Positions 1 to 64,000 of a stretch of DNA of 64,000 nucleotides are shown here, piece after piece (within the stretch, counting starts at the first letter, position 1; each line of letters begins with the position of its first letter). The DNA is from Clostridium sp. (lineage in GTDB: Bacteria; Bacillota; Clostridia; Clostridiales; Clostridiaceae). Location of the stretch: the NCBI RefSeq assembly GCF_036569345.1, contig NZ_DATCQT010000090.1, forward strand, positions 4,201-68,200. The letters run 5' to 3'. The notes under the pieces are model-generated. The model was given only the letters and a program-made list of their open reading frames with translations. It was not told where the DNA came from and did no database searches. Position numbers and translations under genes: made by a program.

Positions 1-329
1 GAAAAATAAATCTATCTCTTCTATTAAATGATAACTATGCAGATGGGAAAGATGTTTCTTGGATTTGGGATGTAAATTTTGAACGTTTAACTGATCTTAA
101 TATTGATAAAATTATGATATCTGGAATACGCCTCTACGATATGGCAATAAGACTTAAAGTCGCTGGATTTTCATCAGATTCCTTCCTGCTTTGTAAAGAC
201 GAACAAACCTTGCTTAATGAAATTAAGGGTTGTAACGGCGAAATAGTTTATATACTAGCTACATATACCGCCATGATAAATTTAAGAAAATTTTTACACA
301 CTAAAGGATACATAAATAAAATTTGGTAA
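1..329 (+). CDS. murT: MurT/Mur-ligase family protein, C-terminal part (5' truncated by window edge)
   Basis: Frame open from base 3 reads LLLNDNYADGKDVSWIWDVNFE (DUF1727/MurT motif); directly upstream of gatD. Confidence 0.9.
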   Translation, partial: KINLSLLLNDNYADGKDVSWIWDVNFERLTDLNIDKIMISGIRLYDMAIRLKVAGFSSDSFLLCKDEQTLLNEIKGCNGEIVYILATYTAMINLRKFLHTKGYINKIW

Positions 330-370
330 TATAAAAAATATAACTTAGAATGTGAGGTAACTAAAAGAAT

Positions 371-1099
371 ATGGAAATTAATATTTGTCATTTATATCCT
401 GACTTATTGAATGTATATGGAGACGTAGGGAATATTCTAATATTGAAACACAGAGCCGAATCACGTGACATTAAAGTAAACATTGTTAATGTATCTATGG
501 GTGATGAGTTTATTACTGACGATTATGATATTGTATTTTTCGGTGGAGGTCAAGATTATGAACAGGCTATAGTTTCACCAGACCTAATAGAATTCAAGAA
601 ATCTGCAATTGACGACTATATACAAAGCGGAAAAGTATTTTTAGCTATTTGTGGTGGATATCAATTGCTTGGGAAATACTATACTACACCAGACGGCGTA
701 CAACTTGAGGGACTTGGTATTTTGGATATTTATACAAAAGGCGGAGAAAAACGTTTTATAGGTAACACAATTATTCATAATGAAGTTTTTGATGAAACTT
801 ATGTAGGATTTGAAAACCATTCTGGAAGAACTTATATTAATGGTCTAAACCCCCTTGGCAAAGTTAAAGTTGGATATGGCAACAACGGCGAAGATGGTTA
901 TGAGGGTTGTGTTTATAAAAATACCTTCTGTACTTATTTCCATGGTTCTCTTTTATCCAAAAACCCTGAACTTGCCGACAGGCTACTTTCTCTTGCCTTA
1001 AACAATAAATATAACGAAGTTGCTTTAACTTCTTTAGATGATACTTTAGAAATTAAAGCCAAGGAATTTATAATAAATAGAGAATTAAAATCCACATAA
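371..1099 (+). CDS. gatD: Type 1 glutamine amidotransferase (CobQ-like), lipid II isoglutaminyl synthase subunit
   Basis: LYPDLLNVYGDVGN, FFGGGQDYEQ, LAICGGYQLLG, GFENHSGRT, TYFHGSLLSKNP; follows murT. Confidence 0.92.
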   Translation: MEINICHLYPDLLNVYGDVGNILILKHRAESRDIKVNIVNVSMGDEFITDDYDIVFFGGGQDYEQAIVSPDLIEFKKSAIDDYIQSGKVFLAICGGYQLLGKYYTTPDGVQLEGLGILDIYTKGGEKRFIGNTIIHNEVFDETYVGFENHSGRTYINGLNPLGKVKVGYGNNGEDGYEGCVYKNTFCTYFHGSLLSKNPELADRLLSLALNNKYNEVALTSLDDTLEIKAKEFIINRELKST

Positions 1100-1158
1100 T
1101 TTTAATGTTTTTTCAACCTGCTATCCATACTAAATACATCTTAGAGTAAATGTGATAT

Positions 1159-1403
1159 AGTATGAACTTTCTCCGGGAGTGGCACCAAATAAGAAGAGCA
1201 GAAACATTGAAATTCCATTTAAAATTCTTCTTTTTCAAATATAAAATTCTCGTAAAACTGCCAGGAAGGCAGTCTAGTGAACCCGAGACAGGACGTCGAG
1301 TGTGAACGTTAGAGAATTTTATATTTTAAAAAAATTAGAATTTCTTAATGGAATTTCACGTTTCAAACTCTTATTTGGTGCCACGCAGGAGAAAGTTCAT
1401 ACT
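1159..1403. repeat. ~245-bp palindromic element: ~94-bp imperfect inverted arms around a ~58-bp GC-rich core
   Basis: 1159-1252 (agtatgaactttctccgggagtggcaccaaataag...aattccatttaaaattc...ataaaattctc) is the imperfect reverse complement of 1311-1403; core contains the hairpin ctgcc-aggaa-ggcag. Confidence 0.85.
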
Positions 1404-1447
1404 GATTGCACTAGAAAAAAAGATGTAGGTTTTGGAAAATTCCAAAC

Positions 1448-2710
1448 CTACATCTTTTTTTCAAGTTTTATAGCTAAACTAAAATACTTTATAGAATCGG
1501 CTACATTACACAGTTTATGGTACATACTTCCCATTTCTAAGTAACGCGCATATATATCTTGCTTTTTACCAAATTTGAATAAAGAGTCTAAAGATAAATT
1601 CATATATATCTCTGCATTAGCTGACTTTCCTTGTTTATCAAGAATAATAGCTTTATAATAATAGCTTTTTTCAATGAATTTTATATCATCTAAATCAATA
1701 GCATAGTTTAACACTTCATCAGAAATAGTTTGTGCCAAATCAACAACGTCATTTCTGATAAGTTCTTTAATACATTCTAGCATAAAACTAACTAACCCTG
1801 TCTTATCTTCTCTAGGATAGCAGCTTAACCCCTTATTTATATATTCAACTGCACGCTCACGCATATTACAGTCAAACATTGTTGAACCATAATTAAAAAT
1901 GGCCATTGCCTTACTAGAAGTTTCATCTTTATATAGCTCATAAGATTTTTTTTCATATATCTCAAACTTGCCATTCTTCACTCTTATAGATAATATAGCA
2001 AGCATATGATATATCTCGGCCGCTTTAAGATCTGTATCCACGTGCTTAACCAAATCTAATAATTTTTTCCCTACATCAAAAGCGTTCTTATAATTTTTTA
2101 GCATAATATTACAAGCAGCCTCATTATAAGTGACTATTATTAATTTTTTATAATTAGGAATTTTGCTTTCGCTTAACCCCTTTCGTACATTACAATAATA
2201 GCTGGAAGCCTGGAGATAATCTTCTTTTATATATAAATGTCTTGCCATGTCAATATAATAATTTAATTTGTTATCTTCTAATGATGCTTGTAAATGTAAA
2301 TCATAGTACTTGGAAGTAATTGATTGTATTTTCTCAAAATCTCTTTTATCTAAGTAAAAATTAAACAACATATGTATTAGCTCAATAGCTAAGTCGTAGT
2401 AATTATATTTTTCAGCAAACTCCAAATTATAGGATACCTTAGTTTCAAAATCTACATTTTTATCATCATACTTTTTTAAAATATTAATATTTTCCTGAAC
2501 TTGCTCTAATACATTTTCTTTTAAATATTCAATATCTATGTCCAATTTTTCACTTATAAGATCTAGAATCCAAGATTCCGCCATGACTTTGTTGTTTTCT
2601 ATACAACTCATCTTAGATACTGAGATTTTATCACCGCATATCTCTTTCAAGGTATACCCCTTATATATTCTACTTCTTTTTATCTTTTCTCCCGTTGATA
2701 ATATTTTCAT
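1448..2710 (-). CDS. XRE-HTH plus TPR-repeat transcriptional regulator (RRNPP/PlcR-like)
   Basis: N-terminal LSTGEKIKRSRIYKGYTLKEI..MSCIENNK HTH followed by helical TPR-like repeats; start placed at ATG 2710. Confidence 0.85.
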   Translation of the reverse strand: MKILSTGEKIKRSRIYKGYTLKEICGDKISVSKMSCIENNKVMAESWILDLISEKLDIDIEYLKENVLEQVQENINILKKYDDKNVDFETKVSYNLEFAEKYNYYDLAIELIHMLFNFYLDKRDFEKIQSITSKYYDLHLQASLEDNKLNYYIDMARHLYIKEDYLQASSYYCNVRKGLSESKIPNYKKLIIVTYNEAACNIMLKNYKNAFDVGKKLLDLVKHVDTDLKAAEIYHMLAILSIRVKNGKFEIYEKKSYELYKDETSSKAMAIFNYGSTMFDCNMRERAVEYINKGLSCYPREDKTGLVSFMLECIKELIRNDVVDLAQTISDEVLNYAIDLDDIKFIEKSYYYKAIILDKQGKSANAEIYMNLSLDSLFKFGKKQDIYARYLEMGSMYHKLCNVADSIKYFSLAIKLEKKM

Positions 2711-2829
2711 CCTCATCACCTATCCACAGATTAAATAGCTAATTTATGAATTAAAGGGTCTAACAAATAAATAATAAGTAATATGCTTGTTATTTGCTCG
2801 TCCCTATCCATAAAATAGTTTTACTTAAA

Positions 2830-4128
2830 TCACTTGATTATTCCCAATTTCGTAAATAATTCCACACCTTCATTTAAATATTTAGCCGCGTCTGTTGCTC
2901 TACCACCTTCAATATAAAACTTTCCAATCATTATAGATATTTCAGCAGCCTCTTTTATTTGATCTTGTTCTTTTACAAAATTTAGTGCTTGTAATAAAGT
3001 TTTTTCTGCTTCATCCTTATTGCCTTCTAATAGATCTACTCTATATTTTAATAAATAATAATGATATAAGGCCTTATAATTACCATCTTCTATATATTCT
3101 AGAATATTTTTTAAAGCTTCTTTCGCTTTATCTACTGATTTAAGCTTAATGTGATTTTCACAAATATTTGCTAAGGTTTCTATTAACTTTATGTCATTAG
3201 TCTTTTCCCTAATTTCCTTAGCTTTATATAAGTGTATAAAAGATTCTTCCATGTTTTCAAATTCATAAAACAATCTTCCCAAATTGTTTTCTATCTCTGA
3301 TACATAAATTAAATTGTTAACTTCATTAAACACTTTCAGTGTATTTAAAGAATATTTTATTGCATTAACAACATCACTTTTTTTATTATATTCATATGCT
3401 AACAATAAAAGTGAATTAGCATATTCTTTTTTATTATCTATTTGCTTAAACTTTTCCTGAGCTAAATATGAATATTTAACAGCTTTATCCATATCTTCTA
3501 GCTTAAAACACGTATAACCAATGTAATAATATATTTCACCTAATAAAAAATCGTTTCCCATTTGATTGTCCATAAAAACCTTTTCGCCTTGTCTAAAATA
3601 ACTTGAAGCCGACTGATAACCCTTAAGTTTAAGTGTTATTTTACCGAGTTTTAGAAAAGTTCTAATTATTTCTTCATACGAATTATTTTTAATAAAAATA
3701 ACATTTGAAGAAAGAAAAACCTCTTGAGCTGCCGCAATGTCGTCCTTAGCCATATATATATCCCCTCTTAGAGATAAATTTTTGGCTTTTCTATATTCCA
3801 ACTTGTATTTTTCAGAATAAAATATAGATTTGTCAATGTTTTGCTCAGCCTGTACTAAATCATTATTTAAAATAAGTGCTTCAGCAATATTTTGATAAAA
3901 CAAACATATTTTCTCTGCTTGAGCTTCCTCTGACTCCATAAGGTATTCAACAGATGTGTTTAATGTACTTGCCAAATATTCTAATAAATCCATACTCGGG
4001 TTAGATTTTCCAGATTCAACAAGACTAATTTGTCCTGGTGTTATTCTATTTCCCGCAAGGTCTTTTAATGTCATATTCAGCTCTTTTCTTTTCCTCTTTA
4101 TCTTTTCCCCTAAAGACAATATTTCCAT
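2830..4128 (-). CDS. XRE-HTH plus TPR-repeat transcriptional regulator (RRNPP/NprR-like)
   Basis: MEILSLGEKIKRKRKELNMTLKDLAGNRITPGQISLVESGKSNPS HTH plus TPRs; ATG 4128 follows an RBS-like aaggaaga. Confidence 0.87.
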   Translation of the reverse strand: MEILSLGEKIKRKRKELNMTLKDLAGNRITPGQISLVESGKSNPSMDLLEYLASTLNTSVEYLMESEEAQAEKICLFYQNIAEALILNNDLVQAEQNIDKSIFYSEKYKLEYRKAKNLSLRGDIYMAKDDIAAAQEVFLSSNVIFIKNNSYEEIIRTFLKLGKITLKLKGYQSASSYFRQGEKVFMDNQMGNDFLLGEIYYYIGYTCFKLEDMDKAVKYSYLAQEKFKQIDNKKEYANSLLLLAYEYNKKSDVVNAIKYSLNTLKVFNEVNNLIYVSEIENNLGRLFYEFENMEESFIHLYKAKEIREKTNDIKLIETLANICENHIKLKSVDKAKEALKNILEYIEDGNYKALYHYYLLKYRVDLLEGNKDEAEKTLLQALNFVKEQDQIKEAAEISIMIGKFYIEGGRATDAAKYLNEGVELFTKLGIIK

Positions 4129-4386
4129 AATCACTCTTCCTTTACAACATGGTAATGTACAAAACACATTCAAATAAACAACAAGTTTATATATTAGTTT
4201 TTATTCATCCACCTAAAATATTATTAATTTAAACAATCTTAGACAATTTTATTTAATTATAACATAGATTGCCTATATGTTTCTAATTATATGAACAGGT
4301 TTTGAATATTCCACGAACAAAATTAAACTAAATTAATTAAACTCCAAACCATATCTATTAATATAGTTTGGAGTCTCTTAATTTTT

Positions 4387-4563
4387 TTATAAGATATAGT
4401 CCTTTACGCTATCATAAACATCGCCTGCCATATTCATAACCATTTTGCCAGTTCTTTTAGCTCTTCTTCTTGTATTTCTGTCCATATTCGGAATTAACAT
4501 TACACCTGCTGCTACTCCAATTATTGCACCTGCTGTAATTGTTGATATAAATTTGTTTTGCAT
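4387..4563 (-). CDS. YtxH-like small membrane protein, 58 aa (missing from ORF track)
   Basis: Hand translation MQNKFISTITAGAIIGVAAGVMLIPNMDRNTRRRAKRTGKMVMNMAGDVYDSVKDYIL; RBS agaggatg. Confidence 0.8.
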   Translation of the reverse strand: MQNKFISTITAGAIIGVAAGVMLIPNMDRNTRRRAKRTGKMVMNMAGDVYDSVKDYIL

Positions 4564-4717
4564 AATTTACACATCCTCTCTTTATTTATTTATACTTTAT
4601 AGCATGTGCATTTTTAGTTTAATTAATGTATTTTTTTAATAACAATAACGCAAAAAAATAGTGAACATTTTCATTCTTTTATAGTGAAATTTTTATAAAA
4701 TATCTTAAATAATAGAG

Positions 4718-7441
4718 TTATGAGTAAACATCTGAAAGCTCTACTCTTATATTTTCATCTATACTTCTCACATTGCTACTATATAACATGTTTTCATGAA
4801 GTACCATTATTGACGGTAATTTGACTGTAAATTTGCTTCCTTTTCCAAATTCACTATCCACATAAATACTACCACCATGTAATTCTACAATGGACTTAAC
4901 TAAACTAAGGCCAATGCCTGTGCCTTCTGCATTTCTTGATAATGATTTATCTACCTGCTTAAACCTATGAAATATCATATCCAAATATTCCTCTTTAATG
5001 CCAATTCCATTATCTCTAACTGATATTTCAACAAATTCATTTTTTTTCTTAACCTCAACGAATATCTCATCACCAATATCCGAAAATTTTATGGCATTTG
5101 AAATAAGATTTAATACTATTCTCTCTATCTTTTCTGTATCACAAGCAATGATGTTTTCCTCAACATCCGTATCAAAAATAATATTTAAGCCTTTACTGTA
5201 AGTAAAGTCGGTCACAGATACCACTATTTCTTCTACAACTTCAACTATATTGTTATTAGATAGATTTAATTTAAAGAATCCTGCTTCAATTTTTGACAAA
5301 TCAACTATATTATTAATAATTTTAGATAATCTGTTGGAATTTTGTTTAATTGAGTCTATATATTTAATGAAAGAATCCTTTTTCTCGTCTAGAGATCCAC
5401 TTTCGCAATACATATTAAATAACTGAGCGGTAGCAAATATAATATTTAGTGGTGTCTTAAGTTCATGAGATACATTAACAAGAAACTCTCCCTGTTGTTT
5501 TAGTGCTTTTTCCATAACCATATTAGATTCTATTTCAGCAGTAACATCTATTATTAAAATTATTATTTCGCGGATTTCTCCATTCACCTCAAGCATAGGT
5601 TCAAAAACAATATTCCAATATACCCGGTTCCCATTTAGCAAAATATTTTTATTATTTAAATACTTAATTCTTTTTTCTTTTAAAACTTCACTAATACACT
5701 TACAATATTCACTTGATTTAAAGTTTTCAAATAAATCTTCAACTTTTTTATTTTTTAATTCCACCATTGATTTAACCTCAGGTTTAAGTAACTTTATTAT
5801 TTCAAATGCCTTTTTATTAATATCAACAATTAATAAATCTAGGTTGGATAATCTAACAACAGGTAAATCAAAAGTATTTACCATCCTATTTAAAAATTCA
5901 TATCTGCTTCTTATAATTTCTTCATGTTTAAAATAGTCTGTCATATCTTTGCTACAAAGCACACCTAAAGTAAACTTTCCCTTACTATCATAAATAGGAG
6001 TTCCACTAATATCTAATTGTAATGTTTTATAAGGAGACTTTACTGTTACTCTCATATTTTTAAATTTTTCACCCCTCATAACCCTACGAGCTGGAATATT
6101 TTCAGGATCAATTTTATCTCCATTAGGATCATAAAAGTCAGATGGTTTATATCCATCACCTATATTGTTCATGTTGTCATAAGAAGAGAAAAACAGTTCT
6201 CTTGATGTTTTGTTTAATAATGTATACTGTTCTTTACTATCAAAAATAGCAATAGAATCGGAAATGTTTTCTATGATAGCCTCTAGTTCCTTTTTCTGTT
6301 CTTCAATTTTTCTAGATTGATTTATTGTTTCTGTAATATCATGAAAACACGATACTATCATTGTTAACTTTCCAAGGGAATTATAAATCGGTATTGAACT
6401 TATTTCAGCAAAATATTCTATATTTGGATGACGTACAAATATTTTAACGCTTTTTACTATTTCACCTCTTAATGCTCTAACCGATGGAAAGTTTTCAAAT
6501 GGTATCTCATTTCCCACCATATCAAATACTTTAGTGTCTTTTAGCGCTTCCCCTAGTGTAACTCCCTTACCTGATTGATAAATAAACCTCTTTGCTTCTG
6601 AATTTACCATTGTAAGTTCACCTTTGTTATCAGCAAACATTACTCCCTCAGATAAATTTTCAAGTATACTAACTAGCTGTGTATTATGTTCTTCTAGCTG
6701 CTGCTTTTGCAAATTAATTATCTTGTTTTTCCTCTCCAAATTCTGATTTTCAAAAACCCTCTGAGTAACCTCAGTCACGATTTCAAATATGTATTTCATC
6801 TTTCCATTTTCATATATAGCTGTTTGATTAAACCTCCAATAAGTTATTTCTTCCACTGAATTATTAAATACGATTTCCTTTATATAGCTACTTTTTAAAG
6901 AACTAAAAATAGAGTTATAAATAAGTTCGGCTTGGCTACCTACAAAATCCTTTACAATTTCTCCTATAGGTCTACCTAAAGTATCACTATATTTTTCAAA
7001 ATTTGAATCTGTTAAATCAATATATTTTTGATTTGCCTTAAGCAATATTAAATCTGGCACACTGTAAACAGCTACTCCTGATATGTTATCTAAAAATGAT
7101 TGTTCCACAAAAATGAGTTTATCATTAAGTTTAGAATTTGGTCTTTTGGAAAAAGTATATTTTCTTTCATTAATTTTACTACCATCAAAAAGTGATATAG
7201 TGACGTCACGTGCTTCAAGGGTTTTTGTGAATATGTATCCTAAGTACTTGCAACTTATATTCTGAGGGAATTTCAAAAAATTGATTTTCAGCATATGACA
7301 AATTTCTATAATGGTTTTACCTAACAATTCAACATCTGTATACCCTGTAAAATTAAGAAATTCTTTATTAACCTCTGTTACAATGTTGTCACATAGATAC
7401 AAATATGGTTTTATCATTTTGTTTTTTAAAAAATCACCCAA
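4718..7441 (-). CDS. Cytoplasmic multi-PAS sensor histidine kinase (no adjacent response regulator)
   Basis: H-box SHELKTPL, N-box RIVLNLISNAIKF, DNGIGI, GTGIGL; repeated PAS-like segments; no transmembrane helix evident. Confidence 0.92.
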   Translation of the reverse strand: MGDFLKNKMIKPYLYLCDNIVTEVNKEFLNFTGYTDVELLGKTIIEICHMLKINFLKFPQNISCKYLGYIFTKTLEARDVTISLFDGSKINERKYTFSKRPNSKLNDKLIFVEQSFLDNISGVAVYSVPDLILLKANQKYIDLTDSNFEKYSDTLGRPIGEIVKDFVGSQAELIYNSIFSSLKSSYIKEIVFNNSVEEITYWRFNQTAIYENGKMKYIFEIVTEVTQRVFENQNLERKNKIINLQKQQLEEHNTQLVSILENLSEGVMFADNKGELTMVNSEAKRFIYQSGKGVTLGEALKDTKVFDMVGNEIPFENFPSVRALRGEIVKSVKIFVRHPNIEYFAEISSIPIYNSLGKLTMIVSCFHDITETINQSRKIEEQKKELEAIIENISDSIAIFDSKEQYTLLNKTSRELFFSSYDNMNNIGDGYKPSDFYDPNGDKIDPENIPARRVMRGEKFKNMRVTVKSPYKTLQLDISGTPIYDSKGKFTLGVLCSKDMTDYFKHEEIIRSRYEFLNRMVNTFDLPVVRLSNLDLLIVDINKKAFEIIKLLKPEVKSMVELKNKKVEDLFENFKSSEYCKCISEVLKEKRIKYLNNKNILLNGNRVYWNIVFEPMLEVNGEIREIIILIIDVTAEIESNMVMEKALKQQGEFLVNVSHELKTPLNIIFATAQLFNMYCESGSLDEKKDSFIKYIDSIKQNSNRLSKIINNIVDLSKIEAGFFKLNLSNNNIVEVVEEIVVSVTDFTYSKGLNIIFDTDVEENIIACDTEKIERIVLNLISNAIKFSDIGDEIFVEVKKKNEFVEISVRDNGIGIKEEYLDMIFHRFKQVDKSLSRNAEGTGIGLSLVKSIVELHGGSIYVDSEFGKGSKFTVKLPSIMVLHENMLYSSNVRSIDENIRVELSDVYS

Positions 7442-7481
7442 TATATTACCTCCATATTTTGTATTATATCCATATATTTAT

Positions 7482-8435
7482 TTACTTGATTAGTTCTAAT
7501 AAATAAGTAATAAACTTTGTTTTCTCGACGCTGGTTAGCTTCTTTATTAAACTAATAGTATCTCCTGGATTTAAGTTGTATTCATTAATAATATCATTAA
7601 ATGAATATTTTTTTATTTTTTCTTCTATTTTTTCTTTTATTTCTTCATTATTTTCCTCTTTAATTTTCTTATCCTTTGAATTTACAACAATTATATTGTT
7701 CTCTCCACTAGGAGCTATTTTTAGAATTTCTTCTTTTACATCCTCACTGGCTACATTTATAATATTTTTAAGTAACCATTTTTCCACAACCTTATCTGAC
7801 TTTATCCCTAATTGTTCTTTACATTTTTCATCAACAAGTTCGTTAAACAAATCTCCAGTGTGGCTATCCACCTTAACAAATATAACTTCTAATCCACTCT
7901 TCATAAGACCTTGCATTTTCTTGTAATATTCCTTTGAAGATTCTTCTTTTCTCTCCCAAAATCCTGTAGCATGGTAACATATCCCAACATAATCATGAAA
8001 TATTACTACTTTCTTTTCTCCCTTTAATAAAGCATACTGGCAGGCCTTTGCTGCGCCTTCTAATTCCCCTGCTATTTGTCTTATATTTTTAGTTGAATCA
8101 CTTTTACTAGTCCCGCTCTCTATATGTAGAACTATACTGTTACGCACAGCTACCACCCCATAAGAATATTCTTCACTGGTTGAATTATAACTTCCATCAA
8201 CATAAACATGAAGGCAATCTTTTGGGTAATTATCATCTATTTTATTAAAAACATTTGAAGCACCCTTTAAAAACTCTTTAGCATCATTTGGGTCCTCAAA
8301 GCTTTTATATTTAGCACCTTTTACTCCTTTTACATATTTTAAACACTCTGCCCAAGTGCCAACTATTTTATTTTCTATTTTCTCGTTAGTACTAGCATTA
8401 AATCCTTCCTTTATCGCATAAACTTTCTTTCCCAT
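7482..8435 (-). CDS. rnhA: Ribonuclease HI with N-terminal hybrid-binding (caulimovirus viroplasmin-like) domain
   Basis: YAIKEG..W.EC...VKGVKGAKYKSF N-domain; HVYVDGSY, AGELEGA, KVDSHTGDLFNELVD RNase H motifs. Confidence 0.85.
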   Translation of the reverse strand: MGKKVYAIKEGFNASTNEKIENKIVGTWAECLKYVKGVKGAKYKSFEDPNDAKEFLKGASNVFNKIDDNYPKDCLHVYVDGSYNSTSEEYSYGVVAVRNSIVLHIESGTSKSDSTKNIRQIAGELEGAAKACQYALLKGEKKVVIFHDYVGICYHATGFWERKEESSKEYYKKMQGLMKSGLEVIFVKVDSHTGDLFNELVDEKCKEQLGIKSDKVVEKWLLKNIINVASEDVKEEILKIAPSGENNIIVVNSKDKKIKEENNEEIKEKIEEKIKKYSFNDIINEYNLNPGDTISLIKKLTSVEKTKFITYLLELIK

Positions 8436-8831
8436 TTTATCTGTTCTCCTTTTTAAAATCTACGCCATATGTTAAAACATAGATATATTATCCCCTACCC
8501 CAAAAACTATTATAAATAAATTATACAACAAATAATATATTTATCAATTATTTCTTACATTATTTACATTTCCAAATTCTATTAGGTTCGTTGGACAAGA
8601 CTACAAATAAATACTATAATAACTCATATAAGTTGATATTCGCGTTATGTATTTTGCGTAACATATAAAATTTGTAAATTATTTTAACAAAATTATAATT
8701 GTTTTAATAAAAATATAATTCGAACATTTTCAATTATCAAAAATAAAGAAAAATATATTAGATGAAAGGATGGTGAATGAAGCGAAATCCACACTACTCT
8801 AAAAGCATAGTGGTTTTCTTGCTTCTATTAT

Positions 8832-10613
8832 ATGAATAAAATTAAAAACAAATATATTTTTATCCCTATTGTAACTGCTGTTTTTTCATTAATATTTCTG
8901 ATTTTTATAAGTAATACCTTTAAAGTATCTACAAATAAAAAATATACTGACTTTCTTAAAGATACTTCAAAAAACATAGTCTCAACAGTGTACGTAACAA
9001 CCTCTCCTATAATTCAAGTTAAACTTAAAGATGGTACCATTTACCAAACGGATAATCCAAGAACTAATAATTTCAAAGATGTATTGCTTAAGGATGGAAT
9101 AAATGTTTCTGAGCAGGCTCTAACAAATCCCGCTGAAATAGCTTCAATTTCTGGATTTGTTATTTCTCTCATAGCACTAGGAATTATGACCTTCAAAACT
9201 ACCAAGAGAAAGTCGAAAAGTATGTTCTCAGCTACTAATTTAGACGTTACAGCTGTTGAGGATATAGGTTTTAACTTTGAAAATGTAGCAGGTAATGAGG
9301 AAGCTAAAGATAGTGTACAAGATGTAGTAGATTTTCTTAAAAATCCTGAAAAATATACCGCTTATGGTGCTAGAATGCCAAAAGGAGTAATTTTATATGG
9401 AGATCCAGGGACTGGTAAAACACTTCTAGCAAAAGCCGTTGCCGGAGAAGCAAATGTACCTTTTTATGCAGTATCCGGGTCTGATTTTGTTCAAATATAT
9501 GTAGGGGTTGGTGCTGGTAGGATTAGAAGCTTATTTAAGAAAGCAAGAGGTCAAGGTAGAGCAGTTATCTTTATTGATGAAATTGATGCAATAGGCAAAA
9601 AAAGGGATAATGGACGCGGTGGCGGATCTGACGAAAAAGATCAAACACTTAACGCTCTTTTAACGGAAATGTCTGGTTTTAATGAAACAGAGGGCATAAT
9701 TGTAATTGCAGCAACTAATCGGCTTGATATGCTAGACGAGGCTCTTCTAAGACCGGGTCGTTTTGATAGACATATTGAAGTTACATTACCTGATGTATCT
9801 GCTCGGGAGAAAATTTTAAAACTTCACTTTAAAAATAAGCCTGTTAAGGATATAGACTATACGGAATGGGCACATAAAACAACATCATTTTCAGGTGCAA
9901 AACTTGAGAATTTAACAAATGAGGCTGCTATTATTGCATGTAAGGACAATGCTGTATTTATTGGAAATGAACAAATGGATAAAGCGTATTCAATAATGTT
10001 AGCTGGTTATGAAAAAGTTGATAGGGATTACATTAAAGAGGAGGATAGGAAAATAACCGCCTTCCACGAGGCAGGACATGCCCTGATTTCGCTTAAGATG
10101 TTACCAAATGATAAAGTATCAAAGGTAACTATAATCCCAACTACTAAAGGTGCTGGTGGTTATACACTAAGTATTCCAGAAGACACATTATATCAGAATA
10201 AAGAACATTTAAAGAAAAAAATAATGGTACTTTTAGGTGGTAGAGCTGCTGAAGAAATTATTTTCGGAGAGGACCATGTAACTACCGGTGCTTATAATGA
10301 TTTGCAAAGAAGCACTCATATTGTAGCAAATATGATAACAGAATACGGAATGGGTGAATCCTTAGGTCTACTTACTATGAACAAGCTAAGTGAATCAGGA
10401 TTTACAAACCAAGAAGCTGTATTTTTAGAATGTAAGAATTTAATTACAGAATTATATGAAGATGTTAAAAGGATTCTCACTGATGAAAAAGAATCTTTAG
10501 AGGCTATTACATCACTATTAATTGAAAAAGAAACAATATATTATGAAGATTTTGCGAGCATTATCAAGGTTAATAACCTTATTGCAGATAATCGAAATAA
10601 TGGAGTTGCATAA
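8832..10613 (+). CDS. ftsH: FtsH-family ATP-dependent zinc metalloprotease
   Basis: Two TM helices, Walker [30 protein letters not shown]. Confidence 0.93.
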
Positions 10614-10620
10614 ACCGTTT

Positions 10621-10654
10621 AAGACCCTCGAAGCGAAATCTTCGAGGGTCTTTT
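10621..10654. terminator. Rho-independent terminator between convergent ftsH and rhomboid genes
   Basis: aagaccctcgaag-cgaaat-cttcgagggtctt followed by tt. Confidence 0.85.
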
Positions 10655-10672
10655 ATTTATAATTGTGACTTA

Positions 10673-11680
10673 TTAAGTTTCTGTTTTAAAATCTACCAAA
10701 AACGATACAATCATACCACCAAGAAGTCCACCCACATGGGCGAAATTATCAATATTTGGTAGAGTGGCTCCTATAAATATATTTACAAATATAACTGATA
10801 AAATACTTTTTATAAAACCACTTCCAGTTTTCCCTTTAGACTTAATTGCAAAAATAAGTACAGCACCAAGTAATCCAAAAATCGCTCCAGATGCCCCAAT
10901 AGATACACTTGTTGAAAATATATAACTAAATACAGATGCACATATTCCAGACACAAAATAAATAGCAATATATTTGGCCTTTCCGTAAACTCTCTCAACC
11001 ATTGGACCTATAGCATAAAGTGAATACATATTGACACCTATATGCACAATTCCACCATGCAAAAACATACATGTGAAAAGTCTATAATACTGTCCTTGTG
11101 AAATAAGATTATTAACCTTAGCTCCAAGAAAAATTAAAACATTAGTATCACTATTAAAAATGCTACCTTGCGCAGCTAAACTCAAATAAGCTGTAATTAT
11201 ATACATTACAATGTTTATAATTATAATTCCAATAGTAATAACTGGTTTATCACTGATATTTATCTTTTGATTTTTAACATATAAATTGTTATTGCTCATC
11301 ACTGCTGCTATCTCGTTAACTACCTGTATATTTACATTTTCAGAATAGTTTACTTTTTTTTCTGATATATTCACTCTAATTATTGGTTTTTCTAATATAT
11401 TGCTTAAAGAAAGAGCTTTTGCCATTTCATCCTTGTCGGTTTCACCTTGAGACAATAATACATATATATTGTTTTTATCATTTGGAATGTCATACATCAT
11501 TAATTGATGTAGCTTCATCTCAGATTCAGTCATAAATATTACCCGATATAACACTCCACTTATGTCTTTACTAACTGTCCACATATCAGAATTGTTATTC
11601 TTACTTTTTATATCCTCTAATAAATATCCATGTTGCCTCGTCATACCATTTATAATGATATTTATATTTTTATCTTTCAT
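10673..11680 (-). CDS. Rhomboid family intramembrane serine protease
   Basis: GQYYRLFTCMFLHGGIVHI, SIGASGAIFG, NFAHVGGLLGG. Confidence 0.92.
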   Translation of the reverse strand: MKDKNINIIINGMTRQHGYLLEDIKSKNNNSDMWTVSKDISGVLYRVIFMTESEMKLHQLMMYDIPNDKNNIYVLLSQGETDKDEMAKALSLSNILEKPIIRVNISEKKVNYSENVNIQVVNEIAAVMSNNNLYVKNQKINISDKPVITIGIIIINIVMYIITAYLSLAAQGSIFNSDTNVLIFLGAKVNNLISQGQYYRLFTCMFLHGGIVHIGVNMYSLYAIGPMVERVYGKAKYIAIYFVSGICASVFSYIFSTSVSIGASGAIFGLLGAVLIFAIKSKGKTGSGFIKSILSVIFVNIFIGATLPNIDNFAHVGGLLGGMIVSFLVDFKTET

Positions 11681-11691
11681 ATTCCAGCCCT

Positions 11692-11751
11692 AAAGTGCCA
11701 CCCACGCTACAAGTGGCATGTGAAAGTGCCACTTGCCACATGTGTGGCACT
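11692..11751. repeat. Cluster of GTGCCAC/GTGGCAC palindromes (REP-like)
   Basis: aaagtgccac...gtggca and aaagtgccac...gtggcact form two adjacent GC-rich hairpins in a short intergenic gap. Confidence 0.55.
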
Positions 11752-11760
11752 ATCCTTTTC

Positions 11761-12819
11761 TTAGATTACTGACTTAACTACAACATTATGGGACTTTAGC
11801 AAATCTATTTCATAAAATTTTATTGGTTTCCTACTTTCATTATCATAAAGAACTCTTATTACAGGTCTATCAGGAAAATTTTTATTTTGCTTAATTACAT
11901 ATCCCTCAACACCGTTTGATAATTTTAAACAAACGCCTAATGGGAATACTGAAAATGTTTTTTTGAAACTTTTAACTACTTCTTCATCAAAATAATTTCC
12001 AGAGCCTGATAAAATTAACTCATAGGCATCGCTAGGATTAAATTTTTCTCTATAACATCTATCATTACTTACTGAATCATAAACGTCACAAACAGCAATT
12101 ATTTTTGCAAACTTAGAAATTTGATTTTTAATAAGCCCATAAGGATACCCACTACCATCAACTCTTTCATGGTGATGTTCCACTGATTCTAAAACTTCCA
12201 GTGGAATTGAAAAATTTTTTTCTAACAATTGCCTTCCATATATAGGATGTTTTTTAATTTCTTCAAATTCTAAACTAGTTAATCCACTTGGTTTGCTTAT
12301 GATACCTTTATCAATTTTAGTTTTACCTATATCATGAAGGATAGCACCAACGCTTAGTTGCTTCAATTCTTTTTCTGAAAAATCCATTGAAATTCCTAAA
12401 AAAATCGCCATAATTCCAGTATCTATAGAGTGAAGGTACGTATAGTTATCATGGGTTTGAATATCGTATAAACTTTTATTTACATCACCGAGTTCTATAA
12501 CATAATTAACTAGGTCTGTAACAACTGATAAGGAATTTTGGGTCTCTTTTTTATTTCCTCCAGTTACATTTTTCATAATTTTAGACATATTCTGAATGGT
12601 TATCGCTTTTAAATCACATAATTTTTCGTCTTCTATTGATATATCATCCAGCCTAGAATCCTCTACATATACATAAAAAACCCCTAACTTTTTAAGCCTT
12701 TTGATATATACTTCACTTAACTTAACCCCTGTTCTTAGCAATATGCTTCCATCATTTGAAAATATATTTTTTCCTATAATTTCATCAACCTTTACTCTAT
12801 CAATAAATTCAAGTCTCAT
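11761..12819 (-). CDS. HD-GYP domain c-di-GMP phosphodiesterase-like protein
   Basis: YTYLHS, ILHDIGK, HHERVDGSGYP, AVCDVYD; start placed at MRLEF (12819). Confidence 0.9.
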   Translation of the reverse strand: MRLEFIDRVKVDEIIGKNIFSNDGSILLRTGVKLSEVYIKRLKKLGVFYVYVEDSRLDDISIEDEKLCDLKAITIQNMSKIMKNVTGGNKKETQNSLSVVTDLVNYVIELGDVNKSLYDIQTHDNYTYLHSIDTGIMAIFLGISMDFSEKELKQLSVGAILHDIGKTKIDKGIISKPSGLTSLEFEEIKKHPIYGRQLLEKNFSIPLEVLESVEHHHERVDGSGYPYGLIKNQISKFAKIIAVCDVYDSVSNDRCYREKFNPSDAYELILSGSGNYFDEEVVKSFKKTFSVFPLGVCLKLSNGVEGYVIKQNKNFPDRPVIRVLYDNESRKPIKFYEIDLLKSHNVVVKSVI

Positions 12820-12884
12820 ACGATACGCACCTCTAATCTTTTTCATTAGTTAATTATTTTTTATATATTTAAAATTTTGAATAT

Positions 12885-13283
12885 CTATTTATATTCTTCT
12901 TCTTTTTCCTTAATCTTTATAAAAACTTCTTTGAGTTCTTGTTTTATTAATTCACATATTTCAATTATAGCTTCGCGAACAACTGTGTGTTCTTCAGAAT
13001 AGTTGAACTTAACCAGCCATGTTGGATTATATTCATCATCTACGGCTTCAATAATATAACCCTTAGACCTAAAAGGTTCTTCATTAAAATAATCATAAAT
13101 TGCTGTATATTGCCACTCCAAAACATCCACTTGAGTATCAAAAGTCAAGTTGATTAATTCTCCGAAGTAATTTAATTTTGTAACAAATTCTGCACCTTGG
13201 GAGGCTTCATAACTTCCAAGTTCGCGAACAAATTGCTTAGTATCTTTATCTATTTCCATTAGTACCAATGAAGAAAATTGCAT
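12885..13283 (-). CDS. Conserved clostridial hypothetical protein (DUF6762-like)
   Basis: MQFSSLVLMEIDKDTKQFVRELGSYE start; family assignment from memory; operonic with Fur gene. Confidence 0.65.
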   Translation of the reverse strand: MQFSSLVLMEIDKDTKQFVRELGSYEASQGAEFVTKLNYFGELINLTFDTQVDVLEWQYTAIYDYFNEEPFRSKGYIIEAVDDEYNPTWLVKFNYSEEHTVVREAIIEICELIKQELKEVFIKIKEKEEEYK

Positions 13284-13297
13284 AAAACCATCCTTTC

Positions 13298-13741
13298 TTA
13301 TTCTTTAAATTCTTTAAAGATTTTAACCTCTTTAAAGTCTTTACATTCCCTGCAAACGCCTTTTAAAATAACATGACTTTCAGTAAGCGTTATTCCGGTC
13401 TTTGCTTTTATTTGTTCTTCTATTTGTGGTATTGGGCAGTCAATAACCATTCTCTTATGACATAAATCACACTCAATTATATGTTTGTGAGCATTATTAT
13501 TTATAGTATAGTTATACATATTATTACCCAAATCAAATTTATTTAAAATGTTTTTATTCTCTAGCAAATCTAGGGTTCTGTATACCGTTGACAAATCTAT
13601 TTTTATGTCATCTTTTTCAAGTAATTCATATATGAGATTTGCGTTTATAGCTTCACTACTACGAAGTATAATCTCTAGAATGCTTTTTCTTGCTTTAGTA
13701 ATCCTAATATTATTCTCTTTTAAATATGAAATTACATTCAT
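13298..13741 (-). CDS. Fur family transcriptional regulator
   Basis: RITKARKSIL, DLSTVYRTLDLL, HKHIIECDLC, LKGVCREC. Confidence 0.92.
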   Translation of the reverse strand: MNVISYLKENNIRITKARKSILEIILRSSEAINANLIYELLEKDDIKIDLSTVYRTLDLLENKNILNKFDLGNNMYNYTINNNAHKHIIECDLCHKRMVIDCPIPQIEEQIKAKTGITLTESHVILKGVCRECKDFKEVKIFKEFKE

Positions 13742-13759
13742 CTACATCACCCTATTACA

Positions 13760-15229
13760 TTATTTTATTTCCTTTAAAATTGCTATTAAGTAATCCCACA
13801 TTCTATCTGTTGATGAAATACTTAGGTGTTCACCTGGTGTATGCACATCATAAATATTAGGTCCAAAAGATATTTGATCTAGATTACCTCCAAATTTTTC
13901 ACTAAATAATCCACACTCAAGACCTGCATGTATAGCTGCTATTTCAGGTTTCTTACCGTATAAATTATTATATACTTTTTCAAGTACAGTTCTTATCTTA
14001 GAATCCGGATTGTATTGCCACTCTGGGTATTCAGATTCAAATTCAATAGTTGCTCCTACCATTTCTGCAAGTACTATAGTTTCATCAGCTATTGCTTTCT
14101 TTAAAGTTTTTACACTACTTCTTATAGCAGAGTCAAATTCTAAAAATTCATCACTAGTAATAAGAACTCCAATGTTAGTTGAACTTTGCACTAATCCACT
14201 AATAGCAGTGCTCATGCTTTTAACTCCATTTGGAATAAGGAAAAGTATTTGAAGAGCTTTTGTAGCTGTGTCCTGTGAAAAGATTTTATCTACCTTATTT
14301 TTCATTATTTCCATTGTTAAATCCACATTTGGATCAATTGTATTTAGCTCATTTTTAAGTGTAGCATTCCACTGTTTCACTTTTTCTATAACTATAGCTT
14401 TATCGTTTTCTCTAAACAATATAACAGCATCAGCATCACGAGGAATCGCATTGTTTTTAGCTCCACCGTTTATAGAATTTATTTTGAAATCTATAACTGA
14501 TTTTAAATCCATTAAAAAGCGTCCCATAATCTTGTTAGCGTTTCCTCTCTCTTTGTTAATTTCCATTCCAGAGTGACCGCCTTTTAAACCTCTTAGTTTT
14601 ACTTCACAGCATAAAAAGCTTTTATCTGTTTCTTCCCAAATTATTGGAAGCTTTATCTTCTCGCGTACGCCACCCGCGCAACTTACTAAAAGTTTTCCTT
14701 CTTCTTCTGAATCTATATTTATTAATATTCTTCCATCTAAATTCTTAGGATCTAATGCCTGAGCTCCACCCATACCCGTTTCTTCCTCGGTAGTTACTAA
14801 TAACTCCATTGGGGGATGAGGAATGTCAGTAGATGCCAAAATAGCAAGACCAAAGGCAACTGCAATACCATCATCGCCGCCGAGTGTTGTTCCATTAGCT
14901 CTTAAAAAATCACCTTCTACAATAAATTCAATTGGGTCCTTTAAAAAATCATGTTTAGAATCTATGTTTTTTTCACAAACCATATCCATGTGACCTTGAA
15001 TTATTATATTTGGAGCATTCTCGTATCCAATAGTTCCTGGCTTTTTAATTATAATATTTAAAGATGGGTCTTGGATAACTTTTAAATTATGTTCTTTTGC
15101 AAAGTTTACAAGAAAGTCGCTAACACCTTTCTCATTTCCAGAACCTCTTGGAACCTTGTTCATCTCTTTAAAATATTCAAATGCCTTAAATGAATTTAAA
15201 CCTTTTAATTTTTCTAACATATTTATCAT
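13760..15229 (-). CDS. pepD: Aminoacyl-histidine dipeptidase (peptidase M20C)
   Basis: VPRGSGNE, QGHMDMVCEK, TTLGGDDGI, TTEEETGM, HAGLECG, DVHTPGE. Confidence 0.93.
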   Translation of the reverse strand: MINMLEKLKGLNSFKAFEYFKEMNKVPRGSGNEKGVSDFLVNFAKEHNLKVIQDPSLNIIIKKPGTIGYENAPNIIIQGHMDMVCEKNIDSKHDFLKDPIEFIVEGDFLRANGTTLGGDDGIAVAFGLAILASTDIPHPPMELLVTTEEETGMGGAQALDPKNLDGRILINIDSEEEGKLLVSCAGGVREKIKLPIIWEETDKSFLCCEVKLRGLKGGHSGMEINKERGNANKIMGRFLMDLKSVIDFKINSINGGAKNNAIPRDADAVILFRENDKAIVIEKVKQWNATLKNELNTIDPNVDLTMEIMKNKVDKIFSQDTATKALQILFLIPNGVKSMSTAISGLVQSSTNIGVLITSDEFLEFDSAIRSSVKTLKKAIADETIVLAEMVGATIEFESEYPEWQYNPDSKIRTVLEKVYNNLYGKKPEIAAIHAGLECGLFSEKFGGNLDQISFGPNIYDVHTPGEHLSISSTDRMWDYLIAILKEIK

Positions 15230-15237
15230 CCTTTCTT

Positions 15238-15798
15238 TTAAAAAAACATCATCTTCAGTCCAAAAAATATTAAGATTATTCCTCCAATGTAGTCTGCATA
15301 TTTACTTATAACCTCTATTTTTTTCAAATACTTAGAAATTATAAATGCCATTGTCACCATCACTAGAGTTACTACCCCAATAAATAATGTATCTTTTAAT
15401 AATATAACCTTTGTTATACTATTTAATACCGTAAATCCTACAACCATAGCATCTATACTTACTGATATTCCTAAAATAAAATACATTTTAGGTTTAAGTA
15501 ATGGACACTTTCCCTTGTTTTCAAAACCTTCTTTAATCATAACCACTCCAACTATGGATATAATCACGCCACCAATTATGGTTGGCATTGAAGCTACATA
15601 TGTATTAAAAAGAAACCCGACATAAGCCCCTATATACGATAACAAAAATTGAAAAAATGCAAAAGAAATAATAAAACAAACCTTATTTTTAAATCTAGTT
15701 TTACTATTTAAACCTATACACAAAGCTACTCCAAAAGCATCTAAAGATAGCGCTAATGCTATTATAAATAATGGGTATATTTCCATAAATGCACACAT
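15238..15798 (-). CDS. mntP: Manganese efflux pump MntP family
   Basis: [11 protein letters not shown] and [12 protein letters not shown] repeats; multi-TM. Confidence 0.85.
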
Positions 15799-16031
15799 CC
15801 CCCTCCATAATATGCTGAAATATTTTAATCTATTTCATTTATTACTATTCATATTATTAGAATTTATGTGTATAACTTTCCAACTACCATTATCAATTAT
15901 TCAGCCTTTCTTGTCAACTATGCTTTACCACTTTGCTAGCTTTTTCTAAAATTTATTTAATTAATTATTTCTTGTATATGTCTGCTTTTATAGACTATAA
16001 TATAAATGAAATTATACAAGGAGGTGTTGTG

Positions 16032-16976
16032 ATGCTTTCAATATATAGCAGTACTGAAACCAATCAGTTATCACGACTGGAAAATATAGAACCAGGTTGT
16101 TGGATTAACCTGATAGATCCATCAGATGAAGAATTAATATTTGTATCCAAAAATACTAATGCACCTATGGATTTTTTAAGAGCTGCTTTGGATGAAGAAG
16201 AAACCTCTCGTATTGATATAGAAGATTGTACATTAATTATTCTAGATATTCCCTTTACAGATATGGATGATAATTCTTTAACCTACGACACTTACCCTAT
16301 AGCTATGATCTACACTGAAACAGTAATAATCACAGTTTGTTTGAAGAACTGCAAAATGTTATTAGATTTTGCTGAAGGAAAAATCGGCTCCTTTTATACC
16401 TATAAGCGTTCAAGGTTCATGCTCCAAATTTTATATAGAATAGCAAAGTATTATCTAATATACCTAAGACAAATTGATAAAAAAAGTTCCATAGTTGAGA
16501 AACAACTACATAAAACCTTGAGAAATAAAGAGCTTCTTCAATTATTAGCATTGGAAAAATCTCTTGTATATTTTTCTACCTCTTTAAAAGGAAATGAAAT
16601 TACTCTAGAGAAAATGCTTAAACTTGAAATTCTTGATAAATATGATGATGATCAAGATGTACTCGAGGATGTTATTGTTGAAAACAGACAAGCTATAGAA
16701 ATGTGTACTATTTATAGTAACGTTTTAAAAGGAACCATGGCTGCCTATGCTTCAGTTATATCAAATAAACTAAATGTAGTAATGAAGTTTTTGGCTGCTA
16801 TTACTATAGTTATGGCTATACCTAATATGATTTCTGGACTATTTGGTATGAATGTAACTGGAATACCCTTCGGTGTTACTGATGTAGGCTTAGGTTTTTG
16901 GTATGTTGTTGCATTCATTGGACTACTAGTTATAATTGTAATTTATTTCTTAAATAAGAAAGATATGTTTAAATAA
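16032..16976 (+). CDS. corA: CorA family Mg2+/Co2+ transporter
   Basis: CWINLIDP, ALDEEETSRI, GLFGMNV signature; ATG 16032 after ggaggtg RBS. Confidence 0.9.
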   Translation: MLSIYSSTETNQLSRLENIEPGCWINLIDPSDEELIFVSKNTNAPMDFLRAALDEEETSRIDIEDCTLIILDIPFTDMDDNSLTYDTYPIAMIYTETVIITVCLKNCKMLLDFAEGKIGSFYTYKRSRFMLQILYRIAKYYLIYLRQIDKKSSIVEKQLHKTLRNKELLQLLALEKSLVYFSTSLKGNEITLEKMLKLEILDKYDDDQDVLEDVIVENRQAIEMCTIYSNVLKGTMAAYASVISNKLNVVMKFLAAITIVMAIPNMISGLFGMNVTGIPFGVTDVGLGFWYVVAFIGLLVIIVIYFLNKKDMFK

Positions 16977-16977
16977 T

Positions 16978-17004
16978 TGAAACTAAATCACTAACCTAAT
17001 CGTA
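16978..17004 (+). promoter_or_regulatory. ECF-sigma-type promoter TGAAAC-N17-CGTA
   Basis: tgaaac taaatcactaacctaat cgta, ~85 bp upstream of the 17088 gene; same motif class recurs in this locus. Confidence 0.6.
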
Positions 17005-17087
17005 ATACATATAAGCGATAAAATTATATTATTTAGAACCACTATATATATGGAGTTAAACTTTTAAATAAAAGGGGGAATAAACTT

Positions 17088-17468
17088 ATGAAAAGAAGAA
17101 AGATTTTTTATGTTACATTATTTATAGCAGCTTTTTCTACTATATCTGGAGTGATAACTTATGCAGCTGGAGTGGCTATGCCCGGCGGTACTGTAGTTAT
17201 TGGTACTAAAGCCTATGATATTACCTATGCTAATGATTCTAAAAATGAATCTGAAATTACCGCAGCGCTGCTTGCTGGTGGTGAAATTTATGTTAAAGAT
17301 TTTGGATCAAGCTGGGTTGACAATAGTACCTCGGCAATTATAAATGCTAACATACTTCCTAGTGTAACTTATAAAAGTGCAACTGGTATTATAAGCACAT
17401 ATTCAGCTGGAGATGCAGGTAATAGTACACCCGTAACTGATGAATTTAAAATACTTAGCATAGAGTAA
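17088..17468 (+). CDS. Exported protein consisting almost only of the shared surface N-terminal module
   Basis: Signal peptide then GTVVIGTKAYDITYAND..AGGEIYVKDF..WVDN..LPSVTYK. Confidence 0.8.
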   Translation: MKRRKIFYVTLFIAAFSTISGVITYAAGVAMPGGTVVIGTKAYDITYANDSKNESEITAALLAGGEIYVKDFGSSWVDNSTSAIINANILPSVTYKSATGIISTYSAGDAGNSTPVTDEFKILSIE

Positions 17469-17510
17469 TTTATTATAAAATGATTAGCTTTTTATAAATT
17501 ATAAAGGTAA

Positions 17511-17553
17511 ATAGAAGGGGTGAGATAGTCTAAGCTATCTCACCCCTTCTATT
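17511..17553. terminator. Bidirectional terminator
   Basis: aatagaaggggtgagatag-tctaag-ctatctcaccccttctatt between convergent genes. Confidence 0.85.
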
Positions 17554-17563
17554 TTTAAAAGTC

Positions 17564-17959
17564 TTAATTTTTCTTAACTGCTTCTCCCTTTTGTAAACTC
17601 AAATCTACTGAATATGCCACTTTATCATCTGCTTTTAGAAGTTTAACCGCTACCTTATCCTTTTCTTTTCTAGCTGGATAAGCTGTAGTAGGTTTACCTA
17701 TTACTGTTTTTGGTGAAACAGCCTTTCCTTCATAAAATATCTGGTATTTTACAGCACCCTTATACTGTTTTTTTCCTTCTACTGAAAGAGTTACATTTAC
17801 TACAGAACTAAAAGCAGCTTTTCTTACTGTAGCAGTAATTGGTGCACTAGCCTGAGCTTTATTGGGTTTATTATTTATATAAAACACACTAGCAATTGCT
17901 ATGACAATTATTATAATAGCCAATATACCAATCACTTTTTTATTAATATTTTTTTTCAT
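17564..17959 (-). CDS. Membrane-anchored/exported hypothetical protein with ~80-aa beta-rich domain
   Basis: Basic N-terminus plus hydrophobic helix; YQIFYEG..TTAYP..VAVKLL domain. Confidence 0.75.
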   Translation of the reverse strand: MKKNINKKVIGILAIIIIVIAIASVFYINNKPNKAQASAPITATVRKAAFSSVVNVTLSVEGKKQYKGAVKYQIFYEGKAVSPKTVIGKPTTAYPARKEKDKVAVKLLKADDKVAYSVDLSLQKGEAVKKN

Positions 17960-17999
17960 ATGTTAATTCACTCCTATTATCGATTATTTATTTACTTTA

Positions 18000-18590
18000 C
18001 TATTTAGAGTTTAAAACTGTACTTAATTTTTTAATGACTTTCTTATTAACATCCATTAGATTTATTGTAACTCCTGTTCCAGCTTCTTGCGATGGAAAAA
18101 TATTTGTTTGGATTTTTGTAATGGCTTCCATCTTAGATATTGCTTTATTTCCCAGGAAAAACTGATAATATTTATAACTACTATCAAATTTACTATTATC
18201 AATAGAAATGTCTGCTATGGATCCAAAATTTGCAGCTTTAACAAATACCGTAATACCTACTTTAGCACTTTCGACTTTTGCTTGTTCTGCTGCCTTTACT
18301 TGCTCAGCAGTAACTTTATCACCAGTACTTGTTTTATCATTCACTGATCCAGTTGTCCCTGTTGTACCAGCCGTAGAAGTTGTACCTTTTGCGCCAGTTG
18401 CATCAGTTGTTGAATTTCCTTTTGCTGTTGTTCCACCGTTCTTATCTAATCCTTCGGTCTTAATAGCGTTTTTAGTTTTATTATTTGCGTTTATCTTATC
18501 ATTCTGATTTTTGTTAATAAGTAGAAATCCAGCTATTATTACCACAATTACTACTAATGAAATTGCTATTTTTTTATAGTTTTTTTTCAT
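18000..18590 (-). CDS. Membrane-anchored hypothetical protein with Thr/Gly linker and the same beta-rich domain
   Basis: TM helix, TAGTTGTTG linker, YYQFFLG..TNIFP..VTINLM. Confidence 0.75.
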   Translation of the reverse strand: MKKNYKKIAISLVVIVVIIAGFLLINKNQNDKINANNKTKNAIKTEGLDKNGGTTAKGNSTTDATGAKGTTSTAGTTGTTGSVNDKTSTGDKVTAEQVKAAEQAKVESAKVGITVFVKAANFGSIADISIDNSKFDSSYKYYQFFLGNKAISKMEAITKIQTNIFPSQEAGTGVTINLMDVNKKVIKKLSTVLNSK

Positions 18591-18604
18591 TTGTTTTCCT
18601 CCTT

Positions 18605-19453
18605 TTACTCTGATTTAAAATATACTTTGCAGTTGCTTATATCAAAATCTTTATTAACAATATAATCTTCTGTTATAGTAAAATCATAAATTTTAGCTTT
18701 ATGAGGATTTACATTTACATTTTCAATATTAAAGATGCCTTTAGCCACTACTTCCCCTGAATCATCCTTAACTATAATTGGTAATCTTTCTAATTTTACG
18801 ACTTTGTCACAACCATTACGGATTAGAAAAACTATAGAAATAGAATTATTTAAACACTTTAATACTTTAAATACCTCAATATTCACATCTCCAGCTTTTA
18901 TTAAAGGTAATTCATTTAAAAATTTTGTAAAAGTACCTTCTAATTCATGGTGAACATCACCAGGAAATCCCTCAAATTGAACCTGTACAGTATTTATAGC
19001 ACTAATAGATTTTTCAAATTTTATTTTCCAATCATCCTTTGAAATTGAATCAACAAATAAGCTAGTCTTATCAAAATAAACTTTATATGGTCTTGCAGAA
19101 AAAGGAGGTAATATACCAAAATCGTTCATGTCCATAACTTGTTTTGCAAGTATATCTCCATTATTGTTTACAATTACTAGTGGCACTTTGTCAAAATTAA
19201 TCTGTTTTGACAATCCATTTCTTAAATAAACACTAACCTCAATTTTATTTTCTATTTCAAAGGTGTATATACCATTGATAGATACTTGTCCTTCTTCCAT
19301 AGGTGGTAGTGTATCTAATTCTTCTCTTAAAAATTCCTTTTGATAATCTGACATAACCCCTTTATCATAATCATTAAGATACAGCTTTATATTTAGCGCC
19401 TTTTTTTCTTTTGTCGTTACATTATTGCTTGCTATTAAATTATTACTTGTCAT
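18605..19453 (-). CDS. SLAP-domain (duplicated) S-layer assembly-associated protein
   Basis: Two repeats VYLRNG..VPLVIVNNNGDILAK and FLIRNG..LPIIVKDDSGEVVAKG typical of SLAP domains. Confidence 0.75.
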   Translation of the reverse strand: MTSNNLIASNNVTTKEKKALNIKLYLNDYDKGVMSDYQKEFLREELDTLPPMEEGQVSINGIYTFEIENKIEVSVYLRNGLSKQINFDKVPLVIVNNNGDILAKQVMDMNDFGILPPFSARPYKVYFDKTSLFVDSISKDDWKIKFEKSISAINTVQVQFEGFPGDVHHELEGTFTKFLNELPLIKAGDVNIEVFKVLKCLNNSISIVFLIRNGCDKVVKLERLPIIVKDDSGEVVAKGIFNIENVNVNPHKAKIYDFTITEDYIVNKDFDISNCKVYFKSE

Positions 19454-19568
19454 ATTTAATTCCCCCTAATAGGTCCATATATCTCATTATTTATTATAAT
19501 TACTACTAATTATACCATATAATTCTTAAACAAATAATTAACTTTAATTTTATTCGTCCACAGTAAAT

Positions 19569-19594
19569 TACGCTAAACCTAACAAATAGTTGCA
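19569..19594 (-). promoter_or_regulatory. ECF-type promoter TGCAAC-N16-CGTA
   Basis: Minus strand tgcaac tatttgttaggtttag cgta upstream of the SLAP gene. Confidence 0.6.
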
Positions 19595-19663
19595 CTTCAT
19601 TTTTGAGATAATAAAATAATTTATTATATTTTTATTTGGTAATCATTTCTCATTCAAAAAATT

Positions 19664-19704
19664 AAGTAGCCTGAAACAGTTCTTTACTCCGTTTCAGGCT
19701 GCTT
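19664..19704 (-). terminator. Terminator hairpin downstream of the S-layer-like gene
   Basis: aagtagcctgaaacag...ccgtttcaggctgctt; near-identical to 22321-22352. Confidence 0.7.
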
Positions 19705-19713
19705 GGCCTTATT

Positions 19714-22050
19714 TTATTTATTCCCAATAGTTACATTTGCAGTTGCTTTAATAATAGAATCAACTACTGATTCCACAACTATAGAATCAGTCCCTGTTAT
19801 TACTCCAGTGTATGTTACATACATTTTTTTATCAACATCATCATAATTAACTACTGCAATAACCTTAGTTCCATTTACTATTTTAACCATAGTGGGATCA
19901 GTTATAACTTTTCCATATTGGTCAAGTACAACTATTTCTTTTTTTACAGCAACTCCCACAATTAATGAAACATTTACGTCTACAATTGTTATAGATTTTA
20001 TTGCACTTTTAGCTCTTACAATTACGTTTAATGTATCTTTAATAACATCAACCTCATCTATTGCTTTATTACCAACTGTTACAATTAATGTTGTGTTTTC
20101 CACAAAACTATTAACTGAAGTTTTGCTAGGATCAAATTTCACAGCTAATCCCTGTGCCCCAGCAAAGTCAGTTTCAATAATAGATCCTTGTGCATCATGT
20201 TTATAATAAATAAGGCTTGCAAAACCAGAAGCTTCCTTTATTCCATTTTTAGTGGAAATTCTCCAATTCGTAATATCAGGAATTATTTCATCCCCCTTAT
20301 TGTCTACTACACTTAGGACCCTATAAACAGGAGCCGTAGCATTAGCTATAATACTATTATCTCCAATGTTATTTCCAAGTTCAATCGACTTAAGTGTTGT
20401 AACCTCTGCCGATATTTCTAAATTATAGGTTGCAACCGTACCATTCACGTTTATATTTATTATATAATTCCCAGCAGCCTTAGCCTCAAACCTTAATGAC
20501 TTAACAACTCCAGTGGTTGCTACTTGCCCATCTTTATCTAATTTTTCAACTATTACATTATTAGATGTTATCCCATCATCACTATAAACTAAAGCAGTGA
20601 CATTATCACCTGCAACGTCTATAACTTCATTATTAGCATTTCTTATTACTAAATTTGCGTTTTGTTTTGTATTAACTTTAAGCTTTGGTAATGTTATAGA
20701 ATCAATTGTGGTTGTAACTGGATTTATGGTAGTTACTACATCAAATTTAGCTGCTTTTATAGTATCCTCTGCATCAAATGAAGTTCCTATATATGGAGTG
20801 ACTTCATAATTTCCAGCTTTTAATGTTCTAGCACTAATTACTATATTGTTTTTATAATAATCAGTACCACCTCTAAGTGATGCTGTAACTACTATATCAC
20901 TGGCCGAAATATCACTAGTTTTAGGAGTTACATTAAATTTAATCATATCAGGTGTTAATAAAGCACCATTATTTTGAGTTATTTTATTATATTTAACATC
21001 TTCATTATTAAACTTAGTAATTGGATTTTCGGAAGTTAACGTGAGCCCTGTAAGTTTTGTTGCTCCTACCTCAACTGTATAAGTAACTTTGACACCATTA
21101 AGAATGTTATAAGCACTTATAGTTACTGTACCAGCTTTTATAGCTTTAAAAGTAACGGTATTCACAGTTGTATCTAATGTTAATTTGCTACTATTAAGGT
21201 CAGAAGTACTATCCAGTAAGTTGCCACCCACCTCAACTATCCATCTTAATTTATTAATTGATAAATCTGTAGGGTTGTTATATTGGTCGCGTACATCGAC
21301 TCTTAAAATTACTGCCGCATCCCCAACTAAGACAGTATCTGCGGATGTTGTCACCGATAAAATTGACTTAGGGGATATTGGCTCATCCTTCCCTACTGTA
21401 TAATTATTGCTTATTGAAGATACTAATTCAGCAGTTGAAGATACCGCATCTTTATCAAATTTTTCTAACATTATAACTACAGCGTCATTTTCAGTTAATT
21501 TTTTATTTATTGTGATTTTTGCCATATTTCTATCTGTATCCAATCTTATTTCTGCATCACTTAAAGGCACTCCGTTTACTGTTGCCGTTACTTTATATGA
21601 AGAATCTGTTACGATATTGAAATCTTTTCCATATTGATCTACAGCTGTAAAATAAGCAAAATTAGATATATTTGTAATTTCATTTGTTACACTAGTAAAT
21701 GTTTTTGGATAGGCTGTTTCCTTAACAACTTGGTTTGTATCTGCAGCATCAAATCCAATTGTTTCATTACCATCTTTGTAAACAACGGCTGGTATAAGGC
21801 TTGTAGCTATAGGAAGTCCTGTAACATTATCTATCCAATCTCCATTGAAATTTTTAACATAAACTGGTCCACCTTCAACTATTGCATTAGTGATTTCACC
21901 CATATTTAATGGATCATTAGAATATCCTAAATCAAAAGCTTTATCCCCTATTACCATTGTTCCATTCTTCATTGCTGCAATCGTCGTAATAGATGTTAAG
22001 GCTGCCATCATTAAAGCAGCAAGGACTGAACTTGCAATTTTCTTGTTCAT
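19714..22050 (-). CDS. S-layer-like/Ig-fold surface protein with shared N-terminal module
   Basis: Signal peptide, shared module, then ~670 aa of Thr/Val-rich beta repeats (AVDQYG, VRDQYN, VLDQYG). Confidence 0.75.
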   Translation of the reverse strand: MNKKIASSVLAALMMAALTSITTIAAMKNGTMVIGDKAFDLGYSNDPLNMGEITNAIVEGGPVYVKNFNGDWIDNVTGLPIATSLIPAVVYKDGNETIGFDAADTNQVVKETAYPKTFTSVTNEITNISNFAYFTAVDQYGKDFNIVTDSSYKVTATVNGVPLSDAEIRLDTDRNMAKITINKKLTENDAVVIMLEKFDKDAVSSTAELVSSISNNYTVGKDEPISPKSILSVTTSADTVLVGDAAVILRVDVRDQYNNPTDLSINKLRWIVEVGGNLLDSTSDLNSSKLTLDTTVNTVTFKAIKAGTVTISAYNILNGVKVTYTVEVGATKLTGLTLTSENPITKFNNEDVKYNKITQNNGALLTPDMIKFNVTPKTSDISASDIVVTASLRGGTDYYKNNIVISARTLKAGNYEVTPYIGTSFDAEDTIKAAKFDVVTTINPVTTTIDSITLPKLKVNTKQNANLVIRNANNEVIDVAGDNVTALVYSDDGITSNNVIVEKLDKDGQVATTGVVKSLRFEAKAAGNYIININVNGTVATYNLEISAEVTTLKSIELGNNIGDNSIIANATAPVYRVLSVVDNKGDEIIPDITNWRISTKNGIKEASGFASLIYYKHDAQGSIIETDFAGAQGLAVKFDPSKTSVNSFVENTTLIVTVGNKAIDEVDVIKDTLNVIVRAKSAIKSITIVDVNVSLIVGVAVKKEIVVLDQYGKVITDPTMVKIVNGTKVIAVVNYDDVDKKMYVTYTGVITGTDSIVVESVVDSIIKATANVTIGNK

Positions 22051-22182
22051 ATGTTTTTACCTCCATTTTAAGTTTGATTTTTCATATTTAATATTAACAC
22101 CCTTAATTAAACATTAATTAAGGATTAATTTCTTTCAACTACTATAATTCCCTGGATATGTTTACATTTTTTACACTTATAT

Positions 22183-22209
22183 AACGTTTATTCTGACAAT
22201 ATAGTTGCA
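22183..22209 (-). promoter_or_regulatory. ECF-type promoter TGCAAC-N17-CGTT
   Basis: Minus strand tgcaac tatattgtcagaataaa cgttatat. Confidence 0.65.
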
Positions 22210-22320
22210 CTTTTATTAAGGTTTTTATATTTATATTTTTCGTGGGTGTCTTTGTGGGACTGTTATTGACTAAATATCCTTGAGACATAGTAAATTATTA
22301 CAACACCAAAAAATGAAAAA

Positions 22321-22352
22321 AGCCTGAAACAAAGCTTGACTCCGTTTCAGGC
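22321..22352 (-). terminator. Terminator hairpin downstream of acyltransferase
   Basis: agcctgaaac-aaagcttgactcc-gtttcaggc, flanked on the + strand by an A-run. Confidence 0.65.
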
Positions 22353-22361
22353 AAATTAATC

Positions 22362-23420
22362 TTAATGTTTTATAAATGTTACCTTTTTCCCCAACTTCAC
22401 AAATGGTGTTTCTAAATATTTATATGATATTAAAGAAATTATTATTGTAGAAATAATTGCTAATATGAATTGGAAAATTGGATTAGTCAAGCTAAAATAT
22501 TTATGAAGAACTATTCCAACATACACATTCACTACTGGATGTAACAAATATATAGAATAAGTAGCAATTCCTAAAATTTCTAATTGATATCTTATAATTT
22601 TGGGAACTGAAAAATCCATTTTATAAAATGATATAACTATACAAATTGATAAAATTGAAAAAATAGCTCTACCCATTCCAGTTATTAATACAATTTGATT
22701 CCCTTTAAATGGTAGTGTAATAAAACAGATCAAACAAACTATTAAAAGTACAATATTCATTTTTTTAGTTACTTTTATTTGTTTAAGATTATAAAAAATC
22801 GCTATCCCCGTAATATATAAATATAAATTATTAAAAGGATTAATATAAATTTGCCATTGATATGATAAATTCATTGTGGGTATTAACAAAATCTGAGAAT
22901 AATGAAAACCAATTAAAACTGTAAATAGAAAAAATAAATTCCCAAATAATATTTTTTTGTTGTACAAAAATATAATTAAAGGTGTAAATACATAATAAAG
23001 CATTTCGGATCCAATAGACCAAGTTCCCACAGCAATATAATCACTTGGTTTAATGAGTCCAACAGTTGTAGTAAGATTAAGAATTATATTAATAATAGAA
23101 TTACCCTGTTGGTTAAACGGTACTGGGTGAATAATAATTAATAGTGTAACCACCCACAATAAGGGCCAAATTCTAAATATTCGTCTTATAAAAAAGTATA
23201 AGGATGTTCTGATATCTTTTATATACCTACTATACACAATTGCCATACTCAATCCAGAAAGAATGAAAAATATGGATACTCCATAGATTCCTAACCTTCC
23301 TAAAACTGATCCAGCATTTAATTTGAAAAATGTTAATCCCACTAAATGGTACAACATAAGACTTAAGGCCATTAATCCCCTTAGCCAATCTAAAGATTCA
23401 ATGCGATTTTTATTTTTCAT
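22362..23420 (-). CDS. Acyltransferase family 3 (OafA-like) membrane protein
   Basis: RIESLDWLRGL, GVSIFFILSG, RRIFRIWPL, TWSIGSEM, YSIYLLH, YKYLETP. Confidence 0.9.
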   Translation of the reverse strand: MKNKNRIESLDWLRGLMALSLMLYHLVGLTFFKLNAGSVLGRLGIYGVSIFFILSGLSMAIVYSRYIKDIRTSLYFFIRRIFRIWPLLWVVTLLIIIHPVPFNQQGNSIINIILNLTTTVGLIKPSDYIAVGTWSIGSEMLYYVFTPLIIFLYNKKILFGNLFFLFTVLIGFHYSQILLIPTMNLSYQWQIYINPFNNLYLYITGIAIFYNLKQIKVTKKMNIVLLIVCLICFITLPFKGNQIVLITGMGRAIFSILSICIVISFYKMDFSVPKIIRYQLEILGIATYSIYLLHPVVNVYVGIVLHKYFSLTNPIFQFILAIISTIIISLISYKYLETPFVKLGKKVTFIKH

Positions 23421-23780
23421 TTCTAACCCTCTTATAATTTTATTTTTATGATTATTTGCCCAATTATTACTTTAGTTAATAAAAAAATTTAAAAAGTAAC
23501 AATTTTAATCCATGAAGTTGACATTAATAGTCTATCACTTTTCTCATCAATTATCATATTTTTTTAATAAAATTTAAACAAAATTAAAATTTAATCTATA
23601 TAGTTACAATATATTTACACTAAATCCATCCTATTTTAGCGTTTTATGACGTTTCCGTTTAAATTTTAGCATATTATAATACTTTGAAGTGAACACAAAA
23701 ATAGAACCGTCAACAAGATGACGCTAAAATAGGCATGAGATCTTTTTCTCATGCCTGTTTACTTTTCTTAAACTTCTATT

Positions 23781-25304
23781 TTATTGTAATAAAATACTAT
23801 CAGGGAATTTTTCATTAATCCAATTTTTAATCTCATTTGGCATATCACTAGCCCCTCGTTCAGTAGTATAATATTGAACTATAGCATTACCCATAGAATC
23901 AATATGTGAGAAAGCTAATCTAATATTTCCATTTTCGTCTAATTGTATGATACCTTCCATTATTGTGAATAAGCCAGGCTTTCCTCCAACTATTGTATAA
24001 GTTTTATTGATGTCATTATATTCTATATCTGTGGATATTGAATACATACAATCTTTAAATAGATCATAGTCAATTCCTAGTAATTCTTTAATCTTAGTAT
24101 CCACAACTGGTTCAGTAAATAAGTTGTAACTTTCATCTAATCTATTTTTGTAATTTGCAACAATATCGCCCACTGGATCCACATTTTCTATAACAAAATC
24201 TTTAAATATAATATTTCTATAAAAAGCATTAACTGCAGTATAATCATTAATTTGATTGCCCTTTAAATATAACTCTGTCAAGTTAATAAGTCCTCTTAAA
24301 GGTTCTATGTTAGTAATTTGATTGTACTCTAAATACAACCTATTCAAGTTAGTAAGTACACTTAAAGAGTCTAGATTACTGACTTGATTGAACCTTAAAG
24401 AGAACGTATTTAAAGTTATTAATCCTTTTAAAGGTTCAATGTTGCTTATTTTATTGTAATCTAAAAATAACTGAGTTAAGTTAGTAATCCCTCTTAACGC
24501 ATCTATGTTACTGATTTGATTGTTATCAGAAAGTAACGTAGTTAATTTAGTCATTCCTCTTAGAGAATCCATATCGCTAATTTGATTGTTATCTAAATCC
24601 AACTCAGTCAAGTTAGTTAATCCTCTTAAAGGTTCTATATTGTTGATTTGGTTGCTTTGTATATACAGCTCATTCAAGTTAACTAATCCTTTTAATGGTT
24701 CTATGTTGCTTACTCGGTTGTAACATAACCACAAATATTTCAAGTTAGTTAATCCTCTTAAAGGCTCTATGTTGCTAACTTGATCGTAAGATAAAACCAA
24801 TTTAGTTAAGCTGGTCAATTTTTCGATCCCTGAAAGATTTGTTATATTTTTCGATGGAATATTCAGTTCTGTTATTGTATCCACATCGCCTTTTAAAATA
24901 TCTCCAGTAGGTTTATTAATTTCATTTCTAACTTCCTTTTCTAAATTCTGATCTGGAAATGTAATAATTGTACTACTATCCACAACATCTTTATCTTGCG
25001 CATCATAATTAATTTCTTTATCAGCATTGGTATAAATTACAGCTGGTATAACATTTGCGTCAACAGGCTCACCACTATTATTGTCAATCCAAATTCCATC
25101 GAAACCTTTAACATAAACTTCTCCACCTGCAATTATTGCATCGGCAATTTTCTGAAGATTAACTGGGTCATTAGCATATTCTAAGTCAAAAGCCTTGTTT
25201 CCTATTACAACAGAACCACTCGTCATTGATGCAAACGCTGTGAAATATGTTGATCCTGCAATCATTAAAGTAGCTAGTGCAGTACTTATAATTTTCTTGT
25301 TCAT
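23781..25304 (-). CDS. Internalin-like LRR surface protein with shared N-terminal module
   Basis: Shared module, cap ITFPDQNLEKEVR, ~9 22-aa LRRs (LRGLTNLTELDLDNNQISD), unrelated C-terminal domain. Confidence 0.88.
   Translation of the reverse strand: MNKKIISTALATLMIAGSTYFTAFASMTSGSVVIGNKAFDLEYANDPVNLQKIADAIIAGGEVYVKGFDGIWIDNNSGEPVDANVIPAVIYTNADKEINYDAQDKDVVDSSTIITFPDQNLEKEVRNEINKPTGDILKGDVDTITELNIPSKNITNLSGIEKLTSLTKLVLSYDQVSNIEPLRGLTNLKYLWLCYNRVSNIEPLKGLVNLNELYIQSNQINNIEPLRGLTNLTELDLDNNQISDMDSLRGMTKLTTLLSDNNQISNIDALRGITNLTQLFLDYNKISNIEPLKGLITLNTFSLRFNQVSNLDSLSVLTNLNRLYLEYNQITNIEPLRGLINLTELYLKGNQINDYTAVNAFYRNIIFKDFVIENVDPVGDIVANYKNRLDESYNLFTEPVVDTKIKELLGIDYDLFKDCMYSISTDIEYNDINKTYTIVGGKPGLFTIMEGIIQLDENGNIRLAFSHIDSMGNAIVQYYTTERGASDMPNEIKNWINEKFPDSILLQ
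24230..24860 (-). repeat. 66-bp tandem coding repeats (LRR units)
   Basis: Recurring agttagttaatcctcttaaaggttctat-like units at 66-bp period inside the LRR gene. Confidence 0.8.
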
Positions 25305-25349
25305 TTATTTTTACCCCCATTTTATTGAGTTTAATTTCCCCGCGAAATA

Positions 25350-26915
25350 TTAGTTAAAAACAGGAATATCAAAAGTTAATGTAACGTCTGGAAATAAGTC
25401 GAAACAACTTTTAATGATTCTTATTTGACTATTTGCCCAATTAACATCTGTTGCATATTGATGATAAATATTTAAAGGGTTCCATCTCATTTTATAAAGC
25501 GTATTTTGGTAATTTCCTATATACCCTTTCGAAATCCATGCTGCCCCTCCATAAATTGCTAAATCTATACTTGTCCACCCATTTGTGAATGCAGTGCTTG
25601 TACCAAATGCATCCGGATCACTGTCAATTGCTCCAATACCAAATAAATTATACACAGGAATCCCATTTGTATAGTTTCCACTAGAATCTTTTGTACCACC
25701 ATTTGCTAAAAGTGAAGTGCCATATCCCGTTTCCAAAATCGCATGAGCCGCCAAATATATAGGATTAACATTATTTGCTTTTGCTGCATCAATAAACACT
25801 TGACCCTTACCCTTTAATGTACCATTAGATCCGAATACTGAATCCAATTGAGCCGCAGTTACACAATCAACATAATTCAATACTATAAACTCATAAATTT
25901 TTGCTGAATCATTTTCTAAATTTAAAGGATCTACATTTTTTACAAGTTGATCTTTAATACTATTATAAACTGCTAATGAATTTACCCAAGATCCATTAGG
26001 ATTCTTCATATCCGTAAAGTATCCTGGTTGTCCATTTTTTATTAAAGCATAACACCATTGACCATTAATAGCTGCTGCAGGTGTATTTAACATTTCTTGG
26101 CTAATAAAATCACTTAATAAAACATCATATTTTGTTAAAGTAAATGTATTATCTCCCTTAGATACTAATGCATCCAATACATTAATATTAGCTATTCTAA
26201 CATTAAACTCTTCTTTTTTAGTAGTATCTTTAACAACTCCTACAATTTCAGTTGCTGTTGTTACATCAACATTCATTCTAGAAGTTTCTGCTACTTTAAC
26301 TGCTGTTTCTGCCGCATCAATATTTGCTAAATCAGGATTTACTCCAACTACAACATTAACAGTTATATCTGGTTTTGTTCCGGTTACACCCTCTGGGAGT
26401 GCATAATCACCATTGAATATATACGATGATGTCTTTGTTTCATCATAATTAGAGCTTGTCCAAGTAACGTCAACCTCTTTAGTTGTATTATTACTTAATT
26501 TAAGTGTTACTTTTGCTGGCAAATTGGCATTAGCAACTGTTGTTCCGTAAACTACATTGATAGTATTAAAAGGATTAACTGATATTATATTCACTTGATC
26601 TTTATCTGCAGCATCAAAATTAATTTGTTTATCCACACTCTTATACACTACAGCTGGTATAACACTAGCTTCTACGACTTCACCTGTATTATTGTTAATC
26701 CAAATTCCATCAAACCCTTTGACATAAACTTCTCCAGCTGATAGTAATGCATTAGAAATTTGATAAAGATTAGCTGGGTCATTTGCATAAGCTAAATCAA
26801 AAGCTTTACCACCTATAGCAACAGTACCACTAGGCATTGCAGCAAACGCAGTGAAAGATGTAAATCCTGCTATCATAATGGCAGCAAGAACAGAACTTGT
26901 AATTTTCTTGTACAT
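25350..26915 (-). CDS. Surface glucosaminidase (GH73) with shared N-terminal module and Ig-like domain
   Basis: AAKANNVNPIYLAAHAILETGYG, YNLFGIGAID, TLYKMRWNP..HQYATDVNWA. Confidence 0.88.
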   Translation of the reverse strand: MYKKITSSVLAAIMIAGFTSFTAFAAMPSGTVAIGGKAFDLAYANDPANLYQISNALLSAGEVYVKGFDGIWINNNTGEVVEASVIPAVVYKSVDKQINFDAADKDQVNIISVNPFNTINVVYGTTVANANLPAKVTLKLSNNTTKEVDVTWTSSNYDETKTSSYIFNGDYALPEGVTGTKPDITVNVVVGVNPDLANIDAAETAVKVAETSRMNVDVTTATEIVGVVKDTTKKEEFNVRIANINVLDALVSKGDNTFTLTKYDVLLSDFISQEMLNTPAAAINGQWCYALIKNGQPGYFTDMKNPNGSWVNSLAVYNSIKDQLVKNVDPLNLENDSAKIYEFIVLNYVDCVTAAQLDSVFGSNGTLKGKGQVFIDAAKANNVNPIYLAAHAILETGYGTSLLANGGTKDSSGNYTNGIPVYNLFGIGAIDSDPDAFGTSTAFTNGWTSIDLAIYGGAAWISKGYIGNYQNTLYKMRWNPLNIYHQYATDVNWANSQIRIIKSCFDLFPDVTLTFDIPVFN

Positions 26916-26991
26916 ACACTTATTCCTCCCTATGGCAGTTATATTTTACATGTTTTCTATAATTATAGTTTTTCAAGTTTTACACCAATAT

Positions 26992-27018
26992 AACGCTTAC
27001 TAGGACAATATAGTTGCA
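26992..27018 (-). promoter_or_regulatory. ECF-type promoter TGCAAC-N17-CGTT
   Basis: Minus strand tgcaac tatattgtcctagtaag cgttatat. Confidence 0.65.
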
Positions 27019-27257
27019 TTTTTTATACTATTAATATGTACTATTTATTTAGCGATACTTCTGTTCCATCAACTAAATTATAGAAATTCACTTTGTAATT
27101 GATAGAGCATGGATTTCTACTAATATCCTCAATTCCAGTAATAGAAAATTGAGAAGAACAGCTACACGCTATCCTTCTCAATTTTTTAATGAATATCACC
27201 AAATTTAGGCCTTTAAAAGTACTAAATACAATAGTATCAAACTTATCTATACTATAT

Positions 27258-28100
27258 TTATAAAACTATTGGAGCAACTAAAATCACATCAATTATTTTA
27301 ACTACTGTTCCAGCTGTATTTAATAATTTAATTGTAACTGTATCTCCAACAACTTTTCCTGGGTATATTATTGTATCTGTTCCCAAATTAGCAATATTTG
27401 ATAAAACTCTTATTCCATCAAATATTTGGTATTGTGTAACGCCCTCTTGAGTTGACGTAACGCTTACTTTTGCTCCAATAGTAGCTGCTTGTACCGTTGC
27501 AATGACTAGTGTTTGTATTGGATTTTTAACTATAACAGTACAAGTTGAAGTCTTACTTCCATCCACTGTTGTTACCGTTATAGTTGCTGTCCCAGCACCT
27601 ACTGCTATTACCTTTCCGGTATTATCTACTGTTACTACCTTATTATCTGAAGATGCCCATGTTACCTTTTTATTTGCTGCATCTGTTGGGTTTATTATAG
27701 CTATTAAATTATCTGTTTTACCTACTATAAGAGAATCTGTGGTTTTATCTAAACTCACTGATTTAACTGGTGTGGCAATTTTCTCTTGATCTTCAGCACC
27801 ATAATTAATATCCTCATCATCACTCTTATAAACTACAGCTGGTATAACCTTTTCTTCTACAGCTTTATCTGTATTATTGTCAACCCAAATTCCATCAAAA
27901 CCTTTAATATAAACTTCCCCACCAGCCATAATTGCACTAGTTATTTTTTCGATATTAACTGGATCATTAGCATACTGTAAATCAAAAGCTACGTTACCTA
28001 TAACAAGACTACCCCTCGGCATTGCAGCAAAAGCTGTGAAAGATGTCACTCCTGCTATCATTAATGCAGCAATAGCTGAGCTTATAATTTTCTTATTCAT
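27258..28100 (-). CDS. Surface protein: shared N-terminal module, Big_2 Ig domain, C-terminal beta domain
   Basis: VKSVSLDKT..PTDAANKKVTWASSD..VDNTGKVIAVGAGTATITVTTVDG Big_2 pattern. Confidence 0.87.
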   Translation of the reverse strand: MNKKIISSAIAALMIAGVTSFTAFAAMPRGSLVIGNVAFDLQYANDPVNIEKITSAIMAGGEVYIKGFDGIWVDNNTDKAVEEKVIPAVVYKSDDEDINYGAEDQEKIATPVKSVSLDKTTDSLIVGKTDNLIAIINPTDAANKKVTWASSDNKVVTVDNTGKVIAVGAGTATITVTTVDGSKTSTCTVIVKNPIQTLVIATVQAATIGAKVSVTSTQEGVTQYQIFDGIRVLSNIANLGTDTIIYPGKVVGDTVTIKLLNTAGTVVKIIDVILVAPIVL

Positions 28101-28333
28101 ATATTTATACCCCCTTTTATTTTTAAATCTTAATTTTAATATAAAGCCTATACATTTTTAATATAATTTTTAAATTTTACTATCTAATCCTTATATTTAT
28201 ATATATCGTCTACATTTTTAAATAGTTTATAGTCAACATCATTTATTTTAACGACAAAGAAACTACTGAAATATATATTTCAGTAGTTCCATAGTAATGT
28301 GTAACTTACATATGTTTGTTGCAATTTTTAATC

Positions 28334-29329
28334 TTACTTTGGAGCTACAACTGTGCTCTGATCCAAAGTCACAGCAGTCTGTGCAAGTAGTCTACCATTT
28401 ATTGATGCATTAGTCCCTAGATCGATATTTGTCTTGCTCATTATATTTCCCTCAAAGTGCGAATTAGTTCCAATCGAAACTGTTCCCGCTGCCTGCCAGA
28501 ATATGTTCTTGGCTTGTGCTCCACCCGTTAGGATAATTTTAGCTCCGCTAGCTTGGGTAATTCCTTTAGCTATTTGGAAAATAAAAATATCGTTTGGTCC
28601 ACCACTTAGAGTTACATCAGAATTTATTAAAACATCTGTACCCCACTTGTAAACACCAGCCCTAAGTGTTTTGCCACTAATATCTCCAGTATACAGTTCT
28701 GTATAACCCGCAGCTCTTCCAGCAGCATCTGTGTATGCTGTTTCCATGTTGCTTACAGCTGTAGTTAGGTCACTTGGAGTTGTAGAACCATAATCCGAAG
28801 CATATACCATCCCTGTAATTTGGCTGGAAACTGAAAATTCATTAGTGGCATCAGCTGTCAAAGAAAATCCAGTAATGGCAGTCGAACCAATTGGGCTAAC
28901 TCCTATATTCCCAGTAATAATACTATTTGGTACGGAAGATATTCCCGATTTCGATAAAATAGCATAATTACCAGCAGTCCCAAGATTTACTGGAGCTACG
29001 TTAACGTAATCTTTATCTGCAACATCAAAGTTAGTTATTACTCCAGTAGCATTTTTATAAACTACAGCTGGTATAATACTTTCGTCTACAACTTCATTCG
29101 TATTATTGTTAATCCAAACTCCATCAAATCCTTTAACATAAACTTCAACATCTGAAGCTATCGCACTACTGATTTCATCAACATTTTTAGGGTCATTAGC
29201 ATACCCTAGGTCAAAAGCTTGGCCACCTATTACTACTGTACCATTATGCATTGCAGCCACCGCCGTCAAAGATGTTGACCCTACTATCATTAAAGCAGCA
29301 AGAACTGTACTTGTAATTTTCTTATTCAT
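28334..29329 (-). CDS. Ice-binding protein (DUF3494/IBP-1 fold) with shared N-terminal module
   Basis: VNLGTAGNYAILSKSGIS, ITGNIGVSP, METAYTDAAGR, TLRAGVYKW, FIFQI, GGAQAKNIFWQ, GRLLAQTAVTLD. Confidence 0.92.
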   Translation of the reverse strand: MNKKITSTVLAALMIVGSTSLTAVAAMHNGTVVIGGQAFDLGYANDPKNVDEISSAIASDVEVYVKGFDGVWINNNTNEVVDESIIPAVVYKNATGVITNFDVADKDYVNVAPVNLGTAGNYAILSKSGISSVPNSIITGNIGVSPIGSTAITGFSLTADATNEFSVSSQITGMVYASDYGSTTPSDLTTAVSNMETAYTDAAGRAAGYTELYTGDISGKTLRAGVYKWGTDVLINSDVTLSGGPNDIFIFQIAKGITQASGAKIILTGGAQAKNIFWQAAGTVSIGTNSHFEGNIMSKTNIDLGTNASINGRLLAQTAVTLDQSTVVAPK

Positions 29330-29402
29330 ACATTTATTTCTCCTTTTGTGGATTAATTTTACCTATTTACTATTAATAGTTTTTTACGTTTTATACTTAT
29401 AT

Positions 29403-29429
29403 AACGATTACCACAACAATAAAGTTGCA
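29403..29429 (-). promoter_or_regulatory. ECF-type promoter TGCAAC-N17-CGTT
   Basis: Minus strand tgcaac tttattgttgtggtaat cgttatat upstream of the ice-binding gene. Confidence 0.65.
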
Positions 29430-29908
29430 TTTTTGTATATTTTTTATAATTAGTATAAATTAAACCATTATGAATCAAATATTAATTAAGCTTAAAATTT
29501 TCTAAAAGCTATTATTAAACTTAATGCTTTTCATTTTTTACACTTATATAAAACACGTTATGACAATATATTTTTTCTTTTTAAACGTTTTTATGATTAA
29601 TCTATAAATAAAATACCTATGTTCCTCTTTACATTAAAAAACTATGATGATGAAACTGCAGTATTAGTCTATATTTGTTCCACGAAAATTAAAGGATTAT
29701 GACATGTAACGTTGAAGTAAATAATTCGGGGATTTTTATAAAAAGTATCTAGCTCTCTTCAGTTATTTACTTCCACGTCTTCATAATTTAACCTTTCATT
29801 AACATATAATAATTATAGTTATACAGAATAAATGCATATAAAATTATGTGTTTGTTCTATCGAGGGTACAATTTCAATGTTACTAAAAAATTTGGGGGAA
29901 TATAAAAA

Positions 29909-31993
29909 GTGAAAAAACTAACGACACTATTAATAACAACAGCATTAACATCAGCAGTAATTTTAGGTACAAATACTTTGATAACTCAAAGTAAGTCCAA
30001 AGCGCCAATCAAAAGCAATGTTTCTATTGCAAGACAAAAAACATTGTTATCCGAAAACACACCAGTTCCTGAGAAAGAGCTACTAGCTAAAGATAATGTT
30101 GATGTTTTGGCTATAAAAAAAACTACGACTCTTGCTTTAGATAATGCAAAACAAGCAGAAGCTATCAAATCGGCACAAATTGCTGCAACTGCTGGAAAAC
30201 AAGAAGAAATTGATAGAATAGCGGCTGAGAGACCAGCTACGTCTAAGCAGCCTGCAATAGCAAAAAATAATGTAACCCCACAGCAGAAAACTGCGAGTGT
30301 ACAAAGAGCTAATCTAGCTACAGCAAACACAAGTAGTCTAACTCAAGATGAAGAAGATGAAGCTGCTGCAGCAGCAGCTGAAGCGGCAGCAGCCGAAGCA
30401 GATAGGCTAGCTCAGATAGCAGCAGCTAACCATGCTATACTAATGCGTAACCAAACAGTAACTACAACAAGATTATCATCTTACTTAACACCTGCAGCTA
30501 ATGTTATTAGTGTACTAAACAGAGCTGTAGCACTCCATAGTGGAGATCCAGCAAATAATTGTGTTTATTTTTCAAGTGAAGCATTGAGAAGAATAGGTGT
30601 ATCAGTTCCACTAGCAACATGCAATACAGGACAATATTTATCTTATTTTCGTGCACATGCATGGATAACCTCGTCCGCAATTAAAGAACTTATACCAGGA
30701 AATATTTGTTTTACTACTAACGGCTGGAATGGCTATCCTACTCATACCTTTGTATTTATGGGATGGGTTACTGACGGAGACTATACTTGGGCATATGTAG
30801 CAGACAACCAAGGTACCTCTGTTCATGTACGTAACATGGGTGCAACCACTGAAACAGATGCTTTTGCTTACTATGTGCATACACCTACCACTCCTCAAGC
30901 ATTTGCTGCATTATCATCGGGATATAACAGTATTTATGTTGGTTGGAACACCGTAGCTGGAGTGAGTGGATATGAAGTTTCCAGAGCAACATCAAGTAAT
31001 GGAAGTTACACTTTAATAGCAACAACTTCAGCAACAAGGTTTAACAATACAGGACTTACAACCAATAATGCTTATTATTACAAAGTTAGGTCATATAAAG
31101 TAGTTGGTTCGGTTAAACAGTACAGTCCCATTTCAAATACAGTAAGTTCAAAACCAATACCATCTGCGCCATCAACAATAAGAATAGCTTCATCTTCATA
31201 TAACAGTATCAATACTATTTGGCTCGCTATAGCTGGAGCTAATGGATATGAAGTTTATAGTGCAACATCAAGTGACGGATTATACACTTTAATGTCTAAT
31301 ACTACAGCCCTAAGTTATAAGGATACTGGACTTACAACAAATAGTACTTATTACTATAAATTTAGATCATATAGGATGGTTGGCAGTGTAAAAATCTTCA
31401 GTGTTTTCTCAAATCCTATAAGTTCAACACCAATACCATCACCTCCAAAATCAGTTAACGCAACATCATCTTCACCTAGCAGTATAACTACTAGTTGGAA
31501 TACTGTAACTGGAGCAGCTGGATATGAAGTTTACGGTGCGCTATCAAGTAACGACACATACAATCTTTTACTTGATACTACCGGAAATAGTTATAACAAT
31601 ACTGGTCTTACAACATATAACAATTATTTCTATGTAGTTAGAGCATATACTATGGTTGATGATATAAAAGTGTACAGCAATTGGTCAATCGTAGTTAGTG
31701 CACATCCAGTACCAGCAGGCCCAGTAAATCTTGTAGCTACTAGAAAAAGCTCTAGTATTATTAGACTTACTTGGAGCCCCATAACAGGAGCGAGTGGTTA
31801 TGAAGTATATAAAGCTACCTCAAGTACTGGAACATATAGCTTATTATCAAGCATGTCATCTCCATATCAATATTATACAAATTATAATTTAACAACAGGA
31901 AAAACTTATTACTATAAAGTAAGATCGTTCCTAACTGTTGGGAATACAAGAATATATGGTAATTGGAGTACAGTAGTACATGCTACAACATAG
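29909..31993 (+). CDS. Secreted protein: Ala-rich stalk, papain-like (NlpC/P60/CHAP-like) domain, four fibronectin type III repeats
   Basis: NNCVYFSSEAL...PTHTFVF Cys/His pair; 4x W..V.GA.GYEVY.A.S..G.Y...Y.YKVRSY. Confidence 0.75.
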   Translation: MKKLTTLLITTALTSAVILGTNTLITQSKSKAPIKSNVSIARQKTLLSENTPVPEKELLAKDNVDVLAIKKTTTLALDNAKQAEAIKSAQIAATAGKQEEIDRIAAERPATSKQPAIAKNNVTPQQKTASVQRANLATANTSSLTQDEEDEAAAAAAEAAAAEADRLAQIAAANHAILMRNQTVTTTRLSSYLTPAANVISVLNRAVALHSGDPANNCVYFSSEALRRIGVSVPLATCNTGQYLSYFRAHAWITSSAIKELIPGNICFTTNGWNGYPTHTFVFMGWVTDGDYTWAYVADNQGTSVHVRNMGATTETDAFAYYVHTPTTPQAFAALSSGYNSIYVGWNTVAGVSGYEVSRATSSNGSYTLIATTSATRFNNTGLTTNNAYYYKVRSYKVVGSVKQYSPISNTVSSKPIPSAPSTIRIASSSYNSINTIWLAIAGANGYEVYSATSSDGLYTLMSNTTALSYKDTGLTTNSTYYYKFRSYRMVGSVKIFSVFSNPISSTPIPSPPKSVNATSSSPSSITTSWNTVTGAAGYEVYGALSSNDTYNLLLDTTGNSYNNTGLTTYNNYFYVVRAYTMVDDIKVYSNWSIVVSAHPVPAGPVNLVATRKSSSIIRLTWSPITGASGYEVYKATSSTGTYSLLSSMSSPYQYYTNYNLTTGKTYYYKVRSFLTVGNTRIYGNWSTVVHATT

Positions 31994-32065
31994 AGTATAA
32001 AACTAAAATCTCAATTAAAAAGACATCTTATCATAGGATTTAACCTAAGGTAAGGTGTCTTCTTT

Positions 32066-32123
32066 AATTCGGGTGGTGCCTGGCACCCTGCGGGTAATGC
32101 CTGTCACTTCGCGACAAAATTCG
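32066..32123. repeat. REP-like palindromes at the 3' flank of the RAYT gene
   Basis: aattcgggtggtgcctggcaccc and cgggtaatgcctgtcac, then acaaaattcg. Confidence 0.75.
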
Positions 32124-32128
32124 TTTTA

Positions 32129-32686
32129 TCAGTCAATGCTCTGTTCTACAAATTTTTTATATAATTCTCTACAGTTAATACTTCTATAATAATTAAGAAT
32201 TTTACTAGAATCTATTAACTTCTCTTCATTTAAGCCTATAAACATTCCATAACTACTCCATTTATAATTTTCTGGGGCTTGCACCATATTTGCTTTTACA
32301 GGATTTAAATGTATATACCGACTCACTTCTAATTTATAAGTCTCATCTTGAATAATATCCCAATGATATCTTCCTTGAAATAAATGCCCTATTAAAATAT
32401 ACTTATTGTTAAAGTATCTTGTATAAAATTCATTCAATCTCTTCATTATTTTACTTATTATTTCATTATTTGTTTCTATAACTAAATGTACATGATTTGT
32501 CATCATGCAATAGCAATATAATATAGCATTGTACTTTTCTAATACTTCTCCTAATATTCTAATGTAAACTTTATAATCTTCTACATCTCTAAAAATATCA
32601 TTTCTATGATTCCCTCGTTCAGTTATATGATATGTTGCTCCAGGATACCATATAAGTGCTTTTCTTCCCATATAATAAGCCTCCAT
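32129..32686 (-). CDS. REP-associated tyrosine transposase (RAYT; Y1/HUH)
   Basis: PGATYHITERGNHRNDIF, YCMMTNHVHL (HUH), GHLFQGRY, YIHLNPVKA, YKWSSY. Confidence 0.9.
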   Translation of the reverse strand: MEAYYMGRKALIWYPGATYHITERGNHRNDIFRDVEDYKVYIRILGEVLEKYNAILYCYCMMTNHVHLVIETNNEIISKIMKRLNEFYTRYFNNKYILIGHLFQGRYHWDIIQDETYKLEVSRYIHLNPVKANMVQAPENYKWSSYGMFIGLNEEKLIDSSKILNYYRSINCRELYKKFVEQSID

Positions 32687-32836
32687 GGTTTTATTAATTA
32701 TACTTAGAATATTCCCAATAATATTAATTTAAATCATTATTCAGTACATTTTTAAACACAAAAAGAGAACCGCCACTTAAATGACGATTCTTACTTTTTA
32801 TTTATTCTGCTATGCTGGTCCAAGTTCTCATTTTTC

Positions 32837-32898
32837 CACAAAATTCGGGCGATGCCTGACTCCCTTCGGGTGACAAAATTCGGGTGGTGCCTGTCACC
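32837..32898. repeat. REP-like palindromes on the 5' side of the RAYT gene
   Basis: acaaaattcgggcgatgcctgactccc and acaaaattcgggtggtgcctgtcacc; same consensus as 32066-32123. Confidence 0.75.
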
Positions 32899-32916
32899 TT
32901 TCTATAATGTCACCTA

Positions 32917-34110
32917 CTATATTCCAAAAATTTGTCTTAATAAAGAAAGATTTCCCGCATCGACATTCACAGCTAATGCATACTTAAATTGATTCTTACT
33001 AGCTGAATCCAAAGTACTATAAATAGACCTAACCGACGCTTGATCTCCGGCAGAACTATAGGATGGATTTGATGCCATTTTACCCATACTTGACTGCATT
33101 ATTGATATAATCTGCTTTCCTTTTGAAGTCTGTACCTGAGAATATGCACCACTTAGATTCGCCTGAGCTTTAGCTAATGCAACCCGCGTAGTCTCATTTT
33201 GTTGCTCTGCTATTTTTTCTTTTTCCGCTGCAGCCTTTTGAGCCTTTTCAGCTTCTAACCTGATTTTTTCTAATTCTTTCTTTTTATCACTGTTTGTTGC
33301 TTCAGCGATAGCTTTATCAATCTTAGTAATACTATCACCTATAACTATTTTCTTTTCTTCTATTGATTTACCCTTAGCTTTTACTATGATATTTTGAATT
33401 TCAGTTAATTTTGCTTTTTCTGCCGTATTCATAAGTACAGAAGCACTTTGTAATTTTTGTTTCAATATCTCTAGTTGTATATCAATCTCTGCCTCATTCA
33501 TTTTATTAAGCTCTTCAAATGAGGTTTTCATGACCTGCCCTAAAGCTATTCCTAATATTTTATTATTTCTAATTGTAAGACTGCTTATCTTAAAAGGAAA
33601 TAGACTTGGATTAATTTTAATTGAATTTCCCTCAACAGAAAAGCTATTATTTTTAAGCTTTGAAATTTGAGAAATAACAAATTTTTTAGGTAATGTGATC
33701 AAACCAATTTTAAAATAATCAGCATCATATGTAACTTTCCCATTAGAAAAACTTAGTTTTCCCTTGGTGGTCAATAATAAATTAATCTTATTCTCACTTA
33801 TAGGTGCCTTAATTAAAAGCTCATCATTTAAAATTTCTACATTAACTCCCTTAAGAGTTATATCTCCTTTGGTTATTGCCTTTGCAAAATATAGGTTGCT
33901 TAACTCATCTATATTCTTTTGAGTTAGTTCAAATTCTCCACCTTTTGCCTGTATAACTGCAAGTTTACCTATAACCTCTGTAGTAGTCGTTTTATTAATC
34001 ACCACTCCACCATTATATAAAATGCTGTATGAGAAAATTGCTAGTGCAGCAAATAAAATAATCAGTGCCCATATTAGTTTGTTTTTCTTAAATCCCTTAG
34101 TTATAGCCAT
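32917..34110 (-). CDS. Membrane-anchored hypothetical protein with beta-rich N-domain and coiled-coil C-terminus
   Basis: 397-aa ORF, N-terminal TM, KLEAEKAQKAAAEKEK coil. Confidence 0.7.
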   Translation of the reverse strand: MAITKGFKKNKLIWALIILFAALAIFSYSILYNGGVVINKTTTTEVIGKLAVIQAKGGEFELTQKNIDELSNLYFAKAITKGDITLKGVNVEILNDELLIKAPISENKINLLLTTKGKLSFSNGKVTYDADYFKIGLITLPKKFVISQISKLKNNSFSVEGNSIKINPSLFPFKISSLTIRNNKILGIALGQVMKTSFEELNKMNEAEIDIQLEILKQKLQSASVLMNTAEKAKLTEIQNIIVKAKGKSIEEKKIVIGDSITKIDKAIAEATNSDKKKELEKIRLEAEKAQKAAAEKEKIAEQQNETTRVALAKAQANLSGAYSQVQTSKGKQIISIMQSSMGKMASNPSYSSAGDQASVRSIYSTLDSASKNQFKYALAVNVDAGNLSLLRQIFGI

Positions 34111-34302
34111 ATTCTCCCCCCAATGTTTTTATATTTATATATTACCATGTATACCAGATTAATTTTAAGCTTTAATTTAGAAAGTTGCAAATAATTTTTT
34201 CTTTAAATTTACCATCTGTCGAAATCTAGTGGAAATTAGCACAAAAAATATCTACTATTAAAAGGGATTATTCTATATAATATAGAATAAGTAATATATG
34301 AA

Positions 34303-34385
34303 ATATTTTAGGGGAAACGATGAAGTACGTTCTGCATTTGGGCACCTGGAACGTATTGAGTTTATGGTGCAACCCACCCAATCTG
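34303..34385 (+). ncRNA. Cyclic di-GMP class II riboswitch
   Basis: ggaaacgatgaa-tacgttc..gggcacctg-gaacgta-ttgagtt..gtgcaacc matches class II consensus; gcac/gtgc pseudoknot; followed by a terminator. Confidence 0.85.
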
Positions 34386-34407
34386 TGTAAACAGGTTGGT
34401 TTTTTTT
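34378..34407 (+). terminator. Riboswitch expression-platform terminator
   Basis: ccaatctgt-gtaa-acaggttgg followed by T8. Confidence 0.8.
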
Positions 34408-34480
34408 ATGCTTTTATATGTAACTTAGTAAATAATAATAATATTCATAACTAAAATAATTAAATAGGGGGAGATATAAA

Positions 34481-34744
34481 ATGCTTTTTAATGGGATATT
34501 CAAGAAAAAAATATCAATAAAACAAGGTGAGAAACTTCTTACAGAATATTGTAAAGTAAATGGATTTGATGATAAGTCGGAATGGAAAAAAACTAGCCAT
34601 GCTAAAAATTTCTTTGCTTATCACAAACTATCAAATAAAAGAGTGTCAAATAATTGGGTATCCTATCACCCTAGTAGAGGGAATAATAAATATAGCGTAT
34701 GGATTGATTTAGTATCCAAGGAAATAAGAGAAGTTTTAAGGTAG
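34481..34744 (+). CDS. Hypothetical 87-aa basic protein downstream of the c-di-GMP-II riboswitch
   Basis: RBS aggggga; first ORF after the riboswitch terminator. Confidence 0.75.
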   Translation: MLFNGIFKKKISIKQGEKLLTEYCKVNGFDDKSEWKKTSHAKNFFAYHKLSNKRVSNNWVSYHPSRGNNKYSVWIDLVSKEIREVLR

Positions 34745-34754
34745 GGAACATAAC

Positions 34755-35426
34755 TTAGATAATAATACCATCTTTAATTTCAATTATTCTATCTGTCTGT
34801 TTTGCTATTCGCTCGTCATGAGTTATTATTATAAAAGTAGTTCCAAGCTCTTTGTTTATATCTCTAAATAAATTATATATATGTTCGGAGTTCTGAGAAT
34901 CCAAATTTCCTGTAGGCTCATCTGCCAGTATTATTTTAGGGTTGTTCATAAGTGCTCTTGCAATTGCAACCCTTTGCTGCTCCCCACCTGACAAGTTATA
35001 TACTTTATTCCTCTTAACCGTTGGAAGTCCCACAAGTTCTAGAAGTTCTTTTGCTTTTTCACGAGTTTTTCTGCCATAGAAAAAATTTCTTATATTTTGT
35101 GGCATAAGAACATTCTCAATGGCATTAAACTCTGGCAATAAATAATGAAATTGAAATACAAACCCTATTTCGCGATTTCTAATTGAAGCTAAAGCCCTTC
35201 TACTCATTTTGTCTATTCTTTTACCCTCCATTTGCACTTGTCCACTTGTTGGCCTATCAAGCATTCCTATTATATTTAATAAGGTCGTTTTACCGCTTCC
35301 TGATGCTCCTATAATAGAATTAAAAGATCCTTTATCAATGGATAGATTTATATTATTTAATACCTGCGTTTTCACTCTTCTTCCGTATATTTTATTGATA
35401 TTTTTTAATTCTAGAATACTATCCAT
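34755..35426 (-). CDS. ABC transporter ATP-binding protein (LolD/MacB-like)
   Basis: GASGSGKT, LSGGEQQRV, ILADEPTGNLD. Confidence 0.92.
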   Translation of the reverse strand: MDSILELKNINKIYGRRVKTQVLNNINLSIDKGSFNSIIGASGSGKTTLLNIIGMLDRPTSGQVQMEGKRIDKMSRRALASIRNREIGFVFQFHYLLPEFNAIENVLMPQNIRNFFYGRKTREKAKELLELVGLPTVKRNKVYNLSGGEQQRVAIARALMNNPKIILADEPTGNLDSQNSEHIYNLFRDINKELGTTFIIITHDERIAKQTDRIIEIKDGIII

Positions 35427-36576
35427 TTTTTATAACCTCCACAGGTGTTAATTTAAAGGATTTTATAGCTGGGAAAAATGCCGCTGAAGTTGCTGCTATT
35501 ATATCAATAATACATAATTTGATTATAAAACTATAATTTACTATTATTTTAATTATCGGTGCTCCATCAACTGGTGAAACTATATACCTATTAAAACCTT
35601 TTACATATAAATAAGTTAAACCCACACCAAGTATTGTACCAAGTACACCTAGTATAAAAGCTTGAATTAAAAATATAAAGGCGGCAGAGCCATCTTTTAT
35701 TCCCATAGCCTTTAAAATACCTATCTGCTTGTATTTCTGAACTACACTTATACTCATTATACTTATTATACTTAAAACGGCAGCAATCATTACGCTAACC
35801 TGAATTATAAGGCTACATACTTTTTCACCCGTTATTGCACTTACTAAAAGCTTGTTTTGATCTTTCCAATTTTCTATCTTTAAGGTTTTATCATTTAGAC
35901 CCTTTTTTAGCTTACTTGCAATAATATCTGCGTTATAAGGATCACTTGTAGATAATTCCATAGAGGTTGCAGCATCACCAAAACCCGCTAAATTTTGAGC
36001 AGTTTTTAAATCTGTTATAACTAAAATCTTATTAACCTTTATTGTATCTAAATCATAAAATCCTACCACTTTTAGAACCATTTTTCTATTGTCAGCTGTT
36101 ACTATGTTAATGTTATCTTTTATTTTTAAGCCTAGTTTTTCACTAAGTTCTTTTCCAACCAAAACTTCATTATGATTTTTCACAGCTTTTCCTTTATAGA
36201 TTTTATCGTTCATATTATATAATGATTCCAAATCTTTAGAAACAAACCCTCTAATTTGTATCGGTTCAGTCATATTTCTAATATTAAGATTTGCACTATA
36301 CTCAACTACTGGTGAAACTGATATTATTTTACTATCCAGTTTTTTAATTTTAACTTCCTTTTCATGATAATTTTCTATTATATTATTTGTAGGATAGATT
36401 GTTATATGAGTTGAATTTCCAACCACTTTATCAAGCAATGAGGTTTCGAGTCCAGTGCTTAGTATCCCAACAAATATTTGCACTGAAATACCGATGGCAA
36501 TACCTAAAACTATTACAAATGTTTGTATCTTACTGTTTATTAAAAATCTCCAGGCTATCTTTAGTGCTGTAAACAT
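35419..36576 (-). CDS. ABC transporter permease (FtsX/LolE/MacB-like)
   Basis: N-terminal TM, large extracytoplasmic loop, QIGILKAMG, three C-terminal TMs; overlaps the ATPase gene. Confidence 0.88.
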   Translation of the reverse strand: MFTALKIAWRFLINSKIQTFVIVLGIAIGISVQIFVGILSTGLETSLLDKVVGNSTHITIYPTNNIIENYHEKEVKIKKLDSKIISVSPVVEYSANLNIRNMTEPIQIRGFVSKDLESLYNMNDKIYKGKAVKNHNEVLVGKELSEKLGLKIKDNINIVTADNRKMVLKVVGFYDLDTIKVNKILVITDLKTAQNLAGFGDAATSMELSTSDPYNADIIASKLKKGLNDKTLKIENWKDQNKLLVSAITGEKVCSLIIQVSVMIAAVLSIISIMSISVVQKYKQIGILKAMGIKDGSAAFIFLIQAFILGVLGTILGVGLTYLYVKGFNRYIVSPVDGAPIIKIIVNYSFIIKLCIIDIIAATSAAFFPAIKSFKLTPVEVIKNG

Positions 36577-36709
36577 ACTATCTAGCCCCCACTTTATTTT
36601 TTATTTTGAAACTTTATAACTAGCTTTATAATAGAATACCATATTTTATTAAAAATAGACATTCTGTGGAACCTTATTATGCGACCTTAGTATTATGTTT
36701 TTTCACCTT

Positions 36710-37819
36710 TTAACTGCCAATTATGAACTTTAAAATTTTTGTTTTCTTGATTACATATGAAATCCCCAGCGAACCAAATAAAATAATAATAAACATAGAA
36801 GGCACCACTAAAAATGGAGAAATGTTTTTATCTGCAATATACTTTAGCATTATGTAAATCAATGGCGAATGGAAAAGATAAATTGCAAAACTTTCTTTGT
36901 CTAAAAACTTGAGGGTTCTGTTACTATTTAAGCTTTTATATTTATAGCTTATTAATGATAAAACAAAGAAGTAAAAAATAGTACCAGAAATATTACTCAA
37001 TAAGAATATAGAATTTTTAAATAATGTTCCAATTATATTATTATTAGAGGTTTTAAGTGAAACAGCTAAAAATAAAACCTGTAAAACAAATAATATAACA
37101 ATTAAAACAGTGTTCTTTTTTCCCTTAAATTCACTCACAAAATTTTTCTCATATTTTCTAATAATATAACCCAAATAAAAGAACATAAAATAATGTATTG
37201 AACCTGAAATTTGAAATAAATTAGGGAATTTATAACTAATGATATTTGCACATGCTATAATAATAAAACTAGCGGGTACACCAATTTTATTAATTATAGC
37301 CTCAAGTAAATAAAAGGCTATAAATATTTCAAATATGGCTAATAAGTACCATAAATGTCCCACGTCTATCCCAGTGAGAATATACTTATAAATTATTTTG
37401 ATTGCATTATAACCATGATAACCTTTATAATCAATCATCATTCTAATTGGTAATACGTAAATAAGTGCAACACAAATGTATGGCACTAATAACCTCTTTA
37501 CTTTGTCCAATGAAAACTTACCTAACTTCTTATATTTTCCACACTCCTTCCTACAATAATAATACATATACCCTGAAATAAAAATAAACAGTGGCATTTG
37601 GAAAGTGTCAATATAAATCTTTAATGTATTAAAAAAACTTGATTTAACAAGTGGAGTATAAATGCCCCAACTGTACTGATAAACAACCATACTGTGTCCT
37701 AAAACAACTATTAAAATAGCAAACGTTCTTAGTAAGGATATGTTATTTAGATATCCCCTTTCTTTTGGAATTTCCATATAGTTCCTCCTTAACTTGATAA
37801 GTTTGTGTATTAATAGCAA
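36710..37819 (-). CDS. Acyltransferase family 3 membrane protein
   Basis: NISLLRTFAILIVVLGHS, FQMPLFIFISGY, RLLVPY, GHLWYL, FAIYLFH. Confidence 0.88.
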   Translation of the reverse strand: MLLIHKLIKLRRNYMEIPKERGYLNNISLLRTFAILIVVLGHSMVVYQYSWGIYTPLVKSSFFNTLKIYIDTFQMPLFIFISGYMYYYCRKECGKYKKLGKFSLDKVKRLLVPYICVALIYVLPIRMMIDYKGYHGYNAIKIIYKYILTGIDVGHLWYLLAIFEIFIAFYLLEAIINKIGVPASFIIIACANIISYKFPNLFQISGSIHYFMFFYLGYIIRKYEKNFVSEFKGKKNTVLIVILFVLQVLFLAVSLKTSNNNIIGTLFKNSIFLLSNISGTIFYFFVLSLISYKYKSLNSNRTLKFLDKESFAIYLFHSPLIYIMLKYIADKNISPFLVVPSMFIIILFGSLGISYVIKKTKILKFIIGS

Positions 37820-37937
37820 TTATAACATATTTCATTAAAATTCGACTTATTTTTCATTGTATTCATTTTTTAGCGATGCCCTTAAGCTGAATATTTGCTG
37901 ATAAAGTAGTAATCCACCCAATAAAATGATTCTTAAC

Positions 37938-38085
37938 TACGAAAAACTACTGAATATATGCTCCCATATATTCAGTAGTTTTCATCACTGGCTATCTCCA
38001 AGTTTTTTGTCTCTATTTTTTAAATCTCTAAACTTCTCAACCGTAATTCACTTTAAATTTGCATCTAATGTCACATTTTAGGTTT
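37938..38085 (-). repeat. Dispersed ~150-bp repeat (distal, degenerate copy of the 56-63 kb family)
   Basis: aaactactgaatat..atattcagtagtt, ctggctatctccaagttttttgtctct, aaacttctca, gcatc shared with 56120 and 62550 copies. Confidence 0.7.
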
Positions 38086-38096
38086 ACTAATAAAAT

Positions 38097-38336
38097 TTAT
38101 TTTACGGCTCTACTTTCATTAATTACATTGCCTATCTTATTAATTGTTCCCTCTGTATGTGCAACTTTAAAAGTAATATTATCAATTTCTGCTTTATGTG
38201 TAGTATTACTGTGCTCAATAGCATTTACAACAGAAAATATTTCATCCTGCCTTATTTCCATATTCTTTTGTCTTTCGTCCATAGTATCTAATTTTTTCAT
38301 CAACATTTCAAACATTTTCTTTGTTTCATTATCCAT
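38097..38336 (-). CDS. Small coiled-coil protein, paralog of 62793-63053
   Basis: MDNETKKMFEMLMKKLD...; RBS ggcggtga; near-identical second copy. Confidence 0.8.
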   Translation of the reverse strand: MDNETKKMFEMLMKKLDTMDERQKNMEIRQDEIFSVVNAIEHSNTTHKAEIDNITFKVAHTEGTINKIGNVINESRAVK

Positions 38337-38439
38337 TCTAAATCACCGCCACTATTTTAATCTTCAAGTACTATAATTGTAACATCTTCAAACTTCTTTA
38401 TCAATATATACCTAATCTTAAATTAACTTATTAAACATA

Positions 38440-40140
38440 CTAATTAATTTCAAAAGTGAAATAATATCCATTTTTAATGCCTTTGCCATTTATGCTTAGA
38501 ACTTTCTCACTAATATAAACGACATATTGCTCACCTATTTCAAATTTATTTATTGGAATTATAGTTATTACTGTTCCATTACAATATACGTTAAAATCAA
38601 TCGAGTTCCCTTTTGAATCTTTCATGGAAATATTATTAGTAGTAACAGTTTTCTCATCAATTGTTTGGTTTAATTTAATGTCCCATTTTTTACTAGTATC
38701 TTTAGTTGATAAAAATGGACTATCTGTTAGTGACGGAAATTTACTTCGTGCTATATTATCTTGAATTGATTTTAAAATAGACTCTAATTTAGTTTGCAAT
38801 GTAGTCTTATCCCCACCACTCTTCAAATCACTTACAACAGCTAAAGCGACCTTGTAATTTCCCATAGTTGGTAATAGATATACCGTAGCTGTAAGGCTAG
38901 TAGCATTAACTATTTTTTGATACTCTACCTGTGTTTCATTAGTAATGTCATTTTGTACTAAATCTAATCTAAAAGTTAAAGCTGTTCTATTTTCACCAGT
39001 TGGCAAAGCATTTACTAAAACGCTAGCCGAGTCAACATCTACTTGCAATTTAGAGGTTTCTGCTTTAACTACTGCGTTCGTTGCAACTGCTAAATCATCA
39101 TCTATTACATATAAAGTCGTATGAGAAGTTGTGCTCATAATAGGTGGACTAATTGTTGTACGTTCATAATTTGATGAAATAGTTGCTACGTCATTGTAAT
39201 CATAGCCAACAGCAATATGCTCTGCTGGGTTAAGAGCTTTACCGAAATAATTCATTAACTCCCCATCTGATACTGCAGCTCCTGAAGAAAATTCTACAGT
39301 TGGTTCAGCAATGGTCCATCCGTAGTTAGGAAAGTAAACTTCTGCCCACATATGGAGCAATTGTGTTAAATCAACCGAGGTGCTATCACCAGGTTGCCAA
39401 TTTCTATATCCACTTACTGTTCTAGAAGGAATTCCACTTGCTCTACACAAAGCAACAAATAACTTAGAATAGTCTTCGCATACACCTTGTTTATAAGTCA
39501 ATGCACTTAAAGCACCTTTGTTCGCATATTTTGGGTCTAAGTTATATGTCATACTTGTATTAACAAATCTAAATATTGCAAAAGCTTTATCATAAATATT
39601 AGTAATGCCATTGGTTAAAATCTTAGCTTTTGCCTGTATTCCTGCATTATTCGTTTCCACACCAGTATCTGCTTTTAAATATTCCGTATAATTAGGTAAT
39701 CCACTATAATCAGACGTAATTGTAGACTTGTCTATATTATAGTCAATCGTACCTGTTGTAAAAGTTCTTTCAATAGTTATAGAATGTGAAGTGTTGGGTG
39801 TTATGCTACTTATTATGTCTGTTAATGTGTAGATACCATTTAAATCTTTAGTTATTGTTCCTTCAGACGCTTTAAAATCACTTACATTTATCATATAAGA
39901 AGAAAACAAATCAGTTCCTAATATTATTGTTGCTTTTGTATTTAATAAATTCCCACTATCCCCACTCTTAGTATTACTAATATCATAGGTATTGACCAGA
40001 TTATACTTTTTTAATAAATCTAATGTCGGATCTGTTGCACCAAACGTTACAGCTGTTATTCCAATAGTCAGGATTAATGTTATCGTTAGCATGAATATCA
40101 TTTTTAATATTTTTGATACTTTAAATATTTTTTTATTCAT
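38440..40140 (-). CDS. Exported transglutaminase-like protein with C-terminal Ig-like (Big_5) domain
   Basis: GVCEDYSKLFVALCRASGIPSR, HMWAEVY; C-terminal KKWDIKLNQTIDEKTV. Confidence 0.87.
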   Translation of the reverse strand: MNKKIFKVSKILKMIFMLTITLILTIGITAVTFGATDPTLDLLKKYNLVNTYDISNTKSGDSGNLLNTKATIILGTDLFSSYMINVSDFKASEGTITKDLNGIYTLTDIISSITPNTSHSITIERTFTTGTIDYNIDKSTITSDYSGLPNYTEYLKADTGVETNNAGIQAKAKILTNGITNIYDKAFAIFRFVNTSMTYNLDPKYANKGALSALTYKQGVCEDYSKLFVALCRASGIPSRTVSGYRNWQPGDSTSVDLTQLLHMWAEVYFPNYGWTIAEPTVEFSSGAAVSDGELMNYFGKALNPAEHIAVGYDYNDVATISSNYERTTISPPIMSTTSHTTLYVIDDDLAVATNAVVKAETSKLQVDVDSASVLVNALPTGENRTALTFRLDLVQNDITNETQVEYQKIVNATSLTATVYLLPTMGNYKVALAVVSDLKSGGDKTTLQTKLESILKSIQDNIARSKFPSLTDSPFLSTKDTSKKWDIKLNQTIDEKTVTTNNISMKDSKGNSIDFNVYCNGTVITIIPINKFEIGEQYVVYISEKVLSINGKGIKNGYYFTFEIN

Positions 40141-40346
40141 TTTTCCATCCCCAATTCTGTTATAGTTAATTTATTTCGATGGTTTTATTTTAGCTATTAA
40201 TTAAGTCATGAACTTTAATAATATTAGATTTGTCAATATGCTCTACATTGTTATTATTATCGTTGAAAAATTATTATTCTTTATATATATTATTTAAAAA
40301 AATATTATTTGAGATGATTAAATCCATAAGAGTATTTACCATAATT

Positions 40347-40880
40347 CTACATAAGAGCTTTCAGTTTCTCCAGTGCTTTTTTCTTAATTCTTAACAACTG
40401 ATAGTAGCTTTTATCACTATCACAGGCAACTTCCGAAAGGGGCTTTCCCAAAACATAAAACCCATCTATTATTGTACGCTCTAAGGGATCAAGAGTATCA
40501 AGAGCCACATTTAATTTTTTCACTTCCGCATAAGCTATCACTTCATCTTCTAAGGTAAATTCATAATTTCCTGCAGTATCGAAGTCTAACATATCATTGT
40601 TTGGGACTTCTCTAAAATGTTTTATTTCCCCTTTCAAAAGGGCTTTGAAATTCAATCTTATAGCATTTATACAATAGCCATTAAAGCTGTTGCTACCTAA
40701 TTTATACATCGCTATGGCTTTTACAACTGAAAGATAACCATGCTGAATTAAGTCTTCTAGTTCATATCCTGGAATGTGATATCTTGAAGCCTCTTTGATT
40801 ATTAGATACTTGAATTTTTCTATTATCTCGCCCATAGCACCATTATCTTTAGTTTTAGCCTTTTCAACTAGTTTTTCCAT
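40347..40880 (-). CDS. Alternative sigma-70 family factor (SigH-like/clostridial group-5-like)
   Basis: Region 2 YELEDLIQHGYLSVVKAI..SFNGYCINAIR; region 4 LDPLERTII..LSEVA..KKKALEKL. Confidence 0.8.
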   Translation of the reverse strand: MEKLVEKAKTKDNGAMGEIIEKFKYLIIKEASRYHIPGYELEDLIQHGYLSVVKAIAMYKLGSNSFNGYCINAIRLNFKALLKGEIKHFREVPNNDMLDFDTAGNYEFTLEDEVIAYAEVKKLNVALDTLDPLERTIIDGFYVLGKPLSEVACDSDKSYYQLLRIKKKALEKLKALM

Positions 40881-40978
40881 AATATACACCCACCTTTTTA
40901 ATTTTTAATTGGATATATTCAAAGATAATTTATTAGTGCTTGTCCTAATAACTATCTTTAAATTAATCCCTTCACATA

Positions 40979-41446
40979 TTAGCCAATGAGAGGTGTAGTT
41001 TGGTAACCAGATTTATTTAAAAGTTTTCTCAGCTTGTTAAGAACCTTCTTATTCCTTTTAACAATAGCTACATGTGAAACGTTTTCATTTTTTGCGATTT
41101 CTCTAACTGTAAGTTTTTTATAGTAAACATTTTTTATGAAATCTTGCTCTTTAGGGTTTAGTTCTACCATAGCCTCCTGTAAAATAATAAGCATTACTTT
41201 ATCGCATATAATATCTTCTATAGTTTTGTCATCTGTAAAATCTGTTCCATGCTCCATTAACCTATCAATAGAATCCTCTTTACTCGGAATAAAAGTAGTA
41301 ACCCCACTTTCTTCATTAACATCAATACGTCCAATCTTGATGTCGTTTTCCATATACCTCTCTCGTCTTGCCATTTTGTAATACTCTTTGTATATCTCCT
41401 CACTTACCTTTACTAATTCACTACCAATTTTAATAACTTTGTTCAT
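40979..41446 (-). CDS. Sigma-70 region-4 HTH protein of the type found in Firmicute integrative elements
   Basis: VSEEIYKEYYKMARRERY, LNPKEQDFI..TVREIA..SHVAIVKR; start at ATG 41446, 8 nt after GGAGG. Confidence 0.78.
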   Translation of the reverse strand: MNKVIKIGSELVKVSEEIYKEYYKMARRERYMENDIKIGRIDVNEESGVTTFIPSKEDSIDRLMEHGTDFTDDKTIEDIICDKVMLIILQEAMVELNPKEQDFIKNVYYKKLTVREIAKNENVSHVAIVKRNKKVLNKLRKLLNKSGYQTTPLIG

Positions 41447-41493
41447 TTTCATATCCTCCTTTGATTGTTTTGAGAGTTTTTTACCTGAGCAGC

Positions 41494-41595
41494 AAAAAAA
41501 AATAGCCAGGCAACAGCTAAAATTAATTAGCTGTTGTCCGGCTATTTGGTCACTCATGGTGCCATTGCTAGTCACTCATGGTGCCTTTGCTCGGT
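41494..41595 (-). promoter_or_regulatory. Attenuator-like leader element 2 (conserved box, 22-bp tandem repeat, terminator)
   Basis: Minus strand accgagcaaagg box, two 22-bp copies (41549-41570, 41571-41592), hairpin atagccggacaacagcta/tagctgttgcctggctat plus T-run. Confidence 0.7.
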
Positions 41596-41637
41596 ACGTT
41601 AATGTATTGTTCTTTCTGTTAACCCTAAAAATTAGAT

Positions 41638-41715
41638 AAAAAAAATAGCCAGATAACTACTTTAAATAAGTAGCTATCCGGCCATTTGGATGTTCACGTG
41701 ACTCCATTGCTCGGT
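41638..41715 (-). promoter_or_regulatory. Attenuator-like leader element 1 (conserved box plus terminator)
   Basis: Minus strand accgagcaatgg..ccaaatggccggatagctac/gtagttatctggctat plus T-run; homologous to element 2. Confidence 0.7.
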
Positions 41716-41724
41716 ATAAATGAA

Positions 41725-41880
41725 CTATCTTGTATATGTTTTTTTTATTGAACTTTTCTCTAAGTTAACTTTTGCTATCTTTCTGCAATAGGAACATTTA
41801 ATAGATATATCCCCATGTGCGTTCTCCTCCTTATCAAATAACCTATGGTCACAAATTGGACATTTTACTTGTTGAATCAT
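41725..41880 (-). CDS. 51-aa Com-like zinc-ribbon protein (missing from ORF track)
   Basis: Hand translation MIQQVKCPICDHRLFDKEENAHGDISIKCSYCRKIAKVNLEKSSIKKTYTR; two CxxC pairs; RBS aggggga. Confidence 0.8.
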   Translation of the reverse strand: MIQQVKCPICDHRLFDKEENAHGDISIKCSYCRKIAKVNLEKSSIKKTYTR

Positions 41881-41944
41881 GTAATTCCCCCTTTAACATA
41901 ATTTTAAAATTTATATTTTCATTTTTAAATTTATTTGTATCTCT

Positions 41945-41973
41945 ATTATACAACCGAACATGAGTTCGGTCAA
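41945..41973 (-). promoter_or_regulatory. SigA promoter TTGACC-N17-TATAAT with a LexA (Cheo/SOS) box in its spacer
   Basis: -10 at 41945-41950, -35 at 41968-41973; CGAAC-atga-GTTCG at 41955-41968. Confidence 0.85.
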
Positions 41974-42154
41974 TGCAATTTTACTTTAAATCCCATATAA
42001 AAAAATAGAAGTTGTTAATTACAAATACCACAAAGGTCACATAATTGTTTGATACTTATTACATATTTGTTTGTTATTATAAATACATAGGAAGTATATA
42101 AATTGATTTTTTTTAATTAGAGCCCCCCTTTAATTAAATAGAAATACAAAAAAC

Positions 42155-42192
42155 AAAAATAACTAGCTTAAATTAGCTAGTTATTTTTGGTT
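42155..42192. repeat. 38-bp palindromic direct repeat, left copy (terminator-like)
   Basis: aaaaataactagcttaaattagctagttatttttggtt; 37/38 identical to 47097-47134. Confidence 0.85.
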
Positions 42193-42226
42193 GAGAAAAC
42201 AGATATCTAGACCAGACGACCTAACT

Positions 42227-45200
42227 CTAACTCAAGGTTGAAGCCGCCTGATCACGGGCAAGGTCTTCAGAAAACTCAGTTTCAATAATATCTTCAGCAT
42301 AAATAATCATTTCACTTGCCGGTGGCGTAACTATAAAGTTTCTAAGCTCACATACTTCTTCTATAATAGGAGTTATTAGGTCATCGCAATATTTCTCTCT
42401 TTCACTACTTGCATATATATCACGAAGTCCTCTATCTGATAAAGTATTGTTTTCTGTTATTCTATCAATAACATATTCTATTTCATCTGTTGCAAGCAGA
42501 TAATCCTCAGCTATTTCTTGGAATACTTTATTAAATATTTCAAGCATAACATCTCCATCATTCTTTATAAATTCATTCATTGTTATCCCTACAATATTAC
42601 TACTAGCCATTCCAGCTAAAGATGCGCCCACCATACCTCCAACAAAAGTACCCACTCCTGGTATTGGTAAAATAAATGATCCAATAGCCGCCCCAGCATA
42701 AAACCCAGCAGATCCTCCCGCTACTCCTGCTGCAGTTACTGAAACATTTTTACACAACTGCTCTTTTGATATTCTACCAGCAATTAATCTCCCTATATCA
42801 GCAGAAGATAGTACAGTAGTTGTAGCTATTGAAGCTACAATATTTGATTTTAACATGTTTTTAGCCATTTTTTCTGTTATCACTTGACTTCCTTTTTTTT
42901 GTGTTGCCTTTGTAAGTACATTTCTCACATTACTACCTACTAATTTGTCTGTTACCTCAATGCTATTAATAAATACTGTTTTTGATAATTGTGATGTCAT
43001 TACTGAAGAACAAAATGCAACTCCAAAGGTTTTTACGCCTGCGTTAAGAGCCCTTTTAGATGCTTCCTCTGCACTTCCTCCACTTAATAAAGAAGTCGCA
43101 TATGATATTACAATTGTAATCCCCATAGCATTTCGGGCATTTACTATTCCGAGTTTTGAATCAACAATTAAAGAATCAATATTTCCGAATTTAGCTACAT
43201 TATATGCTTGCTTATAATCAAGTGAACTTGCCTTAACAAGATTTTTACCCTCTTCACCATATAATTCCGTCATCATCCTGATTGCATCATTAACTTTATC
43301 TTTTGGCACCTCTAAAATCATAGGTTTACCTGTGTTCTGATCAATATATTTATATTCTCCATTTTGAAGGCAATTAAATTTTAGAGCTGAATAATCTTTG
43401 CAAAATTTAGTTTGAATTAATTGACCATTCACTAATCTATCTGCACCATGTATGGCATTATTTGTGCCTAACCATTTTGCATTCTTAAATTTCAATAAAT
43501 CTGAAACATGGTCCGCATATTCAGCTGCATTACCCTGTCCTTGACTACCAAAGAAAGTACCAAAGTTTTTAGTAATATTAGCAGTACTAGCAATATTGGA
43601 TGCCTGAGTTCCAAACTTAATAGCTTTGTCTGTTGCTTCAAACTTATTTTTACCTTTTTTAATTTTGCAATTAACAAATTCATATTTTACTAATTCCGGG
43701 TAATCATTAATAATTTTATGTAACCCAATTATGTTTTTCTCTGTTGAACTCTTCCATATTAAATCATCTTCTTTTTTATCAAATTCAATAATGGTTTCAT
43801 CATATATACAATTATTGATAAGCTTAATTTTATTTAAAAACTTTTTAGTGTGATCTTTCCATTCTTTAGAATAATCATCACCCAATTCTGAAGCCTTATC
43901 AAAATACTTCTTTGCCTTAGATATATCTTTAGATATCCCTATACCATATTGATACATTAAACCAATATCCCTTAAAGCAGGTACAAACAATTTTTCAGCT
44001 GCCTTATTTATATATTCAAAAGCAATCTCATAATTAACTTCCACATAGTAATCTAATGTATGCATTAAACCGAAATAATAATATCCCTCTACTTGCTCTA
44101 GATCACATGCTCTTTTAAACAATTTAAATGCTTTTTCATTATTTATCTCTGTATGCTTCCCAAGGAAATACAATTCTCCCAGCTTTGATAATGCTAAATT
44201 ATAATTTTCCGCGCAAAGTTCATTTAAATATTCTACACCTATAGGTGCTTTATCAATAAATGTATCTATATCAACATATAGCTCTGCTATTAGATATTTG
44301 TAATACGAATTACAATCTACTCCATAGTTCAACCAATACGCTGCCTTTTGAAAATTCTGTTCACATCCATAAGCAAATCTATAACAAACCCCAATATTAG
44401 TTTTTATACTTATTGGTAGTTTGTCCTCTTGTACACTATCAATAATTAACTTATATTTAGAGAATGCTTCTGTATAATTTACATTTCTATTAATTCCTAG
44501 GAAATAAAAATTTGCAATCCAGACCTCAGATTCCACATCACCTAACTTAACACTTTCTTTAAAACATTTTTCAGCAAATGAATAATCCTTTTCACCTGTT
44601 TCACCATTATAATAAATTTCTCCAAGGATTCTGTTTGCAACTGCACTCTGTAATGAATTTAATATTTCTATAGATCTATTAATGTCTTTCTTTACATCAA
44701 TTCCAACTCTATACCTATTAGCAATTTCTATTCCAGCATAAGGATTTCCAATATCAAATTGTTGTTTAATCCACTTTATATCCTTATTTTTTAATTCTTC
44801 ACCAAATGAATTTAATATTTCTATATAATCATATCTGCAATTCGTTAAGTCATAATTATGAGGATTATTAGCAAAATCTTTGTAGAAAGTAATAATATCC
44901 TTAAGTAATAATAGGAGCTTATCTTCATTAAACACATCATTAGATATTTTTAATTTAGTACCATTTTTAAGTGTTAAATATAGATTTTTACCATCACCAT
45001 TCATATCATCTATATCTGCAAAATATACTGTGACATTTTCACCAAAATCTCTTGAATATATTCCCCAGAAAGTTAATATGCTTCCATTTTTCGCACTACC
45101 AAAAAAAGAAGATTCTGCGAATAAATAAGTTTGATCTAAAATAACATTTTTTGCATATATTTTTTTTGCCTTATTAAATTTTTCTTCATCAATATTACTT

Positions 45201-46222
45201 CTTAAATGCATAACACCTGTAGTTAATGTAGTTTGATATTTTTTGAGTATTCTATCTATATTCCCCTCAAATGTGTTATCTACTTTTTCATATTTATACA
45301 AATTATATTTAATATATAACTGTTTTATATAATCAAAAAATTCAATAAAATTTTGTAAAATTTCTTTATTGCTAGATATAAAATCTCCTTTACTAATACT
45401 AATTTCCACATCATCTCTAAGCCTTATTTTGCAAACTGTATTTTTGTTAGTTTCAGTGATTTCATTTATTTCTGATGATATATAATCCCTATAGTTTATA
45501 ATAAACTTGTTATTTGAGTACTTATAAACTATCTTGTCATATTCGAAAATTATTCCCTCCTTGCCACTTCCAAAAACTGAAAGATTCATAAAAGCCAGTA
45601 CATTCTTTTTATTAGTTTTAGGAGCAAATGCATTTATTGCATTTGCAAGTTTTACACCATTAATCTCATTTGTAAAAGTAGTTCTCTCCTTATCCATTTT
45701 AGAAATAATTGATTTAATTTTGCTAAGCTCTTCCTCAAAACATAAGAATTTCAATGCCGCACAACTATCTTCTACTTTTTCAACCTTAGTATTATCTTTC
45801 TTTATAATATGGGATATAGAAGATAAAATTTCTTTTAACACATCAATAAAGCCTTCCTCCAAAATATTTTTCATAACTAAAATAGTTCCATCTTTCTTTG
45901 TAACCAATATTTCACGTTTATCTCTAGTCTCTATTTTATCTACTTCACTAAAATAAAAGTAATAATTATCTCCGAATTCTCTTGAATAGTAACCATTTTC
46001 CGAAATAATTACTCCATTCTTTCCATTACTAAATAATGTAGTATCTACCATTAACAATACATCTTCAAACTCTACATCATTTGCATACAATGCTTGAGCA
46101 ATATTAAACTTTTTTTTATTAATATCATCACATAGTGATATTTTATAAATTTTACTAATCTTTTCTTTATTAACCTTGAGAATATCTATTATTTTTTGTT
46201 TATTACACATAATTGCCCCCAA
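42227..46222 (-). CDS. 1331-aa protein: three N-terminal ~130-aa repeats, Sel1-like repeats, YeeR-like domain, Gly/Ala-rich membrane segment
   Basis: 3x (D.TLFSNGKNG/LSVFGSGKEG/SSFFGSAKNG); SLRs such as ALRDIGLMYQYGIGISKDISKAKKYFDKASELG; GNAAE..NNAIHGADRLVNGQLIQTKFC..LEVPKD. Confidence 0.8.
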   Translation of the reverse strand: MGAIMCNKQKIIDILKVNKEKISKIYKISLCDDINKKKFNIAQALYANDVEFEDVLLMVDTTLFSNGKNGVIISENGYYSREFGDNYYFYFSEVDKIETRDKREILVTKKDGTILVMKNILEEGFIDVLKEILSSISHIIKKDNTKVEKVEDSCAALKFLCFEEELSKIKSIISKMDKERTTFTNEINGVKLANAINAFAPKTNKKNVLAFMNLSVFGSGKEGIIFEYDKIVYKYSNNKFIINYRDYISSEINEITETNKNTVCKIRLRDDVEISISKGDFISSNKEILQNFIEFFDYIKQLYIKYNLYKYEKVDNTFEGNIDRILKKYQTTLTTGVMHLRSNIDEEKFNKAKKIYAKNVILDQTYLFAESSFFGSAKNGSILTFWGIYSRDFGENVTVYFADIDDMNGDGKNLYLTLKNGTKLKISNDVFNEDKLLLLLKDIITFYKDFANNPHNYDLTNCRYDYIEILNSFGEELKNKDIKWIKQQFDIGNPYAGIEIANRYRVGIDVKKDINRSIEILNSLQSAVANRILGEIYYNGETGEKDYSFAEKCFKESVKLGDVESEVWIANFYFLGINRNVNYTEAFSKYKLIIDSVQEDKLPISIKTNIGVCYRFAYGCEQNFQKAAYWLNYGVDCNSYYKYLIAELYVDIDTFIDKAPIGVEYLNELCAENYNLALSKLGELYFLGKHTEINNEKAFKLFKRACDLEQVEGYYYFGLMHTLDYYVEVNYEIAFEYINKAAEKLFVPALRDIGLMYQYGIGISKDISKAKKYFDKASELGDDYSKEWKDHTKKFLNKIKLINNCIYDETIIEFDKKEDDLIWKSSTEKNIIGLHKIINDYPELVKYEFVNCKIKKGKNKFEATDKAIKFGTQASNIASTANITKNFGTFFGSQGQGNAAEYADHVSDLLKFKNAKWLGTNNAIHGADRLVNGQLIQTKFCKDYSALKFNCLQNGEYKYIDQNTGKPMILEVPKDKVNDAIRMMTELYGEEGKNLVKASSLDYKQAYNVAKFGNIDSLIVDSKLGIVNARNAMGITIVISYATSLLSGGSAEEASKRALNAGVKTFGVAFCSSVMTSQLSKTVFINSIEVTDKLVGSNVRNVLTKATQKKGSQVITEKMAKNMLKSNIVASIATTTVLSSADIGRLIAGRISKEQLCKNVSVTAAGVAGGSAGFYAGAAIGSFILPIPGVGTFVGGMVGASLAGMASSNIVGITMNEFIKNDGDVMLEIFNKVFQEIAEDYLLATDEIEYVIDRITENNTLSDRGLRDIYASSEREKYCDDLITPIIEEVCELRNFIVTPPASEMIIYAEDIIETEFSEDLARDQAASTLS

Positions 46223-46330
46223 TTTTCCCTAATTTACACATTATATTTTACCATACTTTATCATTTATTTATTAAACAAATTAATATCTTCAATGAACTT
46301 CATATAGTATAATAAAATCAACGCCTTAAA

Positions 46331-47104
46331 ATGAGAGGAGAAAGATTGATGTTATATATTATTAAAACCATTGCTAATTTGATTTTACCTCCAGGATGCT
46401 TGATCATTTCTCTGGTTATATATATTATTTTATATTACAAAAAAAACAAAGAATTACCTAAACTTATTGTTTTTATAACTTTACTTTTTTACATAATATC
46501 AATACCTCTTACCTCAAACTTATTAATGCATTCATTAGAATACAAATATCTACAACCTATTGAATTGGATGGAGACGTTATCGTAGTATTAGGTGGTGGA
46601 GCTACTTTAAGTTCTCCTGATTTAAGTGGTAGCGGTAATCTGTCAGGTTCTGCAGCTAATCGATTGCTATTAGCTGCCCGTATGCATATAACAACTGGAC
46701 TACCAATAATATTTTCAGGTGGCCAAGTATTTAAAACTTCTGGAAATGAAGCTGAAATCGCCAATCGTCAGTTATTAGATTTAGGATTAAGTAAAAATGC
46801 TGTGATTATGGAAAATAAAAGTCTCAACACTACTGAAAATGCAAATTTCACTAAAGTAATTTTAACAAAATATAAATACACAAACCCTATATTGTTGACA
46901 TCAGCTTTCCATATGTACCGGGCAATAATTAATTTTAATAATGCTGGAATAAAAAATCTCCAAATATATCCTTGCGATTTTACTACAAATAAAAAACTAT
47001 CTATTGGTTTTGATTCCTTTGTACCATCAGGTGCAAGTTTAAGTTCTTCTTCAGTAGCGTTGCATGAATATTTAGGTATAATTCAATTATTAATAAAAAA
47101 ATAA
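46331..47104 (+). CDS. YdcF/DUF218 family membrane protein
   Basis: IVVLGGG, IIFSGG, ENKSLNTTENA, LLTSAFHMYRA, LHEYLG. Confidence 0.9.
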   Translation: MRGERLMLYIIKTIANLILPPGCLIISLVIYIILYYKKNKELPKLIVFITLLFYIISIPLTSNLLMHSLEYKYLQPIELDGDVIVVLGGGATLSSPDLSGSGNLSGSAANRLLLAARMHITTGLPIIFSGGQVFKTSGNEAEIANRQLLDLGLSKNAVIMENKSLNTTENANFTKVILTKYKYTNPILLTSAFHMYRAIINFNNAGIKNLQIYPCDFTTNKKLSIGFDSFVPSGASLSSSSVALHEYLGIIQLLIKK

Positions 47105-47134
47105 CTAGCTTAATTTAGCTAGTTATTTTTGGTT
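47097..47134. repeat. 38-bp palindromic direct repeat, right copy (terminator-like)
   Basis: aaaaataactagcttaatttagctagttatttttggtt. Confidence 0.85.
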
Positions 47135-47165
47135 TTATCTATTTGTTCAATAGCATTACTTAAAC

Positions 47166-48482
47166 TTATTTTAAAGATATAAAACCCGCTACGAATGAAT
47201 CTCCTAAACCTACAGTACAAACAGGCATACATACTTTTCTACTAGGGGCCACAGCAATTGCTTGAGATTCATTTATTTTGCATATTAAATTTTCATCAAT
47301 TATTCCTTTTTTAATTAATCCCTCTATTTGTTCAATTCCTTCGGTACTAGCAGGAATTTCTTTTATACAATCCCTCAATTCTTCATATCCGCCAAACCAT
47401 CCTGTTCTTGCCCTGTTGCATGATACAAGATTTCCCATAAATAGTGAATCTCTTACCTTAATAGGATTATTCCCAGTTATTCCAACAGAGAAATTTTCCG
47501 TATGTATAATTAATTCCTTAAAATTTAATTCATTATACGTATATAAGGCCTTTTCTAATAAATCATTAATATTCTTAACATCTACTTGCATATTTCTATT
47601 TGCAAGTAAATCCTCAAATTCATTTTCATTCATTCCAATGCAATCAGCAAAATCCAGTACACTAAAAAATATAAGCTCTTTTAATTCCTTATTTTTAGTA
47701 TCCCCATTTTCGAAATATACAAATATATCATTATTTAATGCTTTTATTTGTTTTATACATTTACTTACATAATCTAATTTTTGCTGTAAATTTTCCTTAT
47801 TTGATATAATATTAAATCCAGATAACACAATAGCCCTTATACATTTTGCATTTTCTAAGGCAAATTCTAGAAAGTCTTTATTAAATTCTAGATTTTCATC
47901 TAAGTGCATTATTAATCTATTAGCACGTGGACATTTTATTTCTTTGTCCTTGTCTCCAACTATTAATGATTCATCAAATTCGAATATAAAATGTTCGTAA
48001 GGAGTTTTTTCATAATTGCACTTATCCAACTTTAGTATTTTGTTACCACTTGGTAAATATATATTCTCTCCAAAAAGAAGTGCTTTTAGTTTTTCCGACA
48101 TATAGGTGCTGTGAAGTATTACTTTATTATTTAGCATACTTAGTGCATTACATATTTGGGCTCCTGTTCCCCCTATCTTAAATTCCCACGGAAATTCATT
48201 TTTCATCCACTCACAAATTTCATTGTTTTCCACTAATAATTCTCCACCTCGTCCAGTACTTATATAACTGTACAAAGCACTGTAAAAGTCATTTTTATCT
48301 TTTATTACTGTTTCCTCATTAAACCTTGTATATAGGCATTTATCCTTTATATGTTCTTTGTTCAAATGTGTTACATAATCTATATTTGTAGCAAGCCCTG
48401 TCATAATATATTTGTTTTCATAAGTTTTAGACTTATTTTTACTTTCACTTAAAGCGCTAGTATAAAAGCAATCAACATCCAC
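47166..48482 (-). CDS. ADP-dependent glucokinase/phosphofructokinase family sugar kinase
   Basis: GLATNIDY, KIGGTGAQICNAL, CPRANRLI, LSGFN, MNENE, TVGLGDSFVAG. Confidence 0.82.
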   Translation of the reverse strand: MDVDCFYTSALSESKNKSKTYENKYIMTGLATNIDYVTHLNKEHIKDKCLYTRFNEETVIKDKNDFYSALYSYISTGRGGELLVENNEICEWMKNEFPWEFKIGGTGAQICNALSMLNNKVILHSTYMSEKLKALLFGENIYLPSGNKILKLDKCNYEKTPYEHFIFEFDESLIVGDKDKEIKCPRANRLIMHLDENLEFNKDFLEFALENAKCIRAIVLSGFNIISNKENLQQKLDYVSKCIKQIKALNNDIFVYFENGDTKNKELKELIFFSVLDFADCIGMNENEFEDLLANRNMQVDVKNINDLLEKALYTYNELNFKELIIHTENFSVGITGNNPIKVRDSLFMGNLVSCNRARTGWFGGYEELRDCIKEIPASTEGIEQIEGLIKKGIIDENLICKINESQAIAVAPSRKVCMPVCTVGLGDSFVAGFISLK

Positions 48483-48628
48483 AATAAATCCTCCCGCCTT
48501 TTATTCACATCATACTCAATCTCTACCTGCTATATTTATTAAATATAAATATTTTAATACTTTTCTAGTTTTATCTTACAAGAAATACTTAGAAGCTACT
48601 TCTTGTAAGATGTTTAAATGTGTTTACC

Positions 48629-49582
48629 CTATTTCTTGAAATTTGCTAAATTAGCCTTTGTTACAAGTTGGAATGGTATAAAATATTTTTTTTGTACGGT
48701 CTTTCCACTAGCTACCAGATTCGCTATCTCTATAGCTTTAGCCCCTTGTCCCTTTGCATCTTGAAAAACAGTTGCTATGAATTTTCCATCTTCTACAGCT
48801 TTTAACGCATCCGGAATTGCATCTATGCCTATGACTTTAATCTTATCTTTTTTACCTGCTGCTTCAATAGCATTGTATGCCCCTATGCCCATTTCATCGT
48901 TTTGTGCTACAACACAATTAATATCTAGCTTTGCTTGAATCCAATTTTCCATTAATGCCATGCCTTGAGCTCTATCCCAATTAGCTGATTGCTCTGCCAA
49001 TAATTTTATATTTGGGTTTTTAGCAAGTATTTGTTTAATCCCTTGTGTTCTTTGTACTTCAGCAGAGTTTCCCATTGGTCCATGCATTATTACTATGTTA
49101 CCTTTACCTTTTAATAAATCAGCAGCATATTTCATTTCTATAGTTCCTGCTTCTACATCATTTGATCCAACATATGCCGTTGCCTTGTCAATGTTTGAAA
49201 CTAGTGAATTAACTATAATAATTGGAATATTAGCTGCAACTGCCTTGTCGACTACTGGAGCACAAGCATTGGAATCTGTAGGAGCCATAACTATTGCGTC
49301 AACTTTCTGAGAAATCAAGCTTTCTGCTTGAGATATTTGTTTTGCTGCATCCCCCTGGCCGTCCAACCCAACGAACTCTACTCCTAACTCCTTTGCTTTT
49401 GCTTCAGCTGCACTTTTCATGTAAACCTGGAATTCATTACTTAAATTAGTGTTAATAAAACCTATCTTAATCTTTTTATTGTTACTCCCAGAGGTTGCAG
49501 TACTCTGTTTTCCACATCCTGTCAACGGCGCAAGCACCAACAATAAAGCTAGAAGTGTACCGATAACTCTTTTTTTATTCAT
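48629..49582 (-). CDS. Sugar ABC transporter substrate-binding lipoprotein (RbsB-like)
   Basis: Lipobox LTGC, QISQAESLI, ANWDRAQG, AQNDEMGIGA, GIDA. Confidence 0.92.
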   Translation of the reverse strand: MNKKRVIGTLLALLLVLAPLTGCGKQSTATSGSNNKKIKIGFINTNLSNEFQVYMKSAAEAKAKELGVEFVGLDGQGDAAKQISQAESLISQKVDAIVMAPTDSNACAPVVDKAVAANIPIIIVNSLVSNIDKATAYVGSNDVEAGTIEMKYAADLLKGKGNIVIMHGPMGNSAEVQRTQGIKQILAKNPNIKLLAEQSANWDRAQGMALMENWIQAKLDINCVVAQNDEMGIGAYNAIEAAGKKDKIKVIGIDAIPDALKAVEDGKFIATVFQDAKGQGAKAIEIANLVASGKTVQKKYFIPFQLVTKANLANFKK

Positions 49583-49656
49583 AATATTTCCCCCTTAATT
49601 TACTCAAATTTGAGTATCTTTTATTAATTGAATTAGGAATAAGTATTTACTCCTAA

Positions 49657-50634
49657 TTAATTTTTTGAATTATTTTTCTTATCAAAATATACTGCCCCCA
49701 CTATTATGACGCCTTTAACAATTTGTTGGTAATACGATGGCACATTTAACAAATCTAATCCATTATTCATAACTCCTATAATTAAAGCACCTATAACAGT
49801 ACCTTTGATTGATCCTTTACCACCACTTAAACTCGTGCCACCTATAACTACAGCCGCAATAGCATCTAATTCATACCCTTGTCCTGCAACAACTGTACCA
49901 GCCATAACTCTTGAGGATAGTATAACTCCTGCTAATCCAGTTAAAGTTCCTGCTAATCCATATACTAAAATTTTAATTTTATTTATATTTAAACCTGATA
50001 CCTCGGCTGAAACTTCATTCCCACCAATTGCATAAACATGACGACCAAACCTTGTATATTTCAGTATAAAGTTTGCTAAAACTATTACTACTATAAGAAT
50101 TATTACCGGTATCGGTATACCTATTATATATCCGCCACCAATATTATTATAAGAAGTACTTAAGTCAATTACAGGCCTTCCAGACTTATACACTAATGTA
50201 AGCCCTCTTGCTGTGGTCAGCATACCTAATGTAACTATGAAAGGAGCAACCTTGCCTTTTGCTATTATGAAGCCATTAGCTAGACCACATAATAGCCCTA
50301 TTCCAACTCCAATAATTATTGAAACAATTAACGGATATTGCCCTGGATGTGCGAAATCACAAGCCACTATTGAAGAAAATGCCAAAACCGAACCCGGTGA
50401 AAGATCAATTCCACCAGTAATAATTATAAAAGTCATTCCTACAGCTATTATTCCATTTATTGAAATTTGTCTTAATATATTCATAACATTGTCAACTGTC
50501 AAGAAGTTTTCATTAGCTAAAGTAAGTATTATACATAGCAATATAAAAACTATATATATTCCATATTCCAATAGATATCCCTTTACATTATCAATAAAAC
50601 TAACTGTTTCCTTTTTATCTAAAACCGCTTTCAT
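49657..50634 (-). CDS. Sugar ABC transporter permease (RbsC-like)
   Basis: GGIDLSPG, APFIVTLG, TRFGRHVYAIGGN, YELDAIAAVVIGGTSLSGG. Confidence 0.93.
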   Translation of the reverse strand: MKAVLDKKETVSFIDNVKGYLLEYGIYIVFILLCIILTLANENFLTVDNVMNILRQISINGIIAVGMTFIIITGGIDLSPGSVLAFSSIVACDFAHPGQYPLIVSIIIGVGIGLLCGLANGFIIAKGKVAPFIVTLGMLTTARGLTLVYKSGRPVIDLSTSYNNIGGGYIIGIPIPVIILIVVIVLANFILKYTRFGRHVYAIGGNEVSAEVSGLNINKIKILVYGLAGTLTGLAGVILSSRVMAGTVVAGQGYELDAIAAVVIGGTSLSGGKGSIKGTVIGALIIGVMNNGLDLLNVPSYYQQIVKGVIIVGAVYFDKKNNSKN

Positions 50635-52151
50635 TAAACAACTTCCCCCTTTTTATGACCAGCTGCACAAGCCATTATTTTCTCTTGACTAATTTCATCT
50701 CTCCTAAATTCACCGGTAATTTCACCTTCATATAGAACTATGACCCTATCACTCATTCCAATTACTTCAGGCATTTCTGAAGAAATCATTATTATTGCTT
50801 TTCCTTCACTTGCTAATTGACTCATTATACTGTAAATTTCAGATTTAGCTCCTATATCTATCCCTCTTGTTGGTTCATCAAGGATTATTACATCGGGGTT
50901 ACCAGAAATCCACTTTGCCATCACAACTTTTTGTTGATTACCCCCACTTAAATTATTTACACTTTGATTCAATGAATGAGTTTTAATATTAAACCTCTTA
51001 ACTAAATCCTTAGCAACTTCCTTCTCTTTTGAACCATCTATTATGTTATTCCATAGACAATACTTCTTAAGATTAACCAATGTTATATTTTCTTTAACGC
51101 TAAATTTTAAATTTAACCCTTTCAAGCTTCTATCTTCAGAAACAAAAGCAAGTCCTAACTTTATTGCATCCCTCGGCTTATTAATAACTACTGATTTACC
51201 TTTAAGAAGTATCTCTCCCGAATCAGCCTTATTGACACCAAATATAGCTTCTACTATTTCGGTTCTGCCAGCTCCCATAAGTCCAGCAATGCCCAAAATT
51301 TCTCCCTTTTGAACTTTAAAATTAATATTTTTAAATTTAGCTTCTTTACTAAAATTTTTGACTTCTAATGCAACTTCACCTACTTTAGTACTTTTTTTCA
51401 TAAAGACATCCTTTAATTCTCTTCCTACCATAAGTGATATTAATTTTTGATTATTAAGTTCTCCGGCAGTGCTTGTTTCAATATGCTTACCATCTCTTAG
51501 TACTGTGATATAATCTGAAATTTTAAAGATCTCTTCCATTTTATGAGAAATATATATTATACTCTTGCCTTTCTTTTTCAGCTCATTAATTAGTATGAAA
51601 AGCTTTTCAGTTTCCCTGGCGGTGATTGCAGAGGTAGGCTCATCCATAATAATTATATTTGAATTAAATGATATTGCTTTTGCAATTTCCACCATTTGCG
51701 CTTCTGCCACACTTAACTTTGAAAGTTTAATATTAGGATTCATCTTAACACCAATAGTATTTAGATAATAAATTGTTTGTTCTTTAATTTCCTTGTTGTT
51801 TATGATTTGAAAATGTTTTGTAGGCTCGCGACCAATAAACATATTTTCTGCAATAGTCATTTCTGGAATGAAATTTAGTTCTTGATGAATCATTGATATC
51901 CCATTTTTAAGTGCTTCTTTTGTATTGTTAATAATCACCTTATCCCCATTTAAAATGATTTCTCCACCATCCGGTTTATACATACCATTTAATATTTTCA
52001 TTAATGTTGACTTGCCTGCTCCATTTTCCCCCATTAGAGTATGTACAGAGCCCTTTTTCACTTTAATTGTTACATTATCTAGCACTTTAGCTCCTGAAAA
52101 AACTTTAGTTATATTGTTCATTTCCAAGACATATTCAGTTTCATTAATCAT
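50634..52151 (-). CDS. Sugar ABC transporter ATP-binding protein (RbsA/MglA-like)
   Basis: GENGAGKST, MDEPT, LSGGNQQKV, DEPTRGIDIG. Confidence 0.93.
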   Translation of the reverse strand: MINETEYVLEMNNITKVFSGAKVLDNVTIKVKKGSVHTLMGENGAGKSTLMKILNGMYKPDGGEIILNGDKVIINNTKEALKNGISMIHQELNFIPEMTIAENMFIGREPTKHFQIINNKEIKEQTIYYLNTIGVKMNPNIKLSKLSVAEAQMVEIAKAISFNSNIIIMDEPTSAITARETEKLFILINELKKKGKSIIYISHKMEEIFKISDYITVLRDGKHIETSTAGELNNQKLISLMVGRELKDVFMKKSTKVGEVALEVKNFSKEAKFKNINFKVQKGEILGIAGLMGAGRTEIVEAIFGVNKADSGEILLKGKSVVINKPRDAIKLGLAFVSEDRSLKGLNLKFSVKENITLVNLKKYCLWNNIIDGSKEKEVAKDLVKRFNIKTHSLNQSVNNLSGGNQQKVVMAKWISGNPDVIILDEPTRGIDIGAKSEIYSIMSQLASEGKAIIMISSEMPEVIGMSDRVIVLYEGEITGEFRRDEISQEKIMACAAGHKKGEVV

Positions 52152-52226
52152 ATTCCCACCCCCCCATTTAATTTTAACCTCTTAATTATTATTTGATTCC
52201 AAACTAATGTAAATTAAATTGTTTCC

Positions 52227-53105
52227 TTAAACTTTATCATCGGCCATAGATTCTTCATGCTCACTAATCCAACTATAAGCATCCCGTTTTTCTACAGCCA
52301 ATAATAAAAATAGAGTTTCTATAACAACCATAGAAGGTATTCTTGTAAAACTGAATTCATCGAAGAATAATTTTTCTCTTACTGCTGTATTTATTTGATA
52401 TTTACATTTATTGGCCAATGGAGACTTTTCATGACTAGTAATACAAATTGTAGTGGCCTGTTTCCCATTTGCAACATCAATTAAAGTTAATAGCCTCTTC
52501 GAAGAACCTGAATTAGATACCGCAATTACAACATCTTTTTCAGTTAAGGTATATACAAAAGCAAGTTGATTTTCCCATATGGTACTTGATACAGATGCTA
52601 TACCTATCTGATTGAATTTATATGCTCCATCTAAAGTTATAGGTATGGAATTTCCTAATGCTGCAAACTGAACTATTCTAGCATTCTTAATTGCATCTAA
52701 TATTTTTTTTAGTGTATCTTCATTCATCATTGATATAGTTTGCCTTAGCTCTTCAATTTTGTTGGCCAATATATTCTGAAGAGACTGTCCTATGTTATTT
52801 ATATCCAAATCATTAGATATATTTTTGTCTTCTGAATTTACAATCTCCTTAGCAAGTTGTATTTTCATGTGATGAAATCCCTTGAAGTCACTTTTTTTGC
52901 AAAACCTTATTATTGTAGCCTCGCTAACGTTACTTTGGAAGGACAGCTCAGAAACTGTCATATCTATAACCTTTTCTTGATTATTTAAAACATAATCAGC
53001 AACTTTTTTTTCTGCTTCGAATAGATTTTCATAAATTACTAAAATTTGATGTAATGCACTTTTCCCATTATTTTTCAATTCCAATAGCCCCTTAATTTTC
53101 GTCAT
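52227..53105 (-). CDS. MurR/RpiR family transcriptional regulator
   Basis: AEKKVADYV, VSEATIIRFCKK.DFKGF HTH; SIS domain VSNSGSS. Confidence 0.9.
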   Translation of the reverse strand: MTKIKGLLELKNNGKSALHQILVIYENLFEAEKKVADYVLNNQEKVIDMTVSELSFQSNVSEATIIRFCKKSDFKGFHHMKIQLAKEIVNSEDKNISNDLDINNIGQSLQNILANKIEELRQTISMMNEDTLKKILDAIKNARIVQFAALGNSIPITLDGAYKFNQIGIASVSSTIWENQLAFVYTLTEKDVVIAVSNSGSSKRLLTLIDVANGKQATTICITSHEKSPLANKCKYQINTAVREKLFFDEFSFTRIPSMVVIETLFLLLAVEKRDAYSWISEHEESMADDKV

Positions 53106-53165
53106 TAGATAGTTTTATTATTACATTGAGTCATATGATTAAATAGTAACTCAATATTTTCTTAT

Positions 53166-54428
53166 TTACACCTCTGGAGCATACTTAATCAAATAGTCTT
53201 CTGCTTCTGCATTCCATAGTCCATCATGTTTCTCTACTATTTTACCCAGCTCCTTAAGTAAATCATTATCACTAGCATTTTTCATATCATTAATTGCTGT
53301 TAACTTTAGGCATTTGTGAGTATACACTATCTTCTTACCACCTTCTATGTTAGGAAGGCTTAATGTAATTTTAACTGCATCATCCAGGCCAAGAATATGT
53401 GTTGCAATCTTTGCAACATTAATCTTCTTACCTTCAATCAATCTTAGCGCTTGTCTCATGTCATCTGTATTTCCTCCACTGGTACCAACTACATGGATTG
53501 CATTATAATGAACATTATAGAAATTAAATTCAGCTGAGAAATTCTTATCCTGTGGACCAGCAAAGAAATTTAAACAACCATCATATGCTAAAATAGATGT
53601 TCCTGATTCAACTAATGATTTTACTGGAGCGAGAATAAATACATCGTCAAATCCTTTGTCCCCTTCAGTTAGCCCTCGCAAATAACCTGCATCATCACTC
53701 AGACCTTTAGTATTAACGTACTTAAGTGTAATTCCTTGTTTCTTTGCCTCTTGTTCTGTATATAATTCACGTGCGAAATCTATCTTTTGTTGTGTACGTC
53801 CTGTAACTACAAGAAGCTTAGGCCTTTTAGGACCGTGTAGCGCAAAATCTATAGCTAAAAATCCCATTGGTCCGGTTGCTCCCAATAAAGCCAAGTTTCC
53901 ACCTTCACGTATACCCATTTCATGTTCATATCCACCACCAGATACCATATGATAGTTCGCATTAAATGCTCCTATGACACAAGACATTGGTTCTACTAAG
54001 GAGCCTTCAAAATATGACTCACCACTATAGGCTAGCAAACAATCCTTTTCCATAACAACGTTTGGAATTAAGATTATAGTGGCATCTCCTCCTATATAAT
54101 TATAGGAATACCCAGGAGCTAATCCTCCTTCTAAACCTAAATTTGGTTGAATTACAAATTTATCTCCTTCTTTATATTTTTCTCTCCACTTGTTACCAAC
54201 CTTTAGGATTTTCCCACAAAACTCATGTCCAACGATTACTGGATTTTCCCATACATCGTCCGGTACCTTTTTATGATTTTCTCCTTGCACTGTAGCTTTA
54301 TAACTTGACATACATAAACTATCACTCACTATTTCCGCAATTATTTCATCATCTTTCATTTCAGGCAATTCAAATTCCTCTAATCTCAAATCTTTTTTTC
54401 CATATAATCTTAACGCTTTAGTTTTCAA
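53166..54428 (-). CDS. sorE: L-sorbose-1-phosphate reductase-like zinc-binding dehydrogenase
   Basis: MKTKALRLYGKKDLRLEEFELP, SDSLCMSSYKA, VGHEFCG, EPMSCVIG, VVGTSGGNTDDM, GGKKIVY. Confidence 0.8.
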   Translation of the reverse strand: MKTKALRLYGKKDLRLEEFELPEMKDDEIIAEIVSDSLCMSSYKATVQGENHKKVPDDVWENPVIVGHEFCGKILKVGNKWREKYKEGDKFVIQPNLGLEGGLAPGYSYNYIGGDATIILIPNVVMEKDCLLAYSGESYFEGSLVEPMSCVIGAFNANYHMVSGGGYEHEMGIREGGNLALLGATGPMGFLAIDFALHGPKRPKLLVVTGRTQQKIDFARELYTEQEAKKQGITLKYVNTKGLSDDAGYLRGLTEGDKGFDDVFILAPVKSLVESGTSILAYDGCLNFFAGPQDKNFSAEFNFYNVHYNAIHVVGTSGGNTDDMRQALRLIEGKKINVAKIATHILGLDDAVKITLSLPNIEGGKKIVYTHKCLKLTAINDMKNASDNDLLKELGKIVEKHDGLWNAEAEDYLIKYAPEV

Positions 54429-54514
54429 GTTAAATCCACTTCCTTCATTAATTGTCTTTTATAACTCACACTCAACCCATAACTTTATGGAAAACTCACC
54501 TCATGTAACCCTCC

Positions 54515-55345
54515 TTATCCTCTTGTTTTTCCACCAGCTATATTATAAGTTACTCCATGAATATAGCTGGCTCTATCGGACGCCAGGTAGCAAACCAGAT
54601 CTGCAACTTCGCTTAATTTCCCAGGTCTTCCAATAGGAGTAATAGAACTATTAATATATCCTTTTCTTAAGTCATCTATAGTAATATTACGAGTATAAGA
54701 TAACGCTGTTTCATATTCAATGGTTCTTAATCCAGTTGCTTCTAAAATACCTGGTGCTACCCCAACAACTCTAATACCTTTTTTACCTAATTCTTTTGCC
54801 CAAGATCTTGTAAATGAATTAACAGCATTTTTCGTTGCCGCATAAGCACTTTGTCCTTCTGATCCTTCAAGTCCACATTCAGATGACATATTTATTATTA
54901 CACCAGAACCCTCTTTAATCATTTCTCGTGCGACAGCTTGAGCACAAAAAAATACACCCTTTTGGTTAACGTTTACAATTTTATCAAAAGTACTTTCATC
55001 TAGCTCATATTTCCCATACGGTTCTTTATCATCTACTAACAATCTTGGAATATTTATTCCAGCATTGTTTACTAAAATATCAATTTTACCAAAAATTTTC
55101 TTTGCCTTAAGTACCATTTTATTAACACTATCTAAACTTGTCACGTCTGTGTTTATATATATCATTTTGCCATTATCACCATTTTTGTCAAACTGAAGTT
55201 CCTTGGAACTCATATCACTCACAACTACATTTGCGCCATTTTCTAAAAATTCTTGTGCTATTTCTTTACCTATTCCTGATGCACCACCTGTAACAATTAC
55301 TGTTTTTGACCTCAACTCATCCAACCACTTACCCATATTATCCAC
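54515..55345 (-). CDS. sorD: Sorbitol-6-phosphate 2-dehydrogenase-like SDR
   Basis: TGGASGIG, NNAGINIPRLLVD, GLEGSEGQSAYAATK, NSFTRSWAKELG, NIAGGKTRG. Confidence 0.82.
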   Translation of the reverse strand: MDNMGKWLDELRSKTVIVTGGASGIGKEIAQEFLENGANVVVSDMSSKELQFDKNGDNGKMIYINTDVTSLDSVNKMVLKAKKIFGKIDILVNNAGINIPRLLVDDKEPYGKYELDESTFDKIVNVNQKGVFFCAQAVAREMIKEGSGVIINMSSECGLEGSEGQSAYAATKNAVNSFTRSWAKELGKKGIRVVGVAPGILEATGLRTIEYETALSYTRNITIDDLRKGYINSSITPIGRPGKLSEVADLVCYLASDRASYIHGVTYNIAGGKTRG

Positions 55346-55420
55346 CCTTCTTATACTTATCCTAACAAAGGACTAAATTGATCTTTATTAAAAATATTTA
55401 TTTTCTACAATCAAGCTTGA

Positions 55421-55478
55421 CGAAGTTTTATTTTCTCTATTATAATTTTATGATAATACGCGAAGTTTTATTTGTCAA
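55421..55478 (-). promoter_or_regulatory. SigA promoter TTGACA-N17-TATCAT with two 13-bp direct-repeat operator candidates
   Basis: cgaagttttattt at 55421-55433 and 55461-55473; -35 at 55473-55478, upstream of sorD. Confidence 0.65.
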
Positions 55479-55579
55479 TACAATATTTATAAAAAATTTT
55501 ATTTCTTACCTTTAATACAATTATATTATAATTTTAATATTTAATACCTCGCAATACATTAATTGTAATTTTCTATCCA

Positions 55580-56084
55580 TTATAATTTCTCTGTATGTCC
55601 ACTTATATCGAGCATTGTCCCTGATATTTTCTGCCTATATTTTAAAACCTCGTAATCCGTACAATGGCATCTTTGTTGACCATAATAACCACAAGAACAA
55701 GGATTCATAGCAGCTATAAGCATGAAACTTGATGGATAAACATTGGCATGTTTAACTCTAGCAATAGTTACATTATTGTCTTCCACAGGCTGCCTTAAAG
55801 CATCTAAAGTTTTCTTATTAAACCCTGCGATTTCGTCTAAAAATAATACACCGTTATGCGCAAGCGAAATCTCCCCGGGCATAGCATTATTACCTCCACC
55901 TACAAGTGAATTCATAGAAGCATTGTGATGTGGTGATCTGAACGGTCTCTCTGTAAACTTGAAAATCTTCTTCGTCTCTAAATATGTCATTTCTATGATT
56001 ACCACGAGCTATAATATGGAGTAAAGTTACACCCTCTGAAATCTGTGCCAACAAAATACACATCCTGTTTTTTAACTTATTCAC
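55580..56084 (-). pseudogene. Collapsed relic: RAYT 5' fragment joined to an internal comM fragment
   Basis: HIIARGNHRNDIFRDEEDFQVY (RAYT) joins TERPFRSPHHNAS..ISGTMLD (comM); ~55607-55957 is roughly 90% identical by eye to 60345-60692. Confidence 0.88.
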
Positions 56085-56119
56085 TATTTACCTAAACGTA
56101 ACAATGGATTTTTATCAAT

Positions 56120-56300
56120 GTCATGAAACCTTAGCTTCACGACGAAAAAACTACTTAAATATATTATTGCATATATTTAAGTAGTTCCATACCCTGGCTA
56201 TCGCCAAGTTTTTTCATCTCTCTTTTACCAAATTTTTCAACTCTCCAACCAAACTTCTCATCTGCTTAATTCGCATCAGATGTCCCATCTTCGCCTTGCC
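56120..56300 (-). repeat. Dispersed repeat family copy (24-bp hairpin, terminator-like stem, ~110-bp conserved tract)
   Basis: gtcatgaaaccttagcttcacgac; aactacttaaat/atttaagtagtt; ctggctatcgccaagtttttt..aaacttctcatctgcttaattcgcatcagatgtcccatcttcgcc. Confidence 0.85.
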
Positions 56301-56457
56301 ATAGAGCTAGATATAATAAAACAAATTGATATAAACACCTATTTAGCTATTTATATACTTGTATTACCCTTCATACAATAAAATATGTTATAATTTTATA
56401 TGAAGTAGTTAAACATTATAATAGTTATATTAAACCGAAACATACAGGAGGATATAT

Positions 56458-56988
56458 ATGAGCAGTAAAAATCTACAGGATTTTTTGAATAAGAATACAG
56501 AAAAAGAATCTAAAGAAAATAGCATAGATTGGGAAGTCCAAAAAAAATTTTGGTTACAGTCAGTAGACCATTTTTATTCTGATGTAAAAGAATGGCTTAA
56601 ACCATTTATAGATAAAAATCAAGTTCGAATAGAATTTAAAAATATTACTTTGCAAGAAGACCATATTGGAAAATATGATATAGACGCTATGTACATTTAT
56701 ATTTCAAATGAAAAAGTATTTTTTGAACCGATTGGCACTTTATTAGTTGGAGCCCGTGGAAGAATAGACATGAATGGAAAAAATGGAGTAACAAAATTTT
56801 TGTTAGTGGGTGAAAGTTCAAAAGGATTTAAAATTACCGTTACAGTAGGGAATGAAACACCTATAAAGACTGAAGATACAACTAAAGAAAAATTGGTTTG
56901 GAAGATATCTACACCACTTCCAAATATAAAGTTTTTAACATTAAATAGTGATTCCTTTTCAGACGCTCTGTTGAGCATAATAGAATGA
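56458..56988 (+). CDS. Hypothetical protein, first gene of a coupled pair
   Basis: 176-aa ORF, RBS caggagg; ATGA overlap with the next gene. Confidence 0.8.
   Translation: MSSKNLQDFLNKNTEKESKENSIDWEVQKKFWLQSVDHFYSDVKEWLKPFIDKNQVRIEFKNITLQEDHIGKYDIDAMYIYISNEKVFFEPIGTLLVGARGRIDMNGKNGVTKFLLVGESSKGFKITVTVGNETPIKTEDTTKEKLVWKISTPLPNIKFLTLNSDSFSDALLSIIE

Positions 56989-64000: not shown

Follow-up and report, generated by a model that had tools for sequence, protein, structure and literature searches.

The closest described counterparts of the locus reported here are the sor operon (sorCDFBAME) of K. pneumoniae and E. coli and the sor genes of Lactobacillaceae, in which a mannose-class PTS (EIIA/B/C/D) handles both uptake and phosphorylation under a SorC-type regulator, and L-sorbose-1-phosphate is converted to D-glucitol-6-phosphate and then to fructose-6-phosphate. 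Clostridial and Lachnospiraceae sor operons, such as that of Anaerostipes, carry an RpiR-type regulator, with the EIIABCD genes located between or before sorD and sorE. ADP-dependent sugar kinases, by comparison, are a textbook feature of the modified glycolysis of archaea and include one enigmatic mammalian enzyme; to our knowledge no function has been assigned to their scattered bacterial members. Our literature search turned up no work on bacterial members of this family (PF04587), and no account of either a SorE route that bypasses the PTS or a sorbose kinase belonging to PF04587. Mammalian ketohexokinase does convert L-sorbose to L-sorbose-1-phosphate (PMC10008635), which is the reaction that we predict below, but it is an ATP-dependent enzyme of the PfkB type, outside PF04587 and with no link to a SorE/SorD pathway.

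Here we describe a cluster within a 64-kb stretch of Clostridium DNA (the window) in which sorD, sorE and an RpiR regulator gene are followed by genes for an ABC importer and a PF04587 kinase. We read it, with a probability of roughly 0.55, as a seven-gene operon encoding a PTS-independent variant of the L-sorbose (sor) pathway.

Results

Seven intact genes, all co-oriented on the minus strand, span positions 47166-55345 (Table 1). The first-pass annotation had described a co-oriented sorD/sorE/RpiR/ABC/kinase set devoid of PTS EII genes; the ORF list returned the same coordinates exactly, and a tblastn search of the 64-kb window found no EII gene. The cluster is tight, with the ATPase stop codon overlapping the permease start, one strong promoter 5′ of sorD and one terminator at the end of the operon. 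A terminator scan called no canonical terminator anywhere from the sorD promoter to the 3′ end of the kinase gene, and no CcpA cre site was seen in the window. We infer that all seven genes are co-transcribed.

Table 1. Features of the Clostridium cluster, with positions in the window.
Feature	Position	Strand	Basis or remark
Promoter-like site TTGACA-17-TATCAT, upstream of sorD	55450..55478	-	11/12 consensus positions matched
Repeat AATAAAACTTCG, two exact copies, 40 bp apart	55461-55472 and 55421-55432 (span 55421..55472)	-	Candidate RpiR operator
sorD-like SDR, 276 aa, predicted D-glucitol-6-phosphate 2-dehydrogenase	54515..55345	-	NF004817
sorE orthologue, 420-aa MDR, predicted L-sorbose-1-phosphate reductase	53166..54428	-	Identity and tree
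RpiR-family regulator, HTH_6 + SIS	52227..53105	-	Pfam matches
CUT2 ABC ATPase, two ATP-binding cassettes, RbsA-like	50634..52151	-	ABC_tran x2
CUT2 ABC permease, RbsC-like	49657..50634	-	PF02653 (BPD_transp_2), 158 bits
Lipoprotein sugar-binding protein, Peripla_BP_4	48629..49582	-	PF13407, 224 bits
AU-rich hairpin between binding-protein and kinase genes	48573..48611	-	Fold: stem ~17 bp, z = -2.4
PF04587-family kinase, 438 aa, GTG start after GGAGGA RBS; predicted L-sorbose (ketopyranose) 1-kinase	47166..48482	-	
Bidirectional intrinsic terminator, operon end	47097..47130	.	14-bp stem, T-runs on both strands

The sorD promoter architecture recurs in an 85%-identical twin locus of a sister lineage (L010), and the promoter motif resembles that of the clostridial and Lachnospiraceae sor operons L004, L007, L008 and L009. 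The two exact copies of the AATAAAACTTCG repeat are the only ones in the window; their number and spacing are identical in the twin locus, and the Anaerostipes sor operon (L004) has copies with one mismatch ahead of its PTS genes, making the pair a candidate operator for the RpiR regulator. A hairpin in the 146 bp between the kinase and binding-protein genes had been flagged earlier as a possible boundary between the kinase and the ABC genes. The hairpin is real and stable; it has no U-tract and is absent from the terminator-scan calls, and its likeliest role is in mRNA stability or partial attenuation. The gap with its hairpin, and a weak promoter-like site upstream of the ABC genes, weigh against our reading.

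The SDR scores 424 bits against the NF004817 model, ‘sorbitol-6-phosphate dehydrogenase subunit’ (cut-off 304), and shows the TGxxxGxG and YxxxK signatures. Both the K. pneumoniae and the L. plantarum SorD match it at 62% identity, and the SDRs of the PTS-type sor operons L007, L004 and L005 at 78%, 71% and 61%, respectively, which identifies it by sequence as a SorD orthologue. The MDR is 54% identical to the annotated sorE product of K. pneumoniae and 77-78% identical to two proteins (P0012 and P0013) whose genes both sit directly 3′ of mannose-class EIIABCD genes, while the regulator matches the RpiR proteins of two PTS-type sor operons at 79% (L008) and 77% (L009). The clostridial and Lachnospiraceae RpiR operons hold the closest relatives of the three proteins (SorD 71-78%, SorE 63-78%, RpiR 47-79%), and differ in having EIIABCD genes where the Clostridium cluster has none and instead carries ABC and kinase genes 3′ of rpiR.

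The possibility that the MDR is ‘SorE-like’ only in a generic sense, with no defined role, was taken seriously because a sample of 73 SorE-like loci from across the class included none with a mannose PTS in its neighbourhood; other clades of this family are found with a DeoR regulator and an E1/E2/E3 complex, an FGGY kinase, a Fru-type PTS with PfkB, or a class II aldolase. This reading was dropped since the tree places the MDR firmly among PTS-linked SorEs, in nested clades of 6 rows (SH-aLRT 99) and 12 rows (SH-aLRT 100), the larger of which takes in K. pneumoniae sorE along with six further PTS-linked SorEs. These results support the MDR as a true SorE orthologue with predicted reductase activity, and the earlier naming of both enzymes holds. 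Given the position of SorE in a PTS-linked clade, and the 62-79% identity of SorD and RpiR to their partners there, it appears that the PTS has been displaced, with the importer and the kinase occupying the place of the missing genes, as the first-pass annotation had proposed.

The importer is of the CUT2 (ribose-type) class by sequence, combining a fused double ATPase, a BPD_transp_2 permease and a Peripla_BP_4 binding protein with an LTGC lipobox. It falls outside RbsABC proper, as all three subunits score below the equivalog cut-offs (ATPase, 588 against 745 bits for RbsA; permease, 322 against 398 for RbsC; binding protein, 185 against 337 for RbsB). The nearest homologues of the binding protein are 55-65% identical and are either unnamed or labelled ‘inositol/rhizopine-type’; they gave no hint of sorbose as substrate, and their three nearest gene contexts were uninformative. 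One homologue neighbourhood contains two polyol-dehydrogenase-like MDRs. Such relatives would suit a cluster that follows the same logic of import, phosphorylation, SorE and SorD for another sugar: a ketose or ketose-like compound whose 1-phosphate is accepted by SorE, 5-keto-D-fructose, or D-glucitol entering at SorD. The presence of SorE-clade members in operon L054, which encodes a sorbitol (gut) PTS, points the same way, as do the three altered glucose contacts of the kinase described below. We nevertheless consider another substrate unlikely, as the 77-79% identity of SorE, SorD and RpiR to proteins of mannose-PTS sor operons, within the clade of Klebsiella sorE, speaks for unchanged phosphosugar intermediates; only for L-sorbose are both SorE and SorD required to reach fructose-6-phosphate, and an open-chain polyol would be a poor fit for a pyranose pocket.

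The assignment of the last gene to the ADP-glucokinase/phosphofructokinase (ADP-GK/PFK) family, also made in the first-pass annotation, is secure: its product matches the PF04587 profile with 161.5 bits (cut-off 27) over positions 3-425 of 430, and its AF2 model (pLDDT 91, pTM 0.92) superimposes on P. furiosus ADP-GK 1ua4 with a TM-score of 0.89 and on 5o0j with 0.88, the top 22 Foldseek matches all being ADP-GK/PFK structures. Its residues were mapped by alignment onto positions for which roles in GK-versus-PFK specificity and in the nucleotide site have been defined (PMC7948494). D35, R189, E258, N285-E288, H327 and G425-D428 are conserved, and these include the catalytic motifs G425-L-G-D428, N285-E-N-E288, E258 and R189 (equivalent to R206 of AncMsPFK). 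At every position separating glucokinases from phosphofructokinases the kinase has the GK or a non-PFK state: E81 corresponds to E90, H164 is the GK histidine at the N181 position, and the F6P-phosphate ligands K179 and R212 are replaced by Y162 and D195. The reading as an ADP-PFK with a phosphorylated sugar as substrate was rejected because the three F6P-phosphate ligands are absent (Y162, H164 and D195 in the query, together with E81, where ADP-PFKs have Ala); the score against the ADP-PFK model TIGR02045 is 110 bits (cut-off 408). The residues support a neutral-sugar pocket of the glucokinase type rather than one for F6P.

To the archaeal and eukaryotic ADP-GKs (P. furiosus 1UA4, T. litoralis 4B8S and human ADPGK), with which it shares the fold, the GXGD Asp, the conserved Arg, the NXXE motif and the GK-type Glu and His, the kinase is only 20-24% identical, and its scores fall well short of the NCBIfam equivalog cut-offs (NF010642, 165 bits against 387; NF010641, 97 against 554). 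Three other glucose contacts are changed (N32 to A31, Q116 to T106 and Q244 to N224), and its sugar is therefore expected to be glucose-like, yet probably not glucose. The GK specificity residues are thus present in an enzyme that, by contacts and equivalog score, falls short of a glucose-specific GK. It also differs from the ADP-GKs in being bacterial and operon-encoded, with a predicted catabolic rather than glycolytic role.

The nature of the phosphoryl donor is a separate matter from the identity of the sugar. The kinase keeps the Mg-ADP-site residues R189 (beta-phosphate), E258, N285/E288 and H327 (ribose) and the P-x6-P-x2-TVGLGD loop, with roles as assigned in PMC7948494, and on this basis, and by its structural closeness to ADP-GK, ADP is the predicted donor. 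There is still a sizeable chance, short of even, that the pathway operates as proposed with ATP or another donor and that ‘ADP-dependent’ is merely a family name: the HXE Mg-ADP motif has Tyr (Y256) in place of its His, identity to the assayed enzymes is low, and no assayed bacterial member of the clade is known to us or turned up in the literature.

The kinase is extremely rare. In a search of 1.84 billion representative proteins, the nearest relative other than the twin is 34% identical; the gene is absent from 192 of the 194 genomes of the same taxonomic family, and a single-protein scan of species-representative genomes found no close relatives; a narrower alignment scan gave five loci in genomes and four in metagenomes. 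Five distant bacterial relatives occur in clusters with an ABC importer and a class II aldolase, usually with RpiR. The kinases of four such operons (L001, L002, L015 and L093) belong to the same subfamily (27-35% identity), and D35, H164, R189, E258, E288, H327 and GLGD are invariant between them and the Clostridium enzyme. The predicted logic is also shared, with ABC import followed by one phosphorylation whose product feeds the next enzyme, although these operons have an aldolase at that step and a CUT1 transporter, whereas Clostridium has the SorE reductase and CUT2. The single kinase of each aldolase cluster would have to make an aldolase substrate of the ketose-1-phosphate type, which fits ketose 1-kinases.

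Discussion

We propose that the lipoprotein binding protein and CUT2 transporter bring in unphosphorylated L-sorbose, or a closely similar ketose, and that the kinase would hold it as a pyranose in its glucokinase-type pocket and phosphorylate the exocyclic CH2OH by the ring oxygen. L-sorbose is 5-keto-D-glucitol, and L-sorbopyranose is 1,5-anhydroglucitol with a hydroxyl at C5 (that is, 1-deoxy-glucopyranose plus a C5 hydroxyl), so that its C1 corresponds to glucose C6. From this geometry, a glucokinase-type pocket would phosphorylate C1 of L-sorbose, the equivalent of glucose C6, yielding L-sorbose-1-phosphate, the substrate of SorE. Human ADPGK accepts 1,5-anhydroglucitol with 1/19 of its efficiency on glucose (PMC6347702). 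We infer both the sugar and its C1 target. SorE would then reduce L-sorbose-1-phosphate to D-glucitol-6-phosphate and SorD would oxidise the latter to fructose-6-phosphate, while the RpiR regulator, retained from a PTS-type ancestor, would detect the same phosphosugar. The gene content supports a cluster that is self-sufficient from external sugar to fructose-6-phosphate, and the earlier description of a PTS-independent gene set is upheld by the SorD, SorE and RpiR orthologues, the importer, the GK-type kinase and the lack of PTS genes in the window. Relative to the operons of K. pneumoniae, E. coli and Lactobacillaceae, with which it shares its predicted intermediates, the Clostridium cluster would leave uptake to an ABC importer and phosphorylation to a soluble kinase.

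The first-pass annotation had recognised that a sorbose PTS elsewhere in the genome might supply the substrate. The genome carries HPr and EI homologues and a single mannose-class PTS, a general LevR-like/ManLMN/DUF956 (ManO) locus on contig C134; there is no sorbose-specific EIIABCD in the operon. Since E. coli without sorAM still imports sorbose via other PTSs (PMC12817954), SorE could be fed without the kinase. The cluster might then consist of two unrelated adjacent modules, a sorD-sorE-rpiR remnant served by the C134 PTS and an ABC importer and kinase that handle an aldose (glucose or mannose) at C6, an arrangement to which the glucokinase-like pocket, the hairpin and the weak internal promoter-like site would also lend themselves. 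We judge this to be decidedly improbable, given the lack of a canonical terminator from sorD to the end of the kinase gene, the sole strong promoter 5′ of sorD, the replaced glucose contacts, the distance of the kinase from the ADP-GK equivalogs, and the occurrence of its relatives in dedicated ABC and aldolase operons rather than in glycolysis.

A truncated comM fragment and transposon-like repeats are found upstream of the cluster, in a region of mosaic make-up, and the twin locus, which has SorD, SorE and RpiR in identical order at 85-86% identity, is flanked by transposase genes. Such settings might indicate a decaying relic that lost its function after the loss of the PTS genes, but all seven ORFs are full length with intact catalytic motifs, and five of the seven proteins, among them the kinase (87%) and the binding protein (90%), have counterparts of 85-90% identity in another lineage, on separate short contigs (1.2-4.4 kb). 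A relic is therefore very improbable.

A PTS-independent L-sorbose pathway of this kind would represent a clean example of non-orthologous displacement, an ABC importer and a kinase having taken over from a PTS in an otherwise conserved operon. Because the substrate of the downstream enzymes is known, the product of the kinase is predictable as L-sorbose-1-phosphate, and the operon thus gives an uncharacterised group of bacterial kinases its first testable substrate prediction. If true, the substrate range of the family would be widened beyond glucose and F6P to a ketose, the recurrent operons of ABC importer, PF04587 kinase and aldolase would gain a functional anchor, and the default glucokinase/phosphofructokinase annotation of such genes would be corrected. 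More tentatively, the bacterial branch of the ADP-PFK/GK family may consist of ketopyranose 1-kinases, possibly ADP-dependent, that serve ABC-import pathways and pass their products to class II aldolases or to SorE, with the Clostridium enzyme as an L-sorbose 1-kinase. An L-sorbose 1-kinase would be of use in rare-sugar biocatalysis. If correct, this proposal would give the bacterial branch its first function and the family a new class of substrate, and would mark the first case of entry into the SorE/SorD pathway without a PTS.

Identity and origin of the sor genes

The seven genes at 47166-55345, identified with Pfam and NCBIfam profiles, all have intact minus-strand reading frames with exactly the limits of the first-pass annotation, and no PTS EII gene was found across the entire 64-kb window. 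With every frame intact, it is very improbable that the cluster is a relic. The three ABC proteins score under the RbsA, RbsC and RbsB equivalog cut-offs of NCBIfam, so the importer is of the CUT2 (ribose-type) class rather than a ribose transporter itself.

Features of the cluster and its surroundings in the window
Feature	Position	Strand	Properties
Terminator, bidirectional	47097-47130	both	3' of kinase gene; long perfect palindrome
Kinase	47166-48482	-	438 aa; PF04587 (ADP_PFK_GK) 161.5 bits, cut-off 27
Hairpin	48573-48611		intergenic-stretch fold z-score -2.4
Binding protein	48629-49582	-	317 aa; Peripla_BP_4; LTGC lipobox
Permease	49657-50634	-	325 aa; BPD_transp_2
ABC ATPase, double-cassette	50634-52151	-	505 aa
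RpiR regulator	52227-53105	-	292 aa; HTH_6 and SIS
SorE-like MDR	53166-54428	-	420 aa; ADH_N and ADH_zinc_N, both weak
SorD-like SDR	54515-55345	-	276 aa; NF004817 'sorbitol-6-phosphate dehydrogenase subunit' 424 bits, cut-off 304
12-mer repeat, copy 1	55421-55432		exact
12-mer repeat, copy 2	55461-55472		exact
Promoter	55478-55450	-	TTGACA-17-TATCAT, near-consensus; 5' of SDR gene
ComM fragment	55580-56005		141-aa ORF; internal YifB/ComM Mg-chelatase-like ATPase fragment, profile positions 260-380 of 499
comM	59948-61486		intact

SorE-like MDR homologues number in the thousands, and a class-wide sample found one (E <= 1e-80) in 102 of 399 genomes. A survey of their neighbourhoods called for caution over naming the window protein SorE, since none of the 73 fetched loci had a mannose PTS within 9 kb. 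The most frequent partners were a DeoR regulator with a fused-E1/E2/E3 2-oxoacid-dehydrogenase-like complex (35 loci), followed by an FGGY kinase with CUT1 binding proteins (8), a Fru/Mtl-type PTS with PfkB (8) and a class II aldolase (7). MDR homologues 63-78% identical to the window protein, in the five contexts fetched (L004, L005, L007, L008 and L009), directly adjoin mannose-class EIIA/B/C/D genes and an SDR, often with an RpiR regulator. The question was decided by a maximum-likelihood tree, in which the window MDR and its 85%-identical twin from a sister lineage (L010) are nested within the PTS-linked SorEs (SH-aLRT 99). All seven PTS-linked SorEs of the tree fall in the enclosing 12-row clade (support 100), among them an L. 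plantarum plasmid copy and the sorE annotated in the sorCDFBAME locus of K. pneumoniae. The window SDR shares 78%, 71% and 61% identity with its counterparts in PTS-type sor operons and 62% with K. pneumoniae SorD, which, with the placement of the MDR, bears out the first-pass reading of the pair as sorD and sorE.

The window RpiR protein shares 79% and 77% identity with the regulators of L008 and L009, and the sorD promoter holds two exact copies, 40 bp apart, of the 12-mer AATAAAACTTCG, to which exact copies in the 64-kb window are confined. The twin locus has this pair too, equally spaced, and one-mismatch copies lie upstream of the PTS genes in the Anaerostipes sor operon (L004), making these repeats a candidate RpiR operator. 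Taken together, the SorE tree, the SorD and RpiR identities and the common 12-mer argue that sorD, sorE and rpiR descend from a PTS-type sor operon that has lost its EII genes, and in which ABC and kinase genes now stand downstream of rpiR.

The ComM fragment is found immediately upstream of the sor promoter, and the cluster is located in a rearranged, mosaic region. The source organism is a Clostridium, as judged from ComM, which groups with proteins of Clostridium sp. and C. algoriphilum; the GC content is about 30%. In the sister lineage, IS-type transposase genes (rve, HTH_Tnp_1; L010:287-1509) stand upstream of sorD-sorE-rpiR, which suggests that the cluster is mobile.

Other SorE-like loci differ in their partners. 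The source genome has a second MDR copy, 55% identical to the window SorE and grouped with E. coli YggP in the Fru-PTS clade of the tree, as the last gene of a cluster on contig C175 (109520-117582; L011:1521-9601) whose other genes encode a Fru/Mtl-type EIICB, an MtlR-like PRD regulator, an EIICBA and a PfkB kinase, and which represents a separate PTS-based route of ketose-1-phosphate type. In the DeoR-associated loci (35 of 71 Clostridia loci in the sample; e.g. L020 and L006:7092-15928) an MDR of another clade is placed between the regulator and the fused-E1, E2 and E3 genes, often with an SDR nearby; we know of no function for this conserved association. At L036:6114-10369 and seven like loci, an MDR of a separate clade is followed by the FGGY kinase and CUT1 binding proteins, which is another PTS-independent pairing of an MDR with a soluble kinase. 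L054:8126-15339 holds a sorbitol (gut) PTS operon that includes GutM and EII-GUT; upstream of it are genes for a class II aldolase, an MDR of the SorE clade and a SorD-like SDR (58% identical to the window SDR).

A rare kinase with a glucokinase-like pocket

Relatives of the kinase are exceptionally rare: 8 were returned by a word-indexed search covering 5.8 billion proteins, and an exhaustive HMMER search of 1.84 billion representatives gave 470 hits with E <= 1e-3, of which 22 reached E <= 1e-30, the closest besides the twin being 34% identical. Among the 194 genomes scored from the window's own family, 192 had no homologue. Its AF2 model (pLDDT 91, pTM 0.92) had only ADP-dependent glucokinases or phosphofructokinases among its best 22 PDB matches, and superposed on the closed P. 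furiosus glucokinase complex 1UA4 with a TM score of 0.89. Residues were assigned through HMMER alignments to solved structures and mapped to the roles established in AncMsPFK by alanine scanning (PMC7948494).

Kinase residues at positions of defined role in AncMsPFK (PMC7948494)
Role	AncMsPFK	Kinase	State
Catalytic/Mg-ADP set, family-wide	D36	D35	conserved
Catalytic/Mg-ADP set, family-wide	R206	R189	conserved
Catalytic/Mg-ADP set, family-wide	E282	E258	conserved
Catalytic/Mg-ADP set, family-wide	D310/E313	N285/E288	conserved
Catalytic/Mg-ADP set, family-wide	H360	H327	conserved
Catalytic/Mg-ADP set, family-wide	D471	D428	conserved
F6P-phosphate ligand	K179	Y162	PFK state absent
F6P-phosphate ligand, His in GKs	N181	H164	GK state
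F6P-phosphate ligand	R212	D195	PFK state absent
Glu in GK and bifunctional enzymes	E90	E81	GK state
Glucose contact or near-contact	N32	A31	changed
Glucose contact	Q116	T106	changed
Glucose contact	Q244	N224	changed

The changes at A31, T106 and N224 are also seen across the 25 closest relatives, and the protein scores far under the ADP-GK equivalog cut-offs of NCBIfam. Given these features and the glucokinase-state residues, the pocket suits a neutral, glucose-like pyranose, probably one other than glucose itself. The phosphoryl donor is a question separate from the sugar scheme; ADP is the prediction that we favour, with some reserve, and the replacement of His by Tyr in the HXE motif counts against it.

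Bacterial relatives of the kinase lie in an import-and-catabolise operon in every neighbourhood examined: CUT1 ABC, kinase and class II aldolase genes in L001 and L002, the same set preceded by RpiR in L015 (a Bacillota MAG), and CUT1 ABC, class II aldolase, kinase and RpiR in L093 (contig C3 of G073, from the same family as the window). L016 (a Lachnospiraceae MAG) has a class II aldolase, lyxose isomerase, the kinase, an FGGY kinase, a CUT2 ABC importer, TIM and RpiR. Where the PF04587 protein is the sole kinase of the operon, its product must serve the aldolase, which points to phosphorylation beside the keto carbon. The aldolases belong to the generic 'ketose-bisphosphate aldolase' subfamily and fall under every equivalog cut-off.

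A predicted PTS-independent route for L-sorbose

L-Sorbose is 5-keto-D-glucitol, a stereochemical relationship that underlies sorbitol oxidation by Gluconobacter as well as the SorE reaction. Its pyranose form is 1,5-anhydro-D-glucitol with an extra hydroxyl at C5, in which the C1 hydroxymethyl sits where glucose has C6. A glucokinase-type site acting on L-sorbose would therefore be predicted to yield L-sorbose-1-phosphate, the substrate that SorE converts to D-glucitol-6-phosphate (PMC12817954). Human ADPGK tolerates a missing anomeric hydroxyl, its efficiency on 1,5-anhydroglucitol being 1/19 of that on glucose (PMC6347702). In the scheme that we propose, L-sorbose would enter through the ABC importer, be phosphorylated at C1 by the PF04587 kinase and then be processed by SorE and SorD; we put the probability of this full scheme at roughly 0.55. 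A scheme with the same steps acting on a sugar other than L-sorbose is a lesser possibility.

Several observations count against the L-sorbose scheme. The nearest homologues of the binding protein, at 55-65% identity and in some cases labelled inositol- or rhizopine-type, gave no clue to the substrate. The source genome is PTS-competent, with HPr and EI homologues and Fru/Mtl-type EIIs, and has a single mannose-class PTS, on contig C134, with a LevR-like regulator and ManO/DUF956. As E. coli deleted for sorAM can still use sorbose, with uptake through other PTSs (PMC12817954), the C134 system could supply the window SorE and SorD. In addition, the kinase gene is preceded by a 146-bp gap holding a hairpin, and the ABC genes by a weak promoter-like site, so separate regulation is possible. 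The hairpin, suspected in the first-pass annotation of dividing the kinase gene from the ABC genes, is real but lacks a U-tract, and a terminator scan found no canonical terminator between the sorD promoter and the terminator of the kinase gene. That the ABC and kinase genes and sorDE are two unrelated modules thus seems unlikely, a little more so than a change of sugar. The C134 LevR-like regulator is itself read as two ORFs (L012:3868-6753), a sigma-54 AAA protein of 509 aa and a PRD and EIIA-man protein of 449 aa, which could reflect a frameshift or a genuine split.

To the extent that sequence evidence allows, the original interpretation of a PTS-independent route, with an ADP-dependent-family kinase acting on an ABC-imported ketose, is supported. 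Our literature search found nothing on a PTS-less sor variant using the bacterial PF04587 branch. Among the kinase loci seen, the window cluster alone has a next enzyme with a known substrate, and it is an altered form of the known sor pathway in which the kinase comes from an uncharacterised bacterial branch of a familiar family.

Follow-up and report, generated by a model that had tools for sequence, protein, structure and literature searches.

Sedentary chromosomal integrons and CALINs, the latter being clusters of attC sites without an integrase, are known to carry decayed duplicates and degraded recombinase genes. ComM proteins of the YifB family (TIGR00368) are AAA+ helicases of natural transformation, which they serve together with DprA. 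REP-associated tyrosine transposases (RAYTs or TnpA-REP; for example RayT/YafM of E. coli), the enzymes of REPtrons, are class 2 Y1 HUH nucleases, and their HUH and Y---NP motifs are used here as defined in PMC6006769. In the window, which comprises the whole 64,000-nt stretch of Clostridium sp. DNA that was analysed, relatives of these components are joined in an intact RAYT-comM-dprA operon, and parts of RAYT and comM genes recur a short distance away as minute, fused scraps. We conclude that the minus-strand segment 55603-56048 is most probably a non-functional, deletion-collapsed relic of a second RAYT-comM(-dprA) module, headed by a RAYT of a different lineage, named beta.

The intact RAYT (61470-62069) scores 86.4 bits against the model NF047646, 'REP-associated tyrosine transposase' (cutoff 80), and matches Pfam Y1_Tnp (2.5e-17). 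It contains a HUH motif (NHVHLL) and a class 2 Y---NP motif (YIHLNP), and hairpin repeats precede it. A sequence search for solved structures of RAYT found none. The comM and dprA genes behind it form an accessory set: contig C18 carries the housekeeping comM-dprA-topA-codY cluster, whose products share 46% (comM) and 38% (dprA) of their amino acids with those of the accessory genes. An accessory comM is present in 10 of 30 genomes of the genus. We found no plasmid carriage of the RAYT-comM-dprA module, and our literature search returned no description of this module or of the cassette array in which it lies.

This operon sits in arrays of a repeat of about 170-250 nt that separates small cassettes on the same strand, including toxin-antitoxin pairs and PD-(D/E)XK genes. 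With blastn and nhmmer, we located 14 copies of the repeat for this genome; in a relative (G022), the array has 24, spread over 20 kb. In the copy next to the relic, the conserved 5' tract is accompanied by a hairpin (56149-56186) and a T-run, and the last letters of the tail are ...GGATGTGTATTTTGT at 56051; the hairpin arms of the repeat covary between copies. The 5' tract (56265-56300 in this copy) folds in all copies into a further small hairpin with covarying arms (AGATG-GGA-CATCT, AAATG..CATTT, AGCTG..CAGCT), and an invariant GATGCG comes after this hairpin. The tract is kept across arrays with alpha, beta and gamma RAYTs (lineages described below) and across RAYT-less arrays, and a comparison of repeat subtype with RAYT lineage gave no clear type-specific pattern. 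A degenerate half-copy (nhmmer model positions 2-106, E 6e-5) occupies 58720-58852; it begins at the dprA stop codon and extends into a galU relic. Searches of Rfam found no known RNA family over the array repeat; in another part of the window, they identified a c-di-GMP-II riboswitch at 34304-34387 (RF01786, 68.5 bits).

The relic lies at the last array position before a sorbose operon. Read on the minus strand from 56300 to 55603, the region is a mosaic of four parts, namely an array repeat, an antitoxin scrap (29 nt), a RAYT scrap (65 nt) and a comM scrap (352 nt), all on one strand and in the order repeat, cassette, RAYT, comM that is seen in real arrays (Table 1). The joins between these pieces share only 0, 1 and 2 nt, and three of them fall within 130 nt. 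A preliminary description of this DNA had placed the RAYT/comM junction at gtttac/agagagacc and the end of the comM segment at SGTMLD, and both placements are borne out: RAYT and comM homology have 2 nt in common (AC, 55953-55954) and stand in different reading frames, and the comM homology stops at 55603-55606. No comM 3' or dprA scraps were detected downstream in the next 250 nt to the sorbose operon. The spacer found there has no homolog in the relatives, and in a comparison of the sorbose operon flank, the homologs in G042, G011 and G012 stop at the gene start. Within this spacer (55421-55473), there are two direct copies of aaataaaacttcg, 40 nt apart, which may be an operator.

Table 1. 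Features of the relic, its surroundings and the intact reference operon (positions in the window).
Feature	Position	Strand	Basis
Array repeat copy	56051-56300	-	blastn and nhmmer
2-nt filler (TG) at the join of repeat tail and antitoxin scrap	56049-56050	-	Base-by-base reading against G014:C243
Phd/YefM-type antitoxin scrap, codons AQISEGVTLL	56020-56048	-	28/29 nt to G014:C243:348-376
Beta-lineage RAYT (class 2 Y1/HUH) scrap, codons ~13-35 (HIIARGNHRNDIFRDEEDFQVY)	55953-56020	-	blastn
Internal scrap of a second accessory comM, codons 266-382	55603-55954	-	92.9% nt identity to 60340-60691
AT-rich spacer and presumed sorbose operon promoter region	55346-55602	-	Module homology stops here
Intact reference: RAYT(gamma)-comM-dprA operon, accessory paralog set	58846-62069	-	Pfam and NCBIfam
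galU C-terminal relic directly after intact dprA	58506-58757	-	85.9% nt identity to the 3' end of G018 galU

The comM scrap, whose identity to the intact copy had been put at roughly 90% by eye, aligns without gaps to its counterpart 4.7 kb away, with 25 mismatches over 352 nt (E 3e-150). An ORF across it matches Pfam Mg_chelatase (9.7e-51, profile positions 71-191 of 207) and, partially, NCBIfam TIGR00368 (6e-51), which makes its descent from a YifB-family gene unambiguous. The Walker B motif is present, and Walker A, the N-terminal Lon/ChlI domain and the C-terminal domain are missing; with them, the PF13541 and PF13335 matches of the intact copy are lost, so that the relic does not have a complete ComM/YifB architecture. 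In a phylogenetic tree, the relic groups as sister to the intact comM of this genome (support 93/93). Compared with comM of six relatives, the relic reaches at most 88.9% nucleotide identity and the intact copy at most 91.2%.

Pairwise, the two comM copies differ by a dN of 0.029 and a dS of 0.277 (omega 0.106). When the 25 differences were polarised with six outgroups, 9 synonymous and 7 nonsynonymous changes fell on the relic branch, versus 5 and 1 on the intact branch, and comparisons of orthologues among intact comM copies gave omega values of 0.003-0.05. Relaxed selection on the comM scrap is thus confined to its own branch. Several of its changes, among them DEIAEF to DEIAGF and SGPMLD to SGTMLD, affect otherwise invariant sites. 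Of six residues private to the scrap, four (G309, V322, A335 and T378) are missing from all 17 top full-length matches of a search over 5.8 billion proteins. Among the best matches of this search, no closer functional ComM lineage with the private residues of the relic was found, and relic-specific 21-mers and a 24-mer across the junction were absent from public genome and metagenome contig collections. From the branch counts together with the omega of the orthologues, it follows that this comM remained functional through most of the time since the two copies separated and has been drifting for about the last third of it. The segment has the properties of a pseudogene: it is truncated at both ends, out of frame and under relaxed selection relative to functional copies.

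Gene prediction gives a different impression, because the frame over 55580-56005 is open for 141 codons and a gene caller annotated a 100-aa Mg_chelatase product here. The idea that this ORF is a new functional gene for a truncated AAA+ fragment is nevertheless scarcely credible and the least probable of the readings considered here. Its product would have neither Walker A nor an oligomerisation/lid domain, translation would have to start at GTG with no ribosome-binding site in evidence, and the relic branch has an elevated nonsynonymous rate, with replacements at sites that are invariant elsewhere. No record of the exact relic ORF was found.

The presence of a RAYT motif upstream of comM, noted in the preliminary description, was confirmed by blastn, both to the intact RAYT gene (55962-56019 versus 61971-62028, 82.8%, E 3e-11) and to relatives, of which G006 is closest (90.8%, 59/65 nt, E 1.5e-20), followed by the second module copy of G011 (89.6%, E 5e-20) and by G018 (86.8%). 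Within its own genome, the scrap is detected by tblastn with an E of 4e-7, and it is 85.5% identical to the second Y1 gene of the window (32563-32617). These matches establish descent from a RAYT gene in the sense of homology, not of function: the scrap has no HUH motif, which in the intact copy lies past codon 35 and hence in the lost part, and no motif with the catalytic tyrosine (Y---NP).

RAYTs of these modules fall into four lineages. The alpha clade comprises the first copy of G011 and the proteins of G020 and G019 (82-87% identical among themselves), the beta clade those of G006 and G018 (83% identical), gamma is the RAYT of the operon in this window, and delta is represented by G004 and by contig C222 of this genome. 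Between clades, identity drops to 49-62% (56% for full-length gamma versus beta). Omega within clades is about 0.10-0.11, and each lineage is under purifying selection. The relic is assigned to beta on 22 codons of the most conserved N-terminal motif of the family, at which it matches beta RAYTs (G006, G018 and G011 copy 2) in 21 of 22 residues, gamma in 17 and alpha in 11-12. Two further RAYT genes of this genome stand outside the operon. The gene at C222:1555-2124, on a contig of 2.4 kb, is intact, shares 83% of its amino acids with the G004 operon RAYT and is not followed by comM. The second intact RAYT-like gene of the window (32129-32900) scores 74 bits against NF047646, just below the cutoff; in the spacer in front of it, which is AT-rich apart from this, a C-rich motif (cccgaattttgt) occurs as two direct copies.

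A beta RAYT scrap next to a gamma neighbour means that the relic is no straightforward duplicate of the intact operon: its comM part is sister to that of the neighbour, whereas the RAYT parts belong to different lineages. Of the earlier proposal, one part therefore stands and another does not. RAYT and comM were indeed linked in a second, diverged copy that decayed by internal deletion, for which G011 offers a parallel (see below); that this copy was a duplicate of the neighbouring module, moved as a unit, is not supported in this form, the histories of the two halves being different. On similar grounds, a recent in-place duplication of the RAYT(gamma)-comM-dprA operon with subsequent decay is improbable, even though the comM scrap is a sister of the intact comM of its own genome and nearer to it (92.9%) than to that of any relative (at most 88.9%). 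Such an event would have left a gamma RAYT, for which 17 of 22 residues compare poorly with 21 of 22 for beta, as does the nucleotide identity to the neighbour (83%) with that to G006 (91%). A dS of 0.28 at an omega of 0.1 implies a long functional period rather than a recent copy, and the longest exact run common to both comM copies is 59 nt, which leaves no room for a recent conversion tract.

The discordance between comM and RAYT extends beyond this genome. Across this genome (G000), G006, G018 and G011, comM is 93-95% identical while full-length RAYTs of the different clades share only 53-62%, and the identity profile between modules falls sharply at the comM start codon, from which we deduce that the RAYT gene has been exchanged relative to comM-dprA. 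With each RAYT lineage under purifying selection, this marked discordance suggests that nuclease genes are swapped while the comM-dprA chassis behind them is conserved.

Upstream of the RAYT scrap lies a short stretch containing LLAQIS, which had been described as resembling the start of the nuclease-like gene at 58509 (PD-(D/E)XK-like). This link was rejected: the ILLAQIS stretch matches that gene in 17 of 20 nt, and 9 of 500 shuffled sequences score equally well. The stretch instead matches, in 28 of 29 nt, the 3' part of an 84-aa ORF in the cassette array of G014, which passes Pfam PF02604 (PhdYeFM_antitox; 30.9 bits, cutoff 29.8). The G014 cassette is preceded by the same repeat tail as the stretch in the relic. 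We therefore regard the latter as homologous to a PF02604-passing gene, but with 10 codons not as a gene itself.

The feature might be suspected to be an assembly or binning artefact, that is, a chimeric join of different loci or strains, since the genome is a draft of 222 contigs with an estimated contamination of 3.2%. We consider this very unlikely. Both flanks are unique in the 4.7-Mb assembly, no exact run between relic and intact copy exceeds 59 nt, and the joined sequences share only 2 nt, so that a graph assembler cannot merge them. Moreover, an independent metagenome contig (ENA ERZ27248663, k119_238353, k=119, 68,205 bp) carries the whole feature identically; it has different ends and aligns to the contig of the window (C90) at 99.995%, with a single mismatch in 19,513 nt that lies outside the feature.

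A biological route to such joins that dispenses with a full second module at this site would be the repair of a break at the edge of the array by template switching in one complex event, which copied in short patches from a module elsewhere or from incoming DNA. Multi-junction products of microhomology-mediated template switching resemble dense joins of this kind. The three joins within 130 nt, their 0-2 common nucleotides, the 2-nt filler and the 29- and 65-nt pieces would all fit. Against this stand the common strand of all pieces and their real-array order, and the templates themselves: neither a beta RAYT nor a comM diverged by 7% exists elsewhere in this genome, and a second module is thus needed in any case. 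We rate patch repair as a slightly poorer candidate than recent duplication, and as improbable. Collapse of a second module by deletion remains our preferred reading, although three joins within 130 nt would be an uncommonly high density if the deletions were independent, and one complex event may account for them.

Relatives show how modules of this type decay. An independent case is G011 (C12:2326-9110, L015), where an intact RAYT-comM-dprA module of alpha type and, directly behind it, a decayed one of beta type stand in tandem, with an array repeat in front of each. The beta copy has a broken RAYT, a comM without codons ~192-452 and a dprA that is both frameshifted and shortened by a 5' deletion; its deletion joins share about 8-11 nt (imperfect) and 0-1 nt. 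The two G011 copies are 95.7% identical over dprA and 450 nt downstream, 94.7% over the comM 3' part and 84.5% over the comM 5' part and RAYT 3' part, and their RAYT 5' ends do not match at all, a gradient that, judged by sequence identity, is the same as in this window. Other modules are damaged in their own ways. In G010, a 36-aa comM scrap lies 6 kb from the operon, comM of G020 is frameshifted, and the G022 module is without a RAYT. In G002 (C7:5009-10844, L025), an insertion of about 5.2 kb separates aa 1-139 of the RAYT from aa 140-191, comM contains a stop codon and dprA is frameshifted. The damage in these five genomes indicates that decay of the module is common and that two-module states recur. 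We found neither a conspecific strain nor a relative with a full-length module at this site, as the preliminary description had envisaged for related strains, and 40 relatives gave no contiguous match across the junction.

A further candidate from G018 was set aside. C60:7332-7390 gives a real E-value against the window, but at 59 nt and 45/59 identities it is too short and diverged to serve as a firm third case. The window itself has a 44-aa hydrophobic small ORF at 57789-57923, whose homolog in G018 (76%) lies 25 nt from a comM-like scrap of about 59 nt (VLYLDEITEFNKK), the region concerned being C60:7332-7522; together, the ORF and the scrap may be a shared old relic.

G018 also illustrates the genomic neighbourhood. 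Its galU lies near dprA, and the galU 3' end directly abuts a DUF218 gene. The homologs of these genes in the window are 46300-47104 for DUF218 (80% nucleotide identity) and 58530-58721 for the galU 3' end (86%). Here they are separated by an 11.4-kb block (47105-58529) that contains a HEPN-like pair and a PD-(D/E)XK scrap besides the whole sorbose operon and the relic. By its place next to the intact dprA, the galU relic marks the ancestral neighbourhood of the intact module. In G018 itself, galU and a gene for a 181-aa membrane protein form a pair that occurs twice (C60:11509-12910 and 21436-22848, L016/L028), flanking the operon and cassettes, which suggests a segmental duplication within a plasticity zone.

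We propose the following origin for the relic. The ancestral order would most likely have been array repeat, Phd/YefM antitoxin(-toxin) cassette, possibly another repeat, beta RAYT, comM and dprA. That a full module with dprA and the rest of RAYT and comM once stood here we infer from the conserved operon order elsewhere, as the site has no full-length module. This second module would have coexisted with the present intact operon, the two bearing beta and gamma RAYTs, respectively. Its comM would have been under selection for most of its separate history and then have drifted for about the last third, and at least four illegitimate deletions with 0-2 nt at the joins, in whatever order, would have removed at least 3.5 kb from the redundant module. 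For the two-module state itself, two origins appear about equally plausible, namely a duplication followed by RAYT exchange, or acquisition of a second module whose comM-dprA similarity was kept by recombination.

At the least, the segment should be annotated as a pseudogene; no gene corresponds to the 'Mg chelatase' ORF of 100-141 aa. As a fossil, the segment documents that RAYT and comM were also linked in a further module, whose RAYT is of another lineage, and together with G011 it indicates that two-module states recur and are resolved by decay of one copy. A broader and more tentative idea is that at least two modules, with RAYTs of different lineages, regularly coexist in the arrays of this Clostridium group, that a RAYT 'head' is recombined onto the comM-dprA chassis and that the superseded module then erodes. 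If so, the relic would be the fossil of the former servicing module of the array, and the turnover of RAYT types, with beta lost in both this genome and G011, would reflect competition or incompatibility of nucleases on the same repeats. These considerations can be of use for working out the function of RAYT operons and cassette arrays and the boundaries of their units. The relic as such is an ordinary pseudogene; the array system to which it belongs is apparently undescribed.

Compared with described REPtron/RAYT systems, the relic retains the N-terminal RGNxRxxIF motif of a class 2 Y1 HUH nuclease, but with 22 codons and no catalytic motif. Its intact neighbour resembles these systems more closely, in that it passes the curated RAYT model, has both motifs and follows hairpin repeats. 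Differences concern the module and the repeats: the parent module of the relic couples RAYT to comM and dprA, a coupling unmentioned in PMC6006769, and the repeats are composites of ~170-250 nt that separate cassettes, not short dispersed REPs. With ComM/YifB proteins, the relic shares its descent from a YifB-family gene, and its parent stood in the usual comM-dprA order; it differs in that it keeps only residues 266-382 and derives from an accessory paralog that shares about 46% identity with its housekeeping counterpart on another contig. By analogy, the arrays may be likened to sedentary integrons and CALINs, since they consist of one-directional cassettes with toxin-antitoxin cargo, and the putative servicing genes are often broken or lost (G020, G002, G022, G011 copy 2 and the relic). 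Here, however, there is no tyrosine-recombinase integrase and no attC, and the candidate enzyme would be a Y1 HUH nuclease. Finally, the relic matches ordinary bacterial pseudogene decay by deletion bias in its truncation at both ends, its broken frame, its joins with little or no shared sequence and the raised dN/dS on its own branch, and it differs from it in being unusually compact, with four pieces, from three genes and a repeat, within 700 nt.
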